Below, one piece after another: positions 1 through 11,431 of a stretch of DNA of 11,431 bases. The notes under the pieces were generated by a model. The model was not told where the DNA came from. It made no database searches and worked only from the letters and a program-made list of their open reading frames with translations. The DNA is from a virus. The translations under genes were made by a program, and so were the position numbers. The stretch is taken from the UHGV virus genome UHGV-1944538. The stretch is one strand, 5' to 3'. The number at the start of each line of letters is the position of its first letter. Positions within the stretch are counted from its first letter, which is position 1.

Positions 1-35
1 CTACGGAATAGAGATAACACGAGGAGTGGTTAGAA

Positions 36-68
36 ATGGCTAAAGTTCTGGTGCTTTTACATAGCTAA
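36..68 (+). pseudogene. wrbA: 5' stub of wrbA left at attL: native start codon and first 22 nt of wrbA fused to element DNA, reading MAKVLVLLHS-stop
   Basis: 36-57 atggctaaagttctggtgcttt equals the start of the wrbA ORF whose continuation (ttattattccatgtacgg...) is found at 11321 onward; after position 57 the sequence diverges and an in-frame TAA follows at 66-68. Confidence 0.7.
51..57. repeat. attL core GTGCTTT (shared between wrbA and element)
   Basis: Left junction matches native wrbA through position 57; identical 7-mer at the right junction. Confidence 0.6.
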
Positions 69-368
69 ACACGTACATTCAACTACCTGTTAAAAACAGG
101 ACAATATCAGGTGAATCTCTATGCAATTTAAAGGCATTTCCCCAAGTATCTAAGCAGTTTTACACAGATTCTATGCAGTATCGGTATAGTCCCTTTTTAT
201 CCTAACTTATTGAAATATATAGAGAATCTGTGAAGTCTCTTTTCAGGGTAAACTGTATCGTGTTAGTCGTCCCTCTCTCGACTCCTAGAAAAGTGCTATA
301 TACAGGACTATATGACGCTATTCATGCAGTTGGTCACATGGTGTAACTATCAAACCCTTAACGATTTC

Positions 369-476
369 CTACGTGAAAGTTAGGAGTTGATGGTTATAGT
401 TCCTTCGTAGTTCCTCTTAAAAAATCACTTACAGACATCTTAATCTCTATACAGATTTCACGTAGAACACGCTTAA
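369..476 (+). repeat. Diverged third copy of the inverted-repeat element: arms CTACGTGAAA (369-378) and TTTCACGTAG (456-465), followed by CACGCTTAA (468-476)
   Basis: Arms and 3' tail identical to the 70-bp repeats at 6514 and 8659, but the spacer between arms is 77 nt instead of 38. Confidence 0.5.
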
Positions 477-993
477 TGCGTAAAAGAGTCATTATGTTAA
501 AAACGCACTGTATACGTATCAGTACTGATTTATAAGGGTTTTGTTTATTTGAAGATAAGAGGCTATACAGCACCTTGAGAGCATGTCTTGTAAGTCATTG
601 ACATATAAGGTCACAGAAGTTTGTGTCTGTTACAGAGAAAACTGGACAGGACTTCACAGAGCTATAAAATGTTACAGCTATTGATAGGTGAAATCTTCTT
701 GATAGATGCTTTGAAGTGTGGTGAAGGTTTCTTGATGTGGAGTTAACAGATGCTATGAAGAAAGTCAATAGTTGGTTATAGATATTTTAACTGCTTTTGC
801 AAAGGGGGTGCTATATCGTGAATCTGGGGTACTTAACAGCCATCAATTGAGTGTAGATATTTTTTAAGATTATCGGTGAAGGGGAATGTAGAGGGAGTGC
901 TACGATTTTTATAAAAAAATTAGAAGATGAAAAATCACTGTATAAACTTTAATCAGACCTATCGACAAGTTTATGTCAGGTCTTTATTAACTA

Positions 994-1518
994 TCAGCTA
1001 AAATTCCTGTATCCATATTTACCATGCAATTCCAGTGATGCAGCATCATAGGCTTTTGCAGCTTCTTCTGCTGTATTAAACTGACCCAGATAATGAGATT
1101 TTCCATTACAGCGTATTGTAGCCCAGAACCCCTTGTTATCCACTCTTGGGTGTACTCCCTTGTAACCTGATTTTGTTTTCTTTCTGGGTATCATGTTTGC
1201 CTGATTCTGCTCTTTGGTAACCTCTCGAAGATTGCTAATAGCATTATTTAGCGGGTCACCATCTATATGGTCAATCCATAGTTTAGCTTGTTTACCATGA
1301 TATAGATAGAAAATAACCTGATGCACCTTAAGTATTCTGAACTTACCATTAATCCGACAACCAAAAGCCAGATATTGTCTTGGTTTAGGATTTACAAGTG
1401 AACCCTCGATTTTTACACCTTTTCTAAATAATGTTCCAGATTCAAAATCTGCTGTAATATTTTCATTGATGTATCTTATAACTTCTTCAGGCCATGCCTT
1501 GGTATACCTAGTCACCAT
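994..1518 (-). CDS. HNH-AP2 family homing endonuclease (N-terminal NUMOD4/HNH_3-like domain plus C-terminal AP2 DNA-binding domain)
   Basis: 174-aa ORF. HNH-type motif WIDHIDGDPLNNAISNLREVTKEQN; AP2-type C-terminus GYKGVHPRVDNKGFWATIRCNGKSHYLGQFNTAEEAAKAYDAASLELHGKYGYRNF. AAGGA about 7 nt upstream of ATG on the minus strand. Confidence 0.85.
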   Translation of the reverse strand: MVTRYTKAWPEEVIRYINENITADFESGTLFRKGVKIEGSLVNPKPRQYLAFGCRINGKFRILKVHQVIFYLYHGKQAKLWIDHIDGDPLNNAISNLREVTKEQNQANMIPRKKTKSGYKGVHPRVDNKGFWATIRCNGKSHYLGQFNTAEEAAKAYDAASLELHGKYGYRNFS

Positions 1519-1576
1519 AATATTCCTTATTTCAATTAACTTGTTGAGGTAATACTACCAAGAAACTTCATATCAT

Positions 1577-1604
1577 ATTTTAGATAATGATTGATATACA
1601 TCAA
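1577..1604 (-). promoter_or_regulatory. Candidate sigma70-type promoter for the HNH-AP2 gene (minus strand TTGATG-N16-TAAAAT)
   Basis: Reverse complement of 1599-1604 is TTGATG and of 1577-1582 is TAAAAT, 16-nt spacer, about 60 nt upstream of the start at 1518. Confidence 0.3.
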
Positions 1605-2369
1605 AAAACTATTAAGTTCTCGGAAGAAGACTATATAGATTAATGATGCTCTTATTGTAGGAGCATCTATTCCCAACAAGGGAACTACACAGAAACTAGA
1701 GAATATGCTCTGTAACACCTTCACAGTATCTATATCAGGTCAGATTCAGAGGTCTTGATAGAATCTTCAAAGGTACTTGACAGATAACTATGAAGTTGCT
1801 AGGAAGGGATGTTTAACGGGAGGAAAGATACGATATAACCCGAAGGGAGAGTATCATCTTAACAATTATTCTTAAGAGATACCTTGAAAAGACACTTAAC
1901 AGAACCACCAAGAAGAGAGGGAACGATAAGACCCAGAGGTAGTGACCTGTTAAACAGTTCGTTTCAAAGCTCTTAAGAGTCTGTTAAGTAGGGTCATGTG
2001 ACAATCTTACCATTTTGTCAATGCTTTTGTCTTTGACCTAAATCAATAAAATGTATCGTTTGATATGTTTTTAAACAAAATAGTTAAAAATCTTTTTAGA
2101 GGTGCGCTTCGCTTGTGTCACCAATATCATTCTTCCCTGTCTAAGAGGGAAGTTACAGGGCATTTCAAAGCCCTCAATAGGCAAACCGAGGAATACGGAA
2201 AACCGAGGGAAGAAAACTATTGTGATTACCTTGAACAAGGTCTGTAAAGGTCGTTTAAGAGGTCGGTTAAGAAAGGAGCTTCCCTCTCTGGGGTTATCGC
2301 TCTTCTCTCGATTAGTGGATTGATTAAGAAGACCTCTGAAGTTTCTCTGTGAAGGTGCTGAACAGCTAT

Positions 2370-2423
2370 TATATATGGCTAATTACAACTTATTGAAAAA
2401 TAAACATTTTTAGAAATTACTGT
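2370..2423 (+). repeat. 54-bp direct repeat, copy A (TATATATGG..ATTACAACTTATTGAAAAATAA..TTTTAGAAATTACTGT)
   Basis: Aligns without gaps to 2465-2518 at a constant 95-bp offset with about 5 mismatches. Confidence 0.7.
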
Positions 2424-2464
2424 TAAGGTTGCAGAGTTGTCTGTGAAGAGACTTGTCAGTTCTC

Positions 2465-2518
2465 TATATATGGGTGATTACAACTTATTGAAAAATAAGA
2501 ACTTTTAGAAATTACTGT
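2465..2518 (+). repeat. 54-bp direct repeat, copy B
   Basis: See copy A; both lie in the ORF-poor 1725-3111 region. Confidence 0.7.
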
Positions 2519-2827
2519 CAGAGAGGTGAATACTTGATAGATACAGCTTTCCGGTTCTGTCAAGCTATTTTTTAATAGATAGCACAAAGTGCTAAAGACA
2601 CCCCTATACCATCTCGTACAGGGGGTTTTGGAGGGATTAACGGGGGTCTGTATGGTCGTTATCCTTAAGGTCAAGCGTCCATGTACGACCGAACAGTCTA
2701 AAGACAACAAGCACCCTGACGAGGACGTAGCGAAGTAACAGACCTGCGAACAGACCCACACCTCCACCAGCCCACAAATCAGGTGACCCCAATTCCTGAG
2801 GGAGATTTACCATTAAATTTCCTTGTA

Positions 2828-2925
2828 AGACGCTCTCAATCGCATTCTGACACAAAAAAGTACCTGACCTTATAGTTGACCTGAAGAGGACGTTTAACTC
2901 GTTACAGAGCGATTGAAGAGGTCTG
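2828..2925 (+). repeat. Inverted-repeat-bounded unit I (98 bp): 5' block AGACGCTCTCAATCGCATTCT..CAAAAAA, variable middle, 3' block ..CTCGTTACAGAGCGATTGAAGAGGTCTG
   Basis: 5' and 3' blocks are conserved with unit II at 4468-4588; CTCAATCGC (2835-2843) is the reverse complement of GCGATTGAG-type sequence at 2909-2917, with an extended imperfect inverted repeat of about 16 bp. Confidence 0.7.
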
Positions 2926-3031
2926 CGTGCAATGCAATAACCATGTGACCAAATACATGGCCACGCCTTTATATTTTACTCTCCCCATAGGACCATTATA
3001 CCACAGATGTTAATAAAATGTTAAAAAATAC

Positions 3032-3060
3032 TTGACATTAGCCTTTGAAACTGCTAGTAT
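3032..3060 (+). promoter_or_regulatory. Candidate sigma70-type promoter TTGACA-N17-TAGTAT upstream of the 3112 operon
   Basis: TTGACA at 3032-3037, 17-nt spacer, TAGTAT at 3055-3060, followed by TGTATATATGAGTTAACAGA; about 50 nt upstream of ATG 3112. Confidence 0.45.
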
Positions 3061-3111
3061 TGTATATATGAGTTAACAGAATAATAACATCTTATGAGGG
3101 TCAGAATATGA

Positions 3112-3666
3112 ATGAGAGATGCAGAATTTAGAGCGATGCTTCAAGCATCAAGGGAACGTAACAGACACAACGGTTACAGCTACACAGACACCCCCACCAG
3201 CTACGAAGTCCCAGCCTTTACCAAATCCGAACGTAAAAACATTGAAGCGGTCATTCGTAGCATTACGCCACGAGACAGATATATGCCAACCAGAAAGAGC
3301 ACGAAGAATAGCTTGAAACCTTTCCTGATGAGCTTTGATTCTTACGAGCAATTACCATCAAAAATTGAAGATGTAATTATCGGTACTTGTCGCAGTCTTG
3401 GAAGGGATAATTATCACCGGAAAGTTTTCTATTTACTGCGAAGTCTTGATGAGATTAGTTCAGGCGCAATAACAAATTATCTTCAGCGACAAGCAACCAG
3501 ACTTAGCTACGAATTACCGTCTGATGGGTATTGCGCTAATTTAAGTACCATTTGCAGTAAAGTTATCGAGACAATCAATCATCATGTTGAGGTTGGTAAT
3601 ATCAACCTTACGACAAGTGAGCCAGACTTTGAATTTGACGTATACGCACAAGCAGAGGAATTTTAA
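3112..3666 (+). CDS. Hypothetical protein, 184 aa, acidic C-terminus; first gene of a four-gene coupled operon
   Basis: Long ORF downstream of the promoter-like site; GAGGG upstream of the start; stop 3664-3666 sits 1 nt before the next start codon. Confidence 0.7.
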   Translation: MRDAEFRAMLQASRERNRHNGYSYTDTPTSYEVPAFTKSERKNIEAVIRSITPRDRYMPTRKSTKNSLKPFLMSFDSYEQLPSKIEDVIIGTCRSLGRDNYHRKVFYLLRSLDEISSGAITNYLQRQATRLSYELPSDGYCANLSTICSKVIETINHHVEVGNINLTTSEPDFEFDVYAQAEEF

Positions 3667-3667
3667 A

Positions 3668-3955
3668 ATGAAAAACAAACACACTTTAACCCGTATTACA
3701 AAGACAGCCTTTGACGAACTTAACCGAATCAAAAACATTACAGGTCTGCCACACTCAGCAGTGATGAAGCTTGCAATTAACCGTGATATTAACGAACAGG
3801 ATTTGCTTAATAGTCGCTTAGAGGCTGCAAGACACCATATCAGGATTAAGCAAGATGACCTTGATAGTCTGAAATCTTTAAATGTTTTTGGACTGGATTT
3901 AGCAAGGTTACTAAGTATCAAAATTCACAAGTTAGCGGATAAATTGGGGGTTTAA
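3668..3955 (+). CDS. Hypothetical small protein, 95 aa (start placed at the ATG with an RBS, not at the track's upstream ATG 3584)
   Basis: GAGGA at 3655-3659, 8 nt before ATG 3668; the track start at 3584 lies inside the preceding gene. Confidence 0.65.
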   Translation: MKNKHTLTRITKTAFDELNRIKNITGLPHSAVMKLAINRDINEQDLLNSRLEAARHHIRIKQDDLDSLKSLNVFGLDLARLLSIKIHKLADKLGV

Positions 3956-4170
3956 TGCTATGCGTTACCTTTGAATATCACACGGATAAAATGATTCGCT
4001 ACATCTCCGACCTCCTGATTGAAGGAAACGGATTCGGTGACATCCACAACTCAAAAGATATTTTCATTAAAGCCATTGGCCCAAATGAAGTACTGAAAGC
4101 AGCAGTCAAGCCAGAATGGTTTGAGCGTCACAAGATTGAATTAGGTTATTGGGGTGAGGAGGTTTTATGA
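3955..4170 (+). CDS. Hypothetical small protein, 71 aa
   Basis: Start overlaps the upstream stop (TAATG at 3953-3957); GGGGG just upstream. Confidence 0.6.
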   Translation: MLCVTFEYHTDKMIRYISDLLIEGNGFGDIHNSKDIFIKAIGPNEVLKAAVKPEWFERHKIELGYWGEEVL

Positions 4171-4454
4171 AACCTTGGCATGAAGATGTTAGACGATATT
4201 TTACAGAACACCTTATCTATGATGAATCCAGTGATTCCCTGTGCTGGTCTGATGGAGAGTCAGTCACGATAAATACCGACGACTACGGCAACAAAACATT
4301 TAATATAGGCCGATATACTTTCTACGTGAAATATGTTGTCTGGTTCCTTTATCATGGCTATCAATCCAATAAGCAAATTATCCATCTAAATGGTAACAGA
4401 GCCGATACCAGACCAAAAAATCTTATGCAAGTCCGAGACTTTAAGAGAAATTAG
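4167..4454 (+). CDS. Truncated HNH_3-like protein, 95 aa, paralogous to the N-terminal half of the HNH-AP2 endonuclease but lacking the AP2 domain
   Basis: ATGA overlap with the upstream stop; GAGGAGG RBS. WHEDVRRYFTEHLIYDESSDSLCWS and YVVWFLYHGYQSNKQIIHLNGNRADTRPKNL parallel WPEEVIRYINENITADFESGTLFRK and HQVIFYLYHGKQAKLWIDHIDGDPLNNAISNL in the 994-1518 product. Confidence 0.65.
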   Translation: MKPWHEDVRRYFTEHLIYDESSDSLCWSDGESVTINTDDYGNKTFNIGRYTFYVKYVVWFLYHGYQSNKQIIHLNGNRADTRPKNLMQVRDFKRN

Positions 4455-4467
4455 AAAAACAGCTTCT

Positions 4468-4588
4468 CAGACGCTCTCAATCGCATTCTAACGCAAAAAA
4501 CTATCTTATTTTAGGGTGGGTAATACCACTGTACAGACTACCCCTGAAAAAGACTGTTTAGCTCGTTACAGAGCGATTGAGGAGGTCT
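4468..4588 (+). repeat. Inverted-repeat-bounded unit II (121 bp), homolog of unit I with a longer variable middle
   Basis: 5' block 4468-4500 and 3' block 4551-4588 nearly identical to unit I; it fills the gap between the 4454 stop and the RBS of the 4611 gene. Confidence 0.7.
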
Positions 4589-4610
4589 GGTAAAAAGGAG
4601 ATTTTAAGAA

Positions 4611-4940
4611 ATGAGAGAATTAAACTTCCCGCTACAGATTTTCGTTGATAGCGACACTGCTATGATGGTGCAAAGCTTCACTGATGCAGGTATTAGCATT
4701 GACTTTGACAGGCTGTTAAAGCTAATGGCTGAGAACTCAGAAGCAATTGAAGATTTTATTCAGGAAATTGAAACTGGTGACCCACGTTTTATGTTTCCCG
4801 TTACCGACTCAAACATGAAGCGCCTTATTATTGAGGAAACTAACCGATACAGCGTTAGCCCTGAAAAATATCTCAAGGCGGCTATAGTAATTTTGTACGC
4901 TGACAATGTTTTGGTTACGGATTCGAAGGTGGTGCATTAA
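4611..4940 (+). CDS. Hypothetical protein, 109 aa, acidic
   Basis: AAGGAG at 4595-4600 upstream of ATG 4611; clean ORF. Confidence 0.65.
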   Translation: MRELNFPLQIFVDSDTAMMVQSFTDAGISIDFDRLLKLMAENSEAIEDFIQEIETGDPRFMFPVTDSNMKRLIIEETNRYSVSPEKYLKAAIVILYADNVLVTDSKVVH

Positions 4941-5017
4941 TGGGCTTAATAATTGCTTGGACAGCTTTGGGTTTATTTGTTGGTTGCTGGGTAGGTAACA
5001 CAGTAAATAAGAATTGA
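4940..5017 (+). CDS. Candidate 25-aa single-helix hydrophobic peptide (MGLIIAWTALGLFVGCWVGNTVNKN), translationally coupled to the upstream gene
   Basis: ATG overlaps the upstream TAA; AAGGTGG at 4926-4932, 7 nt before the ATG. Not in the ORF track because of its size. Confidence 0.35.
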   Translation: MGLIIAWTALGLFVGCWVGNTVNKN

Positions 5018-5041
5018 TGTTACCAATCTGTTAAAAAGCTG

Positions 5042-5070
5042 TTGACAAATAACCTTGAGCATGACATAAT
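5042..5070 (+). promoter_or_regulatory. Candidate sigma70-type promoter TTGACA-N17-CATAAT
   Basis: TTGACA 5042-5047, 17-nt spacer, CATAAT 5065-5070, followed by TGTATATATAGG as at the 3032 promoter. Confidence 0.45.
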
Positions 5071-5076
5071 TGTATA

Positions 5077-5268
5077 TATAGGAAGAGCAATTTTTCCTAA
5101 AATCATATTTTCAATAATCCGATGGATGGATATTCTGAGTTGGAAAGGTGCAATGCTTTTCGTCATGGCCTTTCAGTTTAGTCTGAGAGGCTATCTCAAA
5201 AAGTCTTTGTTCATTCATTATTGAACCCTTACAGCTTTGCCCTAATCATGAGTTAGGGCGTTTTCTTT
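5077..5268 (+). ncRNA. Candidate small RNA of about 190 nt between promoter 5042-5070 and the intrinsic terminator at 5239-5268; could instead encode a small hydrophobic peptide
   Basis: Promoter and terminator bracket a region with no RBS-preceded ORF; the track ORF 5042-5224 begins at the -35 hexamer itself. An internal 23-codon frame (5152-5223, MLFVMAFQFSLRGYLKKSLFIHY) lacks a good RBS. Confidence 0.3.
5239..5268 (+). terminator. Rho-independent terminator: stem GCCCTAA/TTAGGGC, 7-nt loop, then GTTTTCTTT
   Basis: Perfect 7-bp stem at 5239-5245 and 5253-5259 followed by a T-rich tract. Confidence 0.5.
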
Positions 5269-5337
5269 AAGAGTTTTAAACAGAGCTTTTAAAGAAAGTT
5301 TTTCCTGAAACTTCGTTAACGTTATAAGCAAACCTCC

Positions 5338-5370
5338 AAAGCCCTTCACAGAAACGTTTAGGGCTTTTCT
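5338..5370 (+). terminator. Second, weaker terminator-like hairpin: AAGCCCT ... AGGGCTT then TTCTT
   Basis: 7-bp stem with a 14-nt loop and a T-rich tail; shares the GCCCT..TTAGGGC..TTT pattern with the 5239 hairpin. Confidence 0.3.
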
Positions 5371-5468
5371 TAATAGAGCATCTTTAATAAATCGTTAAGT
5401 CATCTTCTAAGTGTATTGGCGTTGAAGGTGCTCTATTAAGAAATAAACCACACTTAGAGGAAGTTATA

Positions 5469-6179
5469 ATGACAAACGATTTATATATTAACGGTAAAAA
5501 GGTTGATAGCTTCGGTGACTGGTCGCCACAGACTGAACATCCAGCTATCGCTATTCAGCGTCAAGAGCATGACAAGCGCATTGAGCTTGAGCAAGAGCTA
5601 AAGATGTCACCAAAAACAACCATCTTTGTGTCTCCTGAGCCTCAAGAGATGCCTGATATTTGCAAGAGTGAAGCATTATTTAATCTTGAGCGTGAATATT
5701 ACCCACTGCTAAAAGAACAGCGCCTTAGATTAGATGACGCTTACGACAATGTGAAGAACTTTGAAGAGACTGAAAAGCCAACTGATTTTGATATTGAAGT
5801 GGAAATTAGACAAAACCCATTCGTATATTACTCAGTTGAGGATAATGATGGTTTTGGTACAGCAAGAGAGAATATCTCAAAAGTTCTTCAAAACATCCCT
5901 GAAGGATTCCGTTTAATTGATGTCAGACCAGCTTCACGCGGTACAGGTTCATATATTTTACTGTCTGATAAAACAGATGAAGAGATTTGTCAGTTAGCTG
6001 AAAAGAATCTACTTGAGCGTCATAGCAAAAAATTAAACAGATTTAAGCAAGAGCTTGCTAACCAGCTTAGAGCTATGAAGCAACTAATCAGTGACTATGA
6101 AACGCAGAAGAAGGTTGCTATGCAAGCCGATATTGAGCAGCTTACGAAGATTTCTCAGAAATATAGCAAGGCACTTTAA
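5469..6179 (+). CDS. Hypothetical protein, 236 aa, acidic with a predicted coiled-coil C-terminal third
   Basis: GAGGAAG 6 nt upstream of the ATG; long clean ORF; the C-terminus has a heptad-like charged pattern. Confidence 0.7.
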   Translation: MTNDLYINGKKVDSFGDWSPQTEHPAIAIQRQEHDKRIELEQELKMSPKTTIFVSPEPQEMPDICKSEALFNLEREYYPLLKEQRLRLDDAYDNVKNFEETEKPTDFDIEVEIRQNPFVYYSVEDNDGFGTARENISKVLQNIPEGFRLIDVRPASRGTGSYILLSDKTDEEICQLAEKNLLERHSKKLNRFKQELANQLRAMKQLISDYETQKKVAMQADIEQLTKISQKYSKAL

Positions 6180-6201
6180 CTATGAATTAAAGAGGTGATT
6201 A

Positions 6202-6411
6202 ATGTTTGAAGAACGTTTAGAGACTATTCGGTCTGTTTGTGAAAACTTAAAGTTACAAAATAAGCCAACCTTAAGAATTAAAAACAAACGTCAAGTTATC
6301 ACCTCACACAAACCAAAAACACGCAAGATTCCAAAATGGTGTATTGACCGTATCCCTTCTGATGCTCAAATCATAGGTGAAACGGAATTACATTATCTTG
6401 TCAGGCATTAA
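6202..6411 (+). CDS. Hypothetical small basic protein, 69 aa
   Basis: AAGAGGTGA RBS 5 nt upstream; Lys/Arg-rich; followed by a terminator-like hairpin. Confidence 0.6.
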   Translation: MFEERLETIRSVCENLKLQNKPTLRIKNKRQVITSHKPKTRKIPKWCIDRIPSDAQIIGETELHYLVRH

Positions 6412-6463
6412 AAAAAAAGAATTGGTTGGGTGTATGAGATAGGTTCTATCGAATCTATAACAC

Positions 6464-6506
6464 GGGGAGAGATTATCGATATTATTCGGTAGTTTCTCCC
6501 TTTTTT
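6464..6506 (+). terminator. Terminator-like hairpin (GGGAGA ... TCTCCC) followed by TTTTTT
   Basis: 6-bp G/C-rich stem at 6465-6470 and 6495-6500 with a long loop containing ATCGAT, then T6 at 6501-6506, immediately before repeat copy 1. Confidence 0.45.
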
Positions 6507-6513
6507 GTATGTG

Positions 6514-6583
6514 TGCTACGTGAAATCTTCTGAACAGATATACCCACCAAAAATTATTTTTTACGTAGCTCACGCTTAACAGA
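6514..6583 (+). repeat. 70-bp direct repeat, copy 1, containing an 11-bp inverted repeat (GCTACGTGAAA ... TTTTACGTAGC, one mismatch) and a CACGCTTAACAGA tail; lies immediately upstream of the 6599 gene
   Basis: 67 of 70 identity with 8659-8728. Confidence 0.8.
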
Positions 6584-6598
6584 GGTGAAATATGAACA

Positions 6599-8647
6599 AT
6601 GGCACAATTTAAAGTTGATAGTTTTATCGTTGAGCTAGGCTTCAGCGAGAACGTTATTAAGGGCTTGCAAAGAGTTGAAAAGGCAGCTTTGCAGTCAGCA
6701 CAAAGAATTGAACGTAATTTGAATAGAGCGTTTAAGGTCGATACCAAGCAATTTGACAGCAATCTGACAAGTTCTTTGAAGTCAATGGAAGGAAAAATTA
6801 ATAAGACCTTTGACCGTCTGGAAGCTAGAGCAAAAAATACTAAAGCTTTCCAGTTTACCACCAGATTTAATGACACTGTTAATCCTCCAAAACAACCGAG
6901 ACAGCCACGAATTAGCGGAAACAGAGCAATCACAGCAGCTTATTCAGCTAATATGACCAAGCTGAAAGGTCTTAACCCAATTGTCGAGAAATACATTAAG
7001 AGCCAGTTTTACGCATTAAGTAGTAAAGCTGGTCAGATGGATAACACCAAGTTTAATGAAGCCCTTGCTAAACTAAATTCAAGTGTAAGAGAAGCAATCA
7101 CTAAAGCCAGAGGTCATACATCCACCAGCATTAACGGTGACAGAGCAGCTAATAGTCTTGATAGTTTGAGTTCAGCAGCAGTTAAAACAGCAGGTGCATT
7201 TATCAGCTTTCAAGCTGTACTATCCGCTTATCAGCGAGTAATGGAAGTTGGCCTTCAACGTGCATCATCGGAAAGAAGTATTGATTTCGTATTTGATAAA
7301 GATGCAGGCCAAGTAAAAGAGTTCACAAAGTCATTAGCTCAAACAACGGGTTTAGATATCGCTGAACTGCAATCACAGTTTGCTGGTTTTGGTGCTTCAG
7401 CTAAAGAGTCTATGGGTATTCAAGGTTCTGAAGAACTTTTTAAAAGTATGATTGGCTATTCTCGTTTAATGGGTCGAAGTGAAGAAGAGATTAAGCGAGC
7501 ACTGACAGCATTATCACAGATGGCTGGTAAGGGTCAGATTATGGCTGAAGAGCTTAAGGGGCAATTAGCTGAAGCTGTTCCTGGTATGGTTCAGGTATTC
7601 GCTAAAGCAACCGGAAAGACTGAACAGGAATTATTTGATGCCATGAAGAAGGGGGCTTTAAAATCTGCCGATACTCTTCAGAAGGTCACTCAGGAACTGA
7701 ATAGACAAATCACCGCTAAAGGTGGCTGGAAAGCTATTTCAGAAAGTACACAGGCACAGCTAGGGAACCTGAAAAACTCTTGGAATACCACGCTTGATAG
7801 TATCTTCAGAGGTTCTGAAAATGGTCTGCAAGATTTCACACGAAGCCTAACAACGCTTTTAAACGCTCTTGGTGGAAGTGGTAAAACATTAGGTGAAAGT
7901 TTTGGTAGCTTGATGAGCGATATGTCACATGGTGTCGATAACCTGACTGATATTAGTTACAGGGTAAGGGCGTTCTTTGACGAGGTGACATTGGCTTATC
8001 GTGGTTTAACCGATGAACAAAAGAAAGTTGTTGATGCTTTAGGTTCTGGCTTGATTAATAGTTTAAAAGTCTTGGCTGGTGTTATTGCTGTGAATAAAGT
8101 TGTTGGTGTAACCAGAAGTATTTACGGGCTTATGACTGCTATCACAAGATTAGGTCAGGTCGCTGATACTACAGTGGATAACGTGAATAGAAAGAACGGG
8201 AAACCATCAAGGTTTAATCTTGGGAATATGCTATTAGCTGGTAGTGCTATCTATGCAGGTTATGAGAGATTAGCTTCTACGCCTGAACGAATGGAAGCAC
8301 AAGCTAAATTACCAGAGCTGGCTAAAGAGTCTGGACTTAAGCCAGTATTTACTATGGACGATGTGAAAGGTTGGTTTAATAGTGCAGCTATGAATCTTGC
8401 TAACTTCCAGCATCCAGAATTAATCACCATGAGACAAGATGCGGCATTAACGAATACGGATATCCAAAGCCTGAGAGATGAAATTAGTGCTTTGAGCAAA
8501 CGTATTCAGGAGCCTGTGAAAGTTTCACTTGGTGGTGAAGTTGCCATTAAACCAGATGAAACCAGCTTTATGACCTTTAGCAGTAATATCTACGACCAAT
8601 ACGCAGAAGCTACGCTATTAAGTTCATCATTCCCAGAAGATGATTGA
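6599..8647 (+). CDS. 682-aa protein with a tape-measure-type domain (central GKGQIMAEELKGQLAEAVPGMVQVFAKATGKTEQELFDAMKKGALKSADTLQKVTQEL segment) and a coiled-coil-rich N-terminus
   Basis: Long ORF; the central segment resembles, from memory, the conserved domain of siphovirus/lambdoid tape measure proteins. GAGGTG lies 11 nt upstream of the ATG. Domain assignment not verified by search. Confidence 0.75.
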   Translation: MAQFKVDSFIVELGFSENVIKGLQRVEKAALQSAQRIERNLNRAFKVDTKQFDSNLTSSLKSMEGKINKTFDRLEARAKNTKAFQFTTRFNDTVNPPKQPRQPRISGNRAITAAYSANMTKLKGLNPIVEKYIKSQFYALSSKAGQMDNTKFNEALAKLNSSVREAITKARGHTSTSINGDRAANSLDSLSSAAVKTAGAFISFQAVLSAYQRVMEVGLQRASSERSIDFVFDKDAGQVKEFTKSLAQTTGLDIAELQSQFAGFGASAKESMGIQGSEELFKSMIGYSRLMGRSEEEIKRALTALSQMAGKGQIMAEELKGQLAEAVPGMVQVFAKATGKTEQELFDAMKKGALKSADTLQKVTQELNRQITAKGGWKAISESTQAQLGNLKNSWNTTLDSIFRGSENGLQDFTRSLTTLLNALGGSGKTLGESFGSLMSDMSHGVDNLTDISYRVRAFFDEVTLAYRGLTDEQKKVVDALGSGLINSLKVLAGVIAVNKVVGVTRSIYGLMTAITRLGQVADTTVDNVNRKNGKPSRFNLGNMLLAGSAIYAGYERLASTPERMEAQAKLPELAKESGLKPVFTMDDVKGWFNSAAMNLANFQHPELITMRQDAALTNTDIQSLRDEISALSKRIQEPVKVSLGGEVAIKPDETSFMTFSSNIYDQYAEATLLSSSFPEDD

Positions 8648-8658
8648 TAATAGTCGAA

Positions 8659-8728
8659 TGCTACGTGAAATCTCCTGAACGGATATACCCACCAAAAATT
8701 ATTTTTCACGTAGCTCACGCTTAACAGA
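8659..8728 (+). repeat. 70-bp direct repeat, copy 2 (perfect 11-bp inverted arms GCTACGTGAAA / TTTCACGTAGC), immediately after the 6599-8647 gene and upstream of the 8805 gene
   Basis: Near-identical to 6514-6583; the two copies bracket the tape-measure-like gene. Confidence 0.8.
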
Positions 8729-8804
8729 TAAAACACTTATATATCAAAGGCTTGGTTAAAAATGATTAAAATACACTAAGCCTTTGAAATCAAAGGAGAA
8801 TTTA

Positions 8805-9578
8805 ATGATTTACACTAATCAGCTTCGTTACACTGGCAAAGATGGCGTTTACTTCCACTTAAGAGATAATGTAGATGCCTTCTTAACTTTATCAGCAACT
8901 GAAAATATGGAATTTGACAGCCCTATGCAGGTAACTACACAGAACATGCAATCAGGGCAAACCGTCACAGATAATGTGCAAAGAGCACCCAGAACAATCA
9001 CTATTAGCGGTGTCGTTGTAGTTGGCTATGAAGGAAGCTTATTATTAACTCGTCAGGGTCAATTAGTAGAAAACTTCATTGACACTCTTGAAAGCTGGAG
9101 AGACCAGAAGCAAATTATTTCGGTCATCTGTAAAGACGGTATCAAAATTGATGATTCCATTATTACGAGTTTTAAAGCCTCTAAAGATGTTGGTATTTCA
9201 AATGGTCTAAGAGTCCAGCTAACTTTTCAGGAAATTAACTTTAAAGCTATTGTGGGTCAGACTGATATTTCATCTGCGACTGGAAAAGCCGCGACTACTA
9301 ATGATGGTGGTGCTACCAGTAAAAAGAATGCGGGTAACGTGACTACTGAACGCAATAACGCACCTATGTTGCTGTGTCAGGAACTGTACAGCTACTCAGC
9401 ATCTGAGCTATCTGATGAAGCGTTAAAAGCCCGTAGTAATTGCTCTAAAAATGTCACGGTGAAAGATGGTGTAAGCACCTTCTCAGATGCCGCTAATGCG
9501 CAAGCTTCAAAAGTGCTTAAGTCGGGTAATGCTTTACGGAAGTTTAGTGTGAATCCGAATAAGAAGGGCACTTATTGA
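8805..9578 (+). CDS. Hypothetical protein, 257 aa, with a Ser/Thr/Asn/Gly-rich linker ([30 protein letters not shown]); positionally a possible tail-module partner of the upstream gene
   Basis: AGGAG at 8794-8798, 6 nt before ATG 8805; the track's earlier start at 8784 is a TTG without an RBS. No confident domain assignment. Confidence 0.65.
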
Positions 9579-9594
9579 TTGGTAACAATACCAA
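9577..9594. other. Hairpin (ATTGGTA-ACAA-TACCAAT) in the 19-bp gap between convergent genes; possible bidirectional terminator
   Basis: Perfect 7-bp inverted repeat between the stop codons at 9576-9578 (plus) and 9598-9600 (minus); A/T-rich, so weak. Confidence 0.25.
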
Positions 9595-9597
9595 TTC

Positions 9598-11241
9598 CTA
9601 AGCGTCCACCTCTTCCATATCACCAGCAGGATAAATCCTTGTTACTGGTTCACCAAAAATAAGCATATCATCTAGTGACTGCATCTCATCGGTTGCTTCT
9701 TCAAGCGTTAAGGTGTGGTCATCTTTACCATCAAGAGGGAAACCACGAATCATATTTCCATTGTGAAGATATATATCAACCAGCTTTTCATTACCAGAAA
9801 CAACAATCTCTTTCACCAGACGCTTAATGATAATCTGGGCTTCAGTTCTCCCCTCTACAGACTCCATATCAAGACCGCTTAAATCCAAGCTTGATACAGA
9901 TTTTACCCTCGCCTTTTCTCGTGATAACTGAACTATCAGTTCATCTTTTTCTTCCTGCTTAATCCGTAGTGCTTCTTGAATCTGAGTGATGTTAGGAAGC
10001 TGTATCAGCGTCTCAGTGAGTTTTTCCAGTTCACTATCAACGGTGTTTAGTCTGCGTTGTAGCTCATCTAATTTAGCTGTGTCAGTAGCTTCATCGTGTA
10101 GCTGTGACAGTTTGCTGAACAGACGACTACAAAGCTGTGTATCAAGTAACTTTCTGGACACTGTACCGTAGCTACAACGGGACTCCTTATTACCATTGCA
10201 ACGGTAAGTACCTTGATAAACGGGTTTACGTATCCCTGTAGGAGTCATTACAAGCCCACACTTACAACGGATAAGCCCCTTCAGTATGTTCACATATAGC
10301 CAGTGTTCACCGCTGGATGTTTTCCCCTTCCCTGTTTCCTCTAACAGTTGCTGTACAGCGTAAAACTTAGAGTCTGTGACAATCTGAGGATAGAACCCTT
10401 CAATTTCTTCACGTAACACTGTTTTACGGTCTTCTGTAGAAATCTTAGCGGGAAGGTAACCTAATACACTTCGTGAAGTCAGGATGTGTTTAACGCTTAA
10501 TGCTGACCAGTTGCCATCCGGTTTCTTAGTCTTGGATATTCTGACCTTACGCTGATTAATGGTCGGGTAACCTTGTTCGTTTAGCCATTTGCAGATAGCA
10601 AACATCGACATACCAGAAAGACGCTTGTCATAGATGATATTCACCAGTGACGCTTTATCTTCATCAACGATGTAGTGTGAACCGTCTTCTGATAGCTCTA
10701 ACCATCCGGGGGCTTGCTTACCCATAGGCTTCTTAAGTTCTCTTGCAAGCTGTGTTTTATGGTTCCAGACCTGAGCTATACGCTTTTGCTTAACAAGAGA
10801 TTCTTGGTGTGCTCGCTCAGCTATGATGATGTGCTTAATCAACTTCACAGGGTCTGTTAATGCTGATTTGTCGTAGAGTTCACCATCTCCCAGAGTCAGT
10901 ATAGAGACCCCTTTCCTCAGTATCTGCCTGACATCATCTATAGCTGTGTCGATATCAGCCCTACTGAAGCGGTCAAAGTTCTCTACAACAATCAAGGAAC
11001 CTTCTGGAATAGCCTCAGACATAACATTTTCAAACATACGTCTGAAGTCAGAACCTTGATTCTTATGTTGCTGGTGAAAACCAGATTTACCCTTATCAAC
11101 ATATCTGTGAGCAGGAAGAAGGTAATAATCGTTTTTGTGCTTAGAGTAGAAAGCATCAATGAGGTTTGTTTGCCGTCTTAAGGAGTCTCCTGAGTCTTGC
11201 TCTTTAGTACTCCACCTGATGTATGTCACTAGCAGCTTCAT
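9598..11241 (-). CDS. int: Large serine recombinase (serine integrase) of the element
   Basis: 547 aa. N-terminal resolvase-type motif YIRWSTKEQ with a candidate nucleophile Ser; Cys-rich zinc-ribbon-like segment [11 protein letters not shown]...[14 protein letters not shown]; C-terminal coiled coil. Located next to attR and read inward. Confidence 0.9.
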
Positions 11242-11292
11242 ATCTTCGGACTATGCTTATCTAAGTGGTTCATTGAACAGGAGAACAATGAT

Positions 11293-11431
11293 ATGAGTGT
11301 TAAGGCAAGAATACTAGTGCTTTATTATTCCATGTACGGACATATTGAAACGATGGCACGCGCAGTTGCTGAGGGTGCAAGCAAAGTCGATGGCGCAGAA
11401 GTTGTCGTTAAGCGTGTACCGGAAACCATGC
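11293..11431 (+). CDS. wrbA: wrbA, NAD(P)H:quinone oxidoreductase, 5' part with element-supplied start ([46 protein letters not shown]); partial, runs off the window
   Basis: From 11317 the sequence and translation match the WrbA N-terminus as I remember it (native [43 protein letters not shown]); AGGAG at 11279-11283 upstream of the new ATG. Confidence 0.85.
11317..11323. repeat. attR core GTGCTTT
   Basis: Identical to 51-57; wrbA identity resumes exactly here. Confidence 0.6.

Follow-up and report, generated by a model that had tools for sequence, protein, structure and literature searches.

The 11,431 nucleotides analysed here (the window, numbered from its first base) carry, inserted at the start of Escherichia coli wrbA, an island that we consider likely to be a satellite of strictly lytic Felix O1-type myophages (Felixounavirus and relatives), which would package it and whose tails it would render chimeric. 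The insert is complete, probably active, and belongs to a family of integrative islands for which we found no earlier description in a partial survey of the literature. These islands are tied to one putative helper lineage by gene homology, by non-coding sequences homologous to the terminal repeat of the phage, and by matching GC content and host range.

The limits of the element are set by its target. The native wrbA start, MAKVLVL, is encoded at 36-57 (ATGGCTAAAGTTCTGGTGCTTT), and the sequence VLYYSMYGH... by GTGCTTTATTATTCC... from position 11317 onward. When bases 1-57 and 11324-11431 are joined in silico, a test set beforehand in the sequence-only reading, the product aligns along its full length (100%) with annotated wrbA, at up to 99.4% identity, and such an uninterrupted wrbA occurs in 5129 of the 5426 complete E. 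coli genomes. The heptamer GTGCTTT, spanning wrbA codons 6-8, occurs at both junctions, namely, at 51-57 (attL core) and 11317-11323 (attR core); by itself, it is not rarer than chance (3 copies compared to 2.1 expected) and owes its significance to its exact coincidence with the two junctions that the empty site defines. Between the junctions are 11,259 bp (58-11316) with a GC content of 39.0%, as opposed to 47% in the short flanks. The initial proposal that about 11.26 kb of AT-rich foreign DNA is captured inside wrbA, complete with both ends, is thus borne out by the empty-site join and the two cores. Moreover, at 11293, the island supplies AGGAG-N9-ATG in the wrbA frame, so that the gene is not merely truncated but rebuilt as a 201 aa open reading frame. 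The island-borne ATG serves as the wrbA start in the automatic annotation of strain ES5 and in gene calls elsewhere. Neither the identity of the element nor the restoration of the wrbA 5' end was part of the sequence-only reading. The features of the window are the following:

36-57, plus strand: native wrbA start (MAKVLVL), displaced, together with the attL core (empty-site comparison)
58-90, no strand: integrase-specific left arm, one attP half, restricted to members with the wrbA-type recombinase (family alignment)
91-950, no strand: non-coding region A, more strongly conserved (85-100% identity) than any other part of the family islands (family alignment)
742-945, plus strand: block i, homologous to the direct terminal repeat of Felixounavirus at its right boundary (nhmmer)
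994-1518, minus strand: HNH-AP2 homing-type endonuclease in a variable accessory slot, about 951-1665 (profile search)
1872-1991, plus strand: block ii (GGGAACGATAAGA..AGAGGTAGTGACC), homologous to an internal part of that repeat (nhmmer)
2370-2558, no strand: 95 nt unit, present twice in tandem within non-coding region B (1666-2636)
2637-2813, minus strand: conserved 58 aa protein with one hydrophobic helix (intact frame in 8 family members)
2995-3060, no strand: divergent sigma-70-like promoter pair, minus TTAACA-18-TATAAT and plus TTGACA-17-TAGTAT (consensus match only)
3112-3666, plus strand: core protein, 184 aa
3668-3955, plus strand: core protein, 95 aa
3955-4170, plus strand: core protein, 71 aa
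4167-4454, plus strand: HNH_3 endonuclease, 95 aa (profile search)
4611-4940, plus strand: core protein, 109 aa
5469-6179, plus strand: core protein, 236 aa, with a long coiled coil and a small alpha/beta domain
6202-6411, plus strand: core protein, 69 aa, just 5' of the tape measure gene
6514-6583, plus strand: 70 nt element, copy 1, directly 5' of the tape measure gene
6599-8647, plus strand: tape measure protein, 682 aa; phage homologue 742 aa (protein comparison)
8659-8728, plus strand: 70 nt element, copy 2 (96% identity with copy 1), 5' of the tube initiator gene
8805-9578, plus strand: tail tube initiator, 257 aa, Dit-like fold (protein and DNA comparison)
9598-11241, minus strand: large serine recombinase (integrase), 547 aa (profile domains)
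11293-11431, plus strand: rebuilt wrbA, with island ribosome-binding site, ATG, and 8 codons in frame with the native gene, including the attR core

The family consists of mosaic islands of 10.7-11.4 kb. Its backbone region A is present in 536 of the 5426 complete E. coli genomes (about 10%), at 596 places that are all chromosomal, and no plasmid-borne copy was found among the complete E. coli genomes searched; a search with the interior, suggested in advance, matched the whole element in 549 of the 5426. Members reside in E. coli, Shigella, Salmonella, Citrobacter, and E. albertii, hosts that coincide with those of Felix O1-type phages. A single backbone is combined with at least three types of serine recombinase and site, at wrbA, upstream of tonB, and at yecE. 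In strain 02E060, wrbA houses both an island of this kind and a lambdoid prophage, arranged in tandem and separated by about 35 bp, which implies that the two kinds of element use different sites in this hotspot. Stx-converting prophages in wrbA are temperate and about 60 kb in size; the island shares the hotspot with these lambdoid elements but uses a different attachment site inside the gene and is, as first noted, far smaller. Identification as a lambdoid Stx-type prophage was rejected because profile searches detected no lambdoid regulatory, replication, lysis, or morphogenesis modules, in agreement with the early view that the gene content is not lambdoid. A prophage identity in general was likewise discarded.

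The recombinase contains the Resolvase (PF00239), Recombinase (PF07508), and Zn_ribbon_recom (PF13408) domains and the N-terminal motif YIRWSTKEQ at residues 7-15. Its start codon is 76 nt from the attR core, so that a serine integrase indeed adjoins attR, as originally described. The identical recombinase protein is always adjacent to a hybrid wrbA and is found with different cargo backbones. The sequence data show insertion of the island by a large serine recombinase at the wrbA GTGCTTT core. The left arm at 58-90 makes up the attP junction in metagenome contigs, and the predicted junction is found, as an exact 34 nt match, in three of these; one is 11,233 nt long with a 55 nt terminal overlap and hence corresponds to a circle of 11,178 bp. 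IMG/VR yielded integrated copies only. Circular contigs could derive from tandem chromosomal copies; we take the contig evidence to indicate that the island does occur naturally as an 11.2 kb circle closed by the predicted attP junction.

The connection to Felix O1-type phages is most apparent in the tail genes. The only phage-like genes of the island encode the tape measure and the tube initiator and are syntenic with gp73-gp74 of lytic Felixounavirus myophages. A tblastn comparison of all island ORFs with phage wV8 recovered these two and, weakly, one HNH gene; the island has no capsid, terminase, sheath, or tube genes, its structural genes being the tape measure and tube initiator alone, and window positions 58-6600 gave zero DNA matches to phage records. 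The tape measure resembles Felixounavirus gp73 and Bas63 gp017 in the N-terminal 72 aa, residues 187-509, and the C-terminal LLSSSxPE motif, and is collinear with the phage homologue at an overall protein identity of 27-33%; in several family members, the last 30 nt of the gene are 97-100% identical to the phage. Within the family, tape measures are 47-96% identical and 679-716 aa long, all below the 742 aa of the phage. The initiator, for which the structural role is taken from PMC12609058, matches Bas63 gp018 with an E-value of 4e-122, and the protein is 75% identical to 253 Felixounavirus records. The protein falls into two parts: the tube-like domain is 93% identical to wV8 gp74 at the protein level and 94.9% identical across 505 nt of DNA, whereas the C-terminal baseplate extension (about 75 aa) shares only 43% of its residues with the phage but is conserved within the island family, and the boundary between the two is alike in 13 of the 13 members examined. 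These comparisons show that both tail genes descend from, and still recombine with, phage genes. The 301 matching phage records represent lytic myophages of 78-98 kb, the annotated features of wV8 include no integrase, and the GC content of wV8 is 38.9%, next to 39.0% in the island.

The phage connection extends to non-coding DNA. Felixounavirus DNA is packaged from 581 bp direct terminal repeats (PMC8303462). Block i aligns with the right boundary of this repeat such that the phage cut, between GGGCTACC and AAGCAG, falls between window positions 833 and 834, that is, between GGGGTACT and TAACAG. The aligned cut position lies within positions 811-840, which are invariant across the family and are the sole fully invariant 30 nt of region A, a region with neither coding periodicity nor an RNA-fold signal. 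The nhmmer match (E 3e-6, 19.1 bits) compares with a maximum of 5.1 bits in 31 decoy genomes, and the reverse search from the phage matched every island type, with E-values down to 3e-9 (L014), and revealed block ii (E 8e-5 in the window, 2e-5 in L015). These alignments indicate that both blocks are homologous to the terminal-repeat region of the phage, the right cut site included. The order of the blocks is opposite to that in the phage, with the accessory slot between them, an arrangement at odds with plain imitation of the end of the phage genome; the function of the blocks might lie in replication or regulation instead of packaging. Region A also contains an inverted pair, CTACGTGAAA (369) and TTTCACGTAG (456). 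The first motif is repeated in the island, including in the 70 nt element as CTACGTGAAA-N33-TTTTACGTAG (copy 1), and has zero copies in wV8. The 95 nt tandem units of region B are possibly an origin or binding sites.

Outside the tail module, the 58 aa ORF is, judging by its mode of variation, a real gene: indels are in frame, variable sites number 21/5/32 by codon position, and it is called as a gene in L017. The HNH_3 gene is 96-100% conserved across backbones that are otherwise 65-85% alike and is missing in L006, and thus behaves like a homing endonuclease gene. The accessory slot holds an adenine methyltransferase or a small recombinase in other members, or is empty. The 236 aa core protein comes in two family alleles, only about 24% identical; the label "transposase" that automatic annotation gives it is without support. 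Profile searches of the island ORFs yielded no recognisable replication initiator, excision factor, tail chaperone, capsid-size factor, or terminase subunit.

As a satellite, the island would be excised upon phage infection, with an excision factor that may be phage-encoded, as in the PLEs; the circle would then replicate from a putative origin in the conserved non-coding DNA (2 kb). Recognition of the repeat-like blocks by the phage terminase would lead to packaging of island DNA, and the finished particles would bear chimeric tails containing the tape measure and tube initiator of the island in place of those of the phage; a tape measure of 682 rather than 742 aa would make the tail roughly 5-9 nm shorter. 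The phage yield would probably be lowered via competition for tail parts, and perhaps also by the HNH nucleases. We are evenly poised on the wider proposition, namely, that these islands are the first satellites to be recognised for strictly lytic phages of E. coli, Salmonella, Shigella, and Citrobacter, that they offer the terminase a copy of the cut region and build chimeric tails, and that their remodelling of tails evolved independently.

Several other scenarios could account for parts of these observations. The island might be a defence island, mobilised by its recombinase and spread otherwise than by phage packaging, in which the tape measure and initiator are dominant-negative decoys that poison the tail assembly of Felix O1-type phages and thereby shield the bacterial clone. 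The diversified tape measure and an initiator extension unlike that of the phage fit an arms race, profile searches recognised no packaging or replication gene, and interference with tail assembly is a known defence strategy (PMC11364771, PMC10884400). We nevertheless judge a purely defensive role unlikely, because it leaves unexplained the two conserved terminal-repeat-like blocks, the circular form, and the narrow size range, and PADLOC models gave nothing except a generic homing endonuclease; besides, interference and satellite transfer are compatible, as PLEs do both.

It is also conceivable, but in our estimate highly improbable, that an integrative element spread by conjugation, generalised transduction, or only vertically has picked up the tail genes as passenger DNA from an infecting phage. 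Strong mosaicism, homing-type HNH genes that promote exchange, and a 95% identical stretch reflecting recent recombination with phage DNA would all be expected in such a case. However, the tape measure and initiator are intact in every member examined and display a constant, domain-specific pattern of conservation, which argues for selection on function; profile searches of the island found no relaxase, oriT-associated, or conjugation genes, and the genomes searched contained no plasmid copy. Decay from a temperate relative of Felix O1 seems scarcely credible. Such a cryptic prophage would explain why two neighbouring phage structural genes adjoin an integrase, but tblastn against wV8 revealed no substantial share of the roughly 140 phage genes, with homologues for just 2-3, and the matching phages are lytic myophages many times larger, with no integrase annotated in wV8. 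Furthermore, the reading frames of the island are intact, a circular form exists, and islands of the same compact design are found repeatedly, in 10% of genomes, occupying several sites and carrying different recombinases.

If the island is indeed a satellite, its most instructive counterparts are the PLEs. These are 18 kb in size, compared to about 125 kb for their phage; the island is similarly small, at 11 kb compared to 88 kb. In each case, integration depends on a large serine recombinase and the partner is a strictly lytic myophage (predicted for the island), and both contain nuclease genes and long non-coding regions; the PLE host is Vibrio cholerae and the helper is ICP1, whereas the island is flanked by E. 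coli wrbA and has its phage homologues in Felixounavirus. PLEs are parasites of a lytic myophage that insert by means of a serine recombinase; they bring a tape measure, a chaperone, and a baseplate hub of their own, and the resulting chimeric tails are 10 nm shorter (PMC11838301). The island, too, encodes its own tape measure, shorter than that of the phage, together with the baseplate or tube component encoded beside it in the phage. Unlike the PLEs, it has no recognised equivalent of the chaperone, RepA, TcaP, CapR, LidI, or NixI (Pfam, PHROG, and NCBIfam gave no assignment to any of the last five or to SviR, and there was no Rfam RNA match), its insertion site is the 5' end of a protein-coding gene, which the island reconstructs, and its recombinase module is swapped among several types within the family. 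The tube domain of its initiator is 93% identical to the phage protein, compared to 19-41% between PLE tail proteins and those of ICP1.

The PICMIs, described as minimalist, gene-poor satellites of virulent phages in marine Vibrionaceae (PMC10803314), are also small, exploit virulent phages, as predicted for the island, and have no recognisable capsid-remodelling genes. Host, recombinase type, and helper family all differ, and the abstract describing PICMIs makes no mention of tail genes. The same source reports that PICMIs are packaged as concatemers (PMC10803314), and by analogy this mode would also fit an island about 1/8 the size of the helper genome. The P4-like satellites, PICIs, and cf-PICIs of Enterobacteria share with the island host species, integrative habit, similar size, and (predicted) helper dependence; membership in these groups was rejected because tyrosine integrase, AlpA, primase/replicase, Sid/Psu, and capsid genes were undetected in four profile libraries.

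Felix O1-type phages are the classic Salmonella typing phages and are widely isolated as candidates for therapy and biocontrol against E. coli O157, Salmonella, and Shigella. If the satellite interpretation is correct, an island present in about one-tenth of E. coli genomes parasitises or blocks these phages, which would affect their host range and the outcome of therapy, and the island could carry DNA between strains via lytic-phage lysates. The rebuilding of the wrbA start represents a way to occupy a coding-sequence hotspot without destroying the gene. To our knowledge, satellite-driven tail remodelling has so far been demonstrated solely for the Vibrio PLEs; the island would imply that tail remodelling by satellites evolved independently and is common, and it would provide a tractable E. 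coli model of this process as well as a model of satellite capture of terminase packaging from direct terminal repeats.

The element is complete and lies within wrbA, as the sequence-only reading had proposed. The wrbA leader forms the left edge of the window, where ATGGCTAAAGTTCTGGTGCTTT at 36-57 codes for MAKVLVL; past 57, the native frame runs to a stop inside foreign DNA, and the gene picks up again at 11317 with GTGCTTTATTATTCCATGTACGG... (VLYYSMYGH...). When 1-57 is joined to 11324-11431, the resulting 165 nt match annotated wrbA from end to end, at up to 99.4% identity, and these joined flanks are uninterrupted, with wrbA intact, in 5129 of 5426 complete E. coli genomes. The sequence-only reading had named this comparison as a check, and its proposal withstood it. 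The insert (11,259 bp, 39.0% GC) is indeed AT-rich foreign DNA, with GTGCTTT at both junctions; the bare 7-mer is unremarkable in frequency (3 copies versus 2.1 expected), so its meaning resides in its position at the junctions. The serine integrase that had been placed beside attR was recovered there as well, in an ORF at 9598-11241 on the minus strand that starts 76 nt from attR.

Features of the island:
2637-2813, minus strand: conserved protein of 58 aa with one hydrophobic helix
2995-3060: predicted divergent pair of sigma-70-like promoters
6599-8647: tape measure protein, matching Pfam TMP_3 and PHROG 4036
8805-9578: tube initiator with a Dit-like fold, matching the tube initiator gp018 of Felixounavirus Bas63 (PDB 9ndy_A) with E 4e-122
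9598-11241, minus strand: large serine recombinase of 547 aa, with Resolvase, Recombinase and zinc-ribbon domains

The final 30 nt of the island read AGGAGAACAATGAT-ATG-AGT-GTT-AAG-GCA-AGA-ATA-CTA, in frame with GTGCTTTATTAT... At the level of the reading frame, wrbA is not merely split, but rebuilt by the right end of the island with a changed N-terminus. The island-supplied start yields a 201 aa WrbA in the automatic annotation of ES5 and in the gene calls of other genomes, and the native promoter now lies 11 kb from the rebuilt gene. An analogous rebuilding of tonB was ruled out, because the tonB-type islands of the family sit upstream of an intact tonB. In E. coli 02E060, a lambdoid prophage comes after the island in wrbA (14118-14300 of that locus, equivalent to window 11317-11365), its insertion point being about 35 bp deeper in the gene, after ...GGACATATTGAAAC; given the distinct points of insertion, two different elements thus share this hotspot in tandem.

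The interior of the element, which the earlier reading had proposed to match against E. coli genomes, has matches in 549 of the 5426 complete ones, the best match being ES5 (91.5% identity over 96% of the length), where the island likewise resides in wrbA. On its own, region A, the 860 nt non-coding stretch at 91-950, occurs 596 times in 536 genomes, always on the chromosome, with a maximum of three copies per genome. Members share a common gene order: region A, an accessory slot, a second non-coding region (B), seven small genes, tape measure, tube initiator and recombinase. The slot holds an HNH-AP2 endonuclease in the window and a methyltransferase, a small recombinase or nothing in other members. 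The family employs at least three serine recombinases that are unrelated to one another (28-35% identity), and integrates at the 5' end of wrbA, upstream of tonB or inside yecE. Similarity across these types spans window positions 91 to 9578, and therefore the site-specific module consists of 9598-11316 plus 58-90, which are contiguous when the element is circular. An inverted repeat, CCTGTT-AAAA-ACAGG (84-108), spans the joint of the integrase-specific arm (58-90) and the common backbone (from 91) and is kept in wrbA- and yecE-type islands. One and the same wrbA-type recombinase accompanies differing cargo backbones, whose tape measures are 679, 682 or 691 aa long. Assembly GCA_958338135.1 contains exact copies of the window's tape measure and recombinase proteins and is the probable origin of the window. 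For the 236 aa and 184 aa core proteins, homologues form 3097 and 1088 clusters, respectively, with source names that include E. coli, Shigella, Salmonella, Citrobacter and E. albertii.

The small core proteins received no assignment from Pfam, PHROGs, NCBIfam or PADLOC, and a sequence search of the PDB returned no matches for them. In hundreds of genomes, public annotation names the 236 aa coiled-coil protein (5469-6179) a 'transposase', a name unsupported by any profile library or fold search. The 95 aa HNH gene (4167-4454) shows 96-100% DNA identity across backbones whose other parts are 65-85% alike; family member L006 lacks it and has a different ORF instead. This is how a free-standing homing endonuclease gene that moves from island to island would be expected to look. 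Recent import of the HNH genes from phages was ruled out, the best phage match being 40% identical for one of them and absent for the other. The 184 aa gene and the 109 aa gene are each preceded by a copy of a direct repeat of about 100 nt (2822-2925 and 4463-4589, 82-94% identical), perhaps a regulatory region that was duplicated.

Only two genes of the island, those for the tape measure and the tube initiator, are phage-structural, and both lead to Felix O1-type phages. The tube initiator is ~75% identical to the product of the gene directly 3' of the tape measure gene in 253 records of such phages, and at 8834-9338 the DNA identity with gp74 of phage wV8 reaches 94.9%, which implies recent recombination with a phage genome. 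The likeness ends where the tube-like domain ends: across the family, the N-terminal domain is 76-94% identical to that of the phages; the C-terminal extension of ~75 aa is 32-47% identical to the phage counterpart and 44-80% identical between the window's copy and other members. In Bas63, this extension threads the baseplate alongside spacer proteins (PMC12609058). The tape measure is collinear with the 742 aa gp017 of Bas63, with an overall identity of only 27-33%; the parts that have been kept are the first 72 residues, a central block (187-509) and the terminal LLSSSxPE motif. The last 25 residues of the Bas63 protein touch the hub (PMC12609058), and in several island members, the final 30 nt of the tape measure gene match the phage at 97-100% identity. 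The tape measures of the family are highly diverse (47-96% identity) and, at 679-716 aa, always shorter than 742 aa. None of the remaining island ORFs has a homologue in wV8, except for a 34% match of the HNH-AP2 protein. The idea that one of the genes upstream of the tape measure encodes a tail chaperone was dropped, since none is similar to wV8 gp71/gp72.

A 70 nt repeat lies directly upstream of both the tape measure gene and the tube initiator gene. Within it, a 53 nt element, CTACGTGAAA-N33-TTT(T/C)ACGTAG, has a spacer that is fixed across the family; with its arms invariant, it is most simply a protein-binding site, one that would co-regulate the two tail genes. The 10-mer CTACGTGAAA is enriched in the island (7 copies versus 0.7 expected), and no copy is found in wV8.

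The non-coding share of the island is 31%. Region A, the best conserved part of the family, lacks codon periodicity, which within the non-coding regions was detected only at 2626-2835, ruling out hidden genes elsewhere in them. Structured RNA was likewise rejected for region A (fold z-scores of 0.25 and -0.13 for the two strands), and neither Rfam (E up to 1) nor ARAGORN reported an RNA gene in the window. For packaging, the Felixounavirus Pr103Blw uses direct terminal repeats of 581 bp (PMC8303462), which correspond to wV8 14351 to ~14953, within a gene-free gap of 1.6 kb; the same left repeat end is the start of several independent phage records. A profile of region A matches wV8 at 14888-15059 (E 3e-6, 19.1 bits), against a top score of 5.1 bits among the decoys, namely, one reversed and 30 locally shuffled phage genomes. 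The annotated right repeat end, GGGCTACC|AAGCAG, aligns to window 833|834, GGGGTACT|TAACAG, which falls in the sole fully invariant 30 nt stretch of region A. Conversely, a profile of the phage gap finds this block (block i, 742-945) in every island type, even where the rest of region A has been replaced (E 3e-9 in member L014, 3e-6 in the 02E060 island), as well as a homologue of the repeat interior (block ii, 1872-1991; E 8e-5 in the window, 2e-5 in contig OOBX01000469.1). The two blocks stand in the reverse of their order in the phage, one on each side of the accessory slot. From their sequence, they could serve in terminase recognition, replication or regulation.

The palindrome TTACGTAA has only three copies in the 88 kb wV8 genome, two of them within 14314-14346, 14 and 36 nt outside the left terminal-repeat boundary, a placement that makes it a candidate site for recognition by the terminase. 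Its similarity to the island motif GCTACGT(G)AAA is loose. A role of CTACGTGAAA as a phage promoter was ruled out, because it is absent from wV8 and bears merely a loose likeness to the TTACGTAA pair.

The predicted attP junction, a 34 nt sequence joining 11316 to 58, was found in three metagenome contigs and not in IMG/VR, where only integrated copies of the island occur, ruling out free virion-derived ones in that collection. One contig (ERZ506742 NODE_633; 11,233 nt) consists of island sequence throughout, and its two ends overlap by 55 nt, the hallmark of a circular molecule of 11,178 bp; its recombinase is 99.5% identical to that of the window and its tape measure only 50%. A tandem array could also have given rise to this assembly; whether circle or array, the recombinase junction is formed in nature. 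The contig OOBX01000469.1, at 23,009 nt twice the island length, contains an internal attP junction and, from the 6 kb of it that were examined, could be a tandem or a concatemer. Eight island lengths (11.18-11.26 kb, from window 58-11316 and L014) amount to 89.4-90.1 kb, compared with 88.4 kb for the packaged genome of the putative helper, which could reflect concatemer packaging in full-size heads, as reported for PICMIs (PMC10803314), or coincidence.

As to the nature of the element, the view that its content is not lambdoid held up, features of lambdoid prophages being absent by Pfam, PHROGs and NCBIfam profiles; by the same profiles, a P4-like element or PICI was ruled out, the defining features being missing. 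The main rival reading is a mobile defence island in which the tail proteins act as decoys. Such a role would be compatible with a satellite lifestyle, but leaves both the repeat-like blocks and the circular form unexplained. The literature that we searched, in which subscription journals are poorly covered so that an earlier description is possible, contains no account of Felixounavirus or Ounavirinae satellites or of this island family, and a survey of E. coli defence islands is silent on these loci.

Among known systems, the PLE of Vibrio cholerae comes closest. PLEs integrate via a serine recombinase, parasitise the lytic myophage ICP1 and encode their own tape measure, chaperone and baseplate hub, producing chimeric tails 10 nm shorter than those of the phage; they were presented as the first satellite family known to build chimeric tails (PMC11838301). 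The island, too, combines a serine recombinase, a shorter private tape measure and an adjacent baseplate-proximal component. Its host and phage are different, and a copy of the helper's genome-end region comes on top. To the extent that descent can be tested, the island does not derive from a PLE. In the light of this PLE-like logic and the genome-end copy, we read the island as probably a satellite of Felix O1-type phages. Assembly of chimeric tails with the island's tail parts would be, on a slight balance, expected, and capture of the terminase through block i might equally well occur or not. The tube initiator of L014 is nearest to those of Suspvirus-group phages (72% identity), and island subtypes may track different phage genera.

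Follow-up and report, generated by a model that had tools for sequence, protein, structure and literature searches.

The 11,431-nucleotide stretch of DNA analyzed here (the window; UHGV virus genome UHGV-1944538) raises the question of what kind of mobile element it carries. An initial annotation, made from the letters and their open reading frames, had read it as a satellite-like hitchhiker and not as a prophage, transposon, or ICE. Our analysis supports that reading through tail genes of the Ounavirinae type, excised circles, occupation of several chromosomal sites, and purifying selection.

An integrative island in wrbA

The element DNA runs exactly from 58 to 11316, as first annotated, and is bounded by two copies of a 7-bp core, GTGCTTT, at 51-57 (attL) and 11317-11323 (attR); including one core copy, the element measures 11,266 bp. 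The host is E. coli, and the crossover core sits in codon 7 of wrbA. The features involved are as follows:

58-11316, no strand: integrative island, element-specific DNA (junctions read from sequence)
36-57, plus strand: native wrbA start (ATG at 36, MAKVLVL) and first 7 codons, on the host side of attL (direct reading)
11293-11323, plus strand: replacement wrbA start (ATG at 11293) and N-terminus from the element, including the attR core (sequence reading, strain ES5)
9598-11241, minus strand: large serine recombinase (integrase), 547 aa (Pfam domains)

Integration at the 7-bp core is by the large serine recombinase, which had been named from the outset and has the Resolvase, Recombinase, and Zn_ribbon_recom domains. 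The host gene is kept intact after integration: the element's own start codon at 11293 restores the wrbA reading frame, and in strain ES5, from which the wrbA/ymdF context is taken, PGAP calls an intact wrbA adjoining the recombinase. The AT-richness described earlier is also borne out, with 39.0% GC in the element against 51.3% in the host flanks; the Felix-O1-type phage likewise has 39.0%.

The predicted attP junction, in which …ACTAGTGCTTT is joined to TACATAGC…, was found exactly in four metagenome contigs (L010, L020, L021, and L022). Two of these form circles of 11.1-11.2 kb, with ends that overlap by 111 nt in L010 and by 55 nt in L020, and the recombinase gene of L010 is 97% identical to that of the element. 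An excised circle with the exact attP junction occurs in nature, and this form is evidence of excision, not of packaging. The junction was not found in any IMG/VR contig, which counts against a satellite; the relatives in that collection have isolate-genome-style contig ids and contigs of 13.6-50 kb, and thus look integrated and not like virion-derived DNA.

Relatives of the element occur in 522 out of 5426 complete E. coli genomes (about a tenth) and are chromosomal in every case. The same architecture is present at at least three chromosomal sites (wrbA, yecE, and yciI-tonB), each with different serine recombinases. The tested genes are all under purifying selection (dN/dS 0.08-0.45 for six genes, with 0.08-0.37 for the two tail genes). 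The element had been assigned to no described family; we found no publication on these islands, and the family is apparently undescribed in the literature.

Two tail genes related to Felix-O1-type phages

Where one tail-type gene had been reported, we found two, each behind a copy of a 70-nt regulatory module (D1):

6464-6501, plus strand: strong intrinsic terminator (conserved in all relatives)
6514-6583, plus strand: regulatory module D1, copy 1, CTACGTGAAAT-N31-TTTACGTAG-CACGCTTAACAGA (repeat and motif scan)
6599-8647, plus strand: tape measure protein (TMP), 682 aa, homologue of Bas63 gp17 (PF20155, phrog_4036; PDB 9ndy_F, E 6e-68)
8659-8728, plus strand: regulatory module D1, copy 2 (repeat and motif scan)
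8805-9578, plus strand: tube initiator (Dit-like), 257 aa, homologue of Bas63 gp18 (PF21821, phrog_3721; PDB 9ndy_A, E 5e-122)

The TMP is 60 aa shorter than Bas63 gp17 (742 aa) and about 30% identical to the phage TMP overall. Its residues 1-45 are about 80% identical to the phage protein, its last 10 residues are kept, with an LLSSS[FY]PE motif at the C-terminus that is invariant in the alignment, and at the DNA level positions 6598-6733 share 76-82% identity with Ounavirinae. In Bas63, the tube is nucleated by a hexamer of the tube initiator, and the last 25 TMP residues touch the hub and the puncturing protein (PMC12609058); the 10 residues kept in the element fall inside this hub-contacting stretch. 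Residues 5-185 of the tube initiator are nearly identical to 9ndy_A (PDB 9NDY, Bas63 gp18), and 505 bp of its gene (8834-9338) match over 200 Felixounavirus genomes at 93.5-94.9% DNA identity. A second allele class of the tube initiator has no phage match above 82%, which counts against the satellite reading. Judged by these alignments, both proteins retain the parts that match phage contact surfaces, namely the TMP termini and the tube-like N-domain.

The phages matched by the tail genes are strictly virulent myoviruses of about 87 kb, and Felixounavirus with related Ounavirinae forms the candidate helper clade. The hosts of phages with a tube-initiator homologue match the genera in which homologues of o236, the family's hallmark gene, occur (E. 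coli, Shigella, Salmonella, and Citrobacter). Since the element has its own versions of two Felix-O1-like tail parts, it is probably a satellite of those phages. A recombinase next to tail genes superficially resembles a prophage end, and the PGAP annotations read so, but a decaying temperate-phage remnant is extremely improbable: the tail genes match strictly virulent phages, the compact 11-kb architecture is constant at several sites, its genes are under purifying selection, the element excises cleanly to a circle, and, when six ORFs without known family were compared by tblastn with 50,697 phage records, a single marginal match came up.

The terminator at 6464-6501 is predicted to shield the tail genes from the operon upstream. 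The D1 module precedes both tail genes, is conserved in relatives, and lies upstream of the tube initiator in 12 out of 12 members examined. The repeated promoter-like elements of the initial annotation are thus real and non-random: besides the conserved 70-nt module, CTACGTGAAA occurs in 7 copies where 0.71 are expected, a number reached in none of 200 shuffles. The Bas63 genome lacks the D1 motif, which again counts against a satellite, and tail-gene expression is therefore not visibly wired to phage promoters.

We also considered whether an integrative element of unrelated function might have captured the two tail genes as passengers, for example through abortive infection or exchange driven by homing endonucleases. 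The 93-95% DNA identity over 505 bp does indicate recent exchange with a phage, and homing endonucleases are present; however, both tail genes are found in all 10 of the relatives with the region available, in constant order and behind D1 modules, and they are under purifying selection. In addition, the TMP is so far diverged from that of the phage (only about 30% identical) that it counts as a long-standing resident of the element, not a newly captured gene. Passenger capture is quite improbable on these grounds.

Non-coding regions

Large parts of the element are conserved and poor in genes:

84-951, no strand: conserved left arm, non-coding and with many CTNNNNAG octamers (conservation, motif count)
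1519-3111, no strand: ORF-poor conserved region (conservation between members, repeats)
2995-3060, no strand: divergent sigma-70-like promoter pair (consensus scan)
5042-5443, plus strand: sigma-70-like promoter (5042-5070), terminator-like hairpin (5238-5260), and inverted repeat with 22-nt arms (5366-5443), upstream of o236 (scan, repeats)

The left arm is 81-94% identical in relatives with other recombinases and holds an inverted CTACGTGAAA pair at 369 and 456; we class it as non-coding because its small ORFs carry stop codons in relatives. The CTNNNNAG octamer is found there 15 times (4.6±2.0 expected), and 31 times in the ORF-poor region (7.9±2.6 expected). The latter region also contains 54-nt direct repeats (2370-2423 and 2465-2518), CTGTTAAG boxes, and, at 1896-1953, a 60-nt match to a phage non-coding region, and may serve as an origin or a regulatory array. 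The promoter pair (leftward TTAACA-N18-TATAAT, rightward TTGACA-N17-TAGTAT) is invariant in four family members.

Other genes of the element

The remaining genes include the short operons of small ORFs without known family that had been described initially:

994-1518, minus strand: free-standing HNH_3 and AP2 homing endonuclease, accessory (Pfam and PHROG matches)
2637-2813, minus strand: ORF of 58 aa that has a single hydrophobic stretch and lies downstream from the leftward promoter-like site (PGAP-annotated in ES5 and TW11681)
3112-3666, plus strand: o184, predicted all-helical protein (AlphaFold2, pLDDT 73.8)
3668-3955, plus strand: o96, small protein (alignment)
3955-4454, plus strand: accessory cassette of o71 (3955-4170) and an HNH_3 ORF lacking AP2 (4167-4454; HNH_3 E 1.8e-8)
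4611-4940, plus strand: o109, core family gene (found in 10 of 11 loci examined)
5469-6179, plus strand: o236, family hallmark gene, predicted long helices and a small alpha/beta domain (AlphaFold2, pLDDT 75.6)
6202-6411, plus strand: o69, core family gene (ORF list, conserved in loci)

The free-standing HNH-AP2 endonuclease had been correctly recognized, but its use as a clue to the helper fails, because its best phage matches (T4-like and Klebsiella phages) are only about 40% identical and because it behaves as an accessory gene: L010 and L018 lack it, and the alignment of L020 leaves window positions 362-1685 unmatched. Between otherwise diverged members, it is 98-99% identical at the amino acid level. 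The second HNH_3 ORF is an addition to the initial gene list, and its cassette with o71, which TW11681 lacks, shows 93-99% identity in ES5 and YJ1.

The 58-aa ORF has a dN/dS of 0.15-0.24, and by inspection its hydrophobic stretch looks like a transmembrane helix. For o184 (dN/dS 0.20-0.30), we found no family match in Pfam, PHROGs, NCBIfam, or PADLOC and no Foldseek match in the PDB. Judging from its sequence pattern (HTLTRI…, HIRI…), o96 may be a DNA binder of the tandem ribbon-helix-helix type; its only matches, to DndE and the P27 small terminase, are weak and far below the cut-off, and PDB profile searches gave no match for o96 or for o109. The latter gene has a dN/dS of 0.14-0.30, and the eleventh locus (L017) begins too near o236 to include it. 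Homologues of o236 form 3097 clusters at 90% identity, with only 20 matches among 50%-identity cluster representatives. Its public label of 'transposase' is unsupported, as there was no family match (Pfam, PHROGs, NCBIfam, PADLOC) and no fold match (AlphaFold2 with Foldseek against the PDB).

Capsid, portal, terminase, lysis, replication, or conjugation genes were not recognized by Pfam, PHROGs, or NCBIfam, so their reported absence holds at the sensitivity tried (profiles, tblastn, structure), and the family searches of the ORFs that the initial annotation had proposed as a check turned up no standard replication or packaging module. Profiles, together with AlphaFold2 and Foldseek for o236 and o184, likewise revealed no replication initiator, small terminase, or capsid-size factor. 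No tail assembly chaperone was recognized in the element, and Pfam, PHROGs, and tblastn found no phage genes beyond the two tail genes. The lack of any recognized packaging or capsid function would also fit a mobile anti-phage defense island that is not transduced but spreads by other means, and whose TMP and tube initiator poison Ounavirinae tails as dominant-negative proteins or decoys. The tail proteins match phage contact surfaces yet differ elsewhere, and disrupting tail assembly is an established means of defense, according to the available text on Tai (PMC11364771) and on Rta of PLE11. Nevertheless, we regard a defense island as unlikely. PADLOC found no defense families in the element, and poisoning alone leaves unexplained the conserved full-length, correctly terminated TMP alleles across the family (679-725 aa). 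Moreover, allele mosaicism and the nearly identical homing endonuclease imply that elements often co-occur in one cell, as transduction would allow, and circles are abundant enough to assemble in four metagenome contigs.

A proposed satellite of Ounavirinae

We propose that the element is probably a satellite of virulent Felix-O1-like myoviruses (Ounavirinae) that works like the Vibrio PLE on ICP1, by way of chimeric tails. The PLE analogy of the initial annotation is apt, given that PLEs bring a TMP and a baseplate hub (BhuB) of their own, which become part of chimeric tails whose length is 10 nm below that of phage tails (PMC11838301). In such a cycle, infection by the helper phage would lead to excision of the element, for which the excision factor may be a phage protein, as in PLE. 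Amplification would proceed through phage functions, possibly via the CTNNNNAG-rich non-coding arms, which seem to resemble a 1.66-kb non-coding region of the phage. The TMP and tube initiator, expressed from the element's insulated D1 promoters, would take the places of gp17 and gp18 on the hub of the phage; the resulting chimeric tails would be about 9-10 nm shorter and might favor element particles and/or lower phage yield. The products of o109, o236, o69, o184, and o96 could act in sensing and regulation, and possibly in capsid size or packaging redirection.

Comparison with known systems

The satellite P4 (helper P2) has a size of about 11.6 kb, similar to that of the element, and is also an integrative element of E. 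coli, with a virion from a myovirus, as we propose here. The predicted helical o236 is similar in size to the P4 external scaffold Sid, which is a resemblance only. P4 differs in having a tyrosine integrase, an alpha primase-helicase, Sid, Psu, and Delta, no tail genes, and a temperate helper, and its marker families had no match in the element (Pfam, PHROGs). Tai and Rta of PLE11, as far as the available text describes them, also reside on mobile elements and target the assembly of phage tails, but they are small inhibitor proteins, whereas the element encodes full structural homologues of tail parts.

The E. coli chromosomal islands that the available text of PMC10055350 proposes as satellites of lytic coliphages similarly have genes for a TMP and for a baseplate component while missing most tail genes, and a subset has a serine recombinase. 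By their description there, they are set apart from the element: they have genes for a major capsid protein, for a decoration protein, and for a RepA_N initiator, and mostly tyrosine integrases adjoining tRNA genes (one example being 13.5 kb, supplementary table), all of them features not found here, and their partners are a different coliphage group.

In the case of PLE, the differences are that a RepA_N initiator and a tail assembly chaperone were not detected in the element, that its second tail protein is a gp18-like tube initiator and not a hub such as BhuB, that its size is 11.3 kb, and that its hosts are Enterobacteriaceae; no sequence relationship to PLE was established. Induction, replication, small capsids, and transduction have been demonstrated for PLE, whereas the element is known here from its sequence. 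Both are compact islands integrated by a large serine recombinase, and the partner, which for the element is the proposed helper, is a virulent myovirus and not a temperate phage. Both have large non-coding stretches and nuclease genes related to homing endonucleases, and both show signs of recent DNA exchange with the phage, with PLE capR being more than 70% identical to ICP1 over 300 bp in the available text of PMC10055350. Finally, each encodes its own shorter TMP and a component of the baseplate core, with all other structural genes missing.

Integration site and excised forms

The window comes from an E. coli chromosome, with strain ES5 as its best relative (91.6% identity), and ES5 carries the same island between ymdF and wrbA. 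The insertion point is codon 7 of wrbA, inside the coding sequence, and the gene is repaired by the element itself:

36-57 (+), native wrbA start, ATG GCT AAA GTT CTG GTG CTT T, read from sequence; foreign DNA follows from 58
51-57 and 11317-11323, 7-bp core GTGCTTT, identical at attL and attR
9598-11241 (-), large serine recombinase adjoining attR, with Resolvase (PF00239), Recombinase (PF07508) and Zn_ribbon_recom (PF13408) domains
11293-11323 (+), replacement wrbA start and N-terminus from the element, in place of MAKVLVL; ATG at 11293, reading on into the rest of wrbA

The wrbA gene thus stays intact, but its transcription probably starts from element DNA. The limits of 58-11316 proposed in the initial annotation proved exact, being bounded by the two cores, and the large serine recombinase that it had named was matched in the profile search in its catalytic, recombinase and zinc-ribbon domains alike. 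A scan of the window for tRNA and tmRNA genes found none, and the element therefore does not target a tRNA.

The element is mobile and excises cleanly. Contig L010, an 11,210-bp metagenome contig encoding a homologue of the element's 236-aa ORF (o236), has an exact 111-nt overlap between its ends, which makes it a circle of 11,099 bp. The recombinase region of this circle shares 97.3% identity with window 9598-11323 and runs straight into the homologue of window 48-362, and the junction, in which …AATACTAGTGCTTT is joined to TACATAGCTAAACACG…, is exactly the attP predicted from attL and attR. A junction search found the same attP in three further JGI/ENA metagenome contigs (L020, L021 and L022) and did not find it in IMG/VR. 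L020 (11,233 bp) is, given its 55-nt terminal overlap, a circle of 11,178 bp, and L022 is a 3.7-kb contig with the junction. L021 (OOBX01000469.1; 23,009 bp, about twice the unit length of the element), in which attP lies internally in the 6 kb of contig examined, could be a head-to-tail dimer or concatemer.

Gene content

Profile searches (Pfam, PHROGs, NCBIfam, PADLOC) recognised only five genes, the recombinase and the following four:

994-1518 (-), endonuclease with HNH_3 and AP2 domains
4167-4454, short ORF with HNH_3 only
6599-8647, tape measure protein (TMP)
8805-9578, Dit-like protein (tube initiator)

The free-standing HNH-AP2 endonuclease had been correctly called from the sequence; only one tail gene had been seen there, where in fact there are two. 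The remaining ORFs, named by their length in amino acids (o184, o96, o71, o109, o236 and o69), belong to no family, and neither does a 58-aa ORF (2637-2813, -), which probably spans the membrane through its one hydrophobic stretch. The six ORFs other than the 58-aa ORF, run as one concatenated tblastn query against 50,697 phage records, gave one marginal match only, and when family profiles of eight element ORFs, the 58-aa ORF included, were compared with all ORFs of phage Bas63, the HNH ORFs alone matched. AlphaFold2 models of o236 (pLDDT 75.6; long helices and a small alpha/beta domain) and o184 (pLDDT 73.8; all helical), both of moderate confidence, had no Foldseek match in the PDB at E≤0.001, and PDB profile searches with o96 and o109 returned no match. 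We rejected o96 as a homologue of Bas63 gp48, a profile match (E 0.0027 against 451 ORFs) that shrinks to 20 residues in BLASTP. PADLOC found no defence system, its matches being a generic homing-endonuclease model and a sub-threshold ZorA, and Rfam gave no match in the window at E≤1, leaving the non-coding regions unexplained by a known RNA family.

Thousands of database entries label the 236-aa o236 protein (5469-6179) a 'transposase'. It has no Pfam or NCBIfam model and no fold match, and we discarded this identity; the label looks like a propagated annotation error. Our finding corrects a widespread misannotation, in which a hallmark gene passes for a 'transposase' and the element for phage debris.

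The only virion genes of the element are those of the TMP and the tube initiator. Capsid, portal, terminase, sheath, tube and fibre had no matches in Pfam, PHROGs, phage tblastn or the comparison with Bas63 ORFs, and Pfam searches as suggested in the initial annotation, run alongside PHROGs and NCBIfam, surfaced no standard replication or packaging module. Its statement that capsid, portal, terminase, lysis, replication and conjugation genes are lacking holds at the sensitivity of the profile and fold searches run. In the manner of a phage satellite, the element is without genes for a virion of its own and has some whose products would interact with the virion of a helper. A prophage, an identity that had already been dismissed, is contradicted on two counts: neither capsid, terminase, lysis or replication modules nor remnants of them were found (Pfam, PHROGs, phage tblastn), and the genes are under purifying selection and not decaying.

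Tail genes and the link to Felix-O1-like phages

Sequence comparison shows that the element exchanges DNA with Felix-O1-like phages, with Felixounavirus recently, and copies their tail core. The Dit-like protein matches PDB 9ndy_A at E 5e-122, the 'tube initiator protein gp018' of Bas63 (phage JohannRWettstein, genus Felixounavirus). Its residues 5-185 are almost identical to Bas63 gp18, and the C-terminal ~70 have diverged except for the last dozen. In DNA, the identity of 8834-9338 is 93.5% with Bas63 and reaches 94.9% with other members; this stretch matches 212 phage records, nearly all of them Felixounavirus. The TMP matches 9ndy_F (Bas63 gp17, encoded next to gp18 in these phages) at E 6e-68, with an identity of about 30% overall and about 80% over the first 45 residues (DNA 76-82%), and its last ten residues, LLSSS[FY]PE[DE][DE], are retained in every allele examined. 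It has 682 aa, against 742 in the phage, and other alleles of the family have 679-725 aa. In the Bas63 virion, the tube initiator, a protein with a tube-like fold and a C-terminal extension of ~100 residues over the baseplate, forms the hexamer by which the sixfold tube is fitted to the threefold hub, and the last 25 residues of the TMP lie against the hub and the puncturing protein (PMC12609058). Set against these contacts, the conserved regions indicate that the element's two proteins keep the parts matching the contact surfaces and have diverged elsewhere.

The N-domains of the tube initiators fall into two classes, one ~92-95% identical to Bas63 and the other ~80-83%; the best match of the second class (loci L008, L010, L013 and L016) to any sequenced phage is 82%. 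The existence of two classes fits repeated exchange with phages, some of them perhaps unsampled, and the second class hints at an unsampled helper lineage or an older resident allele. The AT-richness remarked on initially is confirmed, the element having a GC content of 39.0%, as does Bas63 (39.0%), against 51.3% in the host flanks. The sources named for o236 homologues, E. coli, Shigella, Salmonella and Citrobacter, are also hosts of the phages with a homologue of the tube initiator.

Distribution, architecture and selection

The element is widespread and under selection. Relatives of segment 2800-6450 occur in 522 of 5426 complete E. coli genomes, most of them 80-90% identical and with at most three copies per genome, and in these genomes every relative lies on a chromosome, none on a plasmid. 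Synteny is kept at three sites, although the serine recombinase differs from site to site (29-37% identity to that of the window). These sites add to the known attachment sites of serine recombinases:

wrbA: this window and strain ES5
yecE (DUF72 gene): strain YJ1
yciI-tonB interval: strain TW11681

From left to right, the common order is a non-coding arm, an optional HNH-AP2 gene, a non-coding region, the membrane ORF (the 58-aa ORF, -), o184, o96, an optional o71/HNH cassette, o109, o236, o69, a terminator, a regulatory module (D1), the TMP, a second D1, the tube initiator and the recombinase (-). Alleles are shuffled among members; o96, for example, has 99% identity to its counterpart in one relative and 60% to that in a second. 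Values of dN/dS lie between 0.08 and 0.45 for o184, o109, o236, the TMP, the tube initiator and the membrane ORF. In YJ1, yecE is left as a pseudogene fragment, and in the YJ1 lineage (L007, 14670-16309 and 17255-21213) IS2 interrupts the TMP and ISEc12 the recombinase. The YJ1 copy is inactivated and fixed in place, and near-identical matches at similar positions in several other genomes (H105-H111) suggest that this type of copy spread clonally.

The HNH-AP2 protein shows 98-99% amino acid identity across members that otherwise differ by 10-40%; L010 and L018 are without the gene, the HNH-AP2 stretch of the window is also unmatched in the alignment with L020, and the ~190 bp adjoining the gene (1519-1700) are invariant. 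An active homing endonuclease that moves between elements with co-conversion of its flanks would be expected to leave this pattern, and such movement implies that different elements meet in one cell. The protein was rejected as a pointer to the helper, being 38.7% identical to Bas63 gp46 and having its best matches in T4-like and Klebsiella phages.

Regulatory modules and non-coding DNA

Three regulatory features stand out in the window beside D1:

2995-3060, divergent sigma-70-like promoter pair, invariant in the family, one promoter directed at the membrane ORF, the other at the o184 operon
5042-5070, second good promoter, ahead of o236, with a terminator-like hairpin and an inverted repeat with 22-nt arms in between
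6464-6501, strong terminator after o69

D1 is a module of ~70 nt, CTACGTGAAAT-N31-TTTACGTAG-CACGCTTAACAGA, with one copy before the TMP and one before the tube initiator. Among the 12 members examined, it lies upstream of the tube initiator in all and upstream of the TMP in nine, so that the repeated promoter-like elements of the initial annotation can now be placed before both tail genes and are kept in the family. The D1 and CTACGTGAAA boxes were rejected as phage promoters, the motif being absent from Bas63, and sequence inspection did not reveal the early promoter and 5'-leader consensus of Bas63 upstream of element genes. From the absence of the D1 box in Bas63 we infer that it is read by a factor that the element encodes. 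A candidate reader is o96, whose sequence pattern suggests a tandem ribbon-helix-helix protein.

The non-coding DNA of the element resembles that of the phage, which for us is a lead rather than a finding. An ORF-free region of 1.66 kb in Bas63 (70492-72155) contains 60 octamers of the CTNNNNAG type, where 11.0±2.9 are expected, including CTTGTTAG (nine copies), TGTTAAGA (nine) and CTGTTAAG (six). In the element, octamers of this type number 31 in 1519-3111 (7.9±2.6 expected) and 15 in 58-993 (4.6±2.0 expected); the excess is only about two-fold in coding regions and nil in the recombinase gene. The octamer CTGTTAAG occurs six times in the window (0.58 expected), with one copy just upstream of each tail gene, and 6 of its 19 copies in the phage lie within 400 bp of the 1.66-kb region. 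Phage 71232-71288 matches a 60-nt stretch of the element (1896-1953) with 83% identity. The iterons [CT]TGTTA[AG] were discarded as a common motif, being strongly clustered in the phage non-coding region and not in the element; what the two have in common is limited to the CTGTTAAG octamer and the broader CTNNNNAG texture. A comparison of the element's repeats and intergenic motifs with virulent coliphage genomes had been suggested initially; in Bas63 the 60-nt match and CTGTTAAG were found, and the D1 box was not. The 1.66-kb region may serve the phage as an origin or as an array of protein-binding sites, and the element may imitate it.

The window also contains repeats of its own. Two 54-nt direct repeats (2370-2423 and 2465-2518), 95 bp apart, lie in the conserved non-coding region, with a partial third copy at 204-219, and TW11681 has a single unit; the arrangement is iteron-like and could mark an origin. 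A module of ~100 nt is duplicated with 82-94% identity, one copy (2822-2925) where the membrane ORF begins and before the o184 promoter, and the other (4463-4589) between the HNH_3-only ORF and o109. This duplication may be a by-product of the insertion of the o71/HNH cassette.

A proposed satellite of virulent Felix-O1-like phages

Tentatively, and with slightly less than even confidence in all its parts taken jointly, we propose that the element represents an undescribed and common satellite family (~10% of complete E. coli genomes, with Shigella, Salmonella and Citrobacter as further named sources of homologues) living as a parasite of virulent Felix-O1-like phages. Its own tape measure and tube initiator would take the place of the phage's, giving chimeric tails; its ~2.4 kb of conserved non-coding DNA would mimic the CTNNNNAG-rich 1.66-kb region of the phage and capture replication, regulation or packaging functions; and its hallmark proteins (o236, o109, o69 and o184) would provide new mechanisms of helper sensing or of capsid or packaging redirection. 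During infection, the element would be induced by these phages, build chimeric tails, be packaged in phage capsids and lower the phage yield. As the main rival we consider a non-transduced defence island acting by the poisoning of tail assembly, an explanation that has most of its mechanism in common with the satellite proposed here. Felixounaviruses are isolated against Salmonella and STEC, including for food biocontrol. A common chromosomal island targeting them could explain strain-level resistance and is worth screening for when phages and production hosts are chosen.

Comparison with known satellites

A full-text literature search found no publication connecting Felixounavirus to a satellite or reporting this element, and markers of the P4-like, PICI and cf-PICI families are absent, in agreement with the initial view that it belongs to no described family. 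Unlike P4-like satellites, it gave no match to a tyrosine integrase, alpha primase-helicase, Sid, Psu or Delta, its integrase being a serine recombinase; unlike PICIs and cf-PICIs, it has no tyrosine integrase, alpA, pri-rep, small terminase or capsid module in Pfam, PHROG and NCBIfam searches. Barth et al. 2023 describe 224 putative E. coli satellites with a TMP and a baseplate gene, which also have capsid, decoration and RepA_N genes and mostly tyrosine integrases at tRNA genes, and match them to a different group of coliphages (PMC10055350). By that description the element is set apart, since it lacks major capsid, decoration and RepA_N genes (Pfam, PHROG, NCBIfam).

The closest functional parallel is PLE of Vibrio cholerae, an island that uses a large serine recombinase to integrate and that depends on a virulent myovirus, ICP1. 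PLE encodes a baseplate hub, a chaperone and a shorter TMP, which were reported in 2025 to be built into chimeric tails 10 nm shorter than those of the phage (PMC11838301). The element likewise encodes its own TMP and a large serine recombinase integrase, the latter a generic feature with no evidence of homology to the PLE integrase. It differs in having no RepA_N or other initiator family at E≤0.1, and o184 and o236 have no fold match. No ORF matched Pfam tail assembly chaperone families or Bas63 gp15 (a Phage_TAC_15 chaperone). Because neither an initiator nor a chaperone was found, we call the element PLE-like in its working and not a PLE. Of the resemblance to PLE noticed at the outset, the large serine recombinase stands, and parasitism of a virulent phage is probable. 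To our knowledge, PLE/ICP1 is the only experimentally characterised satellite system of a strictly virulent phage. If our proposal is true, the element would be the second, for which the BASEL collection already provides helpers and Bas63 a solved helper virion. It would make testable the amplification and packaging of a satellite in which neither a replicon nor a packaging gene is recognisable, as well as general rules of satellite-built chimeric tails and phage counter-moves, in a tractable E. coli counterpart (K-12-compatible genetics) to PLE/ICP1.

What the first reader, a model, noticed from the sequence alone, without database searches (positions are those of the whole stretch)
620..8750. 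Short motifs recurring in intergenic DNA: TTAACAGA, TGTATATAT/TATATATGG and CTTGATAGA
TTAACAGA occurs at 741, 1896, 3070, 6574 and 8719 (once in each 70-bp repeat and just after the 3032 promoter); GTTACAGAG is at 627, 2900 and 4563. A TATATAT core follows both sigma70-like promoters (3061 and 5071) and starts each 54-bp repeat (2370 and 2465). CTTGATAGA occurs at 698, 1754 and 2533. This over-representation in non-coding DNA suggests recognition sites for an element- or phage-encoded regulator, or phage-type promoter boxes.
Basis: seen in the sequence. Interest (0 to 1): 0.4.

Follow-up and report, generated by a model that had tools for sequence, protein, structure and literature searches.

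The report
Phage-type DNA boxes in satellite island
The short repeated words are real and conserved, but they are the cores of several different repeated control modules in the gene-poor DNA of an 11-kb mobile island of E. coli that looks like a parasite of Felix O1-type phages; the main word, TTAACAG, is the same box those phages repeat around the ends of their own genome.

Summary
All the motifs are present, within 0-3 nt of the stated positions. Each is far above chance (0-1 of 3000 dinucleotide shuffles), although several copies lie inside longer repeats. They do not form one class.

- **(C)TTAACAG(A)**, hexamer core TTAACA, has 15 copies in 3.5 kb of non-coding DNA against 4 in 7.6 kb of coding DNA. 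Most copies are more conserved than their flanks in 5-19 related islands. It is also the box that Felixounavirus/Mooglevirus phages repeat, in 10.4-bp phase, in the 1.65-kb gene-free region that holds their 613-bp terminal repeat.
- **Phage homology.** Two island segments (748-866 and 1890-1987) are homologous to that phage region. One spans the phage's right genome end.
- **TGTATATAT** is the transcript start of two paralogous sigma70 promoters.
- **TATATATGG** opens a 95-bp tandem repeat.
- **GTTACAGAG** is, in two of its three copies, an arm of a duplicated inverted-repeat module.
- **CTTGATAGA** belongs to a degenerate module related to the 70-nt repeats.

The window is an 11.3-kb island inserted in wrbA by a serine recombinase. 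It carries phage-derived tape-measure and Dit genes, and relatives occur in 8% of complete E. coli genomes. It is probably a satellite of these virulent phages. What binds the boxes, and which process they serve, is inferred and not shown.

The parts
58..11320 (.). The whole integrative island (about 11.26 kb), inserted in the 5' end of wrbA. attL is GTGCTTT|TACATAGC. attR is ACTAGTGCTTT|ATTATTCC.
   Evidence: Window 1-57 is host wrbA DNA. Relatives at other sites start to match at about 81. An attP-type junction is seen in a tandem dimer. Same island in strain ES5 between ymdF and wrbA.
743..750 (+). TTAACAGA box (GTTAACAGA), at the left edge of the segment homologous to the phage terminal-repeat right boundary
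   Evidence: conservation 0.95 against 0.86 in flanks
832..839 (+). CTTAACAG box inside GGGGTACTTAACAGCC. It aligns with the phage genome-end word GCTGTTAAGGGCTACC|AAGCAG.
   Evidence: invariant in independently found relatives; conservation 0.99
748..866 (+). Segment homologous to the Felixounavirus/Mooglevirus right terminal-repeat boundary and the DNA just outside it. In relative L007 the match extends to about 950.
   Evidence: nhmmer E 9e-5 (16.9 bits) in the window. All five islands tested are hit, on the same strand. 200 shuffles reach at most 1.8 bits.
1890..1987 (+). Segment homologous to the interior of the phage terminal repeat (GGGAACGATAAGACC.AGAG.TAGTGACC.TGTTAA). It starts with CTTAACAGA at 1895 and ends with TCTGTTAAG at 1979.
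   Evidence: blastn 82-85% over 55-61 nt against three phages; nhmmer E 3e-6
1857..1865 (+). TCTTAACAA box. TCTTAACA is present in all six islands aligned.
3007..3029 (+). Two TGTTAA boxes (the TTAACA box inverted) 10 bp apart, directly upstream of the -35 of P3032
   Evidence: Tandem Repeats Finder period 11 x2.2; nearly invariant in relatives
3032..3069 (+). Promoter P3032 (TTGACA-17-TAGTAT with upstream TG), followed by TGTATATAT at 3061-3069 as the transcript start region
3073..3080 (+). TTAACAGA box (GTTAACAGA) at about +5 of P3032, 32 nt before the first operon starts at 3112
   Evidence: conservation 0.99 against 0.79 in flanks
5019..5079 (+). Promoter module P5042, a paralogue of P3032: TGTTACC-10-TGTTAAA-11-TGTTGACA, -10 CATAAT, then TGTATATAT at 5071-5079. 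TTAACAGA lies on the - strand at 5027-5034.
6514..6583 (+). 70-nt repeat, copy 1, upstream of the tape-measure gene. Hairpin arms are CTACGTGAAA / TTTTACGTAG; it ends with CACGCTTAACAGA (box at 6576-6583).
8659..8728 (+). 70-nt repeat, copy 2, upstream of the Dit-like gene (box at 8721-8728)
   Evidence: (z = -3.15); box conservation 1.00
369..480 (+). Third, longer version of the same hairpin: CTACGTGAAA ... TTTCACGTAGAACACGCTTAATGCG
629..637 (+). GTTACAGAG copy in the highly conserved left non-coding block
   Evidence: conservation 0.96
2822..2925 (+). Inverted-repeat module, copy 1 (arms GACGCTCTCAATCGC / GCGATTGAAGAGGTC). GTTACAGAG at 2901-2909 lies in the 3' arm. This copy is absent in relative L008.
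4463..4589 (+). Inverted-repeat module, copy 2, between the HNH gene and the ORF at 4611. GTTACAGAG at 4565-4573 lies in the 3' arm. The module forms a long hairpin.
   Evidence: z = -5.6 on either strand; conservation 0.99
698..706 (+). CTTGATAGA inside AGGTGAAATCTTCTTGATAGAT, a degenerate copy of the 5' half of the 70-nt repeat
   Evidence: family D7; conservation 0.97
1754..1762 (+). CTTGATAGA, poorly conserved copy
   Evidence: Conservation 0.46 against 0.44 in flanks
2533..2541 (+). CTTGATAGA inside AGGTGAATACTTGATAGAT, at the end of the 95-bp tandem repeat
   Evidence: conservation 0.96
2346..2558 (+). 95-bp tandem repeat, two units.
   Evidence: Tandem Repeats Finder period 95, 2.0 copies, 77% matches
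3668..3955 (+). Gene for a 95-aa tandem ribbon-helix-helix protein, the candidate island-encoded DNA-binding regulator
   Evidence: AlphaFold2 pLDDT 90.5 with a beta-alpha-alpha unit twice. Best solved-structure matches are TraY of the F relaxosome, DndE and AvtR.
6599..8647 (+). Tape-measure gene related to that of the helper phages
8805..9578 (+). Dit-like baseplate hub gene. Residues are 77% identical to garuso gp119, and 8834-9338 is 94-95% identical in DNA to many Felixounavirus genomes.
9598..11241 (-). Large serine recombinase (integrase)
   Evidence: Pfam Resolvase + Recombinase + zinc ribbon

Best explanation
SHOWN.
- The window is an 11.3-kb integrative island with a large serine recombinase. 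Its only genes with homologues in the phage genome compared (garuso) are a tape-measure gene, a Dit/baseplate gene and HNH nucleases. These are related to virulent Felix O1-type phages (Ounavirinae).
- About a third of the island is gene-poor DNA built from repeated modules.
- The main class, TTAACA extended to (C)TTAACAG(A), is the same box the phages iterate on one face of the helix in the gene-free region that carries their direct terminal repeat. It also occurs, inverted, next to both repeat boundaries.
- The island has two segments homologous to that phage region, one of them spanning the right genome end.

INFERRED.
- The island is a satellite-like parasite of these phages.
- Its TTAACA-type boxes are binding sites for the protein that recognises the boxes in the phage. 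A packaging (terminase-associated) protein is most likely; a replication or transcription factor is less likely.
- Helper infection would thereby couple to the island's packaging and to expression from P3032, which is bracketed by inverted boxes, and of the two phage-derived tail genes, each preceded by a box.

The other words are island-specific.
- TGTATATAT is the shared transcript start of two duplicated sigma70 promoters.
- TATATATGG is the head of a 95-bp tandem repeat.
- GTTACAGAG is, in two of its three copies, an arm of a duplicated 100-130-nt inverted repeat.
- CTTGATAGA is part of a degenerate module related to the 70-nt hairpin repeat.
For: Island nature.
- Discrete element at wrbA, yecE/DUF72 and mdtG, with conserved gene order and a serine recombinase.
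- Exact ends, and an attP junction in a tandem dimer.
- Relatives in 442 of 5426 complete E. coli genomes. Protein relatives also in Citrobacter, Shigella and E. albertii.
- Tape-measure and Dit genes match Felixounavirus.

Box enrichment in the island.
- TTAACAGA 8 against 0.81 expected.
- TTAACA 15 against 4.2 expected, 0 of 2000 shuffles. That is 4.2 per kb in non-coding DNA against 0.53 per kb in coding DNA.

Conservation.
- Copies at 743, 832, 3073 and 8721 score 0.95-1.00 against 0.79-0.92 in flanks.

Phage link.
- The 1.65-kb gene-free region of garuso, mio and Sf15 is packed with CTTAACAG, TCTTAACA and CTAACAAG on one strand.
- 7 of 23 CTTAACAG copies and 13 of 26 TCTTAACA copies lie in 1.9% of the garuso genome.
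- The boxes are phased at 10.4 bp: R 0.62-0.71 against a 95% null of 0.51-0.63.
- Phage Ro111lw has a 613-bp direct terminal repeat mapping inside this region, with TAGCCC(CC)TTAACA inverted at its two boundaries. Five other records end at the same point. A 581-bp terminal repeat is reported for another Felixounavirus (PMC8303462).
- Homology of island 748-866 and 1890-1987 to this region: with the shuffle control.
- The phage 8-mer vocabulary hits island non-coding DNA 29 times against 8.2 in shuffles (0 of 1000), and 1.0 per kb in host flanks.

Module assignments.
Against: - No experiment. Neither helper dependence, excision, packaging nor any protein-DNA contact is shown.
- Island boxes are dispersed rather than arrayed as in the phage. 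Only the promoter-proximal TGTTAA pairs show about 10-bp spacing.
- Relative to the two homologous segments, the island's + strand boxes are the reverse complement of the phage's.
- No convincing homologue of the left terminal-repeat boundary was found.
- The copy at 1896 is poorly conserved (0.38). The copy upstream of the tape-measure gene loses its C in three relatives.
- CTAACAAG, the phage's other frequent box, is absent from the island.
- The island has no recognisable terminase, replication or capsid-sizing gene. How 11 kb would fill an 87-kb head is therefore open.
- Conservation at 780-803 is partly built in, because 17 loci were retrieved by an exact 24-mer from there.
Confidence: 0.5

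Rival explanations
1. The boxes are operators for the island's own regulator. The tandem ribbon-helix-helix protein p95 (3668-3955) binds short iterated words around P3032, P5042 and the tail-gene leaders. It keeps the island silent or times its expression. The likeness to phage boxes reflects shared ancestry of the DNA, not use by a phage protein.
For: - p95 folds as two ribbon-helix-helix units (pLDDT 90.5). It resembles TraY, DndE and AvtR. By established knowledge, these proteins bind short repeated DNA words.
- The beta-strand residues TLTRI and HIRI are nearly invariant across p95 relatives down to 53% identity, as are the promoter-proximal boxes.
- P3032 is bracketed by TGTTAA-10-TGTTAA upstream and GTTAACAGA at about +5.
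- p95 is encoded in the operon driven by P3032, the usual layout for autoregulation.
Against: - It does not explain why the same 8-9-mer is the top iterated word of the phage terminal-repeat region, given that garuso encodes no p95 homologue.
- It does not explain the homology of 748-866 to a phage genome end.
- Fold matches are weak in E-value (0.03). DNA binding is not shown.
Confidence: 0.25
2. Some of the words act in RNA, not DNA. The 70-nt repeat is a hairpin in the leaders of the tape-measure and Dit mRNAs, with UUAACAGA just before the ribosome-binding region. GUUACAGAG is part of a long intercistronic hairpin that acts as a processing, stability or translational control element.
For: - The 70-nt repeats fold with z = -1.9 and -3.2 on the + strand, against -0.6 on the - strand.
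- One stem position shows G-C, G.U and A-U states among relatives and never A.C.
- 4463-4595 folds with z = -5.6 and lies between two genes of one operon.
- Structured RNA does occur in this island: the P5042 transcript has covarying pairs.
Against: - The long hairpin folds equally well on either strand.
- Arm conservation with a variable loop fits paired protein half-sites equally well.
- The boxes at 743, 832 and 1896 have no such RNA context, and 590-860 is not structured (z = +1.0 and -0.3).
- No Rfam family matches.
Confidence: 0.12
3. The words have no function of their own. They are leftovers of internal duplications and of recombination with phage DNA, and they look conserved only because the island family is young.
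For: - Many copies sit in longer repeats.
- The island clearly exchanges DNA with phages: 505 nt at 94-95% identity.
- Copies at 1754, 1896 and 2901 are no better conserved than their flanks.
- Module copy 2822-2925 is missing in L008.
Against: - Relatives differ by 10-25% in surrounding non-coding DNA, yet most copies are invariant or nearly so.
- TTAACA is 8 times denser in non-coding than in coding DNA.
- Placement is non-random: flanking a promoter, and directly before both phage-derived genes.
Confidence: 0.1

Closest known systems
P4 satellite with helper P2 (shared cos site; late promoters answering to helper and satellite activators)
   Same: A small integrated element whose non-coding DNA carries copies of the helper's packaging site and of helper-type regulatory sites, so that helper proteins act on it (established knowledge).
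   Different: - Here the presumed helper is a virulent phage with direct terminal repeats, not a temperate cos phage.
- The integrase is a serine recombinase.
- No Sid, Psu, Delta or alpha-primase domains were found.
- The island carries tail genes, not capsid-size genes.
PLE of Vibrio cholerae with the lytic myophage ICP1
   Same: An island with a large serine recombinase that parasitises a virulent myophage (PMC6002521, abstract seen). It also has a sizeable non-coding region with repeats, and nuclease genes.
   Different: - No sequence or domain relationship to PLE proteins was detected or specifically tested.
- PLE replicates with its own RepA on its own iterons (my knowledge). Here no replication protein is recognisable, and the boxes are the helper's.
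- Different host and different phage family.
PICMI, minimalist satellites of virulent marine phages
   Same: Reduced gene content, no capsid-remodelling genes, virulent helpers, and packaging as a concatemer (PMC10803314, abstract seen). Concatemer packaging would solve the 11-kb versus 87-kb problem here. A head-to-tail dimer of the island exists.
   Different: Different hosts and genes. Concatemer packaging is only conjecture here. PICMIs are not known to carry tail genes.
cos-type and pac-type PICIs/SaPIs
   Same: They carry the helper's packaging signal in cis (established knowledge). Some encode homologues of helper structural proteins, for example the Ccm capsid homologue (PMC8569155, abstract seen).
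   Different: Those have tyrosine integrases, AlpA/Stl-type regulation, primase-replicase modules and temperate helpers. None of these was found here.
Short repeat arrays beside the terminal repeat / concatemer junction of T7-type phages
   Same: Iterated short words flanking a short direct terminal repeat where the terminase cuts (my knowledge). This is the best analogy for the phage-side boxes.
   Different: Unrelated sequences and phage family. The role of such arrays is itself not settled.
Ribbon-helix-helix proteins that read iterated words: omega of pSM19035 (7-bp heptads), TraY, AvtR
   Same: Short words repeated in direct and inverted orientation around promoters. A tandem ribbon-helix-helix protein is encoded next to them.
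   Different: No sequence similarity (10-14% identity in the fold matches). Binding was not tested.

Membership tests
Phage satellite (helper-dependent mobilisable island) | Discrete integrated element with its own integrase and att sites, found at more than one chromosomal site | tested here: met
   Large serine recombinase. Insertions at wrbA, yecE/DUF72 and mdtG with the same gene order. Ends and an attP junction defined.
Phage satellite (helper-dependent mobilisable island) | Lacks the genes to build its own virion and package DNA (no capsid, portal or terminase) | tested here: met
   Pfam, PHROGs and NCBIfam find only HNH nucleases, a tape-measure protein, a Dit-like protein and the recombinase.
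Phage satellite (helper-dependent mobilisable island) | Carries in cis a packaging signal recognised by the helper's terminase | tested here: inconclusive
   Segment 748-866 is homologous to the phage right terminal-repeat boundary, and boxes are shared. No left-boundary homologue was found, and the box orientation is inverted.
Phage satellite (helper-dependent mobilisable island) | Excises, replicates and is transferred in helper particles on helper infection | not testable with these tools
   The two IMG/VR contigs holding the island are 25-33 kb, longer than the island. No particle-derived evidence.
PICI / cfPICI / P4-like satellites | Tyrosine integrase, AlpA-type regulator, primase-replicase (PICI); capsid module (cfPICI); Sid/Psu/Delta, alpha primase and cos (P4) | tested here: not met
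   None of these domains appears in any ORF at Pfam E <= 0.01. The integrase is a serine recombinase.
PLE-like elements | Large serine recombinase, and a virulent myophage as helper | tested here: inconclusive
   The recombinase type is met. The helper identity is inferred only from tape-measure/Dit/non-coding DNA homology to Ounavirinae.
PLE-like elements | Homology to PLE core proteins (RepA, TcaP and others) | not tested
   No PLE sequences were compared. The generic libraries gave no hits for the unknown ORFs.
Iterated protein-binding boxes at a phage packaging or replication region | Many copies of one word, mostly in one orientation, concentrated in one gene-free region and in helical phase | tested here: met
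   True for the phages: 16-fold concentration and 10.4-bp phasing. Only partly true for the island: enriched 3.6-fold over shuffles, but dispersed and on both strands.
Iterated protein-binding boxes at a phage packaging or replication region | A defined protein binds the boxes | not testable with these tools
   No binding data. Felix O1 transcription and packaging control is undescribed (PMC3185647).
Sigma70 promoters (P3032, P5042) | -35 and -10 hexamers at 17 bp, with an extended -10 TG | tested here: met
   10/12 and 11/12 matches with TG. The two modules are paralogous over about 60 nt and nearly invariant in relatives. Activity not tested.
Ribbon-helix-helix DNA-binding proteins (p95) | Beta-alpha-alpha unit forming a two-stranded sheet; here two units in one chain | tested here: met
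   Model has strands E5-11 and E55-61, each followed by two helices; pLDDT 90.5. Best PDB folds are TraY, DndE and AvtR: probability 0.98-0.99 and TM about 0.5-0.6 for the top TraY and DndE hits, weaker for AvtR (probability 0.33, TM 0.48); E about 0.03 or higher.
Known RNA families (Rfam 15) | Covariance-model match | tested here: not met
   No match at E <= 1 anywhere in the window.

The most novel reading that the evidence does not exclude
This is an undescribed and common family of satellites of strictly virulent Felix O1-type phages. Relatives occur in 8% of complete E. coli genomes and also in Citrobacter. The satellite has no replication, terminase or capsid-sizing genes of its own. Instead it copies the helper's cis-elements: terminal-repeat boundary DNA, phased TTAACAG boxes and early-type promoters. 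This would get it amplified and packaged, probably as head-to-tail multimers, while it supplies its own tape-measure and Dit proteins to alter or sabotage the helper's tail.
Probability: 0.35. Interest if true: 0.8.

Novelty: new variant of a known kind. Interest (0 to 1): 0.6.

Why it matters
- **Known satellites of virulent phages are few.** PLE and PICMI are the two such families I could compare here, and I know of none described in E. coli.
- **The presumed helpers matter in practice.** Felix O1-type phages are standard typing, biocontrol and therapy phages for Salmonella and E. coli.
- **Possible effect on phage use.** A common chromosomal island that plugs into their packaging region and carries substitute tail genes could affect phage efficacy, host range and gene transfer.
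- **A lead on the phages themselves.** The analysis points to a concrete, testable candidate for the unknown packaging recognition site: the inverted TAGCCC(CC)TTAACA words at both terminal-repeat boundaries and the phased boxes between them.
- **Limits of the original finding.** A list of short words taken on its own is of modest interest. Its value lies in what the words led to.

Tried and rejected
1. **Helper promoter boxes.** I scanned the whole garuso genome and its intergenic regions. GTTACAGAG, CTTGATAGA, TGTATATAT, CTACGTGAAA and CACGCTTAA are absent or at background. The phage's own early-gene modules are unrelated words.
2. **A large structured RNA in 590-860.** Rejected: z = +1.0 and -0.3. 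Rfam found nothing.
3. **Direct DNA similarity of the non-coding DNA to phages.** No match for 1536-3111. Only host DNA matched for 1-993. A short terminator-proximal match was found for 6431-6467. Homology to the terminal-repeat region appeared only with word size 7-9 and profile searches.
4. **Left terminal-repeat boundary in the island.** Only a marginal minus-strand hit in one relative, E 0.016. The likeness of TTACGTAGCTCACGCTTAACA to the phage TTACGTAAATGCTAGCCCCCTTAACA needs a 5-nt gap, so I left it as a lead.
5. **Function of p184.** The model has pLDDT 69 and no fold match. p236 has no PDB, Pfam or NCBIfam match.
6. **Distant relatives through GTDB representative genomes.** Only E. 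albertii was found.
7. **Literature.** No paper in the held library links a satellite to Felix O1 or Felixounavirus. The Felix O1 genome paper describes neither the gene-free region nor late promoters. A guess that the O157 copy equals a named Sakai prophage-like element could not be checked.
8. **RNA versus DNA for the 70-nt hairpin.** The pair states G-C, G.T and A-T fit both models.

Full report
**1. The observation**

All the reported words exist, with offsets of 0-3 nt.
- TTAACAGA lies on the + strand at 743, 1896, 3073, 6576 and 8721. It also lies on the - strand at 1980, 5027 and 10853.
- GTTACAGAG lies at 629, 2901 and 4565.
- TGTATATAT lies at 3061 and 5071, TATATATGG at 2370 and 2465, and CTTGATAGA at 698, 1754 and 2533.

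They exceed chance.
- TTAACAGA occurs 8 times in the window against 0.81 expected, with 0 of 200 shuffles reaching 8.
- In the 3534 nt of non-coding DNA each word beats 3000 dinucleotide-preserving shuffles (0-1 reach it).
- Fifteen different 9-mers occur three or more times against 0.6 expected.

Part of this comes from longer repeats.
- These are a 70-nt repeat (6514 and 8659), a 51+34-nt pair (2822-2925 and 4463-4589), and a 95-bp tandem repeat.
- After masking one copy of each, TTAACAGA still has 4 copies against 0.16 expected. GTTACAGAG and CTTGATAGA drop to 2, and TATATATGG to 1.

**2. What the window is**

- The window matches a discrete element in E. coli ES5 lying between ymdF and wrbA at 91.6% identity.
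- Window 1-57 is host DNA containing the original wrbA start (MAKVLVL). The island supplies a new start at 11293.
- The junctions are GTGCTTT|TACATAGC on the left and ACTAGTGCTTT|ATTATTCC on the right. The island therefore spans about 58-11320.
- Relatives with the same gene order sit in yecE/DUF72 and mdtG.
- The 1.6 kb of non-coding DNA upstream of the first operon is found in 442 of 5426 complete E. coli genomes, mostly at 80-90% identity and nearly always unannotated.

The genes are as follows.
- A large serine recombinase.
- Two HNH nucleases, one with an AP2 domain, in a variable cargo slot.
- A tape-measure protein and a Dit-like baseplate protein.
- Several small proteins with no family match.

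The phage link in the genes is clear.
- The Dit-like gene is 94-95% identical in DNA over 505 nt to many Felixounavirus genomes.
- The tape-measure gene matches the garuso tape measure at its start and middle.
- Felix O1-type phages are strictly lytic myophages.

An integrative element that carries two of their tail genes, and no capsid or terminase gene, is best read as a satellite-like parasite or an anti-phage island directed at them. I found no paper in the held library that describes it.

**3. The main motif is a phage box**

The promoter-box reading failed first. A scan of phage garuso showed none of the words is enriched genome-wide. The phage's own intergenic modules use other words.

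A low-stringency comparison then matched island 1896-1953 to garuso 49667-49724.
- That position lies in a 1.65-kb gene-free region between convergent genes.
- The region is packed with TGTTAAG, CTGTTAAG and TTGTTAG. On the other strand these read TCTTAACA, CTTAACAG(A) and CTAACAAG.
- In garuso, 7 of 23 CTTAACAG copies and 13 of 26 TCTTAACA copies lie in this 1.9% of the genome. All seven CTTAACAG copies are on one strand.
- In three phages the boxes are phased at 10.4 bp: R 0.62-0.71 against a 95% null of 0.51-0.63. That is the signature of a protein-binding array on one face of the helix.

The island's top word, CTTAACAGA, is the same 9-mer.
- The set of 24 8-mers that recur in the phage regions hits island non-coding DNA 29 times against 8.2 in shuffles (0 of 1000).
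- The densities are 8.2 per kb in island non-coding DNA, 2.6 per kb in island coding DNA and 1.0 per kb in host flanks.
- The hexamer TTAACA occurs 15 times in non-coding and 4 times in coding DNA.

**4. The phage region holds the genome ends**

- The record of Felixounavirus Ro111lw begins and ends with an identical 613-bp direct repeat. It maps inside the gene-free region.
- Five other records break at the same left boundary.
- A 581-bp terminal repeat was reported for another member by PhageTerm (PMC8303462).
- The boundaries are almost invariant in garuso, mio, Ro111lw and the Mooglevirus Sf15. The left is ...GTTACGTAAATGCTA|GCCCCCTTAACATT... and the right is ...GCTGTTAAGGGCTACC|AAGCAGATATAC...
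- TAGCCC(CC)TTAACA is therefore present, inverted, at both boundaries.
- This makes the TTAACA box a good candidate for part of the packaging recognition site. That is my inference. Felix O1 packaging and transcription control are undescribed.

**5. The island carries homologues of that region**

A profile of the four phage regions finds two island segments, both on the + strand.
- Segment 1890-1987 matches the interior of the terminal repeat (E 3e-6).
- Segment 748-866 matches the right boundary and the DNA just outside it (E 9e-5). In relative L007 the match reaches the equivalent of about 950.
- The second match recurs in all five islands tested.
- 200 shuffles of the island's non-coding DNA never exceed 1.8 bits, against 14.6 and 8.1 bits with the full profile.

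In the alignment, the phage end GGGCTACC|AAGCAG corresponds to island GGGGTACTTAACAG (826-839).
- The stretch 772-847 is the most conserved non-coding DNA of the island and is invariant in the independently found relatives.
- Caveat: 17 further loci were retrieved with an exact 24-mer from 780-803. Conservation of those 24 nt is built into that larger sample.

**6. Placement of the boxes in the island**

Besides 743 and 832 (the boundary-like segment) and 1857, 1895, 1947 and 1981 (around the interior-like segment), boxes sit at regulatory positions.
- Two TGTTAA boxes 10 bp apart lie just upstream of the -35 of P3032. GTTAACAGA lies at about +5 of the same promoter.
- TGTTACC-10-TGTTAAA-11-TGTTGACA forms the upstream half of P5042.
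- CACGCTTAACAGA ends each 70-nt repeat, directly before the tape-measure and Dit genes.

Across 5-19 relatives the copies at 743, 832, 3073 and 8721 are conserved at 0.95-1.00 against 0.79-0.92 in the flanks.
- The copy at 1896 is not conserved (0.38).
- The copy before the tape-measure gene loses its C in three relatives.

**7. The other words**

- **TGTATATAT.** P3032 and P5042 are paralogous over about 60 nt: GATGTTA..TGTTAAAAA..TTGACA..CTTGA..TG.TA.TATTGTATATAT. TGTATATAT follows the -10 in both, so it is the shared transcript start and not a separate site.
- **TATATATGG.** These are really a 95-bp tandem duplication. It shares only TATATAT with the promoter word.
- **GTTACAGAG.** The copies at 2901 and 4565 lie in the 3' arm of a duplicated inverted-repeat module. 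Copy 2 folds into a long hairpin (z = -5.6 on either strand). Copy 1 is absent from one relative. The third copy, at 629, lies in the conserved left block.
- **CTTGATAGA.** The copies at 698 and 2533 share the context AGGTGAA(A)T..CTTGATAGAT. This is a degenerate relative of the 5' half of the 70-nt repeat, ACGTGAAATCTTCTGAACAGAT. The copy at 1754 is not conserved.
- None of these three words is enriched in the phage.

**8. Who reads the boxes**

Two candidates exist.
- **A helper protein.** This is suggested by identity with the phage's phased boxes and by homology to the genome end. It fits the rule, known from P4/P2 and from cos- and pac-type PICIs, that satellites carry the helper's cis-sites.
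- **The island's own p95.** It models with high confidence as a single-chain tandem ribbon-helix-helix protein (pLDDT 90.5). Its best solved-structure matches are TraY, DndE and AvtR. Such proteins typically bind short iterated words, and p95 sits in the operon driven by the box-flanked P3032.
- Garuso encodes no p95 homologue. If p95 reads the boxes, the phage boxes must be read by something else.
- I rate the helper-protein reading at about 0.5, the p95 reading at about 0.25, RNA-level roles for some words at about 0.12, and non-function at about 0.1.

**9. Open problems**

- The island's + strand boxes are inverted relative to the phage boxes when the homologous segments are co-oriented.
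- No left-boundary homologue was found.
- The island has no recognisable replication, terminase or capsid-sizing gene.
- An 11.3-kb genome would have to be packaged into an 87-kb head. Concatemer packaging, as reported for PICMI (PMC10803314), is a possibility. A metagenome contig with two 99.9% identical islands head to tail, joined by an attP junction, is compatible with it. This is conjecture.
- The tail genes could equally serve tail-assembly interference, which is a known defence logic (abstracts seen).

**10. Verdict**

It is wrong in treating the words as one set and as promoter boxes.
- The underlying object is a common island that shares cis-elements and tail genes with Felix O1-type virulent phages, and I found no description of it. 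I class it as a new variant of the satellite/helper theme and worth experimental follow-up.

Noticed in passing
window 5042-5268: Promoter P5042 drives a roughly 190-nt structured RNA that ends in an intrinsic terminator (5238-5268). The fold has z = -4.67. In 7 relatives there are 48 consensus pairs, and the first hairpin swaps G-C for A-U in 3 sequences. There is no Rfam match. It could be a regulatory small RNA or an attenuating leader for the 236-aa gene.
   Followed up: partly
L023 and L025 (metagenome contig OOBX01000469.1); window 11300-11323 joined to 48-60: Two 99.9% identical copies of the island lie head to tail in one contig. They are joined by an attP-type junction, ...AATACTAGTGCTTT|TACATAGCTAAAC... 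This may be an integrated dimer, and so a trace of multimeric transfer.
   Followed up: partly
window 36-57 and 11293-11431: The island sits inside the 5' end of wrbA. The old start codon and first 7 codons are left at the left junction. The island's right end provides a new in-frame start ([13 protein letters not shown]...), so wrbA probably stays functional. This is the same target gene that Stx phages use.
   Followed up: partly
window 2000-2115: A block of about 115 nt is almost invariant in all relatives: ACCATTTTGTCAATGCTTTTGTCTTTGACCTAAATCAATAAAATGTATCGTTTGATATG...TTTTTAGAGG. It has no ORF, no good promoter and no phage match. Function unknown.
   Followed up: no
window 2637-2813 (-) and 4940-5017 (+): Two very small hydrophobic proteins, of 58 aa and 25 aa. 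The 58-aa gene has a good ribosome-binding site and its own terminator (2601-2624). The corresponding minus-strand position in the ES5 island carries an annotated hypothetical-protein gene.
   Followed up: no
window about 950-1720, compared with L005-L008: A variable cargo slot. It holds an HNH-AP2 nuclease here, and a Dam-type methyltransferase, a small resolvase or an IS element in relatives.
   Followed up: partly
window 8834-9338: 505 nt of the Dit-like gene are 94-95% identical to many Felixounavirus genomes, while the rest of the island is far more diverged from the phages. This points to recent recombination between island and phage.
   Followed up: partly
window 5029-5050, compared with garuso at about 57,680: The upstream half of P5042, GTTAAAAAGCTGTTGACAAA, closely resembles the phage's divergent early promoter, GTTAAAAAAGTTGTTGACAAAG. 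The island's promoters may be phage early-type promoters.
   Followed up: partly
L007 and L008, at positions equivalent to window about 850, 2270 and 2950: Palindromic inserts of about 50 nt (TAGTTGATTCGGTTAGTTGGGCTTGTACCAACCCC...) occur at several non-coding sites in relatives but not in this window. They look like miniature mobile elements.
   Followed up: no
window 6431-6467: The DNA just before the terminator at 6464-6501 matches (86-96% over 28-35 nt) an unannotated spot at one edge of the gene-free region in about 57 Felixounavirus/Mooglevirus genomes. In phage mio it lies next to the end of the gene homologous to garuso_81.
   Followed up: partly
L004 4512-5102 (garuso 49,412-50,002); L012/L013: On the phage side, the direct terminal repeat (613 bp in Ro111lw) has the word TAGCCC(CC)TTAACA inverted at its two boundaries, with phased TGTTAAG boxes inside. 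This is a candidate packaging recognition site for Felix O1-type phages. I did not find it described.
   Followed up: partly

Follow-up and report, generated by a model that had tools for sequence, protein, structure and literature searches.

Two segments homologous to the direct terminal repeat (DTR) of Felix O1-type phage genomes lie in the roughly 3-kb control region of a chromosomal island of E. coli that is apparently undescribed. The simplest reading makes the island a satellite of these lytic phages (Felixounavirus), and from the homology, anatomy and conservation of the region we infer a part in packaging or replication: that the region mimics the helper's genome terminus for one or both is a proposition to which we give about an even chance. 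An earlier note on this DNA had singled out 1725-3111 as a gene-free 1.4 kb whose iteron-like repeats, next to a promoter, suggested a helper-dependent replication origin or packaging site. The idea of helper dependence gains partial support, from the satellite-like character of the island and from the DTR homology at ~1745-2010.

An island linked to Felix O1-type phages

The window—the whole stretch of 11,431 nucleotides that was analysed—is a ~11.3-kb island (range 11.3-11.5 kb) in the 5′ end of wrbA. Its junctions with wrbA, attL and attR, were identified together with an attP-type junction, and the attL crossover core lies at ~55-62, within the 5′ end of the gene. An integrase gene encoding a large serine recombinase (9598-11241) occupies the end opposite the control region, and one metagenome contig contains a head-to-tail dimer of the island. 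A relative is found in ~8% of complete E. coli genomes, with the control region kept in 406-441 of 5426, and also in Citrobacter. In the literature, we found neither such an island nor any Felixounavirus satellite described.

Three observations tie the island specifically to its presumed helper. The tape-measure and Dit-like tail genes share 93-95% DNA identity with Felixounavirus genes; the word GATC is absent from both island (0, 43 expected) and phage (0, 300 expected), consistently over ~65 loci and with the flanking chromosome normal; and the control region has DTR homology, set out below. The integrase, the att sites and a size small against that of the helper (11.3-11.5 kb versus 86-88 kb) are likewise those of a satellite. 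No initiator, Rep, primase, helicase or terminase is recognisable on the island with Pfam, PHROGs, NCBIfam or PADLOC profiles, which bears out the statement of the earlier note that a replication initiator is lacking. Among IMG/VR viral contigs there is no exact match to the near-invariant block of the control region, and four IMG/VR relatives of ORF184 (184 aa, at 3112) are parts of 25-54-kb contigs that offer no evidence of packaging.

Anatomy of the control region

The conserved, mostly non-coding DNA extends well beyond 1725-3111, which is its right-hand part: the arm at 63-993 belongs to it as well, and the endonuclease gene between the two is an optional insertion. Its features are as follows.

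63-993, unstranded: left non-coding arm, beginning just inside attL; conserved in 36-64 loci
~743-951, + strand: homolog of the DTR right boundary plus ~115 nt beyond; matches garuso 49,952-50,120
994-1518, - strand: HNH-AP2 homing-type endonuclease gene, optional occupant of cargo slot 1 (951-1666)
~1745-2010, + strand: homolog of the DTR interior (block A); matches garuso 49,533-49,777
1966-2121, + strand: AT-rich block, 93-97% conserved, with a Shine-Dalgarno-like AGAGGTG and a TTG (2113) at its end
2183-2275, + strand: short allele-specific repeats, with AAACCGAGG at 2183 and 2200
2345-2518, + strand: 95-nt repeat unit in two copies, with 54-nt cores at 2370-2423 and 2465-2518
2519-2600, + strand: near-invariant block, 95-99% identical among ~60 distinct sequences
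2601-2632, unstranded: bidirectional terminator-like element, a G+C-rich hairpin (2601-2624) with TTTT after it on the + strand
2637-2813, - strand: small gene of 58 aa (62 in some alleles) with one hydrophobic helix and AAGGAA upstream
2822-2925, + strand: optional segment, missing from several loci, duplicating the 5′ region (4463-4589) of the ORF at 4611
2995-3060, unstranded: divergent sigma-70-type promoters, 92% conserved

Of the 441 E. coli genomes with 1725-3111, most have no coding sequence annotated there, and to that extent the gene-free description was apt. The exception is the 58-aa ORF at 2637-2813, which is a real gene for a small membrane protein. It is intact in 17/17 loci, including Citrobacter (amino-acid identity 59%); its substitutions follow a period of three (phase counts 19/1/9, p=2e-4); its indels, of 12 and 6 nt, are in frame; and PGAP annotates it in some genomes. 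No homolog was found in the phage collection. Coding periodicity is confined to this ORF and occurs nowhere else in the region. A decayed pseudogene, which the earlier note had named as grounds for refutation, was not detected by local tblastn searches with cargo proteins of other islands (Dam-like methyltransferase, small recombinase).

Cargo slot 1 measures just 101-133 nt in minimal islands. The TTG at 2113 is the start of a Dam-like methyltransferase gene in 17 loci, and 1966-2121 probably serves to express whatever cargo slot 2 (2121-2153) contains. The leftward promoter (TTAACA-18-TATAAT, 3024-2995) faces the small gene and the rightward one (TTGACA-17-TAGTAT, 3032-3060) faces ORF184; the latter, a strong promoter, is ~500 nt from the repeats that had been placed beside it. 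Because it combines a small gene with a terminator, promoters and cargo slots, the region is a mosaic and not one element. Several of its parts are allele-specific: the CTTCCCT/AGGGAAG hairpin reported at 2143-2160 exists, but at 2132-2152, and is missing from the other common allele, as is the tandem AAACCGAGG pair, itself confirmed. A 12-nt GGTCnGTTAAG-type array at 2242-2275 has 3-4 copies depending on the locus.

A mosaic in which alleles alternate, copy number varies, cargo slots number two and one duplicated segment is optional could be read as non-functional leftovers—scars from an insertion hot spot where phages recombined and genes came and went, devoid of any cis-acting role. We consider this highly improbable. 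Blocks of the region persist in ~8% of E. coli genomes as well as in Citrobacter; some segments exceed the neighboring protein genes in conservation; individual motif sites, several CTGTNAAG sites among them, are preserved in 88-97% of distinct sequences; and there is neither coding periodicity nor a cargo-gene remnant to mark the remaining DNA as debris.

Homology to the helper's terminal repeat

The homology to the phage terminus is found in both search directions. An nhmmer profile built from segment 1725-2034 in 61 distinct island versions matches phage garuso with E=2.9e-7 (25.3 bits), and an island profile of 780-960 matches garuso 49,952-50,120 with E=1e-8 (30 bits). In reverse, a 4-phage profile searched against the window returns only 1882-1972 (E=1.1e-6) and 743-865 (E=5.6e-5). 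None of 300 dinucleotide shuffles reaches these scores, the best attaining 8.7 and 6.0 bits. Island and phage are only ~60-65% similar here and blastn of the region against phages and plasmids gives no match; the relationship became visible only with profile searches.

The matched sequence lies in or at an annotated DTR, which makes this a homology to the helper's genome terminus. The DTR annotated in the record of phage UAB_69 corresponds to garuso ~49,410-50,004; the BPS15Q2 record begins 12 nt from the mapped left boundary, and further phage records begin or finish within the DTR region. For UAB_Phi87, a DTR of 608 bp was measured by Bal31 digestion and run-off sequencing (PMC4837284). The ends of the UAB_Phi87 record itself are uninformative about the physical ends, as it starts arbitrarily in the tRNA region, and a 127-bp terminal repeat in PC79-13 was judged an assembler overlap.

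Within the interior homolog, the shared core is AGGGAACGATAAGA..GTAGTGACC. The homolog contains CTGTNAAG at 1776(-), 1895(-) and 1981(+), along with two copies of the palindrome CTCTTAAGAG. Its alleles fall into two classes, and in ~30% of island alleles the core has diverged. Minimal islands have the two DTR-like pieces just 100-130 nt apart. Their order is inverted relative to the phage, with the boundary piece first and the interior second, and profile searches found no island counterpart of the DTR left boundary. The island has therefore not simply copied a packaging substrate, and the helper's arrangement with both repeat boundaries is not reproduced.

The word CTGTNAAG is enriched in island and phage alike. 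Across the window, CTGTNAAG occurs 17 times against 2.3 expected, a count matched by 0/200 shuffles, and 12 of the 17 fall within 1-3111, including those at 228, 652 and 832 in the left arm. The phage has 69 against ~11 expected, 8 of them inside the DTR. Other repeated words pointed out previously also exceed expectation: CTGTGAAG is present 7 times in the window (~0.26 expected) and CTTGATAGA 3 times, all on the + strand (~0.15 expected). T7-type concatemer junctions consist of a short exact terminal repeat flanked by short-repeat arrays, and the Felixounavirus terminal repeat and its flanks are similarly full of short words phased at ~11 nt. The island shares this word family, but in scattered form, with regular phasing only at 2242-2275.

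If the control region is a helper-terminus mimic, the DTR-like segments would copy the helper's genome end such that phage machinery treats island DNA as phage DNA. Proteins that act at the ends of the phage genome would then act on the island too; the likeliest candidate is the terminase, the enzyme of concatemer cutting and packaging, although factors that start replication or early transcription at phage ends could serve instead. In essence, helper action at the mimic would allow an island with no recognisable initiator or terminase to be amplified, packaged or both. The rest of the stretch would be the island's own equipment: the cargo cassette, the 95-nt unit, the hairpin-rich block, the small gene and the promoters. 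The 95-nt unit, in its one to three copies, together with the hairpin-rich block up to the bidirectional terminator, may specify a small RNA.

The 95-nt repeat and the question of an origin

The 54-bp direct repeats on which an origin had been proposed are real: the two cores are 91% identical and 95 nt apart, each is preceded by CTGTGAAG, and TRF reports a period of 95 with 2.0 copies at 2370-2558. A third, partial copy of the unit lies at 204-235 in the left arm. Each unit combines an IHF-like TTTCAATAAGTTG with one mismatch (at 2386 and 2481) and a segment of 88% A+T; in the region A+T reaches 85-88% at 2060-2100 and 2380-2420.

By analogy, such units could form an autonomous iteron-type origin, in which the 95-nt repeats and the A+T-rich and invariant DNA would be bound by an island initiator that has escaped recognition. 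The spacing of the direct repeats (93-97 nt, or about nine helical turns), the A+T-rich segment and IHF-like site in every unit, the very strong conservation of the proximal unit and its flank, and a core word, AACTTATTGAAA, found 3 times and always on the + strand, are consistent with this, as is the analogy with the origin of the satellite PLE (PMC7145576). Yet the proximal copy is the only one present in every locus: of 71 loci, 22 have one unit, 48 have two and a single locus has three. The tandem arrangement is thus dispensable, and a single copy suffices in about a third of loci. Iteron origins have several phased short repeats of ~17-22 bp, usually at least 3, a cognate Rep gene on the element, and an A+T-rich unwinding region with sites for the host factors DnaA and IHF. 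Here the cores are 54 nt with a period of 95, and the four profile libraries reveal no Rep-like protein; A+T-rich segments and IHF-like sites are present, but no DnaA box occurs in 1725-3111. Nor does ORF184 present itself as the initiator; a PDB sequence search was without result, and its AlphaFold model—all-helical and of low confidence (pLDDT 66)—has no Foldseek match. The 54-nt unit is also absent from the phage, where the earlier note had suggested searching for it. A classical iteron origin is therefore poorly supported, and we regard an autonomous origin of this type as unlikely.

The invariant block and a regulatory alternative

Constraint is strongest at 2466-2600, which has no phage counterpart and is thus left unexplained by the terminus-mimic model. 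The invariant block within it, absent from the phage like the repeat unit, contains hairpins at 2533-2564 and 2580-2594 with an A/U-rich stretch between them, and is a candidate small RNA body or protein-binding site. Together with the terminator, 2519-2634 folds into three hairpins with a U tail after the last, better than any of 200 shuffles (z=-3.1), and a G-U pair in the first stem favors the + strand. In some alleles, the terminator hairpin is present as its exact reverse complement, so that the hairpin is retained; variation across 2519-2632 is too low for covariation to be judged.

These properties would suit a helper-responsive regulatory hub, a reading we hold to be possible but somewhat doubtful. 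Here the CTGTNAAG arrays and DTR-like segments would be candidate sites for a DNA-binding protein of phage or island that times island expression or triggers excision upon infection, and 2519-2632 would yield a small RNA, with the repeat unit as the source of its transcription and phage or island genes as its regulatory targets. Several observations fit: CTGTNAAG-type words stand directly upstream of three island genes (5344, 6575 and 8720), the block folds well and with a strand preference, it remains 95-99% conserved while neighboring genes differ by up to 35%, and the divergent promoters and terminator show an organization for transcription. The satellite PLE likewise has a 2.7-kb non-coding region (PMC7145576). 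Against the small RNA, a search of both strands of the entire window against Rfam 15 has no match at E<=1, the + strand has no convincing sigma-70 promoter in the right place, and complementarity to the phage is limited to chance-level 13-14-mers. Block A offers no RNA structure either: its consensus fold is negligible (alifold -5 to -7 kcal/mol over the 355 columns of 1725-2034), and the only co-varying pairs are two copies of one palindrome. Folded as single sequences, 1800-1900, 1960-2105 and 2345-2465 do not outperform shuffles, and a tRNA scan found no tRNA.

Comparison with known satellites

Carriage of a helper packaging signal has precedents in P4 (P2 cos), in cos-type SaPIs such as SaPIbov5, and in E. 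coli PICIs (lambdoid cos). Like these, the island has no recognisable terminase of its own and may carry a copy of a site that the helper's terminase recognises. The known examples use short cos or pac sites of temperate helpers, whereas the presumed helper here is lytic with short exact direct terminal repeats, and the island's similarity to them is distant (~60-65%) and rearranged.

PLE presents a second parallel. Both elements are chromosomal, are integrated by a large serine recombinase, exploit a lytic myovirus (presumed, for the island) and measure ~1/7 to 1/8 of the helper genome; both have a non-coding region of 2.7-3 kb with several kinds of repeat (PMC7145576). In PLE, a RepA_N initiator (RepA) binds an iteron, repeat 3, in that region (PMC7145576), while the island has no recognisable initiator. 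No homology of sequence or genes connects the two, and it is the island that has tail genes derived from its helper as well as a segment resembling the helper's terminal repeat.

PICMI are minimalist satellites of virulent vibriophages and are packaged as an 8-mer concatemer (PMC10803314). They resemble the island in being ~1/8 of the helper genome and in having no recognisable capsid-remodelling gene, and their concatemer may be set beside the head-to-tail island dimer in one metagenome contig. Unlike the island, they have a tyrosine integrase, AlpA, a primase and integration next to fis, and their helper packaging site could not be identified.

Implications

Known satellites of strictly lytic phages are few: PLE and PICMI in vibrios, and Mulch/Flayer in Streptomyces. 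We tentatively suggest, at clearly less than even chances, that the island represents a new satellite family, common in E. coli, whose helpers are virulent Felix O1-type phages. Such a family would lack an initiator and a terminase and would use a rearranged helper DTR to recruit helper replication and cutting. It might be packaged as concatemers of ~8 units in full-size heads, and would have shed GATC for the same reason as its helper. That loss may, for example, allow survival of a GATC-directed attack on host DNA during infection.

Felix O1-type phages are widely used in typing, biocontrol and therapy of Salmonella and E. coli. An island with a DTR copy and near-identical tail genes could affect the efficacy of such phages, and could carry genes from strain to strain. 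That island and phage both lack GATC altogether provides a simple genomic signature for finding further satellites of the Felixounavirus group, and the terminus look-alike offers a handle on the sequences that Felixounavirus packaging or replication machinery recognises.

An integrated island at wrbA

The window is an entire chromosomal island. A copy 91.6% identical to it lies between ymdF and wrbA in E. coli ES5. Insertion falls in the first codons of wrbA, for which the island provides a replacement N-terminus. Junctions taken from a metagenome contig with two head-to-tail copies place attL (...ATGGCTAAAGTTCTGGTGCTTT|TACATAGC) at ~55-62 and attR (...AATACTAGTGCTTT|ATTATTCC) at ~11317-11323. 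The substitute start (35-62 and 11293-11325) replaces the original N-terminus MAKVLVL and leaves the gene intact, and the original start remains at attL. Related islands occupy yecE (DUF72), a position near yciI/kch and further places. One contig, OOBX01000469.1 (23,009 nt), begins in the chromosome upstream of wrbA and holds two copies head to tail (99.99% identical, period 11,477 nt), joined by an attP-type junction. Integration of a dimer or concatemer would be expected to leave such a tandem dimer, which is compatible with concatemeric intermediates without proving them.

The island's genes include two HNH endonucleases, several ORFs with no family assigned, and the following:

6599-8647: tape-measure gene
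8784-9578: Dit-like tail gene
9598-11241, minus strand: large serine recombinase

As the earlier note had remarked, no replication initiator is recognisable among them, and the same holds for a terminase. Both tail genes share 93-95% DNA identity with Felixounavirus (Felix O1-type) phages, the presumed helpers. They are neighbours in one operon in the phage; in the island, a separate copy of a 70-nt repeat stands ahead of each. This repeat has no phage counterpart and thus looks like an island-specific expression signal. The copies (6514-6583 and 8659-8728, 96% identical) hold an inverted pair, CTACGTGAAA / TTTxACGTAG (TTTTACGTAG in one copy, TTTCACGTAG in the other), and terminate in CACGCTTAACAGAGGTG, adjoining the start codon; related pieces occur at 369-378 and 456-492. 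The tape-measure protein has 682 aa in the island versus 735 aa in the reference phage Felixounavirus garuso. If used in assembly, it would give shorter tails, or could disturb tail assembly of the helper.

A look-alike of the phage terminal repeat

Repeated short words, reported in the earlier note, are strongly over-represented in the window. The broader word CTGTNAAG occurs 17 times against 2.3 expected. This excess led us to the garuso genome (85,759 nt), which has 69 sites against ~11 expected, ten of them within 700 nt of a 1.65-kb ORF-free region (~48,960-50,600) that also has the top k-mer sharing with island noncoding DNA (z = 4.3-5.2). A profile of 61 distinct island copies of 1725-2034 matched garuso 49,533-49,777 (E = 2.9e-7), and one of 41 distinct copies of 780-960 matched 49,952-50,120 (E = 1e-8). 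The reversed garuso genome gave no match better than E = 3, and all 300 dinucleotide-shuffled versions of the phage region scored 8.7 bits or less (observed, 25.3 and 30.0 bits). Searching the window with a four-phage profile returned exactly the same two places and nothing else; island blocks 84-780, 2153-2640 and 2822-2925 found no phage counterpart in the profile search. By these profile searches, the likeness is homology and not mere style. A weaker profile match (E=0.002) links 5225-5470, upstream of a 236-aa ORF, to a phage tRNA-region spacer (garuso 61,935-62,016).

Felix O1-type phages carry short exact direct terminal repeats (DTRs), established at 608 bp for UAB_Phi87 (Bal31 digestion with run-off sequencing; PMC4837284) and reported as similar in size in Felix O1 and FO1a (PMC4837284, PMC3185647). 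The annotated 618-bp DTR of UAB_69 maps to garuso ~49,410-50,004, a placement by which block A (~1745-2010) corresponds to the repeat interior. The BPS15Q2 record begins 12 nt before the left boundary of that DTR, and several other phage records start or stop in this region, or contain it twice. Window 743-951 spans the right boundary (phage ...GCTACCAA|GCAGATATACATCC...), at which point a Citrobacter island retains GTACCAAGCAGACATAGACC. The two DTR-like pieces stand in the opposite order to the phage, and no homolog of the left boundary was found in the island. The noncoding region contains a copy, in rearranged form, of the terminal repeat of the helper.

GATC is absent from the 11,431-nt window (43 expected), from garuso (300 expected) and from ~18 kb drawn from five other Felixounavirus records. 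E. coli DNA flanking the island has normal GATC density, and the GATC-free stretch begins at the island edge in ~65 loci.

Organization of the noncoding region

Of 5426 complete E. coli genomes, 441 have homologs of 1725-3111, all chromosomal and mostly unannotated, and there is no blastn-level match to plasmids or phages. Across 15 annotated E. coli loci, 3 from E. albertii/Citrobacter genomes and 78 metagenome loci, 1966-2105 and 2466-2830 are 90-99% identical; the remainder is mosaic (65-85%). The noncoding region has two slots for inserted cargo. Slot 1 (951-1666) holds an HNH-AP2 homing-type endonuclease gene here, and elsewhere a small serine recombinase or just 101-133 nt. In 17 loci, slot 2 (2121-2153) carries a Dam-like N6-adenine methyltransferase, making this enzyme cargo of some islands. 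Since its start is a conserved TTG at 2113, downstream of AGAGGTG, the conserved block 1966-2121 looks like an expression cassette serving slot 2.

The earlier note described 1725-3111 as ORF-poor. The ORF-poor DNA also takes in 63-993, since the HNH gene lying in between is an insertion that islands can lack, and the region is not gene-free. Period-three substitutions are confined to 2656-2835 (p = 2e-4), and the minus-strand ORF 2637-2813 is a real gene, intact in 17/17 loci, Citrobacter included (59% amino-acid identity); changes in it are conservative and its indels stay in frame. Its product has 58-62 aa and one hydrophobic helix. Two predicted promoters stand back to back nearby:

3024-2995: strong leftward promoter, TTAACA-18-TATAAT (predicted)
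3032-3060: rightward promoter of the 184-aa ORF, TTGACA-17-TAGTAT (predicted)

The rightward promoter region (2922-3111) weakly resembles (E=0.006) a phage promoter-like site at garuso 47,889-47,940; in garuso 45,376-48,704 a ~70-nt element recurs between small early genes. The segment of ~105-125 nt ahead of the ORF at 4611 (4463-4589) is duplicated at 2822-2925, where only a 2-codon ORF follows; the segment is missing in several loci. Hairpin 2601-2624, replaced in some alleles by its exact reverse complement with structure thereby kept, could terminate transcription arriving from both sides. A further hairpin noted earlier lies in fact at 2132-2152.

The 54-nt repeats were correctly placed (91% identical, 95 nt apart) and are part of an island-specific module, 2345-2636. 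Copy number of the unit is one in 22 loci, two in 48 and three in a single locus, at 93-97-nt spacing, and the proximal copy with the next 80 nt is the region's most constrained DNA. The plus strand of 2519-2634 is predicted to form two hairpins, then a linker rich in A/U, then a terminator ending in a U tail (z = -3.1), which is how a small regulatory RNA is shaped; it has no Rfam match and no good promoter, and variation is too low for covariation to be assessed. The earlier note's observation is partly confirmed, and the helper-linked origin or packaging site that it drew from these repeats is partly supported, on other grounds. Most features of an iteron origin are lacking from the module, but by analogy with PLE, a satellite of lytic vibriophages (PMC7145576), it may be an origin to which some unrecognised initiator binds.

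Proposed recruitment of helper machinery

The helper site copied by the island is where the phage genome gets cut, packaged and probably first transcribed, and the helper's end-processing machinery would be drawn to island DNA. Given a conserved terminus look-alike and no recognisable initiator or terminase, such recruitment is the simplest reading, on which our confidence is evenly divided. A regulatory role, with phage protein-binding sites serving to sense or time infection, also fits, as does a decoy. It is well known that satellites can copy the cos or pac site of a helper, so packaging is the best-founded version of recruitment. At 11.3-11.5 kb, ~1/7.6 of the helper, the island may suit small capsids of the PLE kind or concatemers like those of the vibriophage satellite PICMI (PMC10803314). 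Downstream of the 184-aa ORF, 3668-3955 encodes a ~95-aa protein that matches the P27-family small terminase subunit (TIGR01558) weakly and below threshold (E=0.005). We read its sequence pattern as that of a ribbon-helix-helix DNA-binding protein, which could make it a candidate binder of the repeats or the terminus look-alike.

All functional roles proposed here are ones that we infer. We found no published account of the wrbA island or of any Felixounavirus satellite, and Felix O1-associated islands are apparently a common family not described so far, whose copying of a helper terminus would be a new variant on a known strategy.

Follow-up and report, generated by a model that had tools for sequence, protein, structure and literature searches.

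Single-strand initiation (ssi) and primosome hairpins of plasmids are the closest described counterparts of the repeat units analyzed here. Known from ColE1 (the n'-pas sites ssiA and ssiB), F, R6K, R100, ColE2, pHW126, pIGRK and pIGMS31, these imperfect hairpins of ca. 70-130 nt are non-coding, dispensable and located beside rep genes or iterons, often in more than one copy and on opposite strands. Eleven ssi of F, R6K, R100 and ColE2 are attributed to Nomura et al. (1991). In pHW126-type plasmids, a dispensable palindromic ssi-like sequence heads the replication module, and its loss leads to multimerisation and a rise in copy number. The two opposite-strand hairpins of RSF1010, ssiA and ssiB, lie on either side of the origin and initiate synthesis in opposing directions. 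Since plasmid ssi signals depend on host factors, they can be common to unrelated replicons. A further point of comparison is the injection-stop (iss) region of phage T5, in which palC is the pre-early terminator; the segment of this region that is relevant below has neither a name nor a function in the same work (Davison, bioRxiv 10.1101/866236). Here, we describe a hairpin-forming unit from a phage-satellite-like island whose conserved head is not island-specific: the motif is common to plasmid origin regions and virulent phages.

The window, i.e., the whole stretch of 11,431 nt that was analyzed (UHGV virus genome UHGV-1944538), represents an uncharacterised family of ca. 10-kb islands for which a literature search returned no match. 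The family carries Felixounavirus-derived tail genes, and a Felixounavirus is presumed to be its helper phage. A sequence-only reading of the window had proposed two units of 100-120 bp bounded by inverted repeats, and this anatomy proved correct. The 5' block AGACGCTCTCAATCGCATTCT occurs exactly twice in the window, as identical 21-nt copies on the + strand (2828-2848 and 4469-4489), and was absent from 200 dinucleotide-preserving shuffles even with 3 mismatches allowed. Likewise, the 28-nt 3' block CTCGTTACAGAGCGATTGA[A/G]GAGGTCTG has exactly two copies differing by 1 mismatch (2898-2925 and 4562-4589) and none in dinucleotide-preserving shuffles. Repeat detection returned these pairs as D6 (51 nt, 82%) and D8 (34 nt, 94%). 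The imperfect terminal inverted repeats, claimed at about 16 bp, are present in both units, where AGACGCTCTCAATCGC pairs with GCGATTGA(A/G)GAGGTCT over 16-17 bp and closes a long hairpin. The middles had been called different; they do differ in length and sequence but are not unrelated, as unit I aligns to unit II minus ca. 23 nt, plus substitutions. This deletion takes away the 5' arm of the inner hairpin.

Each unit is built as an inverted pair of ca. 30-bp arrays of 10-nt repeats (Table 1). The head has the general form GCTTCTCAGA-CGCTCTNNAN-CGCATTCTAA, and in unit II it constitutes the block common to plasmids and phages; its counterpart in unit I lies at 2828-2858. The 3' block of unit II reads CCTCCTCAAT / CGCTCTGTAA / CGAGCTAAAC on the bottom strand, corresponds to 2892-2925 of unit I and has a homologue in the IncX plasmid unit described below. 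Without its upstream decamer, unit II spans 4468-4589. The near-palindrome upstream keeps a fixed distance to units of types II and III, and is a perfect 13-bp palindrome in the islands L003 and L134/L136.

Table 1. Positions of the repeat units and of neighboring features in the window.
Feature	Position	Strand	Remarks
HNH-AP2 homing-endonuclease gene	994..1518	-	cassette about 927-1717
Non-coding region, 1.3 kb	1519..2827	.	no credible ORFs; GTTAAGA-like repeats
Unit I (type I, 98 nt)	2828..2925	+	5' block, shortened middle, 3' block
Divergent sigma-70-like promoters	2995..3060	.	predicted; consensus matches only
Leftward predicted promoter	3024..2995		TTAACA-18-TATAAT
Rightward predicted promoter	3032-3060		TTGACA-17-TAGTAT
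Near-palindrome AAGTCCGAGACTTTA	4429..4443	+	20 nt upstream of unit; overlaps 3' end of HNH ORF in the window
Unit II (type II)	4461..4589	+	with additional upstream 10-nt repeat AGCTTCTCAG; long imperfect hairpin
Unit II conserved head	4469..4499	+	10-nt repeats CGCTCTCAAT / CGCATTCTAA / CGCAAAAAAC
Unit II inner hairpin	4505..4552	+	TTATTTTAGGGTGGGT ... TACCCCTGAAAAAGA; kept in type III; 5' arm gone in unit I
Unit II 3' block	4556..4589	+	inverted counterpart of head; D8 pair

Unit I adjoins the right end of the non-coding region, which is presumed to be an origin or regulatory region, and lies upstream of the divergent promoters. The region contains 54-nt direct repeats (2370-2423 and 2465-2518), and positions 1896-1953 show 82% identity, in a match over 61 nt, to a repeat-rich intergenic region of Felixounavirus garuso. 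On the other side of unit I, the predicted rightward σ70 promoter would serve the operon. Transcription from the leftward one would read unit I antisense and then a hydrophobic 62-aa ORF (2625-2813, - strand). Unit II sits directly upstream of a ribosome-binding site, as had been noted before: a Shine-Dalgarno sequence, AAAGGAG (4594-4600), begins 4 nt past its end at 4589 and precedes the ATG of a 109-aa gene at 4611. No conserved -10/-35 elements were found ahead of unit II. Among the matches listed, all homologues of the 109-aa protein are at least 89% identical and hence provide no divergent leaders for comparison. The island encodes no primase, and no transposase fit to act on such ends was found in it.

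The sequence-only reading had let its interpretation hang on the existence of further copies, and these turned out to be abundant in islands, plasmids and phages. Unit II matched 538 places in 393 of 5426 E. coli genomes (7% of complete genomes), all of them chromosomal, and each examined island copy occupies one of three syntenic positions. There are two or three copies per island; L002 has a single unit. At all three positions, units I, II and III are co-oriented with the downstream genes. In the window, the HNH cassette occupies the site at which the related islands L003, L004, L005 and L007 have a unit III on the opposite strand. In L005, unit III (-) and unit I (+) form an inverted arrangement, ca. 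1.25 kb apart, that brackets the non-coding region; L007 shares this unit III position but lacks unit I. Near-identical type III units (92-94%) occupy two separate positions, depending on the island. Conservation is far higher in head and tail than in the middle, and the units persist in islands whose identity elsewhere is only 70-90%. A 16-base pattern scan of genome contigs gave nearly exclusively chance matches, the sole relevant one being an Escherichia albertii copy (L020).

Two plasmid groups have whole homologous units, comprising head and tail. In IncX plasmids (1438 PLSDB records), the unit lies ca. 600 bp from 22-bp pir-type iterons and ca. 960 bp upstream of rep, with the block oriented as rep. 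In ColE2-like (Col156) and small rep-mobQ plasmids (1946 records), it lies 150-300 bp upstream of rep. The head adjoins replication genes in thousands of E. coli plasmids, and the homologues share the siting of ssi beside an origin or rep gene; for the island, such a siting is presumed from the units that flank its repeat-rich non-coding region. The head alone occurs in jumbo and other large phages as well as in T5 and T5-like phages. In the latter, it is placed between palC and palD, within the injection-stop Repeat Region 3, which is rich in DnaA boxes; in jumbo phages it is sited in ordinary intergenic regions. Among the copies examined from T5-like phages, jumbo phages and ColE2-like/rep-mobQ plasmids, the block runs opposite to its neighboring gene or genes. 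Between replicon types, heads are 84-90% identical over 30-37 nt. The 10-nt period is maintained in islands, plasmids and phages, and two variable bases of the middle repeat are free to change (CA, GT, AA, GA, AT, AG). Phage copies were recovered solely with the unit II query at a lax E-value, and unit I as query found nothing in the phage collection. No relevant match emerged from a literature search for the motif as a text string. Two candidate relationships were rejected. For the ColE2-type copy as a copy-control antisense-RNA gene, a weak repBA-leader-like signal adjoins rep, apart from the unit, and the conservation of the block across replicons disfavors this reading, as such an antisense RNA determines specificity. 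The 85-kb contig L142 showed no relation to Felixounavirus.

Folding potential was compared with that of shuffled sequences. On its two strands, unit II reached z = -5.9 and -5.4 as RNA and -4.9 and -4.5 as DNA, and units II and III as DNA gave z = -4.5 to -5.6 on both strands, i.e., stable imperfect single-stranded DNA hairpins. Across types II and III (ca. 11 distinct sequences in two clusters), each type folds well (z = -3.7 to -6.6). Unit I folds marginally better than shuffles on both strands (z about -2.0 to -2.7) and plasmid units slightly so (z = -1.2 to -1.7); as DNA, both are weaker than types II and III (z = -1.2 to -2.1). The two strands do not differ in folding, either as RNA or as DNA, except that type III folds better on the - strand. 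In 4 of 5 type III copies, one change creates an A-C mismatch on the + strand and a G-U pair on the - strand. RNAalifold detected no structure common to types II and III in these sequences (-10.45 kcal/mol, 2 covarying pairs). No Rfam family matched the window units, phage loci or plasmid loci at E<1.

Together, the repeats, the hairpin potential of both strands, the homology to plasmids and phages, and the association with origins and rep genes lead us to a tentative reading that we regard as quite possible, if short of probable: the units would be DNA-level, origin-associated elements, most plausibly single-strand initiation (priming) hairpins that depend on a host factor. As cis-acting accessory elements of the island's replication region, they would belong to a module common to enterobacterial plasmids, virulent phages and satellite-like islands. 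Exposure of one strand may allow a unit to extrude a 100-120 nt hairpin. If the excised island replicates, presumably starting in the adjacent non-coding region, a strand would be displaced on which this single-stranded hairpin and its conserved head could be recognized by a host replication factor. At the hairpin, this putative priming factor would direct primer synthesis, making the unit an ssi or primosome-loading signal. That the block is conserved across unrelated replicons with only the host in common points to host-factor recognition. The inverted bracketing of the non-coding region in L005 and the Felixounavirus-like repeats therein support the reading, as do the equal folding of the strands, the lack of promoter-like hexamers before plasmid copies, the results with Rfam and RNAalifold, and the published description of an ssi-like sequence in pHW126-type plasmids. 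Other observations count against it. Unit II is located between genes, at a distance of 1.6 kb from the non-coding region and in a leader-like placement before a Shine-Dalgarno sequence, and co-orientation with downstream genes at three positions also fits a transcription-linked role. Plasmid units fold weakly, and the intergenic siting of the jumbo-phage block is ordinary. Among described priming signals, G4 3860-4030 (oric) and phiX174 2270-2410 (the n' site) have no similarity to the units, and the supplementary Frpo/ssi set of Samuel et al. 2024 (PMC11541004) does not contain the block. The unit stems contain no TTGACA/TATAAT-like pair and hence no Frpo-type single-strand promoter hexamers.

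A rather unlikely alternative in our estimate is that the units are cis-acting RNA leaders, i.e., the 5' part of operon mRNAs, serving as stabilizers, as RNase III-type processing sites or in Nus-factor-dependent, boxA-like anti-termination (CGCUCU...); in another version, an antisense unit I RNA from the leftward promoter would pair with the unit II leader. The shared orientation of units and genes, the unit II placement abutting a ribosome-binding site and the very negative z-scores of unit II and type III all argue for such a role. Moreover, the inner helices of types II and III appear compensatory by eye (UCU/AGA versus CCCC/GGGG, AAAC/GUUU versus UUUU/AAAA), and CGCUCUGUAAC of type III agrees with the rrn boxA core, GCUCUUUAAC, at 9 of 10 positions. 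Depending on the variant, the match to this NusB/NusE-site core covers 7 to 9 of 10 positions, and the UU positions are hypervariable. The missing common structure, the better folding of the type III - strand and the lack of an Rfam match speak against an RNA, as do the copies whose block faces their neighboring genes in T5-like and jumbo phages and ColE2-like plasmids. Neither unit II nor the plasmid copies are preceded by conserved -10/-35 elements. In unit I, one arm of the inner hairpin is gone and the whole unit precedes the rightward promoter, and in L002 its single unit leaves no antisense partner. For these reasons, the structured RNA proposed by the sequence-only reading appears weak. 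The -10-like hexamers seen 7-9 nt ahead of the block were also considered as a sign of a transcription start; as neither unit II nor the plasmid copies have them, we dropped this idea. A lambda-like boxB (CCCUGAAAAAG / CCUGAAGAGG) and a hammerhead were rejected as candidates, their required second arm and required core, respectively, being missing.

The strict decamer period in islands, plasmids and phages would also suit a binding array on duplex DNA, in which three to four repeats per arm, in two inverted arms, act like iterons or operators and are bound cooperatively on one helix face by a host or element protein, the hairpin being a by-product. Candidate binders of such an array include a replication initiator, a nucleoid protein and a small serine recombinase. 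In line with this idea, a related tandem pair, ACGCTCTATAA-AGCTCTATAAC, and TACAGAGC repeats occur in the repeat-rich stretch between genes of Felixounavirus garuso, the conserved palindrome AGTCT-N-AGACT lies 20 bp upstream of the unit, and in L003, L004, L007 and a second island family (L168) the gene of a small serine recombinase lies downstream of the unit. Units without a small recombinase, however, are seen in the window and many other islands, and no candidate binding protein is common to plasmids, T5-like phages, jumbo phages and islands. The upstream palindrome is absent from the helper phage, and neither palindrome AGTCTNAGACT nor motif GAGACTTTA is enriched in helper-type phage. As iterons the repeats failed, with a 10-nt period instead of tandem 17-22 bp repeats and a distribution over replicons with unrelated Rep proteins. 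In islands, the variable bases of the middle repeat change together with their partners in the other arm, which speaks for intrastrand pairing, and we regard the duplex array as unlikely. A miniature inverted-repeat element (MITE) that transposed within the island, the other identity proposed from the sequence, is scarcely credible by now and largely refuted. Size, terminal inverted repeats, copy number per island and near-identical type III units at two positions would fit such an element. Yet no target-site duplications were found at the flanks of unit I (ccttgta / cgtgcaa) or unit II (gcttctc / gtaaaaa), and all 538 places are chromosomal, with every examined copy at one of the three syntenic positions. 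'Empty' sites carry a different leader or the HNH cassette in place of a clean excision, the island has no transposase for such ends, and plasmid homologues are fixed beside rep or iterons. The sequence-only reading was right about the anatomy and only partly supported overall, as neither identity it proposed holds up well. A functionless local segmental duplication that is palindromic by chance is highly improbable as well. Unit I does look decayed, with its 23-nt deletion and weak folding z-score, but the distribution of the module contradicts this explanation: head and tail are conserved far above the middle in otherwise diverged islands, and the head recurs in thousands of plasmids and several phage lineages.

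If the units are indeed priming or origin-accessory signals, they would mark where and how this island family replicates and provide a handle for testing the island as a satellite of Felix O1-like lytic phages. A broader and more doubtful extension is that the three-decamer block SCTCTMRAA-CGCTCTNNAN-CGCATTCTAA is a host-factor site exploited by IncX and ColE2-like plasmids, T5-like and jumbo phages, and at least two satellite-like island families. It could then represent a priming or establishment signal of a new class in wide use, or a shared small RNA 5' end, distinct from G4-, phiX174-, ABC- and Frpo-type signals. In that case, its position within the first-step-transfer DNA of T5 would tie the block to the earliest events after DNA entry. 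The same 30-nt block adjoins plasmid origins and recurs in the injection-stop region of T5 and in jumbo phages, which suggests that a single host-dependent mechanism may explain several non-coding regions annotated as 'repeats'.

Compared with known systems, the units share small size and terminal inverted repeats with MITEs and REP-like palindromic repeats, but differ in having no target-site duplications or dispersed sites and in occupying fixed syntenic positions inside mobile replicons. With boxA/nut elements (lambda nutL and nutR, rrn boxA), they have in common a CGCTCT core followed by an A-rich stretch; unlike in boxA/nut, the UU positions vary freely, the block is often antisense to its neighbors and no boxB-like hairpin is conserved. 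In the T5 iss, the head (...CGCATTCTAACGCG...) maps to about 9272-9292 of AY587007, by paired DnaA boxes, and this segment is conserved in >500 matching T5-like phage records. T5-like phages contain only a compact version of the unit of ca. 85 nt, and the iss model concerns DNA entry, in contrast to the replication considered for the island. The RSF1010 sites are 40 nt long, are recognized by the plasmid's own RepB' primase and have no sequence similarity to the units, whereas their layout matches the arrangement in L005, where unit III (-) and unit I (+) bracket the non-coding region. The pIGRK primers that flank the pHW126-family ssi-like palindrome look different from the unit sequence. Unlike ssi, island units lack GAAGCGG, though the IncX unit has one, and the unit homologues of IncX (R6K family) and ColE2-like plasmids sit at ssi-type places.

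The window holds two inverted-repeat-bounded units, as the sequence-only reading had described, and both are real and non-random. The 21-nt head AGACGCTCTCAATCGCATTCT has exactly two plus-strand occurrences, at 2828 and 4469, as does the 28-nt tail CTCGTTACAGAGCGATTGA(A/G)GAGGTCTG, at 2898 and 4562; neither was matched in 200 shuffled sequences at up to three mismatches. The two blocks form imperfect inverted repeats, and their pairing closes a long hairpin. The head block consists of three or four tandem 10-nt repeats, and the island tail repeats this array on the opposite strand. Compared with shuffled sequences, unit II folds strongly both as RNA (z = -5.9 and -5.4 on the two strands) and as DNA (z = -4.9 and -4.5), and the folding of unit I is marginal (z about -2). 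When further copies are aligned, unit I corresponds to unit II less ca. 23 nt, the 5' arm of the inner hairpin being gone. The earlier placement of unit II directly upstream of a ribosome-binding site also holds: the Shine-Dalgarno sequence of a 109-aa gene begins 4 nt past the unit's end.

Both units lie in an island of ca. 11.3 kb (about 36-11300) next to wrbA in E. coli, with both ends matching the wrbA locus. Besides a large serine recombinase gene, the island carries tape-measure and Dit-like genes whose matching segments (ca. 5% of the window) share 93-95% DNA identity with Felixounavirus genes; the rest of the gene set is two HNH endonuclease genes plus several ORFs of unknown function. 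Related islands, with varied integrases and sites (wrbA, mdtG, yciI, yecN), are present in ca. 7% of complete E. coli genomes (several hundred). We infer that the island is probably a satellite of, or a tail-gene-carrying parasite on, Felix O1-like lytic phages; a search found no literature on this island family. A 70-nt direct repeat (96% identical) holding an internal hairpin CTACGTGAAA...TTTTTACGTAG flanks the tape-measure gene on both sides, outside the phage-homologous segment, and its core recurs near the island's left end. This repeat could be a promoter/terminator cassette or a recombination module for tail-gene swapping.

Coordinates of features in the window and of related elements in fetched loci (L numbers) of other genomes
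Feature	Position	Strand	Remark
Core of 70-nt repeat	456-492	-	
Core of 70-nt repeat	682-707		
HNH-AP2 endonuclease gene	994-1518	-	cassette 927-1717
Marked stretches of non-coding region	1896-1953; 2220-2280; 2370-2423; 2465-2518		
62-aa hydrophobic ORF (MVNLPQELGSPDLWAGGGVGLFAGLLLRYVLVRVLVVF...)	2625-2813	-	good Shine-Dalgarno; directly past antisense of unit I
Unit I	2828-2925	+	
Leftward promoter-like site	3024-2995	-	
Rightward promoter (predicted)	3032-3060	+	
95-aa HNH ORF	4167-4454	+	3' end inside conserved sequence just upstream of unit II
Unit II	4468-4589	+	
70-nt direct repeat	6514-6583; 8659-8728		
Tape-measure protein gene	6599-8647		
Dit-like tail/baseplate protein gene	8784-9578		
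Large serine recombinase gene	9598-11241	-	
Type I units			ca. 98 nt; always immediately upstream of first rightward operon
Type II units			121 nt; always immediately upstream of 109-aa gene homologue
Type III units			ca. 119 nt; ca. 70% identical to type II, 92-97% among own copies
Unrelated leader, ca. 138 nt	L006 8510-8655		
Unrelated leader, ca. 138 nt	L005 4093-4230	-	
Unrelated leader, ca. 138 nt	L003 3848-3985	-	

The sequence-only reading had allowed for a local duplication should no further copies exist. The copy search pointed in the opposite direction and showed the module to be very widespread: unit II alone matched 538 places, all chromosomal, in 393 of 5426 genomes. From nine fetched loci and eight IMG/VR contigs, three sequence types were defined (see table). 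Type III occupies the type II position in L002. Its copies in L003, L004, L005 and L007 are on the opposite strand, where the non-coding region has its left edge; if the island has a small serine recombinase gene, the unit is located upstream of that gene. In the window, the HNH-AP2 cassette takes this third position in place of unit III, and some islands carry at the type II position an unrelated structured leader that has a perfect stem of 9 bp (GAGTGAGAC/GTCTCACTC) plus a GTAACC/GGTTAC hairpin. Unit positions are thus three and fixed, with units swapped in and out as cassettes. The leader retains CTCTGTAAC-CGCAT and could therefore derive distantly from the unit. Both HNH endonuclease genes are located at unit positions; such conserved non-coding modules may serve as targets for homing endonucleases or be exploited by them. 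Apart from unit III, a minimal island of ca. 4.3 kb (L004 4575-9050; E. coli EC21Z-147, mdtG locus) has only two serine recombinases, one large and one small, and a hypothetical gene. It could be a relative in decay or the most compact mobile core that retains the unit. A second, unrelated island family at tRNA-Thr/proA of E. coli chromosomes (L168 5990-6110, L169), with genes for a major capsid protein and a small serine recombinase, has a related unit (CTCTAAAACGCTCTAAAACGCGTTCTAACG ... GTTTAGCTCG) within its own non-coding region of ca. 1.5 kb.

In the window, the region 1519-3100 (1.3-1.6 kb) contains no credible ORF, and its part at 1519-2827 carries GTTAAGA-like short repeats and a pair of 54-nt direct repeats 95 nt apart. 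This region matches the repeat-rich intergenic region (48.95-50.6 kb) of Felixounavirus garuso at 82% over 61 nt, and the two regions also share GTTAAGA-type repeats and a related tandem ACGCTCTATAA-AGCTCTATAAC, which suggests that the island mimics an origin or regulatory region of its helper. Unit I lies upstream of a good predicted rightward promoter. From the leftward promoter-like site, transcription could yield an antisense unit-I RNA and then enter the 62-aa hydrophobic ORF, which lies within a G+C-rich stretch (2600-2830). The ORF could encode a toxin or a small membrane protein, with an antisense RNA or a leader as its control; L002 carries another small hydrophobic ORF at the corresponding place. 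Such an arrangement suggests a P4- or P1-like antisense scheme, yet the L002 island has a single unit and hence no partner for an antisense RNA.

At a lax threshold, unit II gave 30-nt matches in T5-like and jumbo phages, where the block reads ...CTAAAACGCTCTCAAACGCATTCTAACGCG... (a T5-like phage) or ...CCAGACGCTCTCAAACGCATTCTAAGCG... (a Seoulvirus). An IMG/VR scan with the pattern ACGCTCTNNANCGCATTCTAA returned 25 stretches, eight in islands and the remaining 17 from large phage contigs (85-350 kb) together with a 4.7-kb contig. The invariant columns of the block alignment are partly imposed by the search pattern itself; a chance match is disfavored because positions outside the pattern are shared too (CTAAA before, GCG(G/A)TTTT after). 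In T5, the block (about 9272-9292 of AY587007) lies in the left terminal repeat (locus L158 1274-1330; AY587007 about 9250-9305), between the pre-early terminator palC and the palindrome palD; a LexA-box-like palindrome (TACTGTATATTTATACAGTA) and DnaA boxes immediately precede it. The block is part of the DnaA-box-rich Repeat Region 3, which contains the injection-stop signal. The segment is conserved in >500 T5-like phage records, and the paper on the T5 injection-stop region assigns it no name and no function (bioRxiv 10.1101/866236). In most phage contexts the flanking genes are on the opposite strand to the block, and predicted folds around it are unlike between phage lineages.

Matches to the consensus block also occur in 1285 of the 5426 E. 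coli genomes, and 1277 matched places are plasmid-borne. An IncX4 plasmid carries a whole unit, head and homologous tail (CAGAGCGCGATTCAGGGCTTCT), ca. 600 bp from six 22-bp pir-type iterons and ca. 960 bp upstream of rep; this IncX-type unit is present in 1438 PLSDB records. A second plasmid form (1946 records) is hosted by ColE2-like (Col156) and small rep-mobQ plasmids, where it is oriented away from rep, 150-300 bp upstream of that gene, and also occurs in a Col-type remnant within pUTI89. Heads of island, plasmid and T5-like copies are 84-90% identical over 30-37 nt, and the folding of plasmid units is only weakly better than that of shuffled sequences.

The sequence-only reading had proposed either a miniature inverted-repeat element transposed within the island or a structured RNA. 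We rejected the former as highly improbable: the unit flanks show no target-site duplication, neither copies at unrelated sites nor precise empty sites were found among those examined, and the island encodes no transposase matching the unit ends. A transcription-linked role, for example as a structured RNA leader, is unlikely, even though it would better explain that every island copy is co-oriented with the genes downstream and that unit II touches a ribosome-binding site; by eye, some inner helices also show compensatory differences between types II and III. Points against a structured RNA are, however, more numerous. Rfam gave no matches at E<1 for the window, 13 phage loci or the plasmid loci, and the available covariation does not support the claim, as RNAalifold recovered no shared structure from 11 distinct type II and III sequences (consensus energy -10.45 kcal/mol, only two covarying pairs). 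Type III folds better on the minus strand (z = -5.8 and -6.6) than on the plus strand (-4.5 and -3.7), and its commonest substitution makes a G-U pair on the minus strand only. Moreover, only half of the inner hairpin is left in unit I, which sits upstream of the rightward promoter, and no conserved promoter precedes unit II. An array bound as duplex DNA, to which the strict 10-nt periodicity of the repeats would point, seems quite unlikely.

We tentatively favor a DNA-level, origin-associated accessory element, most likely a priming hairpin of the single-strand initiation (ssi) type. The block would serve as a recognition site for a host factor used by otherwise unrelated replicons, which is the simplest reading because these replicons share only their hosts. 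Its neighbors are consistent with such a site: rep genes and iterons on plasmids, paired DnaA boxes in T5, and a repeat-rich non-coding region in the islands. Comparisons of the block with G4 oric, the phiX174 n' site and the known Frpo/ssi set revealed no similarity. In L005, units III and I lie in inverted orientation ca. 1.25 kb apart on both sides of the non-coding region, recalling paired ssi signals on opposite strands. ColE1-type plasmids load the PriA primosome via ssiA/ssiB hairpins, and the replication module of small pHW126-family plasmids is reportedly headed by a dispensable, ssi-like palindrome whose loss leads to multimers and higher copy number. The units are best filed as a new member, in a new context, of the origin-associated hairpin signals known from plasmids, with priming as the proposed mechanism.

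Follow-up and report, generated by a model that had tools for sequence, protein, structure and literature searches.

TraY of the F-plasmid relaxosome and DndE are single-chain proteins in which the ribbon-helix-helix fold occurs in tandem, and ribbon-helix-helix proteins typically regulate their own synthesis through phased short repeats. NixI, encoded by the Vibrio cholerae PLE, and I-HmuI are HNH/N nicking endonucleases of the domain family HNH_3, and CapR, also of PLE, is reportedly a domesticated homing-endonuclease relative that serves as a repressor. PLE, PICI and PICMI are small integrated elements that combine an integrase with a regulatory front operon, bear genes taken over from one particular helper phage and mimic non-coding DNA of this helper. 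Among the satellites of virulent phages, to our knowledge, only those of Vibrio (PLE and PICMI) have been studied in depth. The Felix O1-like phages, to which the island described below appears to be related, are widely used in typing, biocontrol and therapy.

The window (the whole stretch of 11,431 nucleotides that was analysed, from the virus UHGV-1944538) corresponds to an island of ~11 kb and low GC content (39.1%), of which the four genes considered here, ORF1 to ORF4 (Table 1), are the promoter-proximal, or front, operon. In strain ES5 the island sits between ymdF and wrbA, and variants having the same gene order are located between yciI and tonB or split yecE, the serine recombinases of these variant islands being only about 27% identical. 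The common order starts at the left end with a variable arm (HNH-AP2 and/or Dam methylase plus a small resolvase) and a small minus-strand gene followed by the operon, three unknown genes, the tape-measure gene, a Dit-like tail gene and the large serine recombinase. Of 5,426 complete E. coli genomes, 444 (about 8%) contain the operon region, which is chromosomal every time; beyond E. coli, a scan of species-representative genomes returned it only from E. albertii and Citrobacter, and IMG/VR yielded four matches, all on contigs of 25-54 kb, i.e. bigger than the island itself. Scans of the window revealed neither Rfam families nor tRNAs, and the island family, of which no description was found in the searchable literature, is apparently undescribed.

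Table 1. Features of the island and of its front operon; positions are counted from the first nucleotide of the window.
Feature	Position	Strand	Description
HNH-AP2 endonuclease gene	994-1518	-	Catalytically complete
58-aa membrane protein gene	2637-2813	-	Single-pass membrane protein; divergent from the operon; conserved
Second copy of the inverted-repeat element	2823-2925	+	Upstream of the promoter, inside the leader of the 58-aa gene
Divergent promoter	2995-3024	-	TTAACA-18-TATAAT, with TG; score 11/12, conserved; drives the 58-aa membrane protein
TGTTAA-N5-TGTTAA pair	3008-3024	+	Overlaps the leftward −35 (TTAACA = second hexamer) and abuts the rightward −35
Operon promoter	3032-3060	+	Sigma-70-type; TTGACA-17-TAGTAT, TG before the −10; consensus score 10/12
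Second, inverted hexamer pair	3073-3090	-	About +5 to +22 of the transcript; TGTTAT...TGTTAA in the window
ORF1	3112-3666	+	184 aa; all-helical, fold without assignment; family-defining first gene of the operon
ORF2	3668-3955	+	95 aa; predicted single-chain tandem ribbon-helix-helix DNA-binding protein
ORF3	3955-4170	+	71 aa; orphan; only alongside an ORF4-type gene
ORF4	4167-4454	+	95 aa; truncated I-HmuI-type HNH_3 domain, probably non-catalytic
Long imperfect inverted repeat	4463-4590	+	~105-130 nt; between ORF4 and the next gene
Large serine recombinase	9598-11241		Integrase of the island

Both the genes and the DNA of the island point to Felix O1-like phages. Along its entire length the Dit-like protein shares 75% identity with a Felixounavirus protein that is present in 265 phage records and encoded, in these phages, beside the tape measure; the tape-measure gene of the island likewise has a homologue in Felixounavirus, and 505 nt of the window (8834-9338) are 93.5% identical to the DNA of phage Bas63, whose GC content is 39.0%, the same figure as that reported for Felix O1 (PMC3185647). 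The island thus seems to borrow tail genes from these virulent phages (genus Felixounavirus) and, because it combines a serine recombinase with Felixounavirus-related tape-measure and Dit-like genes, it has the appearance of a satellite or defence island of the PLE kind that is directed against them. Two hallmarks of satellites, an integrase with discrete integration between flanking host genes and a genetic tie to a specific helper phage, are both found, and a large serine recombinase together with a virulent myophage as the presumable opponent is what the island would share with the PLE that encodes NixI; homology, phage-shared DNA and analogy are the basis on which we infer a satellite or defence role. 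Like PLE, PICI and PICMI, the island is small and integrated, has an integrase and a regulatory front operon, and carries what appear to be genes copied from a specific helper and a mimic of helper non-coding DNA; unlike them, its structural genes are those for a tape measure and for a tail protein of the Dit-like type instead of capsid-remodelling or small-terminase genes, and its helper dependence is putative. The frequency of the island family in E. coli, Citrobacter and E. albertii and the near-identical DNA that ties it to Felix O1-like phages are what lends interest to its front operon.

The initial annotation had described four packed ORFs of 184, 95, 71 and 95 aa, and coordinates, lengths and junctions are all as claimed: ORF1 and ORF2 are separated by a 1-nt gap (TAA-a-ATG), ORF2 and ORF3 overlap by 1 nt (TAATG) and ORF3 and ORF4 by 4 nt (ATGA). 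Related islands show these junction types too, even when another gene follows ORF2. The view that the ORFs are closely coupled genes of an island associated with phages is borne out. The reading frame of ORF2 opens upstream, at the ATG in 3584, and its homologues conserve the 95-aa start; for ORF3 the 71-aa start is favoured by the conservation of the residues ahead of the internal Met13, from which some annotations begin. The median pairwise dN/dS values (Nei-Gojobori), calculated for the genes taken from related islands, are 0.19, 0.17, 0.24 and 0.07 for ORF1, ORF2, ORF3 and ORF4, respectively, so that all four are protein-coding genes constrained by purifying selection. For the putative role in interference or anti-defence that had been suggested for the operon, no supporting family was found in PADLOC, Pfam, PHROG or NCBIfam scans. 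Sequence and profile searches of the PDB gave nothing significant for any of the four proteins; blastn of the operon against phages gave no match, tblastn one match in an Aeromonas phage (ORF1) and one weak match (ORF4), and the Bas63 genome contains no homologue of ORF1-ORF4.

The four genes are not one evolutionary unit and turn out to be of two kinds. Compared with islands L002, L003 and L011, the window shows a DNA identity of 54-72% over ORF1 and ORF2 (3200-3899), preceded by 77-88% in two adjoining segments of 100 nt; identity then rises to 94-100% between the end of ORF2 and about 4600. In these island pairs dS ranges from about 0.4 to more than 2 for ORF1/ORF2, against 0.02-0.2 for ORF3/ORF4. 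Furthermore, the slot after ORF2, surveyed in the window and in 14 other loci that cover it, is occupied by ORF3 and ORF4 in nine loci (counting the window), by a 128-aa protein that weakly matches a helix-turn-helix in four, and by an ORF4-type gene plus the 128-aa protein in one, while the remaining locus combines an ORF4-type gene with an 87-aa gene and a gene of the ORF3 type. Given the jump of identity and dS at the end of ORF2 and the alternative contents of the slot, ORF1/ORF2 are an old, divergent, conserved core and ORF3/ORF4 a near-identical cassette, i.e. one of several cargos, placed in a swappable slot. This split makes ORF1 and ORF2 resemble control genes rather than effectors. 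The operon is the most conserved non-structural part of the island and, for this reason, represents a natural entry point to the way in which the island may sense, exploit or block phages.

ORF1 matches no family in Pfam, PHROGs, NCBIfam or PADLOC, and its own family is narrow, 1.8 billion proteins yielding 25 clusters of it at 50% identity. The distant members are 212-289 aa long and occupy the equivalent position in other serine-recombinase/tape-measure islands, with one of them lying in a prophage directly after a Cro-like gene; the gene position suggests that ORF1 is a control or initiator protein.

Contrary to the earlier statement that none of the four proteins is recognizable, the structure model of ORF2 is clearly that of a TraY/DndE-like double ribbon-helix-helix DNA-binding protein. 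The AlphaFold prediction, made with a 20-sequence alignment, reached a pLDDT of 89.7 and a pTM of 0.81, only two of the five models being confident, and DSSP assigns to it a strand (5-11), two helices, a second strand (55-61) and two further helices. Since in this monomer model the strands can pair only with each other, ORF2 would be a single-chain pseudo-dimer, and the model is structurally similar to solved ribbon-helix-helix members. ORF2 exists in two allelic classes with only about 60% identity, and yet both strand motifs hardly vary between them. The kinship with TraY and DndE does not extend to membership at the sequence level, inasmuch as searches of Pfam, PHROGs, NCBIfam and PADLOC returned only DndE, below cut-off (E 0.019); unlike TraY and DndE, ORF2 belongs to a phage-related island and has neither relaxase nor dnd genes nearby.

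That ORF2 could be the ribbon-helix-helix antitoxin of a toxin-antitoxin or abortive-infection module is extremely unlikely: in the model the whole protein is taken up by the DNA-binding fold and offers no toxin-neutralising tail, no toxin family is matched in Pfam, NCBIfam or PADLOC, and ORF2 is kept while its downstream neighbour is freely replaced. A function of ORF1 or ORF2 as recombination directionality factor was also discarded, since neither covaries with the type of recombinase. For instance, the window and L001 have recombinases that are 98.7% identical and ORF2 proteins that are only 60% identical, while the figures for the window and L004 are 27% and 96%, respectively.

The 110 bp ahead of ORF1 contain the operon promoter and the divergent promoter placed back to back, and this stretch is conserved better than the genes, being nearly invariant in 10 islands in which the ORF1 and ORF2 proteins differ by 13-44%. 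The gene of the 58-aa membrane protein is found in all 14 island loci that cover the region, with conservative substitutions and in-frame indels. The upstream TGTTAA-N5-TGTTAA pair occupies the same position in 14 of the 14 island loci examined, and in these loci (the window and 13 others) TGTTAA pairs occur nowhere but in this promoter; the inverted pair is one mismatch off in the window and perfect in seven related islands. The variants of the promoter leader do not follow the allelic class of ORF2, and no covariation ties ORF1 or ORF2 to the TGTTAA sites, which counts against the binding proposed below.

Based on these premises we propose, with a confidence that stops somewhat short of even, that the operon has two layers, namely an ORF1/ORF2 control module and an exchangeable ORF3/ORF4 cargo, and operates within a PLE-like satellite or defence island. 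In this model ORF2, in conjunction with the helical ORF1, would bind the 11-bp-phased TGTTAA pairs that bracket their own promoter and overlap the −35 of the divergent membrane-protein promoter; this layout would constitute an autoregulated switch. The same module would also engage the TGTTAA array of the phage at the time of infection, with interference or hijacking as the possible outcome, an expectation that stems from the massive repetition of the motif in a non-coding region of the phage.

This repetition is seen in Bas63, whose 87-kb genome has 12 of its 13 TGTTAA pairs within 750 bp; shuffled sequence gives 0-1 pairs. The array lies in a 1.6-kb non-coding stretch between convergent gene blocks. 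Conservation of this stretch extends to 256 phage records, nearly all of them Escherichia, Salmonella, Shigella or Citrobacter phages or Felixounavirus by name. Transcription control in Felix O1 was left unexplained in the paper describing its genome (PMC3185647). The record of phage humlepung opens inside the TGTTAA region and its annotated repeat is only 35 nt long, a start that does not establish the region as a terminal repeat, which it might be. The presence of one and the same motif in the operon promoter and in a non-coding region of the phage provides a concrete and cheaply testable hypothesis. Two other elements considered as phage promoters, the CTACGTGAAA motif and the repeats of 70 nt that precede the tail genes, were set aside for want of enrichment in Bas63 and of phage matches.

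As to what binds the TGTTAA pairs, which we infer as we do every phenotype mentioned here, it is conceivable, if rather doubtful, that it is a phage protein, e.g. the factor that uses the iteron array for phage replication or packaging. The promoter would then be a helper-sensing device turned on or off at infection and the targets of ORF1/ORF2 would have to be sought among later island genes, island replication or DNA processing. The motif is indeed far commoner in the phage than in the island, and positions 1875-1986 of the window are a copy, 71% identical over 114 nt, of part of the Bas63 array region, which is reminiscent of the ori/pac mimicry practised by satellites on their helpers. In addition, a distant homologue of ORF1, encoded by an island in which no ORF2 homologue is detectable, has a related pair (TGTTAC) within its promoter, and this points to either ORF1 or a phage protein as the binder. 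However, no candidate phage protein was identified, the near-consensus sigma-70 promoter should fire also without the phage, and autoregulation through phased short repeats is, as mentioned above, what is typical of ribbon-helix-helix proteins.

Binding by the ORF1/ORF2 module also admits a bolder formulation, which lies on the unlikely side, namely that the satellite encodes, in ORF1 and ORF2, a pair of iteron-binding proteins whose single DNA specificity would serve both its own switch and the seizing or blocking of replication or packaging of the helper. Were this so, the TGTTAA array would mark a control region of the phage, either the origin or the packaging/terminal region, the ORF3 and dead-HNH cassette would be a swappable add-on, and the two proteins would be the control core of a new family of satellites, common in E. 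coli (about 8% of genomes), that parasitise virulent coliphages and are equipped with tail-length and tail-tip genes.

Concerning the cargo, ORF3 matches nothing in Pfam, PHROGs, NCBIfam, PADLOC or the PDB and has relatives only within its own family. In 10 of the 10 loci that carry it, an ORF3-type gene is accompanied by an ORF4-type gene; one of these ORF3-type genes is 33% identical and is found in a different gene order. ORF4 matches the Pfam profile HNH_3 with 34.3 bits (gathering score 24.8) over profile positions 2-39 of 46, so that the last seven positions and the end of the catalytic helix are missing. Its likeness to the N-terminal, HNH_3-like part of the HNH-AP2 endonuclease of the island, already pointed out in the initial annotation, is substantiated by an alignment with residues 7-100 of the latter (29% identity, E 4e-8), but the two genes occur independently among the islands and are therefore relatives within a family and not the recent duplicates that the word paralogue would imply.

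The four residues on which I-HmuI relies, i.e. the metal ligand D74, the general base H75, the structural N87 and the catalytic/metal N96, are all kept in HNH-AP2. The corresponding residues of ORF4 are Ile72, His73, Asn85 and Asn95, the last being out of register since it is the final residue of the chain and lies at +10, instead of the expected +9, from the structural Asn. The sister allele, present in L006 and L010 and ~40% identical, has Ile, Phe and Asn in the first three positions and lacks the fourth, its chain ending five residues past the structural Asn. Thus, the idea of a truncated HNH_3 domain with an incomplete catalytic set is upheld; as to the proposed check on the HNH histidine and the metal ligands, the former is retained as His73, in the window allele and in eight related copies, and the Asp ligand has been replaced by Ile72. 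Moreover, a C-terminal DNA-binding module (AP2, helix-turn-helix or NUMOD) is absent from ORF4, which ends with residue 95 and is followed by the inverted-repeat element. Both alleles are under purifying selection and, since they are ancient and share the truncation point, the short form must be old and maintained. ORF4 is, judging from its residues, probably an old, maintained and non-catalytic derivative of a nuclease.

It is distinctly unlikely, albeit worth considering, that ORF3 and ORF4 act as an active anti-phage nickase resembling NixI of PLE, with ORF4 contributing an atypical yet working HNH/N site and ORF3 conferring specificity, activation or self-protection. ORF4 does belong to the I-HmuI-type family as NixI does, H73 and N85 are kept and the chain ends in an Asn, purifying selection on the protein is strong (dN/dS 0.07) and ORF3 is always alongside an ORF4-type gene. 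Yet an Ile takes the place of the Asp metal ligand, the Asn at the very end of the chain is shifted by one position, the profile is incomplete and the DNA-binding domain absent, the sister allele is under selection despite having Phe for His and stopping five residues after the structural Asn, and a catalytically complete HNH-AP2 is already available in the island. In NixI the Asn equivalent to I-HmuI N96 (N95 in NixI) is essential (PMC9410903). Compared with NixI and I-HmuI, ORF4 is about half the size and is devoid of the Asp ligand, of the in-register catalytic Asn and of the DNA-binding domain; some residual nicking by the window allele is possible, in view of the retained His73 and structural Asn and of the Asn present as the last residue.

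An opposite explanation would regard ORF3/ORF4 as the decaying remnant, spread selfishly and devoid of a role, of a homing endonuclease, with the operon serving island housekeeping only. The patchy distribution of the cassette, its 95-100% identity amid divergent flanks and its association with a mobile-looking inverted-repeat element are what such a remnant would display, but dN/dS values of 0.07 (ORF4) and 0.24 (ORF3), frames that are intact in every copy examined, two ancient ORF4 alleles (~40% identity, dS saturated) truncated at the same point and the impossibility of homing for an inactive nuclease make it very unlikely.

Returning to the two-layer operon, its cargo is translationally coupled to the ORF1/ORF2 core, and ORF4 is an HNH/N nickase domain deprived of part of its metal site and of the C-terminal DNA-binding part. 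Because of these two losses it is expected not to cleave and, together with ORF3, to function instead by binding DNA or protein. The re-use of a nuclease-derived protein by a satellite, without cleavage, has a precedent in CapR, which is said to derive from a nuclease family other than that of ORF4 and to have kept its DNA-binding domain. ORF4 would then be a second possible case of a nuclease-derived protein kept by a satellite that may have stopped cutting.

The inverted-repeat element that follows ORF4 is predicted to fold with an MFE of -47.1 kcal/mol, compared to -29.1 for shuffles (z -4.8), the other strand giving a similar result. It is 95-100% identical in the cassette-bearing islands, is found in 422 genomes and, in its downstream location, accompanies the ORF3-ORF4 cassette, while the second copy, upstream of the promoter, is present in some islands and missing from others. 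A function as an essential regulator was dismissed since either copy can be missing, and one as a terminator since there is no U-tract. The four coupled ORFs of the initial annotation therefore stand, but the unit need not end with ORF4: as no intrinsic terminator follows this gene, the transcription unit may reach the fifth gene (4611-4940) and, the inverted-repeat element being without a U-tract, transcription probably runs past ORF4 into this next gene and on to a terminator-like site at 5238-5260.

Felixounavirus Bas63 (MZ501086.1) shares with the island 505 nt of the Dit-like gene at 93.5% identity (window 8834-9338 vs. Bas63 13743-14247), whereas the two tape-measure proteins, compared over their whole length, are only 31% identical, the start of the gene (window 6598-6733) displaying 76% identity over 136 nt. 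This implies that island and virulent phage exchanged DNA recently, with no more than a portion of a single tail gene involved.

Phage and island also resemble each other in non-coding DNA. TGTTA[AG] hexamers with 11-bp phasing crowd a 1.6-kb non-coding region of Bas63, which contains 12 of the 13 hexamer pairs of the genome and is conserved across 256 phage records. A ~900-bp non-coding stretch of the island contains four symmetrically arranged TGTTAA/TTAACA hexamers as well as 114 nt having 71% identity to the Bas63 region; the island stretch may mimic the ori or pac of the phage.

Coordinates of the features in the island (window) and in phage Bas63
Feature	Position	Strand	Remarks
Phage hexamer-rich region	Bas63 MZ501086.1 70983-71737		within 1.6-kb non-coding region flanked by convergent gene blocks
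Island counterpart features	window 1859-1987 and 1875-1986		in ~900-bp non-coding stretch
HNH-AP2 gene	window 994-1518	minus	optional left-arm cargo
Single-pass membrane protein gene, 58 aa	window 2637-2813	minus	conserved in every island
CTACGTGAAA inverted pair 1	window 369-378/456-465		near island left end
CTACGTGAAA inverted pair 2	window 6516-6525/6559-6568		inside 70-nt repeat preceding tape-measure gene
CTACGTGAAA inverted pair 3	window 8661-8670/8704-8713		inside 70-nt repeat preceding Dit-like gene
CTACGTGAAA single exact copy	window 4322-4331		within ORF4

Distant homologues of ORF1, the first gene of the operon, lead similar islands on contigs of other Enterobacterales (L013/L014 and L015/L016); these islands encode a tape measure as well as a large serine recombinase, and one of them, of larger size, adds genes for a tail assembly chaperone and for Dit-like, Pam3_gp18-like and E217_gp41-like proteins, so that the "tail-module island" type seems to extend beyond Escherichia.

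The HNH-AP2 protein retains every catalytic residue of I-HmuI. Homing endonucleases from T4-like phages and from others share only ~40% identity with it, and one from Bas63 shares 39%; in the left arm its gene alternates with a Dam methylase and a small resolvase. The 58-aa membrane protein, transcribed divergently from the operon, consists of a Gly-rich N-terminus, a single hydrophobic helix and an acidic tail, and its gene shows in-frame indels between islands; a role as small toxin, exclusion factor or lysis factor is possible.

The 10-mer CTACGTGAAA occurs seven times in the window (0.7 expected), six copies forming three inverted pairs; no enrichment was found in phage Bas63. Separately, the non-coding stretch to the left of the operon contains two 54-nt AT-rich direct repeats (window 2370-2423 and 2465-2518; 91% identity, 95 nt apart).

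The top promoter match of the window (5042-5070; TTGACA-17-CATAAT, with TG) is followed after ~170 nt by a hairpin resembling an intrinsic terminator (5238-5260), and no conserved ORF lies between them; the interval may encode a small RNA. Beyond the hairpin comes a 22-nt inverted repeat (window 5366-5443).

Follow-up and report, generated by a model that had tools for sequence, protein, structure and literature searches.

A candidate terminator-gated RNA leader upstream of a two-gene unit in a probable phage-satellite island of Escherichia coli

Introduction

In phage lambda, the late leader is organized as PR' - 6S RNA - tR', with a 6S RNA of 194 nt and antitermination by Q. Processive antitermination RNAs, such as nut (boxA/boxB with N) and put of HK022, are promoter-proximal signals, and in the case of IsrK of the Salmonella prophage Gifsy-1 a single promoter serves both a short and a long RNA.

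A comparable RNA described in a satellite is SviR of the Vibrio cholerae PLE, which parasitises a virulent myovirus; this intergenic, terminator-ended small RNA (sRNA) of ~210 nt is phage-induced, has inverted-repeat flanks, and its seeds and targets have been mapped (bioRxiv 10.1101/2022.04.08.487710). In E. coli, Barth, Dunham and Seed described putative satellites that have a tape-measure gene and a baseplate gene with few other tail genes, as well as capsid and decoration genes and RepA_N, with a serine recombinase in a subset; these were linked to the ~146-kb myoviruses Inny, Muut and Mt1B1_P17, and no regulatory RNA was described (PMC10055350). Our literature search found no paper tying satellites to Felixounavirus, and little is known about how satellites of virulent phages silence and then activate their hijacking genes.

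Results and Discussion

The island, the two-gene unit and its relatives

The analyzed stretch of 11,431 nt (UHGV virus genome UHGV-1944538) is called the window below, and the features discussed are collected in Table 1. The region lies in an ~11 kb chromosomal island of E. coli, which we infer to be a phage satellite. The island encodes a large serine recombinase and is inserted between ymdF and wrbA; its tape-measure and Dit-like genes share 93-95% nucleotide identity with Felixounavirus phages. With the satellites of Barth et al. it shares a tape-measure and a baseplate-type gene with few other tail genes and, as in a subset of them, a serine recombinase; those satellites, however, were linked to ~146-kb myoviruses and not to Felixounavirus, and neither capsid and decoration genes nor RepA_N were detected in this island. 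The module is carried by ~9% of complete E. coli genomes (477 of 5426); ES5, MS 196-1 and O145 RM9154 are examples of strains with the island.

The proteins of the unit that starts at 5469 belong to no Pfam, PHROG, NCBIfam or PDB family; among them and five small proteins encoded upstream, the Pfam and PHROG searches gave only the HNH fold of a 95-aa protein. With only 20 clusters at 50% identity in a set of 1.8 billion representatives, the family is a small one, and the unit protein exists as two deep alleles sharing 23% identity. The AF2 model of the 236-aa protein (pLDDT 71) consists mostly of long helices and retrieves nothing from BFVD at E <= 0.001; profile searching of PDB was likewise negative. 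The name "transposase" assigned by PGAP finds no support in the family or structure searches.

The downstream protein (either allele) retrieves 13 IMG/VR contigs, and an 18-mer of hairpin E retrieves the same 13, which supports a linkage of the leader to this gene. Relatives at 28-54% protein identity keep the layout, with a promoter bearing TGTTA repeats, a leader of 430-460 nt and a gene of ~240 aa. In the most divergent leader (L067) hairpins E and F are unrecognisable, while the promoter and two scanner-called terminator-like hairpins persist, with a third one read by eye; of all traits, therefore, it is the terminator gate whose conservation reaches deepest.

Table 1. Positions of the features in the studied region and next to it (numbering of the window)
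Feature	Position	Strand	Description
25-aa hydrophobic peptide gene	4940-5017	+	MGLIIAWTALGLFVGCWVGNTVNKN; ATG overlaps the stop of the 109-aa gene; SD upstream
Upstream promoter block	5018-5041	+	three TGTTA/TGTTG repeats, 11-bp phasing, plus A-tract (TGTTACCAATCTGTTAAAAAGCTG)
Promoter, sigma-70-type	5042-5070	+	TTGACA (5042-5047), 17-nt spacer, CATAAT (5065-5070), extended -10 TG at 5062-5063
5' stem-loop	5079-5099	+	UAGGAAGA-GCAAU-UUUUCCUA; all 14 variants fold, 6-8 bp
Hairpin E	5143-5161	+	GAAAGGU-GCAAU-GCUUUUC; preceded by a conserved AUUCUG motif
Stem-loop F	5165-5194	+	AUGGCCUUUCAG / CUGAGAGGCUAU, 12-13 bp; 16/16 variants fold
A-rich, then U-rich tract	5195-5237	+	mostly unpaired; CUCAAAAAGU ... 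UUCAUUCAUUAUUGAACCC
Intrinsic terminator T1	5238-5268	+	UGCCCUAA-UCAUG-UUAGGGCG + UUUUCUUU; would end an RNA of ~190 nt
T1-T2 spacer module	5269-5337	+	includes 9-bp hairpin CUUUAAGAG / CUUUUAAAG
Terminator-like hairpin T2	5338-5371	+	AAAGCCCU ... AGGGCUUU + UUUUCUU; would end an RNA of ~294 nt
Hairpin I	5366-5443	+	near-perfect stem of 25-30 bp; 5' arm starts within the U-tract of T2
Candidate anti-SD	5400-5413	+	CAUCUUCUAAGUGU in the apical part of hairpin I
SD region and AUG of the 236-aa gene	5450-5471	+	ACACUUAGAGGAAG; complementary to 5400-5413; inverted repeat I19
Gated unit	5469-6411	+	coiled-coil-like 236-aa protein (5469-6179) and 69-aa protein (6202-6411)
Strong intrinsic terminator	6464-6510	+	16-bp stem, then TTTTTTG; closes the gated unit ahead of the tape-measure gene

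Promoter and upstream block

The number of promoter-like sites in the window (31, compared with 29.9 in shuffled sequences) and that of terminator-like sites (7 and 7.1, respectively) are at the chance level, and therefore the evidence for these elements is their conservation. The promoter matches the consensus in 11 of 12 positions, the joint best score across the window, and its -35 box is TTGACA at all 36 homologous loci, while the overall identity of the region among homologues is 74-98%; the original prediction of a near-consensus promoter is thereby confirmed. The -10 box is CATAAT at 32 of these loci, the remainder being GATGAT, GAAGAT, TAATAT and CATAGT. The spacer and the initial region TGTATATAT are conserved as well, and transcription would start at about 5077-5078.

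The upstream block shows almost no variation in the alignment (A1) and could be an UP-like element or an operator. The arrangement TGTTA-N6-TGTTAAAAA-N3-TTGACA is also found upstream of the other promoter of the island (3019-3060), and was not found in the Felixounavirus phage garuso. The scan found no promoter-like sites on either strand at 5071-5468, and none on the minus strand within 5018-5468.

The RNA between the promoter and T1

Covariation strongly supports a conserved RNA of ~190 nt, structured and non-coding, between the promoter and T1. For the predicted RNA of 192 nt, the folding energy is -57.9 kcal/mol (z = -4.28). In the 5' stem-loop, probably an RNA-stabilising hairpin, three of six pairs have double changes (RNAalifold). 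Hairpin E occurs once in the window, even with up to 3 mismatches allowed, and is nearly fixed, a single G-U replacing A-U across 28 distinct sequences (33 matches). Two divergent leaders (L068 and L071) have GGUAAGU-GCAAU-GCUUGCU here, where all seven pairs are retained through compensatory changes, two of them being altered on both sides. For stem F, 96.4% of the cells of the model-guided alignment are paired and 5 of 12 pairs are altered on both sides; its covariation score was reached by none of 500 shuffles, and control stems slid along the alignment were 38-56% paired.

In the tract that follows, AAAAGU, UUCAUUC and UUGAAYCC are conserved across 32 leaders; L067 carries the related UUCAUUUUCAUUGAAAACC, and the motifs were not found in L068 and L071. 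The minimum-energy fold contains a long-range helix between the 5' spacer and UUCAUUCAUU, which we rejected because alleles of the 5' spacer and of the 3' part reassort freely.

Rfam gave no matches over the whole window (cmscan, E <= 1), no tRNA or tmRNA was found in it, and blastn of the leader against 50,697 phage records gave no match. The leader defines an RNA family absent from Rfam.

Terminators

The T1 hairpin (stem at 5238-5260, followed by GTTTTCTTT) has an energy of -11.7 kcal/mol and occurs among the homologues in both orientations, with the loop TCATGAG or CTCATGA on the same stem. The arms of T2 are AAAGCCCT (5338-5345) and AGGGCTTT (5360-5367), with TTTTCTT next to the second arm and an energy of -12.5 kcal/mol; T2 was overlooked by the scanner only because of its 14-nt loop. 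The T2 stem is constant, while insertions extend the loop from ~14 to ~45 nt. The module between the terminators is nearly invariant where it occurs and is missing in about one third of the leaders; in one leader (L035) a change in its hairpin improves the pairing.

Both T1 and T2 are present in 21 of 32 leaders, so that the second hairpin proposed earlier from the sequence proves to be real and conserved along with the first. Seven leaders have one alternative or fused terminator, and in four the U-run is displaced from the hairpin, so that gating would vary in strength. Nascent-RNA folds revealed no conserved alternative partner for the 5' arm of T1, and a riboswitch-like antiterminator was rejected on this ground.

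Hairpin I and the ribosome-binding site

Hairpin I coincides with the inverted repeat I5 (22 nt at 91%) and folds at -30 to -42 kcal/mol in every allele. It is 98.2% paired, with 10 of 20 pairs altered on both sides, a result reached in none of 500 shuffles, and the covariation spans three alleles. Many of the pairs are G-U, which identifies hairpin I as an RNA structure of the + strand. An RNase III-processed 5' UTR would be expected to contain a near-perfect stem of ~20 bp or more whose structure is conserved, and hairpin I has such a stem; its predicted geometry resembles that of RNase III substrates.

Between alleles a/b and c, the candidate anti-SD shifts in step with the sequence flanking the SD. 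For most leaders, few dinucleotide shuffles give a duplex as strong as the one that these two would form (0-22 of 100), though the margin over shuffles is only moderate for allele b; the minimum-energy fold leaves the SD of the 5469 gene unpaired.

These patterns indicate that RNA-level selection extends beyond both terminators, and a + strand structure selected past T2 makes sense only if a read-through RNA exists and matters. The scenario raised against the original prediction, in which transcription passes both hairpins and the region is simply the 5' UTR of the 5469 operon, holds at least in part on the sequence evidence, given the lack of promoter-like sites at 5071-5468, the covarying hairpin I and the candidate anti-SD facing the SD.

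Proposed leader and its close counterparts

We consider it somewhat better than an even chance that the locus is a terminator-gated regulatory leader of ~390 nt serving the unit of the 236-aa and 69-aa genes. Host sigma-70 RNA polymerase would initiate at about 5077, and the nascent RNA would form the hairpin at its 5' end, hairpin E with its fixed sequence, and the long stem F. Most transcripts would end at T1 or T2, and by default the locus would therefore give stable short structured RNAs and little mRNA. In read-through transcripts, the stretch just ahead of the ribosome-binding site would fold into the hairpin of 25-30 bp, which may serve as an RNase III-type processing site and/or as an anti-SD against the SD, that is, as a second, post-transcriptional lock. 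After infection by the helper phage, read-through may be raised by an island- or phage-encoded factor acting on the polymerase or on the E/F RNA. The analysis shows the sequence features and their conservation, the covariation on both sides of the terminators, and the lack of a conserved ORF and of a second promoter-like site; the start of transcription, the efficiency of termination, the cleavage by RNase III, any antitermination with its trigger, and the satellite nature of the island are inferred. A short RNA with a trans function of its own would make it just as likely that E and F are conserved ahead of the terminators, which counts against the leader reading.

The proposed module is compact: tandem terminators and a pre-RBS hairpin, placed after sequence-fixed hairpins, would lock a constitutive-type promoter. 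The lambda PR'/6S/tR' region is one of its closest likenesses. As far as sequence goes, both have a near-consensus constitutive-type sigma-70 promoter, a ~190-nt terminated default RNA, more than one terminator, and virion-related downstream genes without a promoter of their own. The leader studied here differs in having the conserved hairpins E and F and the long pre-RBS hairpin, and it gates two genes with their own terminator rather than a whole late operon; no Q homologue was detected among the island proteins (Pfam, PHROG). The locus also resembles IsrK, as a single promoter would yield, besides the short RNA ending at a terminator, a longer mRNA from read-through, possibly translationally locked, but there is no sequence evidence here that the short RNA opens the lock in trans.

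A possible trans-acting small RNA

A rather less probable, though by no means negligible, explanation is a free-standing trans-acting sRNA of ~190 nt, similar to SviR, that pairs with helper-phage, island or host mRNAs, either through the loop of hairpin E or through the unpaired tract UUCAUUCAUU. The locus does present a discrete promoter-terminator unit with no conserved ORF, at least at the sequence level, with a strong promoter, its own terminator and a putative protective 5' hairpin. Moreover, E and F are under selection upstream of the terminators, beyond the needs of a pure terminator gate. Like SviR, it is an intergenic ORF-free RNA of ~200 nt with an intrinsic terminator at the end, in a presumed satellite of a virulent phage, and its most conserved parts are the promoter, functional regions and terminator. 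Still, no sequence relation to SviR was detected, the promoter is constitutive-looking, the target searches gave nothing convincing, and the RNA runs into a coding unit.

Several 13-15-nt matches between the leader and garuso exceed the mononucleotide-shuffle expectation, but they are mostly AT-rich low-complexity sequence. The loop and 3' arm of hairpin E match garuso exactly over 14 nt (GTGCAATGCTTTTC at 8301), where the gene lies on the opposite strand, so that garuso_17 mRNA is complementary to hairpin E; by our estimate, ~0.005 such matches of the 20-nt E region to garuso are expected by chance. However, the site lies within ordinary coding sequence, does not extend further and has 2 mismatches in Mooglevirus relatives, and it is not specially conserved. 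The covariance model has no match in this phage either, and the complementarity of the leader inside the island is at the chance level (one 12-mer, with ~0.5 expected by our estimate). If the RNA were trans-acting, the 5195-5237 tract would be its seed.

Other observations disfavouring this sRNA are the 5469 gene having no promoter-like site of its own, the RNA structure selected past the terminators, and L067, which drops E and F while keeping a terminator-rich leader. The proposal of a candidate sRNA thus holds as regards a conserved, structured, non-coding ~190-nt RNA, judged by covariation, but a free-standing sRNA gene is not the best reading; the locus is best read as a leader that would give short terminated RNAs. 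A SviR-like role in trans is compatible with the leader, which would then be a dual-function short/long RNA.

A possible sensor of the helper phage and a possible immunity RNA

Within the leader model, it is conceivable, though unlikely, that E and F form a nut/put-like signal sensing infection. An early factor of the helper phage or of the island would bind the GCAAU hairpin or the polymerase carrying it, permitting transcription through T1, T2 and beyond, as an RNA-based helper-sensing switch in an undescribed family of E. coli satellites living on virulent Felixounavirus phages. As in nut and put, conserved promoter-proximal hairpins precede several terminators (T1, T2 and the one at 6464-6510): hairpin E, with its fixed pentaloop GCAAU, follows the linear AUUCUG and is adjacent to stem-loop F. 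The 9-mer GTGCAATGC, found also in the other rightward regulatory region of the island, recalls the pair nutL/nutR. On the other hand, the sequences do not resemble boxA or boxB and the antitermination function is putative here; no antiterminator protein was identified among the small island proteins (Pfam, PHROG), and the basic N-terminus of a 184-aa protein is only a lead to an N-like candidate. If Felixounavirus infection triggers read-through, the leader would be the helper sensor of the island and the second regulatory RNA, after SviR, in the conflict between satellites and phages.

Immunity of the P4 CI or P1 c4 type, where a small RNA derived from the leader pairs with repeated sites in the same transcript and causes premature termination, would suit the satellite setting and a constitutive-type promoter followed by early termination in a long structured leader, yet it is very improbable: the leader has no complementary repeats similar to seqA, seqB and seqC beyond local hairpins, the genes controlled are not a replication operon, and Rfam gave no match.

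Small open reading frames

The original prediction saw no convincing gene between the promoter and the terminator, and this stands. The start of a 60-aa TTG ORF falls within the -35 box, and the ORF from the ATG at 5153, of 23 aa in the window, varies from 5 to 58 aa in 33 homologues, with no sequence conserved after residue 5. The latter ORF had been described as having no RBS; AAGGTG does lie 2-4 nt before its ATG, though both are buried within hairpin E. Since the position of the stop varies, attenuation by a leader peptide was rejected.

A type I toxin-antitoxin or small-toxin locus, with this ORF as a hydrophobic toxin controlled by RNA structure or an antisense RNA, is the least credible explanation and may be regarded as already refuted by the poor conservation of the ORF: the peptide in the window is partly hydrophobic and AAGGTG directly precedes it, but the substitutions track base-pairing rather than codons and the minus strand offers no promoter-like site for an antisense partner.

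The conserved small hydrophobic peptide is instead encoded by the 4940-5017 gene, the last one of the upstream (early) operon at 3112-5017; the leader shows no complementarity to the mRNA of this gene. That a membrane peptide of 25 aa with an RBS is encoded upstream had been predicted correctly and, judged by its conservation, this is a genuine gene: an uninterrupted ORF of 21 or 25 codons was found at each of the 35 loci with a readable flank, its product is hydrophobic in every case, and even L067 keeps it (MIVQLTVVVTCIVLGFWLGGLMIKR). Codon differences from the window comprise 135 synonymous and 119 non-synonymous ones.

A conserved, probably terminator-gated leader

The locus 5018-5468 is a real, conserved and hitherto unannotated regulatory RNA leader; PGAP places no feature in this gap of about 530 bp, and there is no Rfam match. 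Of 5426 complete E. coli genomes, 477 carry a homologue (74-98% identity); further homologues come from E. albertii, Citrobacter and IMG/VR contigs. On the best-supported reading, terminators gate the leader: transcription, starting at a strong sigma-70 promoter, would by default stop at either of two terminators, T1 or T2, the products being about 190 and 294 nt long, and read-through RNA would be controlled further at a long hairpin preceding the ribosome-binding site of the next gene (pre-RBS hairpin).

The originally predicted promoter (TTGACA-17-CATAAT) was borne out; with a TG upstream, it scores 11/12, joint best in the window. Consensus scans are at chance level, with 31 promoter-like sites in the window vs 29.9 expected and 7 terminator-like sites vs 7.1 expected, and thus the weight of evidence rests on conservation: all 36 loci have the same -35 box, and 32 of the 36 have CATAAT as the -10 box. 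The consensus scan gives no promoter-like site on either strand in 5071-5468. The two rightward promoters of the island (3019-3070 and 5029-5080) have in common the upstream block TGTTA-N6-TGTTAAAAA-N3-TTGACA and, after the -10 box, TGTATATAT.

Both predicted hairpins also stood up to analysis, T1 being called by the terminator scanner. The T2 stem is kept while its loop gains insertions of up to about 45 nt, and the T1 stem is kept even in homologues with an inverted hairpin (loop TCATGAG or CTCATGA). The T1 hairpin (5239-5259) is found in both orientations among homologues (compared in L002, L003, L010 and L012), with the same stem and a reverse-complemented loop, as expected from template-switch inversion. 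No conserved alternative pairing for T1 was found.

Features of the leader, its neighbours and the island
Feature	Coordinates	Strand	Remarks
Membrane-peptide gene, 25 aa	4940-5017
Promoter	5042-5070
5' stem-loop	5079-5099		starts at about +2
Hairpin E	5143-5161		GAAAGGU-GCAAU-GCUUUUC
Stem-loop F	5165-5194
Terminator T1	5238-5260, then T-run		hairpin -11.7 kcal/mol
Terminator-like hairpin T2	5338-5345 with 5360-5367		AAAGCCCU pairs with AGGGCUUU, then UUUUCUU; -12.5 kcal/mol
Pre-RBS hairpin	5366-5387 with 5422-5443		25-30 bp, near-perfect
Apex/SD complementarity, allele a			CUUCUAAGUGU with ACACUUAGAGGAAG
Apex/SD complementarity, allele b			UCUCUUCUAAG with CUUAGAAGAGGA
Apex/SD complementarity, allele c			UUCACCUCU with AGAGGUGAA
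236-aa protein gene	5469-6179		PGAP name 'transposase'
69-aa protein gene	6202-6411
Strong terminator closing the unit after the 69-aa gene	6464-6501
Tape-measure protein	6599-8647		parts 93-95% nucleotide identity to Felixounavirus phages
Dit-like baseplate protein	8784-9578		parts 93-95% nucleotide identity to Felixounavirus phages
Large serine recombinase, 547 aa	9598-11241	minus

RNA structure of the leader

Ahead of the terminators the RNA has a selected structure, with three supported elements. For the predicted RNA of 192 nt (5077-5268) the folding energy is -57.9 kcal/mol (z = -4.28). All 14 variants of the 5' stem-loop form 6-8 bp, double changes being present. Hairpin E, occurring once in the window, is near-invariant in 33 leaders, 17 of which were gathered by whole-region BLAST independently of the E motif; the sole change is one G-U for A-U. 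In L068 and L071, divergent relatives reached via the downstream protein, it reads GGUAAGU-GCAAU-GCUUGCU, so that 7/7 pairs are kept, two of them via two-sided changes, with the loop and two closing pairs fixed. Stem F has 16 variants of 11-13 bp; it shows 96.4% of cells paired in a model-guided alignment, with two-sided changes at 5/12 pairs, a covariation score matched by 0/500 shuffles, and slid controls are 38-56% paired with at most one double change. G-U pairs are frequent in this stem, and hence the structure belongs to the plus-strand RNA. The long-range helix of the minimum-energy fold is unsupported, since its two sides reassort freely among alleles.

Selection at the RNA level extends past both terminators. 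The pre-RBS hairpin lies directly 3' of T2, starting within its U-tract, and is present in three sequence-unrelated alleles. In a mixed alignment 98.2% of it is paired, with two-sided changes at 10/20 pairs (equalled by 0/500 shuffles; slid controls 39-52% paired), and here too many pairs are G-U. At its apex, a run of pyrimidines can pair with the SD region of the 236-aa protein gene, and this apical partner varies together with the SD flank between alleles; in most leaders the duplex exceeds dinucleotide shuffles in strength, only moderately so for allele b. We tentatively ascribe an anti-SD role to the apex. The SD is free in the minimum-energy fold, and therefore the hairpin may act mainly as an RNase III-type site.

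Reading frames within and upstream of the leader

The suggestion of a small toxin did not hold. The ORF starting at ATG 5153 has 23 aa in the window and 5, 8, 9, 10, 11, 12, 22, 23, 33, 34, 42, 46 or 58 aa in homologues, its sequence diverges beyond MLF, and leader substitutions track base pairing rather than codons; the type I toxin reading was rejected on these grounds. The 60-aa TTG ORF was dismissed as a gene, its start falling inside the -35 box.

The 25-aa membrane peptide proposed upstream, with its RBS, was confirmed as a real gene, the last of the upstream operon. The ORF (21/25 aa) is intact and hydrophobic in 35/35 loci examined, is start-stop coupled to the preceding 109-aa gene in every locus, with an SD, and is enriched in synonymous change; moreover, the most divergent relative has a 25-aa hydrophobic ORF at the same place. 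A role as a small membrane effector is possible for the peptide, to whose gene the leader is not complementary.

Downstream gene and deep conservation

Searches with the downstream protein (either allele) yield 13 IMG/VR contigs, the same 13 as the 18-mer of E. The two alleles of the 236-aa protein are distant homologues (23% identity) in a small family, for which 1.8 billion representatives yield 20 clusters at 50% identity, and the AF2 model consists for the most part of long helices. Its PGAP name finds no support in Pfam, PHROG, NCBIfam or PDB.

The layout persists where protein identity falls to 54%, 37% and 28% in relatives: a gene of about 105 aa, a 25-aa peptide, a promoter preceded by TGTTA repeats, a 430-460-nt leader, genes of about 240 and 65 aa and, where the contig extends (L067, L068), a tape-measure gene. 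Hairpin E and stem F are unrecognisable in L067, the most divergent relative, which retains a TTGACA-17-CATAGT promoter and two scanner-called terminator-like hairpins, with a third read by eye (GCACC...GGTGC, then seven Ts). Of the conserved traits, the promoter-plus-terminator gate is the deepest, and E and F are an addition at the lineage level.

Possible roles of E and F

A bare gate would not need E and F conserved upstream of the terminators, and thus they must serve something else; they might form a nut/put-like site recognised by an antitermination factor, be the functional part of an sRNA acting in trans, or contribute to stability. The leader would be of higher interest if E and F turned out to be a helper-sensing antitermination signal. 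No antiterminator protein was found among the island proteins. In the 184-aa protein, whose gene opens the rightward operon, the N-terminus is basic and conserved, M-x-D-x-EFRAMLQASRERNKHN (3112-3180); its loose resemblance to lambda N, in the arginine-rich motif, is only a lead for a putative RNA-binding factor.

The 9-mer GTGCAATGC from the core of E has one further copy in the window (2927-2935; 0.03 copies expected), about 2.2 kb upstream of E, kept in every locus reaching that far (L001, L028, L034, L039, L040). It lies 5' of a hairpin CCATGT...ACATGG and just 3' of a regulatory block of about 100 bp that is duplicated (2822-2925 vs 4463-4589), ahead of the 184-aa gene region and the 109-aa gene. 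The pair is compatible with either nutL/nutR-like RNA sites or a shared DNA operator.

As for an action in trans, no convincing target of the leader RNA was found. In the one match of note, the E loop and 3' arm are an exact 14-nt complement to the mRNA of garuso_17 (L047, Felixounavirus phage garuso, 8301-8314), a small early gene homologous to FelixO1p174, with a chance expectation, by our own estimate, of about 0.005 for E alone. The match does not extend beyond 14 nt; the Felixounavirus genomes checked retain the site, bar one edge mismatch in ASO1B, and Mooglevirus has two mismatches in it. A covariance model search of phage garuso gave no match, and complementarity of the leader within the island is nowhere above chance.

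Comparison with known systems

In its working the locus comes closest to the late leader of lambda, PR'-6S-tR', in which a constitutive promoter gives an RNA of about 190 nt that ends at a terminator, and antitermination is required; the locus is not a member of this type, since no Q homologue was detected. The closest satellite RNA is SviR of PLE, which is intergenic, terminator-ended and about 210 nt long (bioRxiv 10.1101/2022.04.08.487710); no homology of the leader to it was detected. The locus lacks the defining features of P4 CI-type immunity and of type I toxin-antitoxin systems.

The island

The locus belongs to an island of about 11 kb (about 80-11250 of the window) inserted between ymdF and wrbA of E. 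coli, the copy in strain ES5 having 91.6% identity. It also carries HNH/AP2 nucleases and several family-less small ORFs. No capsid or terminase genes were found in it, and in this the island resembles a phage satellite, probably of Felix O1-like virulent phages; we found no paper describing such a satellite. The E. coli satellites of Barth et al. have in common with it the tape-measure-plus-baseplate theme, but they are tied to myoviruses of about 146 kb and, unlike this island, contain capsid genes (PMC10055350).

The stretch 1724-3000, about 1.3 kb without a convincing ORF, contains a 54-nt direct repeat (2370-2423 / 2465-2518, 91% identical) and other repeats; it could consist of decayed genes, or else be an origin of replication or iteron region. 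Directly 5' of the tape-measure gene (6514-6583) and of the Dit-like gene (8659-8728) lie the two copies, 96% identical, of a 70-nt direct repeat. Its core CTACGTGAAA has six copies in the island (also at 369, 456 and 4322) and 0 in phage garuso, and the repeat may be a regulator or promoter element marking phage-derived cassettes.

Follow-up and report, generated by a model that had tools for sequence, protein, structure and literature searches.

Chimeric tails are assembled by the PLE satellites of Vibrio cholerae, whose helper is the phage ICP1 and which encode TAC, a tape measure protein (TMP) and BhuB (Mathur, Boyd et al., Nature 2026, PMC12987554). They are the only satellites shown to make such tails, and the mechanism is still unknown, as is stated explicitly for the selective incorporation of their own TMP (PMC12987554). 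In PLE11, the TMP of ICP1 is blocked by the 80-aa protein Rta, which has neither homologues nor a predictable fold, and the satellite provides a TMP of its own (PMC12987554). At the level of the capsid, the PLE protein TcaP is 53 aa longer than Sid of P4 and gave no homology or confident fold matches before cryo-EM (PMC10945586). In E. coli, putative satellites have been described for Justusliebigvirus phages (Inny, Muut, Mt1B1_P17; Barth et al. 2023, PMC10055350). Our literature search found no paper linking phage satellites with Felixounavirus.

The stretch of DNA that we analysed (11,431 nucleotides; hereafter the window) appears to be a hitherto undescribed satellite of phages of the Felix O1 type, in the form of an integrative E. 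coli island of about 11 kb which, in its closest relative, lies between ymdF and wrbA. It encodes an integrase, its own TMP and a hub/tube-initiator (TI) protein, most tail genes are absent, and a scan of the large ORFs of the 11.4-kb window found no capsid, portal, terminase, sheath or tube genes. Segments of the TMP and TI genes are of helper origin: the DNA shared with Felixounavirus comprises the 5' end of the TMP gene and positions 8834-9338 of the TI gene and is 93-95% identical (~93% from position 6598 in the former, ~94-95% to many Felixounavirus phages in the latter), and from these sequences the island appears to have exchanged DNA with one specific helper lineage, Felixounavirus. 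The satellite setting assumed by a sequence-only reading of the window is thus supported by the integrase and the helper-derived TMP and TI segments, together with the lack of capsid and terminase genes. Helper-dependent excision, replication and transduction of the island are presumed. An Rfam scan of the window detected no known RNA.

Table 1 Features of the window discussed in the text (positions in nucleotides of the window).
Feature	Position	Strand	Basis or remark
Sigma-70-type promoter TTGACA-17-CATAAT, extended -10 TG	5042..5070	+	11/12 consensus matches
Structured 5' leader, ~390 nt	5077..5468	+	Folding vs shuffles
Terminator-like leader hairpins	5238-5268, 5338-5372	+	First by terminator scan, second read from sequence
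Long leader hairpin	5366-5443	+	Outer pairing extends to p236 ribosome-binding region
p236, acidic 236-aa orphan protein	5469..6179	+	ORF, own Shine-Dalgarno, conservation
p236 conserved regions	aa 1-92 (5469-5744), aa 206-236 (6084-6176)	+	
p236 variable cassette	aa 93-205 (5745-6083)	+	Helical-hairpin tip and small alpha/beta domain
p69, basic 69-aa orphan protein	6202..6411	+	ORF, own RBS
Intrinsic-terminator-like hairpin, 16-bp stem then T run	6464..6510	+	Closes p236-p69 unit
70-nt element, direct-repeat copy 1	6514..6583	+	Upstream of TMP gene; contains GCTACGTGAAA...TTTTTACGTAGC
Tape measure protein (TMP), 682 aa	6599..8647	+	PF20155; phrog_4036 E=1e-82
70-nt element, direct-repeat copy 2	8659..8728	+	Upstream of TI gene; 96% identical to copy 1
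Tube-initiator (TI)/baseplate protein, Dit-like fold	8784..9578	+	PF21821; phrog_3721 E=1e-132
Large serine recombinase (island integrase)	9598..11241	-	PF00239, PF07508, PF13408

A tail-type module of a TMP gene and a Dit-like gene does lie just downstream of a pair of orphan genes, p236 and p69 (Table 1), as had been read from the sequence. The island TMP is 31% identical overall to that of phage garuso, with ~80-85% identity over the first ~45 aa (counted from the alignment). The product of the following gene, whose true start is probably the ATG at 8805, is 77% identical to garuso_119, nearly identical over residues 13-190 and divergent in the C-terminal ~75 aa; on account of its fold and of its place right behind the TMP gene we equate it with Bas63 gp18, described as the "tube initiator" (PMC12609058). 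The helper genes are collinear, in the order TAC (132 aa, pI 4.76), T part (79 aa), TMP (735 aa) and TI (266 aa), and p236 would thus fill the slot where phages keep tape-measure chaperones. With a probability of roughly one in three, we propose that p236, probably together with p69, occupies the chaperone slot as a tail-assembly factor specific to the satellite, which would be a PLE-type satellite of Felix O1-like (Ounavirinae) myophages.

Both p236 and p69 are genuine genes under purifying selection, with pairwise dN/dS values of 0.16-0.39 and 0.04-0.42, respectively. Their ORFs have exactly the outer boundaries and the lengths that the sequence-only reading had given them, p236 with its own Shine-Dalgarno, and p69 is indeed basic (pI 9.93, K+R 15 of 69 residues). 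The acidity attributed to p236 holds for the protein overall (pI 5.09, D+E 43 against K+R 34, net charge ~-9) but not for its last 36 residues, which are net basic, the net acidity being confined to the N-terminal two thirds. The p236 family comprises 3097 clusters at 90% identity, nearly all of 231-250 aa, and the pair is present in 472 of 5426 complete E. coli genomes (~9%), with p236 exclusively chromosomal and at a median of one place per genome; a scan of species-representative genomes yielded one p236 locus, in E. albertii. Among the island loci, the most distant p236 homologues are 30% (Pluralibacter gergoviae) and 24% identical (E. coli UMNK88, at a different integration site). Synteny was assessed in 34 island loci (L001, L003-L008, L009, L010, L011-L034 and L037) out of 37, leaving out two phage loci (L002 and L036) and one with a split TMP (L035). 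All 34 related loci that reach the slot carry p69 after the p236 homologue, and in 31 of the 31 loci extending through TI the p236 homologue is followed in turn by the small basic protein, the TMP and TI; L003, L010 and L034 end inside it. A 138-aa gene inserted between p236 and p69 in L011-L013 was considered as a TAC candidate and rejected, no similarity having been found. Two observations favor a tail-assembly factor: (i) the TMP gene comes directly after the pair, both in the window and in every related locus, and (ii) no TAC is recognisable in the island (Pfam, PHROGs, NCBIfam), and its TMP shares no more than 31% identity with that of the helper.

Nearly all members of the p236 family are named "transposase" at NCBI, and by that name p236 would be a transposase or another recombination protein, for example the directionality factor of the serine integrase, which we regard as very improbable. 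No transposase, integrase, HTH or nuclease domain was detected (Pfam, NCBIfam, E<=0.1), none of the 120 relatives listed carries a precomputed Pfam domain, the gene is not flanked by terminal inverted repeats, and it keeps a fixed place within the island with no scattered copies; the transposase assignment was rejected for want of a supporting domain. Islands that share their p236 and p69 alleles have integrases of three types (99%, ~35% and ~28% identical to that of the window), which argues against a cognate directionality factor, a role that was also rejected, as p236 is not co-inherited with a specific integrase lineage. The label, borne by thousands of entries with no supporting domain, hides the island from surveys of satellites and defence islands.

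The TAC and T genes that occupy this slot in the helper have a TTTTTTC slippery site and overlapping frames, both of which are absent in p236-p69. The p69 frame is shut by a TGA at 6196-6198, 3 nt ahead of the p69 ATG, so that p69 cannot be a frameshift extension of p236; since it also has an independent RBS, we rejected a frameshifted G/GT chaperone. Furthermore, p69 is basic whereas the helper T part is acidic, and their direct comparison showed no similarity. The p236 family gave a probability of 0.1% with the helper TAC in hhalign; the helper TAC itself matches PF21822 at 1.2e-19. Direct comparisons of p236 with the TAC and with the protease-scaffold of the helper gave nothing beyond a 7-residue motif. 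That motif, INGKKVD in p236 (residues 7-13) and INGKKVN in the helper TAC (residues 8-14), stands at the same offset, at the site from which the helper TAC matches TAC_15 of Pfam and where the p236 model places a beta-hairpin, and is a weak point in favor of a tail-assembly factor. Against this reading stand the lack of a TAC family match and the size of p236, ~2x that usual for a TAC.

Wider searches left p236 an orphan. Neither p236 nor p69 gave anything meaningful against Pfam, PHROGs, NCBIfam and PADLOC (E<=0.1 for Pfam, PHROGs and NCBIfam). In tblastn against 50,697 phage records p236 had no match at E<=0.01, and at E<=10 its N-terminal 100 aa returned unrelated chance matches only. A PDB sequence profile search (E<=10) returned ribosomal protein uL16 alone, although Sid and TcaP should have been among the deposited procapsid chains searched, and Foldseek against PDB and BFVD gave nothing below E=0.08, with TM<=0.29 for the leading PDB matches. 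HMMER over 1.84 billion representatives retrieved, besides one repeat protein (DGDGFG...IPxGF motif), only ~5 full-length distant relatives, and none of these sequences is annotated. The comparison with known scaffolds, to which p236 had been likened, thus came out on neither side: there was no scaffold match, and no unrelated function was assigned either. The heptad-like pattern claimed for the C-terminal third was not supported statistically, as hydrophobic a/d occupancy in the best single register is 0.53-0.64 and 24-46% of shuffles reach the same value, so that a canonical continuous coiled coil is not shown. In the AlphaFold2 model a long helix (residues 170-218, pLDDT ~86-96) packs onto helix 66-101; p236 is thereby predicted to be elongated, the two helices making a hairpin stalk with an alpha/beta domain (106-166) at its tip and the conserved N- and C-terminal ends at its base. 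Between these ends, the cassette exists in three or more anciently diverged types (dS>1).

Allele comparisons bear on the partner of p236. TMPs of 682-726 aa, with identities of 49-87% to that of the window, accompany one and the same p236 allele (P0021), and an identical allele also occurs with very different replication modules. Taken with the three integrase types, this suggests that the partner of p236 probably lies outside the island, in the helper or the host. In a covariation test of 29 islands, r was about 0 for p236 with TMP residues 191-520, the TMP C-terminus and the TI C-terminus, and the test rejected the TMP body, the TI C-terminus and the integrase as partners; if p236 were a chaperone dedicated to the TMP body, covariation with that region would be expected. 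There is a weak association between p236 cassette and TMP N-terminal types (Mantel r 0.50-0.55; p<=0.005 once the outlier is left out), cassette type C accompanying TMP-N type B in three of four islands and in none of 24 others. It speaks for a tail-assembly factor, but may simply be due to linkage or a shared helper lineage.

An external partner would also suit a capsid-size-redirecting or scaffolding protein that binds the helper coat, either externally like P4 Sid and PLE TcaP or internally like SaPI CpmB, so that capsids become small enough to suit the ~11-kb island and to shut out the ~86-kb genome of the helper. At 11.4 kb the island is about one eighth of the 85.8-kb helper genome, and satellites of such relative size usually remodel capsids (PMC10945586). 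In addition, p236 is found only in these islands, is helical, elongated and in the size range of Sid, and varies independently of the island TMP body, TI and integrase; besides the replication-module proteins, which are swapped as cassettes, no other large conserved core gene has an unknown function. Like Sid (244 aa) and TcaP, p236 is a satellite-encoded, elongated sequence orphan of about 240-300 aa. In contrast to them, it lies beside tail and not capsid genes, glued to the tail module, and it has no detectable sequence or structural similarity to them or to any other scaffold. The protease-scaffold fusion of the helper has in its C-terminal tail a weak motif, Q[RK]K[LVI]A[LM]Q, that also occurs in p236, but with 6 of 15 identical residues and an hhalign E of 0.25 the resemblance is at chance level, and the C-terminal 70 aa of p236 gave only chance matches in tblastn (E<=10), none of them in Ounavirinae. 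Moreover, the island could be packaged as concatemers into full-size heads, as PICMIs are. Altogether, we consider a capsid role a live, though less likely, alternative.

The variable cassette between conserved ends is the pattern expected of an arms-race interface, and p236, p69 or both could be a helper-interference or defence factor that blocks a helper protein, with the divergent island TMP and TI escaping it. PLE11 Rta provides a precedent for this, and p69 is about the size of Rta. However, Rta is accessory to one PLE variant and encoded outside the tail cluster, whereas p236-p69 is core in every island examined, and dN/dS below 0.4 throughout shows no positive selection at this resolution. 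Furthermore, since the island TMP N-terminus is nearly identical to the helper's, a blocker aimed at that segment would also strike the island's own TMP. Interference is, for these reasons, distinctly unlikely in our view.

The control signals around the pair suggest conditional expression. The promoter at 5042 is the probable start of the p236-p69 transcript, judging from its sequence: in 12 islands of the E. coli type that differ in the sequence around it, the -35 hexamer shows no change and the -10 (CATAAT) is conserved, with substitutions in the spacer. The leader that follows folds with an MFE of -128.6 kcal/mol, against -82.2 +/- 4.4 for shuffles (z -10.5), and 8 of 27 pairs survive changes on both sides between two leader types. 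The spacer between p69 and the TMP gene also folds (z = -5.2). Promoter, two terminator-like hairpins, covarying RBS hairpin and the terminator after p69 together indicate conditional expression, in favor of a tail-assembly factor; the terminator-like hairpins that bracket p236-p69, with the 70-nt element present only downstream, past the terminator, count against it. In lambda-type late operons, a constitutive promoter gives a short, terminated leader RNA that is extended by antitermination. The island resembles this arrangement in its strong conserved promoter, the terminator-like hairpins within ~200-300 nt and the morphogenesis genes beyond, but no Q-like antiterminator or qut-like site was identified and the likeness is architectural only.

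This location, directly upstream of TMP and TI and with its own control region, would also be compatible with a regulatory pair that switches on TMP/TI or modulates helper late transcription, for example via the 70-nt element. The small, very basic p69 could bind nucleic acid, and an island-specific sequence, TTTYACGTAGC, stands ~35-40 nt ahead of the TMP and/or TI start in most islands, the distant L009 included, is absent from the helper structural region, and has no known binder identified in the window. Nevertheless, neither protein has a recognisable DNA- or RNA-binding domain (Pfam, NCBIfam), p236, an acidic protein, has the build of a structural or adaptor protein, and the element differs among islands sharing p236-p69 alleles. 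We consequently see a regulatory role as improbable.

For the timing of expression, the binding partners of p236 and the function of the pair, we infer the following model of a tail-assembly factor. The pair would act as a conserved, separately controlled two-gene unit heading a partial tail module of TMP and TI. In the uninfected cell the 5042 promoter would fire and transcripts would halt at the leader terminators, which would be read through upon helper infection. p236, probably with the basic p69, would then bind a helper tail-initiation component via its variable tip and aid the loading of the island TMP and TI onto the helper baseplate hub. The satellite would thereby obtain chimeric tails, and the helper would bear the cost. 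It is tempting to go further and see in the pair a new morphogenesis factor unrelated to known chaperones and scaffolds, responsible for "selective incorporation" of TMP/TI or representing a third invention of a capsid-size scaffold, in an undescribed satellite family of Felix O1-type phages; we hold this to be possible, yet doubtful.

Compared with the helper TAC (Phage_TAC_15, PF21822, garuso_116/117; gpG/gpGT), p236 is likewise acidic, is followed by a small second ORF before the TMP gene and has the N-terminal INGKKV(D/N). It differs from gpG/gpGT in giving no profile or fold match to them in the searches above, in being twice the size, in having no slippery site or overlapping frame, in its basic, independently translated small ORF, and in not covarying with the TMP body. 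The E. coli islands of Barth et al. resemble the one described here in being chromosomal, in carrying a TMP and a baseplate component with most tail genes missing, in the serine recombinase that some of them possess, and in helper-satellite sequence exchange. They differ in their presumed helpers, which belong to a different phage subfamily, and in carrying RepA_N initiators, major capsid and decoration proteins and mostly tyrosine integrases by tRNAs; no RepA_N initiator, major capsid, decoration protein or tyrosine integrase next to a tRNA was found in the window (Pfam, PHROGs).

The typing of Salmonella and E. coli, their biocontrol and therapy make wide use of Felix O1-type phages, and if the tails of these phages are hijacked or sabotaged by a common chromosomal element, host range and treatment outcome would be affected. 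Among known systems, PLE islands also have a large serine recombinase; the present island shares with them this type of integrative element and, presumably, the parasitism of a virulent myophage. Both encode their own TMP and a baseplate hub/tube initiator with few other tail genes, and in both the satellite TMP is shorter than that of the helper (682 against 735 aa in the present case; in PLE11 the difference is 95 aa). Differences exist as well: hosts and helper lineages are unrelated, the present island is known from its genes alone, and PLE proteins are 20-41% identical to those of ICP1, whereas the N-terminus of the island TMP and the N-domain of its TI are nearly the same as in the helper. 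A PLE satellite that has a TMP of its own also comes with its own chaperone, a recognisable TAC (PDB 5IR0, HK97-like), and in that slot the island has p236-p69. An E. coli counterpart with a conserved orphan pair in the chaperone slot would make the question of how chimeric tails are built testable, in a tractable host and with a solved helper structure (Bas63).

The sequence-only reading described an acidic 236-aa product with a heptad-like C-terminal third, encoded with a small basic protein just upstream of a tail-type module, and this observation was largely correct. The ORF positions, pI and charge confirmed an acidic p236 (pI 5.09, net charge about -9) followed by a basic p69 (pI 9.93; Lys plus Arg, 15 of 69 residues), and the genes of a tape measure protein (TMP) and a Dit-like protein, a putative tube initiator (TI), lie directly downstream. 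In the segment where heptads were claimed, AlphaFold2 placed a long, confident helix, but the periodicity itself failed a shuffle test: hydrophobic a/d occupancy in the best single register was 53-64%, a value matched by 24-46% of shuffles. Both p236 and p69 are real genes, with pairwise dN/dS values of 0.16-0.39 and 0.04-0.42, and with 3097 (nearly all of 231-250 aa) and 109 relatives at the 90% clustering level, respectively. As a TGA three bases before the p69 ATG closes the p69 frame, a frameshift joining the two products is impossible.

Features of the island and of the predicted p236 model (window positions unless residues are stated)
Feature	Position	Strand	Details
HNH-AP2 homing-endonuclease-like gene	994-1518	-	phrog_99, E=3e-46
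Short HNH protein	4167-4454	+	95 aa
Near-consensus sigma-70 promoter	5042-5070		11/12 matches, extended -10 TG
Terminator-like hairpins	5238-5268; 5338-5372		downstream of promoter
Long hairpin	5366-5443		after terminator-like hairpins; outer pairing reaches p236 ribosome-binding region
p236	5469-6179	+	ORF, 236 aa, own Shine-Dalgarno sequence
p69	6202-6411	+	ORF, 69 aa, own Shine-Dalgarno sequence
Strong terminator-like hairpin	6464-6501		3' of p69
70-nt element, two direct-repeat copies	6514-6583; 8659-8728		96% identical; upstream of TMP and TI
TMP	6599-8647		682 aa; PF20155; phrog_4036, E=1e-82
Dit-like protein	8784-9578		264 aa; PF21821; phrog_3721, E=1e-132
Large serine recombinase	9598-11241	opposite to p236/p69	downstream of Dit-like gene
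Short beta-hairpin	p236 residues 5-12		predicted
Helix	p236 residues 25-45		predicted
Disordered linker	p236 residues 47-58		predicted
Long helix	p236 residues 66-101		predicted
Small alpha/beta domain	p236 residues 106-166		predicted
Second long helix	p236 residues 170-218		predicted; then short helices to C-terminus

The nearest relative of the window is a chromosomal island of E. coli ES5, between ymdF and wrbA (coverage 96%, identity 91.6%). Among 50,697 phage records, close DNA matches were confined to two stretches, the initial ~100 nt of the TMP gene and, in the Dit-like gene, positions 8834-9338; each is 93-95% identical to DNA of many phages of the genus Felixounavirus (Felix O1-like), the presumed helpers. 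When compared with phage garuso, the island TMP shows 31% protein identity overall and about 80-85% (manual count from the alignment) over its first ~45 residues, while the Dit-like protein is nearly identical in residues 13-190 and divergent in its last ~75. In the Felixounavirus Bas63, whose structure was solved by cryo-EM, the tube initiator is gp18, encoded after the TMP gene; its fold is tube-like and its C-terminal extension of ~100 aa passes through the baseplate, and the C-terminal 25 residues of the TMP touch the hub and puncture apparatus (PMC12609058). The identity pattern and this structure together indicate that the helper-facing ends of the island TMP and TI were kept helper-like; judged by alignment, the island-specific parts are the TMP body, the TMP C-terminus and the TI extension. 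Pfam and PHROGs searches with the large ORFs of the window revealed no gene for a capsid, portal, terminase, sheath or tube protein. Within the island family, the TMP gene also varies more than any other (6599-8647 against L001-L034), with lengths of 680-726 aa and a mean pairwise identity of 0.38 in the C-terminal 160 aa; it reshuffles independently of the neighbouring p236-p69 unit, and only its first ~50 residues remain helper-like.

Gene order was compared in 34 related island loci (L001, L003-L034 and L037; L035, with a split TMP, was left out). The order p109-like gene (p109 being the 109-aa gene upstream of p236), p236 homologue, small basic protein, TMP, TI, integrase was found in 31/31 loci extending through TI, and the remaining three (L003, L010, L034) end within it. 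The p236 homologues of a Pluralibacter gergoviae island and of the E. coli UMNK88 island adjoining tonB are 30% and 24% identical, respectively. A 138-aa orphan gene, with no Pfam match and no similarity to the helper chaperone, separates the p236 and p69 homologues in L011-L013 (5720-6136 in L011); this slot therefore tolerates insertions. Of 5426 complete E. coli genomes, 472 contain DNA of the pair, in all cases on the chromosome and at no more than three places per genome; E. albertii was the sole match in the species-representative genome set, and among 1.84 billion representative proteins a full HMMER scan gave only about five distant full-length p236 relatives. The family thus has a narrow range, in essence Enterobacteriaceae, and all loci examined place its members inside the same island type. 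Same-core islands (L001, L009, L014-L034, L037) occupy different chromosomal sites (ymdF-wrbA; beside tonB in UMNK88). Their integrases fall into at least three large-serine-recombinase types, and at the far end many of these islands also encode a small resolvase and a Dam-like methyltransferase. The NCBI label "transposase" on nearly all family entries (e.g. WP_268086200.1) is unsupported, with no Pfam domain on any of the 120 relatives listed and no NCBIfam match, and seems to have spread by similarity.

Since no function can be assigned to p236 by homology, the argument rests on context. We rank first, at a probability of roughly one in three, that p236, with p69, would be a satellite-specific tail-assembly factor in the slot of the tail assembly chaperone (TAC), because synteny with TMP and TI is strict down to 24% identity, the island order is collinear with TAC, T, TMP, TI of the helper, the island has no recognisable chaperone and the PLE satellites provide a precedent. 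Membership tests did not place p236 among chaperones. The helper chaperone matches Pfam Phage_TAC_15 at 1.2e-19, and hhalign gave it a probability of 0.1% against the p236 family; the sole trace of similarity is INGKKVD (p236 residues 7-13) against INGKKVN (8-14), which is not a recent recombination relic because the DNA there differs at synonymous sites. The better p236 model, with a mean pLDDT of 80.5, came from an alignment of 29 sequences, some of them relatives at 27-28% identity, and its predicted architecture is new. Neither HK97 or PLE1 tail chaperones nor P4 Sid or PLE TcaP were among the p236 matches in PDB sequence-profile and Foldseek searches. A capsid-size scaffold, proposed by the sequence-only reading on the analogy of P4 Sid, is nevertheless a close rival, if a doubtful one: an element of 11 kb that rides a phage of 86 kb would presumably require one, among the conserved orphans only p236 has a suitable size and shape, and homology searches revealed just as little about TcaP. 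The sequence-based tests neither support nor refute this reading. Residues 120-150 of p236 (5826-5918) carry the motif YYxxxDNDGFGTxxExxxxVLxxIPEGFRLI, resembling the DxDGDGFGT...IPxGF repeat of the 363-aa protein P0137 (full HMMER scan; E=4e-5, three repeats), whose unit we take to be like the "putative metal-binding" MopE-type motif, lacking MopE-type cysteines.

Between the p109-like gene and p236 lie ~530 nt that are conserved and, except for a small ORF at the start, non-coding. This 25-codon ORF (4940-5017, +), whose ATG overlaps the 109-aa gene's stop codon, encodes the hydrophobic peptide MGLIIAWTALGLFVGCWVGNTVNKN. Of 13 islands checked, 12 have it, as a 25-aa or a 21-aa type, most changes being conservative; the product could be a small membrane peptide, perhaps lysis- or toxin-like. 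The -35 hexamer of the promoter is invariant and its -10 region conserved in 12 islands. Folding of the leader RNA reached -128.6 kcal/mol, compared with -82.2 +/- 4.4 for shuffles (z -10.5), and 8 of the 27 pairs of the long hairpin are kept via double changes between two leader types. The 70-nt element contains GCTACGTGAAA...TTTTTACGTAGC, with partial copies near 456-492 and 682-707, and TTTYACGTAGC stands about 35-40 nt before the TMP and TI start codons in most related islands, including the 30%-identity relative. Not found upstream of p236-p69, and absent from the helper structural region and phage databases, the element is a candidate island-specific late promoter or operator. Given the control signals of the pair and this element only before TMP and TI, p236-p69 is a separately expressed unit; its expression is probably conditional, and we infer read-through of the leader terminators on infection. 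That the two genes are a regulatory pair is quite improbable. Elsewhere, two direct-repeat pairs (2822-2925 and 4463-4589; 51 nt, 82% identity, and 34 nt, 94%) upstream of the 184-aa and 109-aa genes are probably a shared promoter or operator of two early units. The ORF-poor 1.4-kb stretch at 1725-3111, a candidate origin of replication or regulatory region, holds two 54-nt direct repeats (2370-2423 and 2465-2518) that are 91% identical and lie 95 nt apart; the module downstream of this stretch (184, 93 and 71 aa plus short HNH) is swapped as a block in related islands, the replacement having a 310-329-aa HTH_36 protein. HNH-type genes like the two of the island are abundant in Felix O1-type phages, and ICP1 satellites use related nucleases against their helper.

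In E. coli-type islands, p236 residues 1-92 and 206-236 are conserved, and residues 93-205, which in the predicted model form the alpha/beta domain and the hairpin tip, exist as three or more cassettes that diverged long ago (dS>1 between types). Allele covariation was analyzed segment by segment in 29 distinct islands. The identical p236 allele P0021 is paired with TMPs of 682-726 aa (49-87% identical to the window TMP), with two different replication-type modules and with three integrase types (99%, ~35% and ~28% identical to the window integrase), the last of which rules out p236 as an integrase directionality factor. Across the 29 islands, p236 did not covary (r about 0) with TMP residues 191-520 or with the C-terminus of either TMP or TI; with the N-terminal 50 residues of the TMP it covaried (r 0.50-0.55, p<=0.005), and cassette type C was paired with TMP-N type B, best matched (63%) by Ounavirinae phages of Hafnia, in 3/4 islands versus 0/24 others. 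This association may come from linkage to the nearby TMP gene start. As sequence comparisons, the allele data argue against a chaperone tailored to the TMP body and suggest that whatever the variable tip is matched to lies outside the island, the simplest candidate being a helper lineage. An Rta-like inhibitor of the helper is an unlikely role for p236 and/or p69. Three points weigh against the tail-assembly factor itself: p236 failed the chaperone membership tests, the pair forms a transcription unit of its own, and p236 does not covary with the TMP body.

Altogether, p236-p69 is a core, island-specific, tightly controlled unit with cassette-type variation, and what this analysis adds is such a controlled pair, with a new predicted architecture and an unsupported database name, in a putative satellite of PLE-like type. 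The island apparently represents an undescribed PLE-like satellite type of Felix O1-like phages; no paper linking satellites with Felixounavirus was found among those searched. The PLE satellites of Vibrio cholerae encode TAC, TMP and BhuB and, by selective incorporation, build chimeric tails that include parts of ICP1 (PMC12987554). Another putative E. coli satellite family with TMP and baseplate genes, whose presumed helpers are Justusliebigvirus phages, differs from the island in carrying RepA_N, capsid and decoration genes (PMC10055350). In contrast, the gene layout of the island is that of PLE: its own TMP and baseplate-type protein, with few other tail genes.

Follow-up and report, generated by a model that had tools for sequence, protein, structure and literature searches.

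What does a tape measure gene do when it stands with one partner gene, outside any complete tail module, and with a 70-bp direct repeat on either side? The question is raised by the window studied here, an 11,431-nt stretch of DNA. Nearly the whole of it (58-11316) is filled by an 11.26-kb integrative island, whose only virion genes are diverged but intact copies of two neighbouring tail genes of Felixounavirus. Since it has its own forms of two proteins with which these phages build their tails, the island is probably a parasite of virulent Felix O1-like phages.

The tape measure protein (TMP) gene is located at 6599-8647 on the + strand. The tape-measure domain that had been predicted in its 682-aa product was recovered with Pfam TMP_3 (PF20155; E = 9.9e-20, 71.5 bits for a cut-off of 41), with TIGR02675 (1.9e-14, 53.7 bits; cut-off 21.35) and with phrog_4036 (1e-82). 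The protein also matched gp17 in the virion structure of phage Bas63 (PDB 9ndy_F, E = 6e-68) and could be aligned end to end with the 735-aa TMP of phage garuso at 31% identity. In this comparison, the two ends are conserved (~45 N-terminal aa and the final residues LLSSS[FY]PE[DE][DE]), the body is ~30% identical and the C-terminal ~165 aa are unalignable. TMP length ranges from 679 to 725 aa in the islands versus 735 to 742 aa in the phages, the 682-aa protein being 53-60 aa shorter than those of garuso and Bas63. The island alleles are highly mosaic, with breakpoints internal to the gene and not at the repeats, and their dN/dS of 0.26-0.43 indicates purifying selection. In Bas63, the extreme C-terminus of the TMP lies at the baseplate tip, in contact with the hub and with the PA protein, gp21 (PMC12609058). 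The island TMP retains the parts that make contacts in the phage structure, namely ~45 aa at the N-terminus and the C-terminal tip.

The second gene (8805-9578, + strand) codes for a protein of 257 aa which, as had been pointed out, stands where siphovirus tail modules would have a distal tail protein. Its membership of the Dit-like family was verified (Pfam Dit_like, PF21821, 3.4e-20; phrog_3721, 2.5e-132), but its match over residues 5-256 to PDB 9ndy_A, the "Tube initiator protein (gp018)" of Bas63 (E = 8.8e-122), and the fact that the helper lineage, Felixounavirus, is a myovirus identify it as a tail tube initiator rather than a siphovirus distal tail protein. In Bas63, the gp18 hexamer links the 3-fold hub with the 6-fold tube, and a C-terminal extension of ~100 aa runs through the baseplate (PMC12609058). 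Over residues 5-180, the island and phage initiators have ~97% identity, while the C-terminal ~75 aa have diverged, the last 12 excepted; the extension has a length similar to that of the phage and an identity of ~30-55% in 40-column blocks. The initiator keeps the whole tube-like domain, which is the contact part in the phage structure; the TMP body and the C-terminal extension of the initiator are island-specific. An AF2 model of the initiator computed from a shallow alignment reached a pLDDT of 39.

At the DNA level, 496 nt of the initiator gene (8834-9329) are 94.6% identical to phage garuso, whereas the alternative island allele of the initiator does not exceed 87% identity to any phage. 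This difference suggests that the 496-nt patch results from a recent exchange with phage DNA. The initiator is also under purifying selection (dN/dS 0.13-0.23), and both tail ORFs are intact in the 18 islands (18/18) for which the locus is complete. A lock between the C-termini of the TMP and of the initiator was considered; since the C-terminal alleles of the two proteins do not co-vary and reassort independently between islands, such a cognate pair is unsupported.

In phages, the homologs of the pair form part of complete tail modules, where the gene order is TAC, TAC, TMP, initiator and baseplate. Bas63 gp17 and gp18 are direct homologs of the two island proteins, with the same gene order and terminal motifs; unlike the island genes, they belong to a complete tail module, and the C-terminal extension of the initiator has been replaced in the island. 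The island TMP gene is not set between tail chaperone and baseplate genes. In agreement with the lack of neighbouring tail genes noticed in the original prediction, no tube, sheath, chaperone, hub, capsid or terminase gene was found with Pfam, PHROG or PADLOC among the 17 other ORFs of at least 57 aa.

The borders of the island could be assigned to the 5' end of wrbA. The attL core GTGCTTT lies at 51-57, downstream of the native wrbA ATG (position 37), the island starts at 58 and the attR core GTGCTTT is found at 11317-11323. The insertion point corresponds to codon ~6 of wrbA; positions 1-57 are identical to wrbA of island-free genomes, and the site is empty in about 5400 genomes. The island provides a new wrbA start (ATG at 11293), and the adjacent wrbA is annotated as intact. 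The insertion is the work of the large serine recombinase of the island (9598-11241, − strand; 547 aa), which carries Pfam Resolvase and Recombinase domains, matches the phrog_95 integrase family (5e-77) and, below the cut-off, Pfam Zn_ribbon_recom. The same gene order was observed at the yciI/tonB and yecE sites, there with different serine recombinases. Of 5426 complete E. coli genomes, 480 (~9%) contain the two-gene tail module, at several attachment sites; the island belongs to a large family with hosts in E. coli, Shigella, Salmonella and Citrobacter. When excised or circular forms were sought, all 17 contigs encoding the exact initiator protein were chromosomal (17/17).

The remainder of the island is less informative. 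A left-end segment annotated with no CDS (85-951) is 86-88% identical in islands inserted at other attachment sites; it contains a wider palindrome pair (arms 368-378 and 456-466, span 99) and degenerate copies of the arm at 682-707. It is followed by a gene on the − strand (994-1518) for a 174-aa homing-endonuclease-like protein with HNH_3 (3.5e-14) and AP2 (3.5e-06; 27.7 bits, under the Pfam cut-off of 33.3 bits) matches. This protein is 43% identical to an HNH endonuclease of garuso and represents variable cargo, carried by some islands only. The conserved non-coding region at 1725-3111 includes a ~95-bp tandem duplication (2343-2531) and is a candidate origin or regulatory region. A promoter-like cassette is repeated, with copy 1 at 2822-2925 (+ strand) 5' of the gene for a 184-aa protein and copy 2 at 4463-4589 5' of that for a 109-aa protein (repeat families D5 and D7); copy 1 contains a sigma70-like match, CTGACA-18-TATAGT, at 2847-2876. 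The core genes (3112-6411, + strand) encode, in an order kept in related islands, proteins of 184, 95, 71, 95 (a short HNH_3 protein), 109, 236 and 69 aa. Apart from HNH_3, they gave no Pfam, PADLOC or PDB sequence matches; PDB sequence searches with three small island ORFs were likewise negative. The first 95-aa protein is ribbon-helix-helix-like as judged by eye only, and no phage homolog of it was found. A label of "transposase" for the 236-aa protein is unsupported, as the protein has no Pfam, NCBIfam or PADLOC match and a Foldseek search with its model (pLDDT 75) gave nothing at E < 0.2. In the garuso genome, only three island genes have homologs. Neither a replication initiator nor a capsid-size or packaging gene could be recognised among the island ORFs.

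The 70-bp repeats (6514-6583 and 8659-8728, both + strand) are 67/70 identical (96%), as had been described, in direct orientation and 2145 nt apart. Each of them corresponds to a 53-55-bp palindromic intergenic element. In copy 1, the arms are at 6515-6525 and 6559-6569, with ATACCCAC as inner motif and CACGCTTAA as 3' flank; in copy 2, they are at 8660-8670 and 8704-8714. The 11-mer arm GCTACGTGAAA occurs 7 times with at most one mismatch versus 0.18 expected, so that the repeat is not due to chance. Copy 1 stops 16 nt 5' of the TMP start and is directly preceded by a strong intrinsic terminator (6464-6507, + strand; 16-pair stem at 6464-6501, then a T-run) which is kept in 5/5 aligned islands. 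As the first repeat directly follows a terminator, each copy stands 5' of a single tail gene. Between copy 2 and the ribosome-binding site of the initiator gene, a conserved hairpin with a 13-bp stem was found (8744-8795, + strand; z-score -3.9). The element is present 5' of the initiator gene in 18/18 islands and 5' of the TMP gene in 8/18, the upstream copy being present or absent with a boundary exactly at the palindrome borders, and two copies within one island often differ in sequence variant. The coordinates and identity of the repeats thus stand, but not their role as borders of a unit, and they are better described as one element per tail gene. Short Logan contigs were observed to end at the repeat.

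Mimicry of a phage promoter was rejected, no match to the repeat being obtained by blastn against 50,697 phage records, and no sigma70 promoter was detected inside the palindrome. The garuso genome contains neither arm pairs nor any of the inner motifs; with no such element in the phage, the sequence gives no indication of control by the helper. Rfam gave no match in the window, and at other loci only spurious mir-137 hairpin matches; a literature search with the arm sequence returned unrelated papers only. Elements of this type also lie 5' of cre-like genes of P1-like phages, and they are found widely across the Gammaproteobacteria. A regulator common to the islands and the P1-like phages was discarded, no island protein having a homolog in the P1-like loci, and integron-like palindrome arrays were not seen in other genomes, where the elements are scattered singly in intergenic positions. 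The most likely function of the repeats is that of putative cis-regulatory sites, either operators or 5'-leader hairpins, for a separate control of the two tail genes.

The island was then compared with known satellites. The PLEs, satellites of phage ICP1 in Vibrio cholerae, are integrated by a large serine recombinase. The PLE and the island are both chromosomal elements with such a recombinase, associated with a virulent myovirus and without the majority of virion genes; each has a TMP gene of its own and, directly after it, a gene for a second protein, both products being only distantly similar to those of the helper, both carry homing-endonuclease-derived genes, and in both the satellite TMP is shorter than that of the helper. 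ICP1 gp78 (BhuB) and the island initiator share the Pfam Dit_like domain and both follow the TMP. The same Pfam families recur in ICP1 gp78, gp79 and gp81, and the tail modules of ICP1 and Felixounavirus are syntenic. For the PLE of V. cholerae, experiments have demonstrated chimeric tails made with its own TMP and BhuB (Mathur et al. 2025, PMC11838301): every PLE has a TMP gene whose product is built into PLE virions, and PLE11 uses its own BhuB too. A tail assembly chaperone is conserved in all PLEs. In the island ORFs, no match to PF21822 (phage chaperone family) or to another TAC family was obtained. Unlike the PLEs, the island resides in E. coli, has Felixounavirus as putative helper and measures 11.3 kb; the tube domain of its initiator is nearly identical to that of the helper versus 41% for PLE BhuB. 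In a comparison with descriptions of PLE, neither its RepA_N initiator with cognate origin nor a TcaP-like scaffold, a CapR-like regulator or another function of the PLE type was recognised in the island.

The RepA_N/MCP satellites of E. coli (Barth et al. 2023, PMC10448857) also contain a putative TMP and a baseplate component while other tail genes are missing. Their defining genes are those of a RepA_N initiator, of the major capsid protein and of a decoration protein, mostly with a tyrosine integrase beside tRNA genes (PMC10448857). Like the present island, they are E. coli islands, a subset of them with a serine recombinase. In contrast with them, the island has tail genes derived from Felixounavirus and no RepA_N match in its ORFs, nor a major capsid or decoration protein by Pfam or PHROG, a separation made by description. 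Finally, the markers of PICI, cfPICI and P4-like satellites (alpA, pri-rep/primase, terS, capsid, sid, psu, delta) were absent from all ORFs by Pfam and PHROG.

Taken with the PLE analogy, these data lead us to favour, with moderate confidence, an island that would act as a PLE-like satellite or tail-interfering element of virulent Felixounaviruses by making chimeric tails, its repeats being cis-regulatory. When a virulent Felix O1-like phage infects the cell, the island would express its TMP and initiator, which would take the place of those of the phage at the start of tail assembly. Chimeric tails should be slightly shorter than phage tails because the island TMPs have 679-725 aa versus 735-742 aa in the phage, and they could bring the island into new cells, disturb the tail assembly of the helper, or do both. 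The palindromic elements would put the two genes under separate control. Of the three options of the original prediction, a satellite tail component redirecting helper assembly is therefore the best fit, with the reservation that the helper lineage is a myovirus.

In a second reading, the locus would be an anti-phage defence island whose TMP and initiator are dominant-negative decoys poisoning Felixounavirus tail assembly, the island itself never being packaged and moving otherwise. The conserved phage-docking termini on diverged bodies and the lack of identified packaging or capsid genes are compatible with decoys, and interference with tail assembly is a known defence strategy (Rta in PMC11838301; also PMC11364771). 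However, the PADLOC scan of the island ORFs gave no match, a full-length TMP of narrow length range (679-725 aa) would be needless for a decoy, and the island possesses its own integrase and uses many attachment sites; besides, the PLE precedent indicates that interference and transduction can coexist. We regard this explanation as rather unlikely. Distinctly more doubtful is that the island would be an unnamed, widespread satellite of virulent Felix O1-like phages in Enterobacteriaceae rebuilding the tail core of its helper, in which the palindromes would form an unrecognised protein-bound or recombinogenic class that regulates or exchanges tail genes; in this scheme, they would be common to P1-like phage-plasmids, beside Cre-like recombinases, and to many gammaproteobacterial genomes.

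The cassette hypothesis, in which the repeats are homologous or site-specific recombination sites and the TMP gene can be exchanged or deleted, was suggested by two direct copies with 96% identity and could also draw on the upstream copy that varies exactly at the palindrome borders, on the mosaic TMP alleles and on the Cre-like recombinase genes which adjoin the same palindrome type elsewhere. It is nevertheless very improbable: 10/18 islands have no upstream copy, the two copies are often of different variants, and the breakpoints of the mosaic alleles fall inside the TMP gene. Both genes were found at every locus examined, one apparent TMP-less match holding in fact a divergent TMP; the island is without a tyrosine recombinase, and the elements elsewhere are single, intergenic and not arrayed. 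We know of no recombinase site with arms ~33 nt apart. An origin of the pair from a prophage tail module that has decayed, which its adjacency and phage gene order might evoke, is hardly credible, because dN/dS is well under 1 (0.13-0.43), the ORFs are intact in 18/18 islands, the same two genes are conserved in an 11-kb island at several sites in 480 genomes and no other island gene has a tail, capsid or terminase match; moreover, Felix O1-like phages are virulent.

If the favoured satellite reading holds, tail remodelling by a satellite TMP and hub-proximal proteins would not be restricted to the Vibrio PLE, and E. coli would represent an independent origin of it, directed at another genus of virulent phages. 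The system would be tractable, with the genetics of the host, the BASEL phage Bas63 whose virion structure is solved, and carriage by ~9% of complete E. coli genomes. It would also bear on phage therapy and biocontrol, in which Felix O1-like phages are widely used, as carriers may resist these phages or turn infections into island spread.

The 53-bp palindromes constitute a separate lead. In P1, the palindrome upstream of cra-cre (NC_005856, 116-173), for which the annotation of this record gives no function, overlaps the promoter P3cre. Its inner sequence differs from that of the island elements, the downstream genes are unrelated and the island arms are shorter (11 nt). The arms CTACGT[G/A]AAATCTG and CAGATTTC[A/G]CGTAG with a 53-nt span are nevertheless alike, and P1 and island palindromes are both situated 19-38 nt before a start codon; the conserved 53-bp structure recurs 5' of cre in P1 and in many mobile genetic elements.

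The ORF at 6599-8647 (plus strand) encodes a 682-aa protein whose predicted tape-measure domain was borne out by matches to Pfam TMP_3 (9.9e-20), TIGR02675 (1.9e-14) and PHROG 4036 (tail length tape measure, 1e-82); it is called the tape measure protein (TMP) below. The following ORF (8805-9578, plus strand, 257 aa) matched Pfam Dit_like (3.4e-20) and, over its full length, PHROG 3721 (2.5e-132). All the phage matches listed, among the best 20-25 records per search, were Felix O1-like myoviruses of the genus Felixounavirus. In PDB entry 9ndy (Felixounavirus Bas63), the 265-aa 'tube initiator (gp018)' was matched by the 257-aa protein (E 8.8e-122) and gp017, the phage TMP, by the island TMP (E 6e-68). 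The position of a distal tail protein, originally proposed for the 257-aa product, is therefore right in family terms (Dit_like), the role in this myovirus lineage being that of tube initiator. In the published description of Bas63 (PMC12609058), a hexamer of the initiator fits the 6-fold tube onto the 3-fold hub; the protein combines a tube-like fold with a C-terminal extension of ~100 aa that runs across the baseplate. At the baseplate tip, the last 25 residues of the Bas63 TMP touch both the hub (gp20) and the PA protein (gp21). In phage ICP1, gp78 (BhuB; 1949-2563 of the locus examined) is labelled 'endolysin', as are some Felixounavirus initiator genes, despite the Dit_like domain (phrog_1517 and phrog_380); on such tube-initiator genes this label is probably a propagated mis-annotation.

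As first noted, no other tail genes lie nearby: scans of all other island ORFs of at least 57 aa revealed no tube, sheath, chaperone, hub, capsid or terminase gene. The homologs in the Felixounavirus garuso sit inside a complete tail module, in which tail chaperones, the TMP (735 aa) and a 266-aa protein are followed by baseplate genes.

E. coli wrbA is split in the window into two parts (1-57 and 11317-11431) which are contiguous in ~5400 of the 5426 complete genomes, so that the 11.26 kb at 58-11316 are an insertion, with a GTGCTTT core on both sides. Its terminal gene encodes a large serine recombinase (547 aa, 9598-11241, minus strand). The insertion point lies after codon ~6 of wrbA (37-57 and 11293-11323). 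Because the island brings its own ribosome-binding site, ATG and first codons (11293-11323), wrbA receives a new start and is kept intact; beside the island it is annotated as complete. Relatives with identical gene order were found at yciI/tonB and in yecE; identity between the serine recombinases is only ~35%. Among the 5426 complete E. coli genomes, 480 carry the TMP/initiator module, in most cases with 80-90% identity, and protein source names indicate further family members in Shigella, E. marmotae, Salmonella and Citrobacter.

The 85.8-kb garuso genome has homologs of only three island genes: the HNH-AP2 cargo gene, the TMP and the initiator. Overall, the TMPs of the island and garuso share 31% identity, rising to ~80% over the first ~45 aa; the end of the protein, LLSSS[FY]PE[DE][DE], is conserved between island and phage, and the preceding ~165 C-terminal residues are not alignable. 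In the initiator, the tube-like domain (residues 5-180) shares ~97% identity with the phage protein, and the C-terminal extension has diverged apart from the last 12 aa. At the nucleotide level, identity to garuso is 85.9% at 6598-6682, 94.6% at 8834-9329 and 96% at 9549-9576. Since another common island allele of the tube-like domain has no more than 87% identity with any phage, whereas the window's reaches 94.6% with garuso, the window's allele resembles the product of gene conversion from a phage in the fairly recent past, which would mean that island and phage DNA meet in one cell. A cognate lock between the divergent C-termini of TMP and initiator is unsupported, the alleles reassorting independently. 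In the surveyed islands the TMP (679-725 aa) never reaches the length of its two phage counterparts used for comparison, from garuso (735 aa) and Bas63 (742 aa).

The closest precedent for the mechanism is provided by the PLEs, Vibrio cholerae satellites of phage ICP1. Every PLE has genes for a TMP and a chaperone, and some have one for BhuB as well; in PLE11 virions the PLE TMP and BhuB replace those of ICP1 and tails are 10 nm shorter, and transduction by delta-tmp mutants falls by 96-99.9% (PMC11838301). ICP1 gp78 (BhuB) carries the same Dit_like domain as the island initiator and directly follows the TMP, in a tail module syntenic with that of Felixounavirus; the E. coli island thus holds a counterpart of the PLE11 pair, derived from its own phage lineage. 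We therefore take the island to be probably a PLE-like satellite of virulent Felixounaviruses or, failing that, a tail-interfering island directed at them; its TMP and initiator would seed chimeric tails. No excised or circular island was found, the 17 contigs with the exact initiator protein being all chromosomal, and no recognisable chaperone, replication or capsid-remodelling gene was detected among the island ORFs. Barth et al. (PMC10448857) described a different family of E. coli satellites, linked to Justusliebigvirus; its members carry TMP and baseplate genes and are defined by RepA_N, MCP and decoration genes, all of which are absent from the island. No Felixounavirus-associated island or satellite was found described in the literature open to searching; the principle is known, and the island family, the helper lineage and the putative regulatory palindromes appear new.

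The repeats at 6514-6583 and 8659-8728 are indeed 67/70 identical, 2145 nt apart. Each copy contains an 11-bp inverted repeat, GCTACGTGAAA ... TTTCACGTAGC, spanning 55 bp (6515-6569; 8660-8714), with a conserved inner ATACCCAC and 3' flank CACGCTTAA. Copy 1 comes immediately after a strong terminator (6464-6501), with 16 nt between its end and the TMP start; copy 2 comes after the TMP stop and is followed by a second conserved hairpin and the initiator ribosome-binding site. The palindromic element precedes the initiator gene in 18/18 islands and the TMP in only eight; upstream of the TMP, islands may lack it precisely from one palindrome border to the other, have something else in its place, or carry an inner variant that differs from that of the downstream copy. 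The near-identical pair is therefore a trait of this island and a few others, not a conserved bracket. Breakpoints of mosaic TMP alleles are internal to the gene and an apparently TMP-less locus contained a divergent TMP, leaving a recombination cassette bracketed by the repeats unsupported. A decaying remnant is ruled out by purifying selection on both genes (dN/dS 0.26-0.43 for the TMP, 0.13-0.23 for the initiator), intact in the 18 surveyed islands wherever the locus is complete.

Our best guess is that the palindromic element is cis-regulatory; no sigma70 promoter was predicted inside it, no Rfam family matched it, and the garuso genome contains no copy. An element of the same architecture, CTACGTGAA...TTCACGTAG, with arms of up to ~21 nt and a span of 53 nt, is widespread in Gammaproteobacteria and P1-like phages. 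Pattern scans gave a sharp preference for this span (exactly 53 nt in 41/132 matches in viral contigs), and one-genome-per-species bacterial contigs yielded 105 elements, nearly all gammaproteobacterial. In phage P1 the element (116-173) overlaps promoter P3cre, just upstream of cra-cre, and a Cre-like recombinase gene lies downstream of 12 of the 105, at 19-38 nt in 11 cases and 100 nt in one. Others stand alone at dispersed intergenic sites, sometimes in several copies, and often have an internal terminator-like hairpin. Short-read assemblies (Logan contigs) of carrier strains end 128 nt upstream of the initiator gene, within copy 2, being fragmented because the 70-mer is duplicated. In strain ES5 (~14490-14550 of the locus examined), a small unrelated hairpin, GGATAGTCTTCTATCC, with a flanking TATGA duplication occupies the palindrome's position upstream of the TMP; this site seems prone to insertion of small hairpins.

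Elsewhere in the island, the left-end segment (85-951, ~870 bp) is devoid of convincing ORFs, is 86-88% conserved in islands at other attachment sites and contains a wider arm pair (368-466, span 99) as well as degenerate copies of the arms; it may act in cis in packaging, replication or excision. The cargo HNH_3+AP2 protein (174 aa, 994-1518, minus strand), 43% identical to Felixounavirus homing endonucleases, and a conserved short HNH_3 protein (95 aa, 4167-4454, plus strand) recall the domesticated endonuclease genes of PLEs. The 236-aa core protein (5469-6179; >3000 homologs) is labelled 'transposase' in RefSeq, which appears unsupported; it gave no match in Pfam, NCBIfam, PADLOC or fold search, and its predicted model comprises long helices and a small alpha/beta domain. 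Before the first core gene, a conserved non-coding stretch of 1.4 kb includes a ~95-bp tandem duplication (2343-2531; 54-nt cores 2370-2423 and 2465-2518, 91% identical), which may be an origin or iteron region. Another repeated intergenic cassette (2822-2925 and 4463-4589, pieces 82-94% identical) precedes the 184-aa and 109-aa genes, respectively, and one copy has a match to a sigma70-like promoter; regulatory modules seem to be used more than once in the island.

Follow-up and report, generated by a model that had tools for sequence, protein, structure and literature searches.

The question raised by this locus is whether, and by what means, the wrbA gene of E. coli can still be translated when a mobile element has inserted itself among its first codons. 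The stretch of DNA that we analyzed (the window, 11,431 bases) is a complete integrative element of ~11.26 kb within E. coli wrbA, a stationary-phase, RpoS-dependent gene, and both junctions with the host are present. Of 5426 complete E. coli genomes, 5417 have a wrbA with 96-99% identity to the wrbA part of the window. The junction with the element occurs in 73 of these genomes, and most of the 5426 have the site uninterrupted. O26:H11 97-3250, O55:H7 DEC5B and ETEC TW11681 are among the strains that bear the element. The explanation we favor, to which we would give a probability of roughly 0.7, is that a serine-recombinase element rebuilds the 5' end of wrbA as it integrates and that production of WrbA is in this way kept. 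The two ends of the element are composed as follows.

36-68, plus strand: stub ORF at attL, made of the native RBS, ATG and 5 native codons, then the core and element DNA (MAKVLVLLHS, then a stop)
51-57: attL copy of the common core GTGCTTT, with the likely crossover dinucleotide GT at 51-52, the best dyad centre
58-80: P' arm of the reconstructed attP, containing CTAAACAC (65-72), which mirrors the P-arm motif GTGTTAAG
11293-11316: P arm of attP, the same bases as the eight codons supplied by the element, with GTGTTAAG at 11297-11304
11293-11323: attR, the start codons supplied by the element plus the core
11317-11323: attR copy of the common core GTGCTTT, with the likely crossover dinucleotide GT at 11317-11318
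11317-11431, plus strand: host-derived wrbA from native codon 6 (Val) onwards; the window ends inside the gene

The empty site of another E. coli reads ATG GCT AAA GTT CTG GTG CTT TAT TAT TCC. attL matches it up to the core and continues with element DNA, and the native wrbA promoter lies upstream of the attL stub, outside the window or at its edge. From the three-way comparison with the empty site it follows that GTGCTTT is the sole sequence common to attL, attR and attB, a short core of 7 bp without long direct repeats. We reconstructed attP by joining both ends of the element. For attP the best dyad centre is the GT with which the core begins, 12 of 24 arm positions being matched; the motif GTGTTwAG is mirrored on both sides of this centre, each time 12 nt from the GT; the symmetry of attB is weak (10-11/24). 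Crossover most likely takes place at this GT, in native codon 6. Since GTGTTAAG is mirrored about the presumed GT centre, the eight new codons would double as the P-arm half-site of the integrase. One metagenomic copy (L023) has GTACTTT at attL and GTGCTTT at attR, a polymorphism consistent with what is expected from a GT crossover if its attP had A at the third position of the core. A search of viral contigs revealed no junction of the excised attP form, and none of the phage records searched carries the integrase of this element. Just past the attL stub there is a hairpin, CCTGT-loop-ACAGG (86-100), whose stem is kept in different copies and whose loop varies (TAAAA, TAATA, AAAA, TAATT). It is not followed by a run of T; it may bind a protein, or weakly impede read-through that comes into the element from the native wrbA promoter.

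The recombinase gene lies at the right end of the element and is directed away from wrbA.

9598-11241, minus strand: int, a large serine recombinase (integrase) of 547 aa with Resolvase, Recombinase and Zn_ribbon_recom domains

The Pfam domains in question are PF00239 (E=9e-11), PF07508 (E=6e-20) and PF13408 (E=2e-4, under the Pfam cutoff), and the int cluster in E. coli has 2970 member sequences. In three of six E. coli loci retrieved (L001 17512-19313; L043 1-256; L046 1-504) int is interrupted or truncated by IS100, IS1203 or another IS3-family element and the chimeric wrbA is intact; the copies of the element with a cut int are probably immobilised. The body of the element (58-9578) includes genes for a tape-measure protein (6599-8647) and a Dit-like distal tail protein (8784-9578), an HNH-AP2 gene (994-1518, minus strand), a second small HNH gene (4167-4454) and many ORFs without a family match. 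Among the element ORFs scanned no match to a capsid or terminase was obtained. The body of ~9.5 kb (window ~91-9578) is also found in E. coli genomes without the int of this element, in some of them at other chromosomal positions. The left ends of related elements vary as well: FEX669 (L001 7349-7897) encodes a small serine recombinase of 182 aa together with a DNA adenine methyltransferase where the window (58-2000) has the HNH-AP2 gene on the opposite strand. The element body looks like a modular, satellite-like family which exchanges integration modules. More distant relatives of the integrase target genes other than wrbA. A relative with 52% identity (L009 1-140) is situated 99 bp from an ORF beginning with MSEMIYGIHA, which we take to be the start of rlmB, and one with 34% identity (L010 2601-3001) adjoins a 121-aa fragment of yecE (DUF72) that has no proper rebuilt start.

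On the other side of the int start codon the element supplies wrbA with a replacement for the start that it loses upon integration.

11242-11292: divergent spacer of 51 bp; on the plus strand a candidate wrbA -10 and 5' UTR, on the minus strand the 5' leader of int
11279-11283, plus strand: Shine-Dalgarno sequence AGGAG, 9 nt upstream of the ATG at 11293-11295
11293-11316, plus strand: eight element codons, ATG AGT GTT AAG GCA AGA ATA CTA (MSVKARIL)

The preliminary description of this DNA had noted the AGGAG ribosome binding site, the ATG at 11293 in frame with wrbA and a divergent region of 51 bp shared with the start of int. All three can be read directly in the sequence, the minus-strand int ORF starting at 11241 and the spacer occupying the bases up to the ATG. 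The same description held that the native start and the first seven codons are removed. The native start is indeed displaced to attL, but comparison of attL, attR and the empty site gives five displaced codons (ATG GCT AAA GTT CTG, or MAKVL) instead of seven. MSVKARIL is then followed by VLYYS, and the exchange of five codons for eight is a net gain of 3 residues over the native WrbA of 198 aa. In six element-bearing E. coli genomes PGAP has annotated exactly this type of start as that of an intact wrbA of 201 aa, and four of these six carry WP_000111568.1. The leader RNA shows nothing unusual in its structure (z = -1.1), the Shine-Dalgarno sequence being placed in the hairpin loop of a weak fold, and the window has no Rfam matches. 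A mini-ORF of two codons, ATG ATA TGA (11288-11296), overlaps the new wrbA ATG out of frame and is invariant in the E. coli-type copies. In related genomes wrbA is followed by yccJ. It is known that wrbA-yccJ is one transcription unit (PMC4222967), so yccJ too depends on the rebuilt 5' end.

The chimeric protein, of which the window includes 46 residues, is similar over its full length to solved structures of WrbA, an NAD(P)H:quinone oxidoreductase, and includes beta-strand 1 and the SMYGH loop that binds FMN. Its residues 5-201 align to residues 2-198 of the solved E. coli WrbA 2r96 (E=1e-127), and over this span the two differ by K3R and V4I only. Solved chains of the WrbA family have 21-33 residues more at the N-terminus, ahead of the aligned region, and these longer chains suggest that an N-terminal extension of WrbA is tolerated. 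We would expect the chimera to be produced and to be enzymatically active.

Homologues of int that are 61-65% identical are present at the same position in wrbA in Klebsiella michiganensis, Enterobacter hormaechei, Erwinia sp. and a metagenome assembly. Wherever the upstream flank is available they are divergent to wrbA-yccJ with a gap of 40-44 bp, and the wrbA genes called beside them encode 205-206 aa, as opposed to the native 198 aa. An equivalent junction in Pantoea dispersa was the sole match when genome contigs were scanned with the attR pattern; a scan of genome contigs with a single int protein confirmed nothing. The attR pattern, a degenerate one, also yielded 17 more metagenomic junctions. 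Seven of the 25 metagenome loci matching the pattern were unrelated flavodoxin-like genes and were dropped. The N-termini and Shine-Dalgarno sequences supplied by the different elements are the following.

E. coli type: N-terminus MSVKARIL, Shine-Dalgarno AGGAG
Klebsiella type: N-terminus MSSSELRGKPRIL, Shine-Dalgarno AAGGA
Enterobacter and P. dispersa type: N-terminus MTDEVRGKARIL, Shine-Dalgarno GGAGGA
Erwinia type: N-terminus MQDEERVKARIL, Shine-Dalgarno AAGGG
Metagenomic group: N-terminus MQDEQRAKTRIL, Shine-Dalgarno GAGGG, GAAGGA or GAGGAA

All five element types have a single in-frame ATG, a purine-rich Shine-Dalgarno sequence 5-9 nt upstream of it and no stop. The extensions borne by the elements end with K-x-R-I-L and differ in length by whole codons. 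The comparison with other wrbA-integrated elements proposed in the preliminary description thus shows that ATG, Shine-Dalgarno sequence and frame recur across genera, in lineages which, because of their shared ancestry, are not independent replicates. All seven substitutions found in the extension within lineages are synonymous, compared with a neutral expectation of 22-31% (P ~1e-4, on seven events only). They comprise GAC/GAT in three groups, GAA/GAG, CAA/CAG, ACA/ACC and ATA/ATT. Between lineages Arg is retained through a change of AGA to CGT. Among 18 distinct E. coli-type loci none of the 51 spacer sites is variable, compared with 36 of 318 adjacent int sites (P ~0.002), and the 24-nt extension has no variable site either. 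At the level of the sequence, these patterns point to translation of the extension and to purifying selection on it. Five element N-termini, each with its ATG and Shine-Dalgarno sequence, and substitutions that are all synonymous support the earlier suggestion that selection keeps WrbA made.

The conservation of this segment could also be attributed to the integrase. The attP arm might have been copied from the wrbA flank, or be attB-like, for binding of the integrase and with no selection for WrbA; the open frame would then be inherited together with constraints on the att site and the int leader, and wrbA would perhaps be silent in the carriers. The extension does overlap the P arm, whose outer motif GTGTTAAG has its mirror image in the P' arm. 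Within the extension the variable base of CGTGnTAAG is the second position of a codon (V/G/A), a nonsynonymous one, and part of the conservation of the extension DNA, for example that of CGTGnTAAG, reflects constraint on the att site and not on coding. The invariance of the spacer need not concern wrbA since the spacer also serves int, and the lack of a consensus promoter (see below) is in accordance with a silent gene. Nevertheless, seven synonymous changes stand against zero nonsynonymous ones, and three of them are in codons 3-5, at least 27 nt from the crossover and beyond a typical half-site of ~25 bp. Furthermore, every lineage keeps the Shine-Dalgarno sequence and the ATG despite diverged surroundings, and the differences in length are whole codons. 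We therefore regard an origin of the frame purely as a by-product of integrase binding as rather unlikely.

As for the origin of the segment, the short MAK form of WrbA is present in most Enterobacterales. A native long form of 205 aa (MQNSEQGKVNIL.. and relatives) is found in Atlantibacter hermannii and in four other lineages, whose proteins begin with MQNNEQGSVK-, MQGNERESVK-, MEGTERKNVK- and MQTTDGAKAR- and whose wrbA neighbors are host genes. In the long-form proteins (L018, L047, L049, L050, L051) there are 7 extra N-terminal residues, and the pattern M-Q/E-x-x-E/D-x-x-x-x-K/R/N precedes (I/V)LVLYYS. The A. hermannii locus (L018), where WrbA has 205 aa and starts with MQNSEQGKVNILVLYYS, was tried as a sixth element variant and ruled out: it has native synteny (TetR regulator, EamA, ymdF-like, wrbA) and no integrase. 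We also considered the possibility that the long-form loci are themselves relics of elements, against which speaks the finding that their flanks contain neither an attL stub nor a remnant of int.

The spacer and extension of the element align with the 5' regions of these native long-form wrbA genes. A block, TGTGCTACGCTT (CTATGCTT in the window), is common to long-form genes and element spacers, in which it precedes the ATG by 34-45 nt; its flanks on both sides are diverged, and in the elements the block adjoins the int start codon. The Klebsiella variant is without this block and has at the same place a CTGACA -35 and a poor -10. From the alignment we conclude that the right end of the element is a copy, by now diverged, of the 5' region of a wrbA gene. 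Owing to this homology to native wrbA 5' regions, the element can be said to carry a surrogate wrbA 5' end, probably including a promoter.

The best candidate for such a promoter is found inside the block.

11251-11258, plus strand: candidate sigma-S-type extended -10, C-TATGCT-T, aligned with the block conserved upstream of native wrbA

The sequence ACTATGCTTAT at 11250-11260 agrees at 8 of 11 positions with the sigma-S extended -10 consensus TCTATACTTAA (PMC3367168) and has C at -13. At the position of the block the native short-form wrbA of Pantoea ananatis has TCTATACTT (-41..-33), which agrees at 9 of 11 positions and would appear to be a perfect sigma-S -10. Of the -10 candidates in the window TATGCT scores highest, weak as it is and accompanied by a 3/6 -35. 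Among seven representatives the corresponding candidate takes first or second place in six, and its distance to the ATG is always 34-42 nt. The idea that the promoter resides in the 51-bp region thus remains plausible rather than proven: the sigma-S-type -10 is in the spacer, whereas the -35 would fall within the first int codons, outside of it. No sigma-70 consensus promoter was detected in 10600-11431 (~830 bp upstream scanned), and for this reason promoter activity is something that we infer. A scan of the junction region for consensus promoters and terminators found none, and the scan of the whole window was at the level of chance (31 matches, 29.9 expected). The copied segment most likely includes a promoter of the sigma-S type. 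CsgD is known to target wrbA and ymdF (PMC10002515). Upstream inputs such as CsgD would be left behind at attL, so the regulation of wrbA may be simplified, and expression that is kept may also be expression that is differently regulated.

The ORF could also be translated from transcripts that start elsewhere, namely by plus-strand read-through from the tape-measure/Dit-like operon (6599-9578), antisense through int, with no promoter in or beside the spacer. Between 9578 and 11293 the prediction of terminators gives a weak 6-bp stem (10300-10316) and nothing strong, which together with the lack of a sigma-70 consensus near the spacer would allow for such transcription. On the other hand, the block TGTGCTACGCTT / CTATGCTT keeps a fixed distance of 34-45 nt to the ATG, and native wrbA genes that have no element upstream have it as well. 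The carriers in which int is cut by an IS also keep the junction intact, and an IS would probably interrupt read-through. Taken together this makes read-through an improbable source of wrbA transcripts.

An in-frame ATG alone is poor proof of a rebuilt gene, because insertion of a Stx-type prophage also yields a called 'wrbA' (MINHILRHVETMA..., without beta-strand 1 and the SMYGH loop). When each position of the element, on either strand, was treated as a pseudo-junction (22,368 in total), an in-frame ATG before a stop was found at 16% of them and an ATG with a Shine-Dalgarno-like motif at 1.1%. That the ATG is merely fortuitous or the ORF an artefact of gene calling, for which the 16%, the Stx case and the 121-aa yecE fragment called with a GTG start beside the 34%-identical recombinase could be cited, is very hard to believe when both signals are so rarely found together, the arrangement is seen again in five element lineages that have diverged, ARIL in place of AKVL imitates the native residues and the segment shows homology to the 5' regions of native wrbA genes.

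The explanation that we favor, a wrbA 5' end rebuilt by the element, can accordingly be outlined as a model. A large serine recombinase would move the element by recombination of attP with an attB spanning the first codons of wrbA. The half-site beside int would be a diverged copy of a wrbA 5' end, consisting of a sigma-S-type -10, a leader of ~30 nt, a Shine-Dalgarno sequence, an ATG and N-terminal codons. If the half-site is such a copy, integration exchanges the promoter, RBS and first five codons of the host for the set of the element. The supplied codons would recreate the start of beta-strand 1, with A-R-I-L replacing A-K-V-L, so that the wrbA-yccJ operon would remain translatable and would probably be expressed in stationary phase, and the native promoter would be left at attL, driving the stub of 10 residues. 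A further proposal, which we consider doubtful, is that the ~75 bp beside int have three jobs, as integrase half-site, as functional sigma-S promoter with leader and as N-terminal coding sequence. They would have been captured from a foreign long-form wrbA, would couple recombination or induction to stationary phase and would strip wrbA-yccJ of inputs of the CsgD type. If this is true, the coupling would come about through the face-to-face overlap with the int start and through the native sigma-S promoter at attL reading into the left end of the element.

A search of the literature found no description of a serine-recombinase element at wrbA. The gene is usually listed among those disrupted by prophages, for example by Bobay et al. 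(PMC3603311), a listing which presumably refers to Stx phages. The element family studied here occupies wrbA in several genera, apparently without inactivating it. For typing schemes this means that an occupied wrbA is not equal to a negative one, and annotation pipelines will report the chimera as a distinct WrbA protein. The locus is a compact case of a serine-integrase att site that seems to be embedded in a module of promoter, leader and N-terminal codons from the wrbA allele of another lineage. It overturns nothing established; its use is for the study of how att sites come into being and of the ways in which elements reduce their cost to the host.

Stx-converting prophages of the 933W / Sp5 type also have wrbA as their target, with TTGAAACSAT as att core (PMC5592225). 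They differ from the element in using a tyrosine integrase and in removing native residues 1-15, which include beta-strand 1 and the SMYGH loop. After insertion of a Stx phage the ATG of the called 'wrbA' and the stop of int share bases (ATGA), and the 15 residues at the native N-terminus are absent. The Stx-phage core TTGAAACGAT is intact in the window at 11345-11354, ~25 bp downstream of the core of the element, and in principle the two could occupy wrbA in tandem.

The logic of the arrangement is the classic, already known one of gene-end duplication at prophage insertion sites. At the icd insertion sites the 3' end is duplicated and the length of the ORF kept (PMC3603311). Phage 21 and e14 in icd resemble the wrbA element in that each sits inside a conserved gene near one end and carries a diverged copy of that end, and it is owing to this copy that the length and frame of the ORF are preserved in all of them. 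The wrbA element differs in that it replaces the 5' end and not the 3' end, relies on a large serine recombinase and gives a product 3-8 residues longer. Because the 5' end is replaced, it must also supply a promoter, an RBS and a start codon. For the promoter the closest functional precedent, by analogy, is HK022 at torS, where integration likewise parts the host gene from its native promoter and where, in the lysogen, a promoter within the end of the prophage was shown to initiate transcription (PMC6814406); in the wrbA element the promoter is a putative one and the first codons are replaced as well. In Streptococcus pyogenes SpyCI is an island at the 5' end of mutL whose promoter serves the downstream host genes (PMC3430984). 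SpyCI interrupts mutL and, through excision, works as a switch that depends on growth phase, whereas the wrbA element restores the ORF while it is integrated. Other elements with large serine recombinases are described inside protein-coding genes, namely skin in sigK, SPbeta, and phi10403S in comK (PMC6957869, PMC5025042, PMC6814406). In such active lysogeny the gene is kept inactive until excision, in contrast to wrbA, whose ORF is restored at attR, and since the gene is rebuilt there excision is not required for its function.
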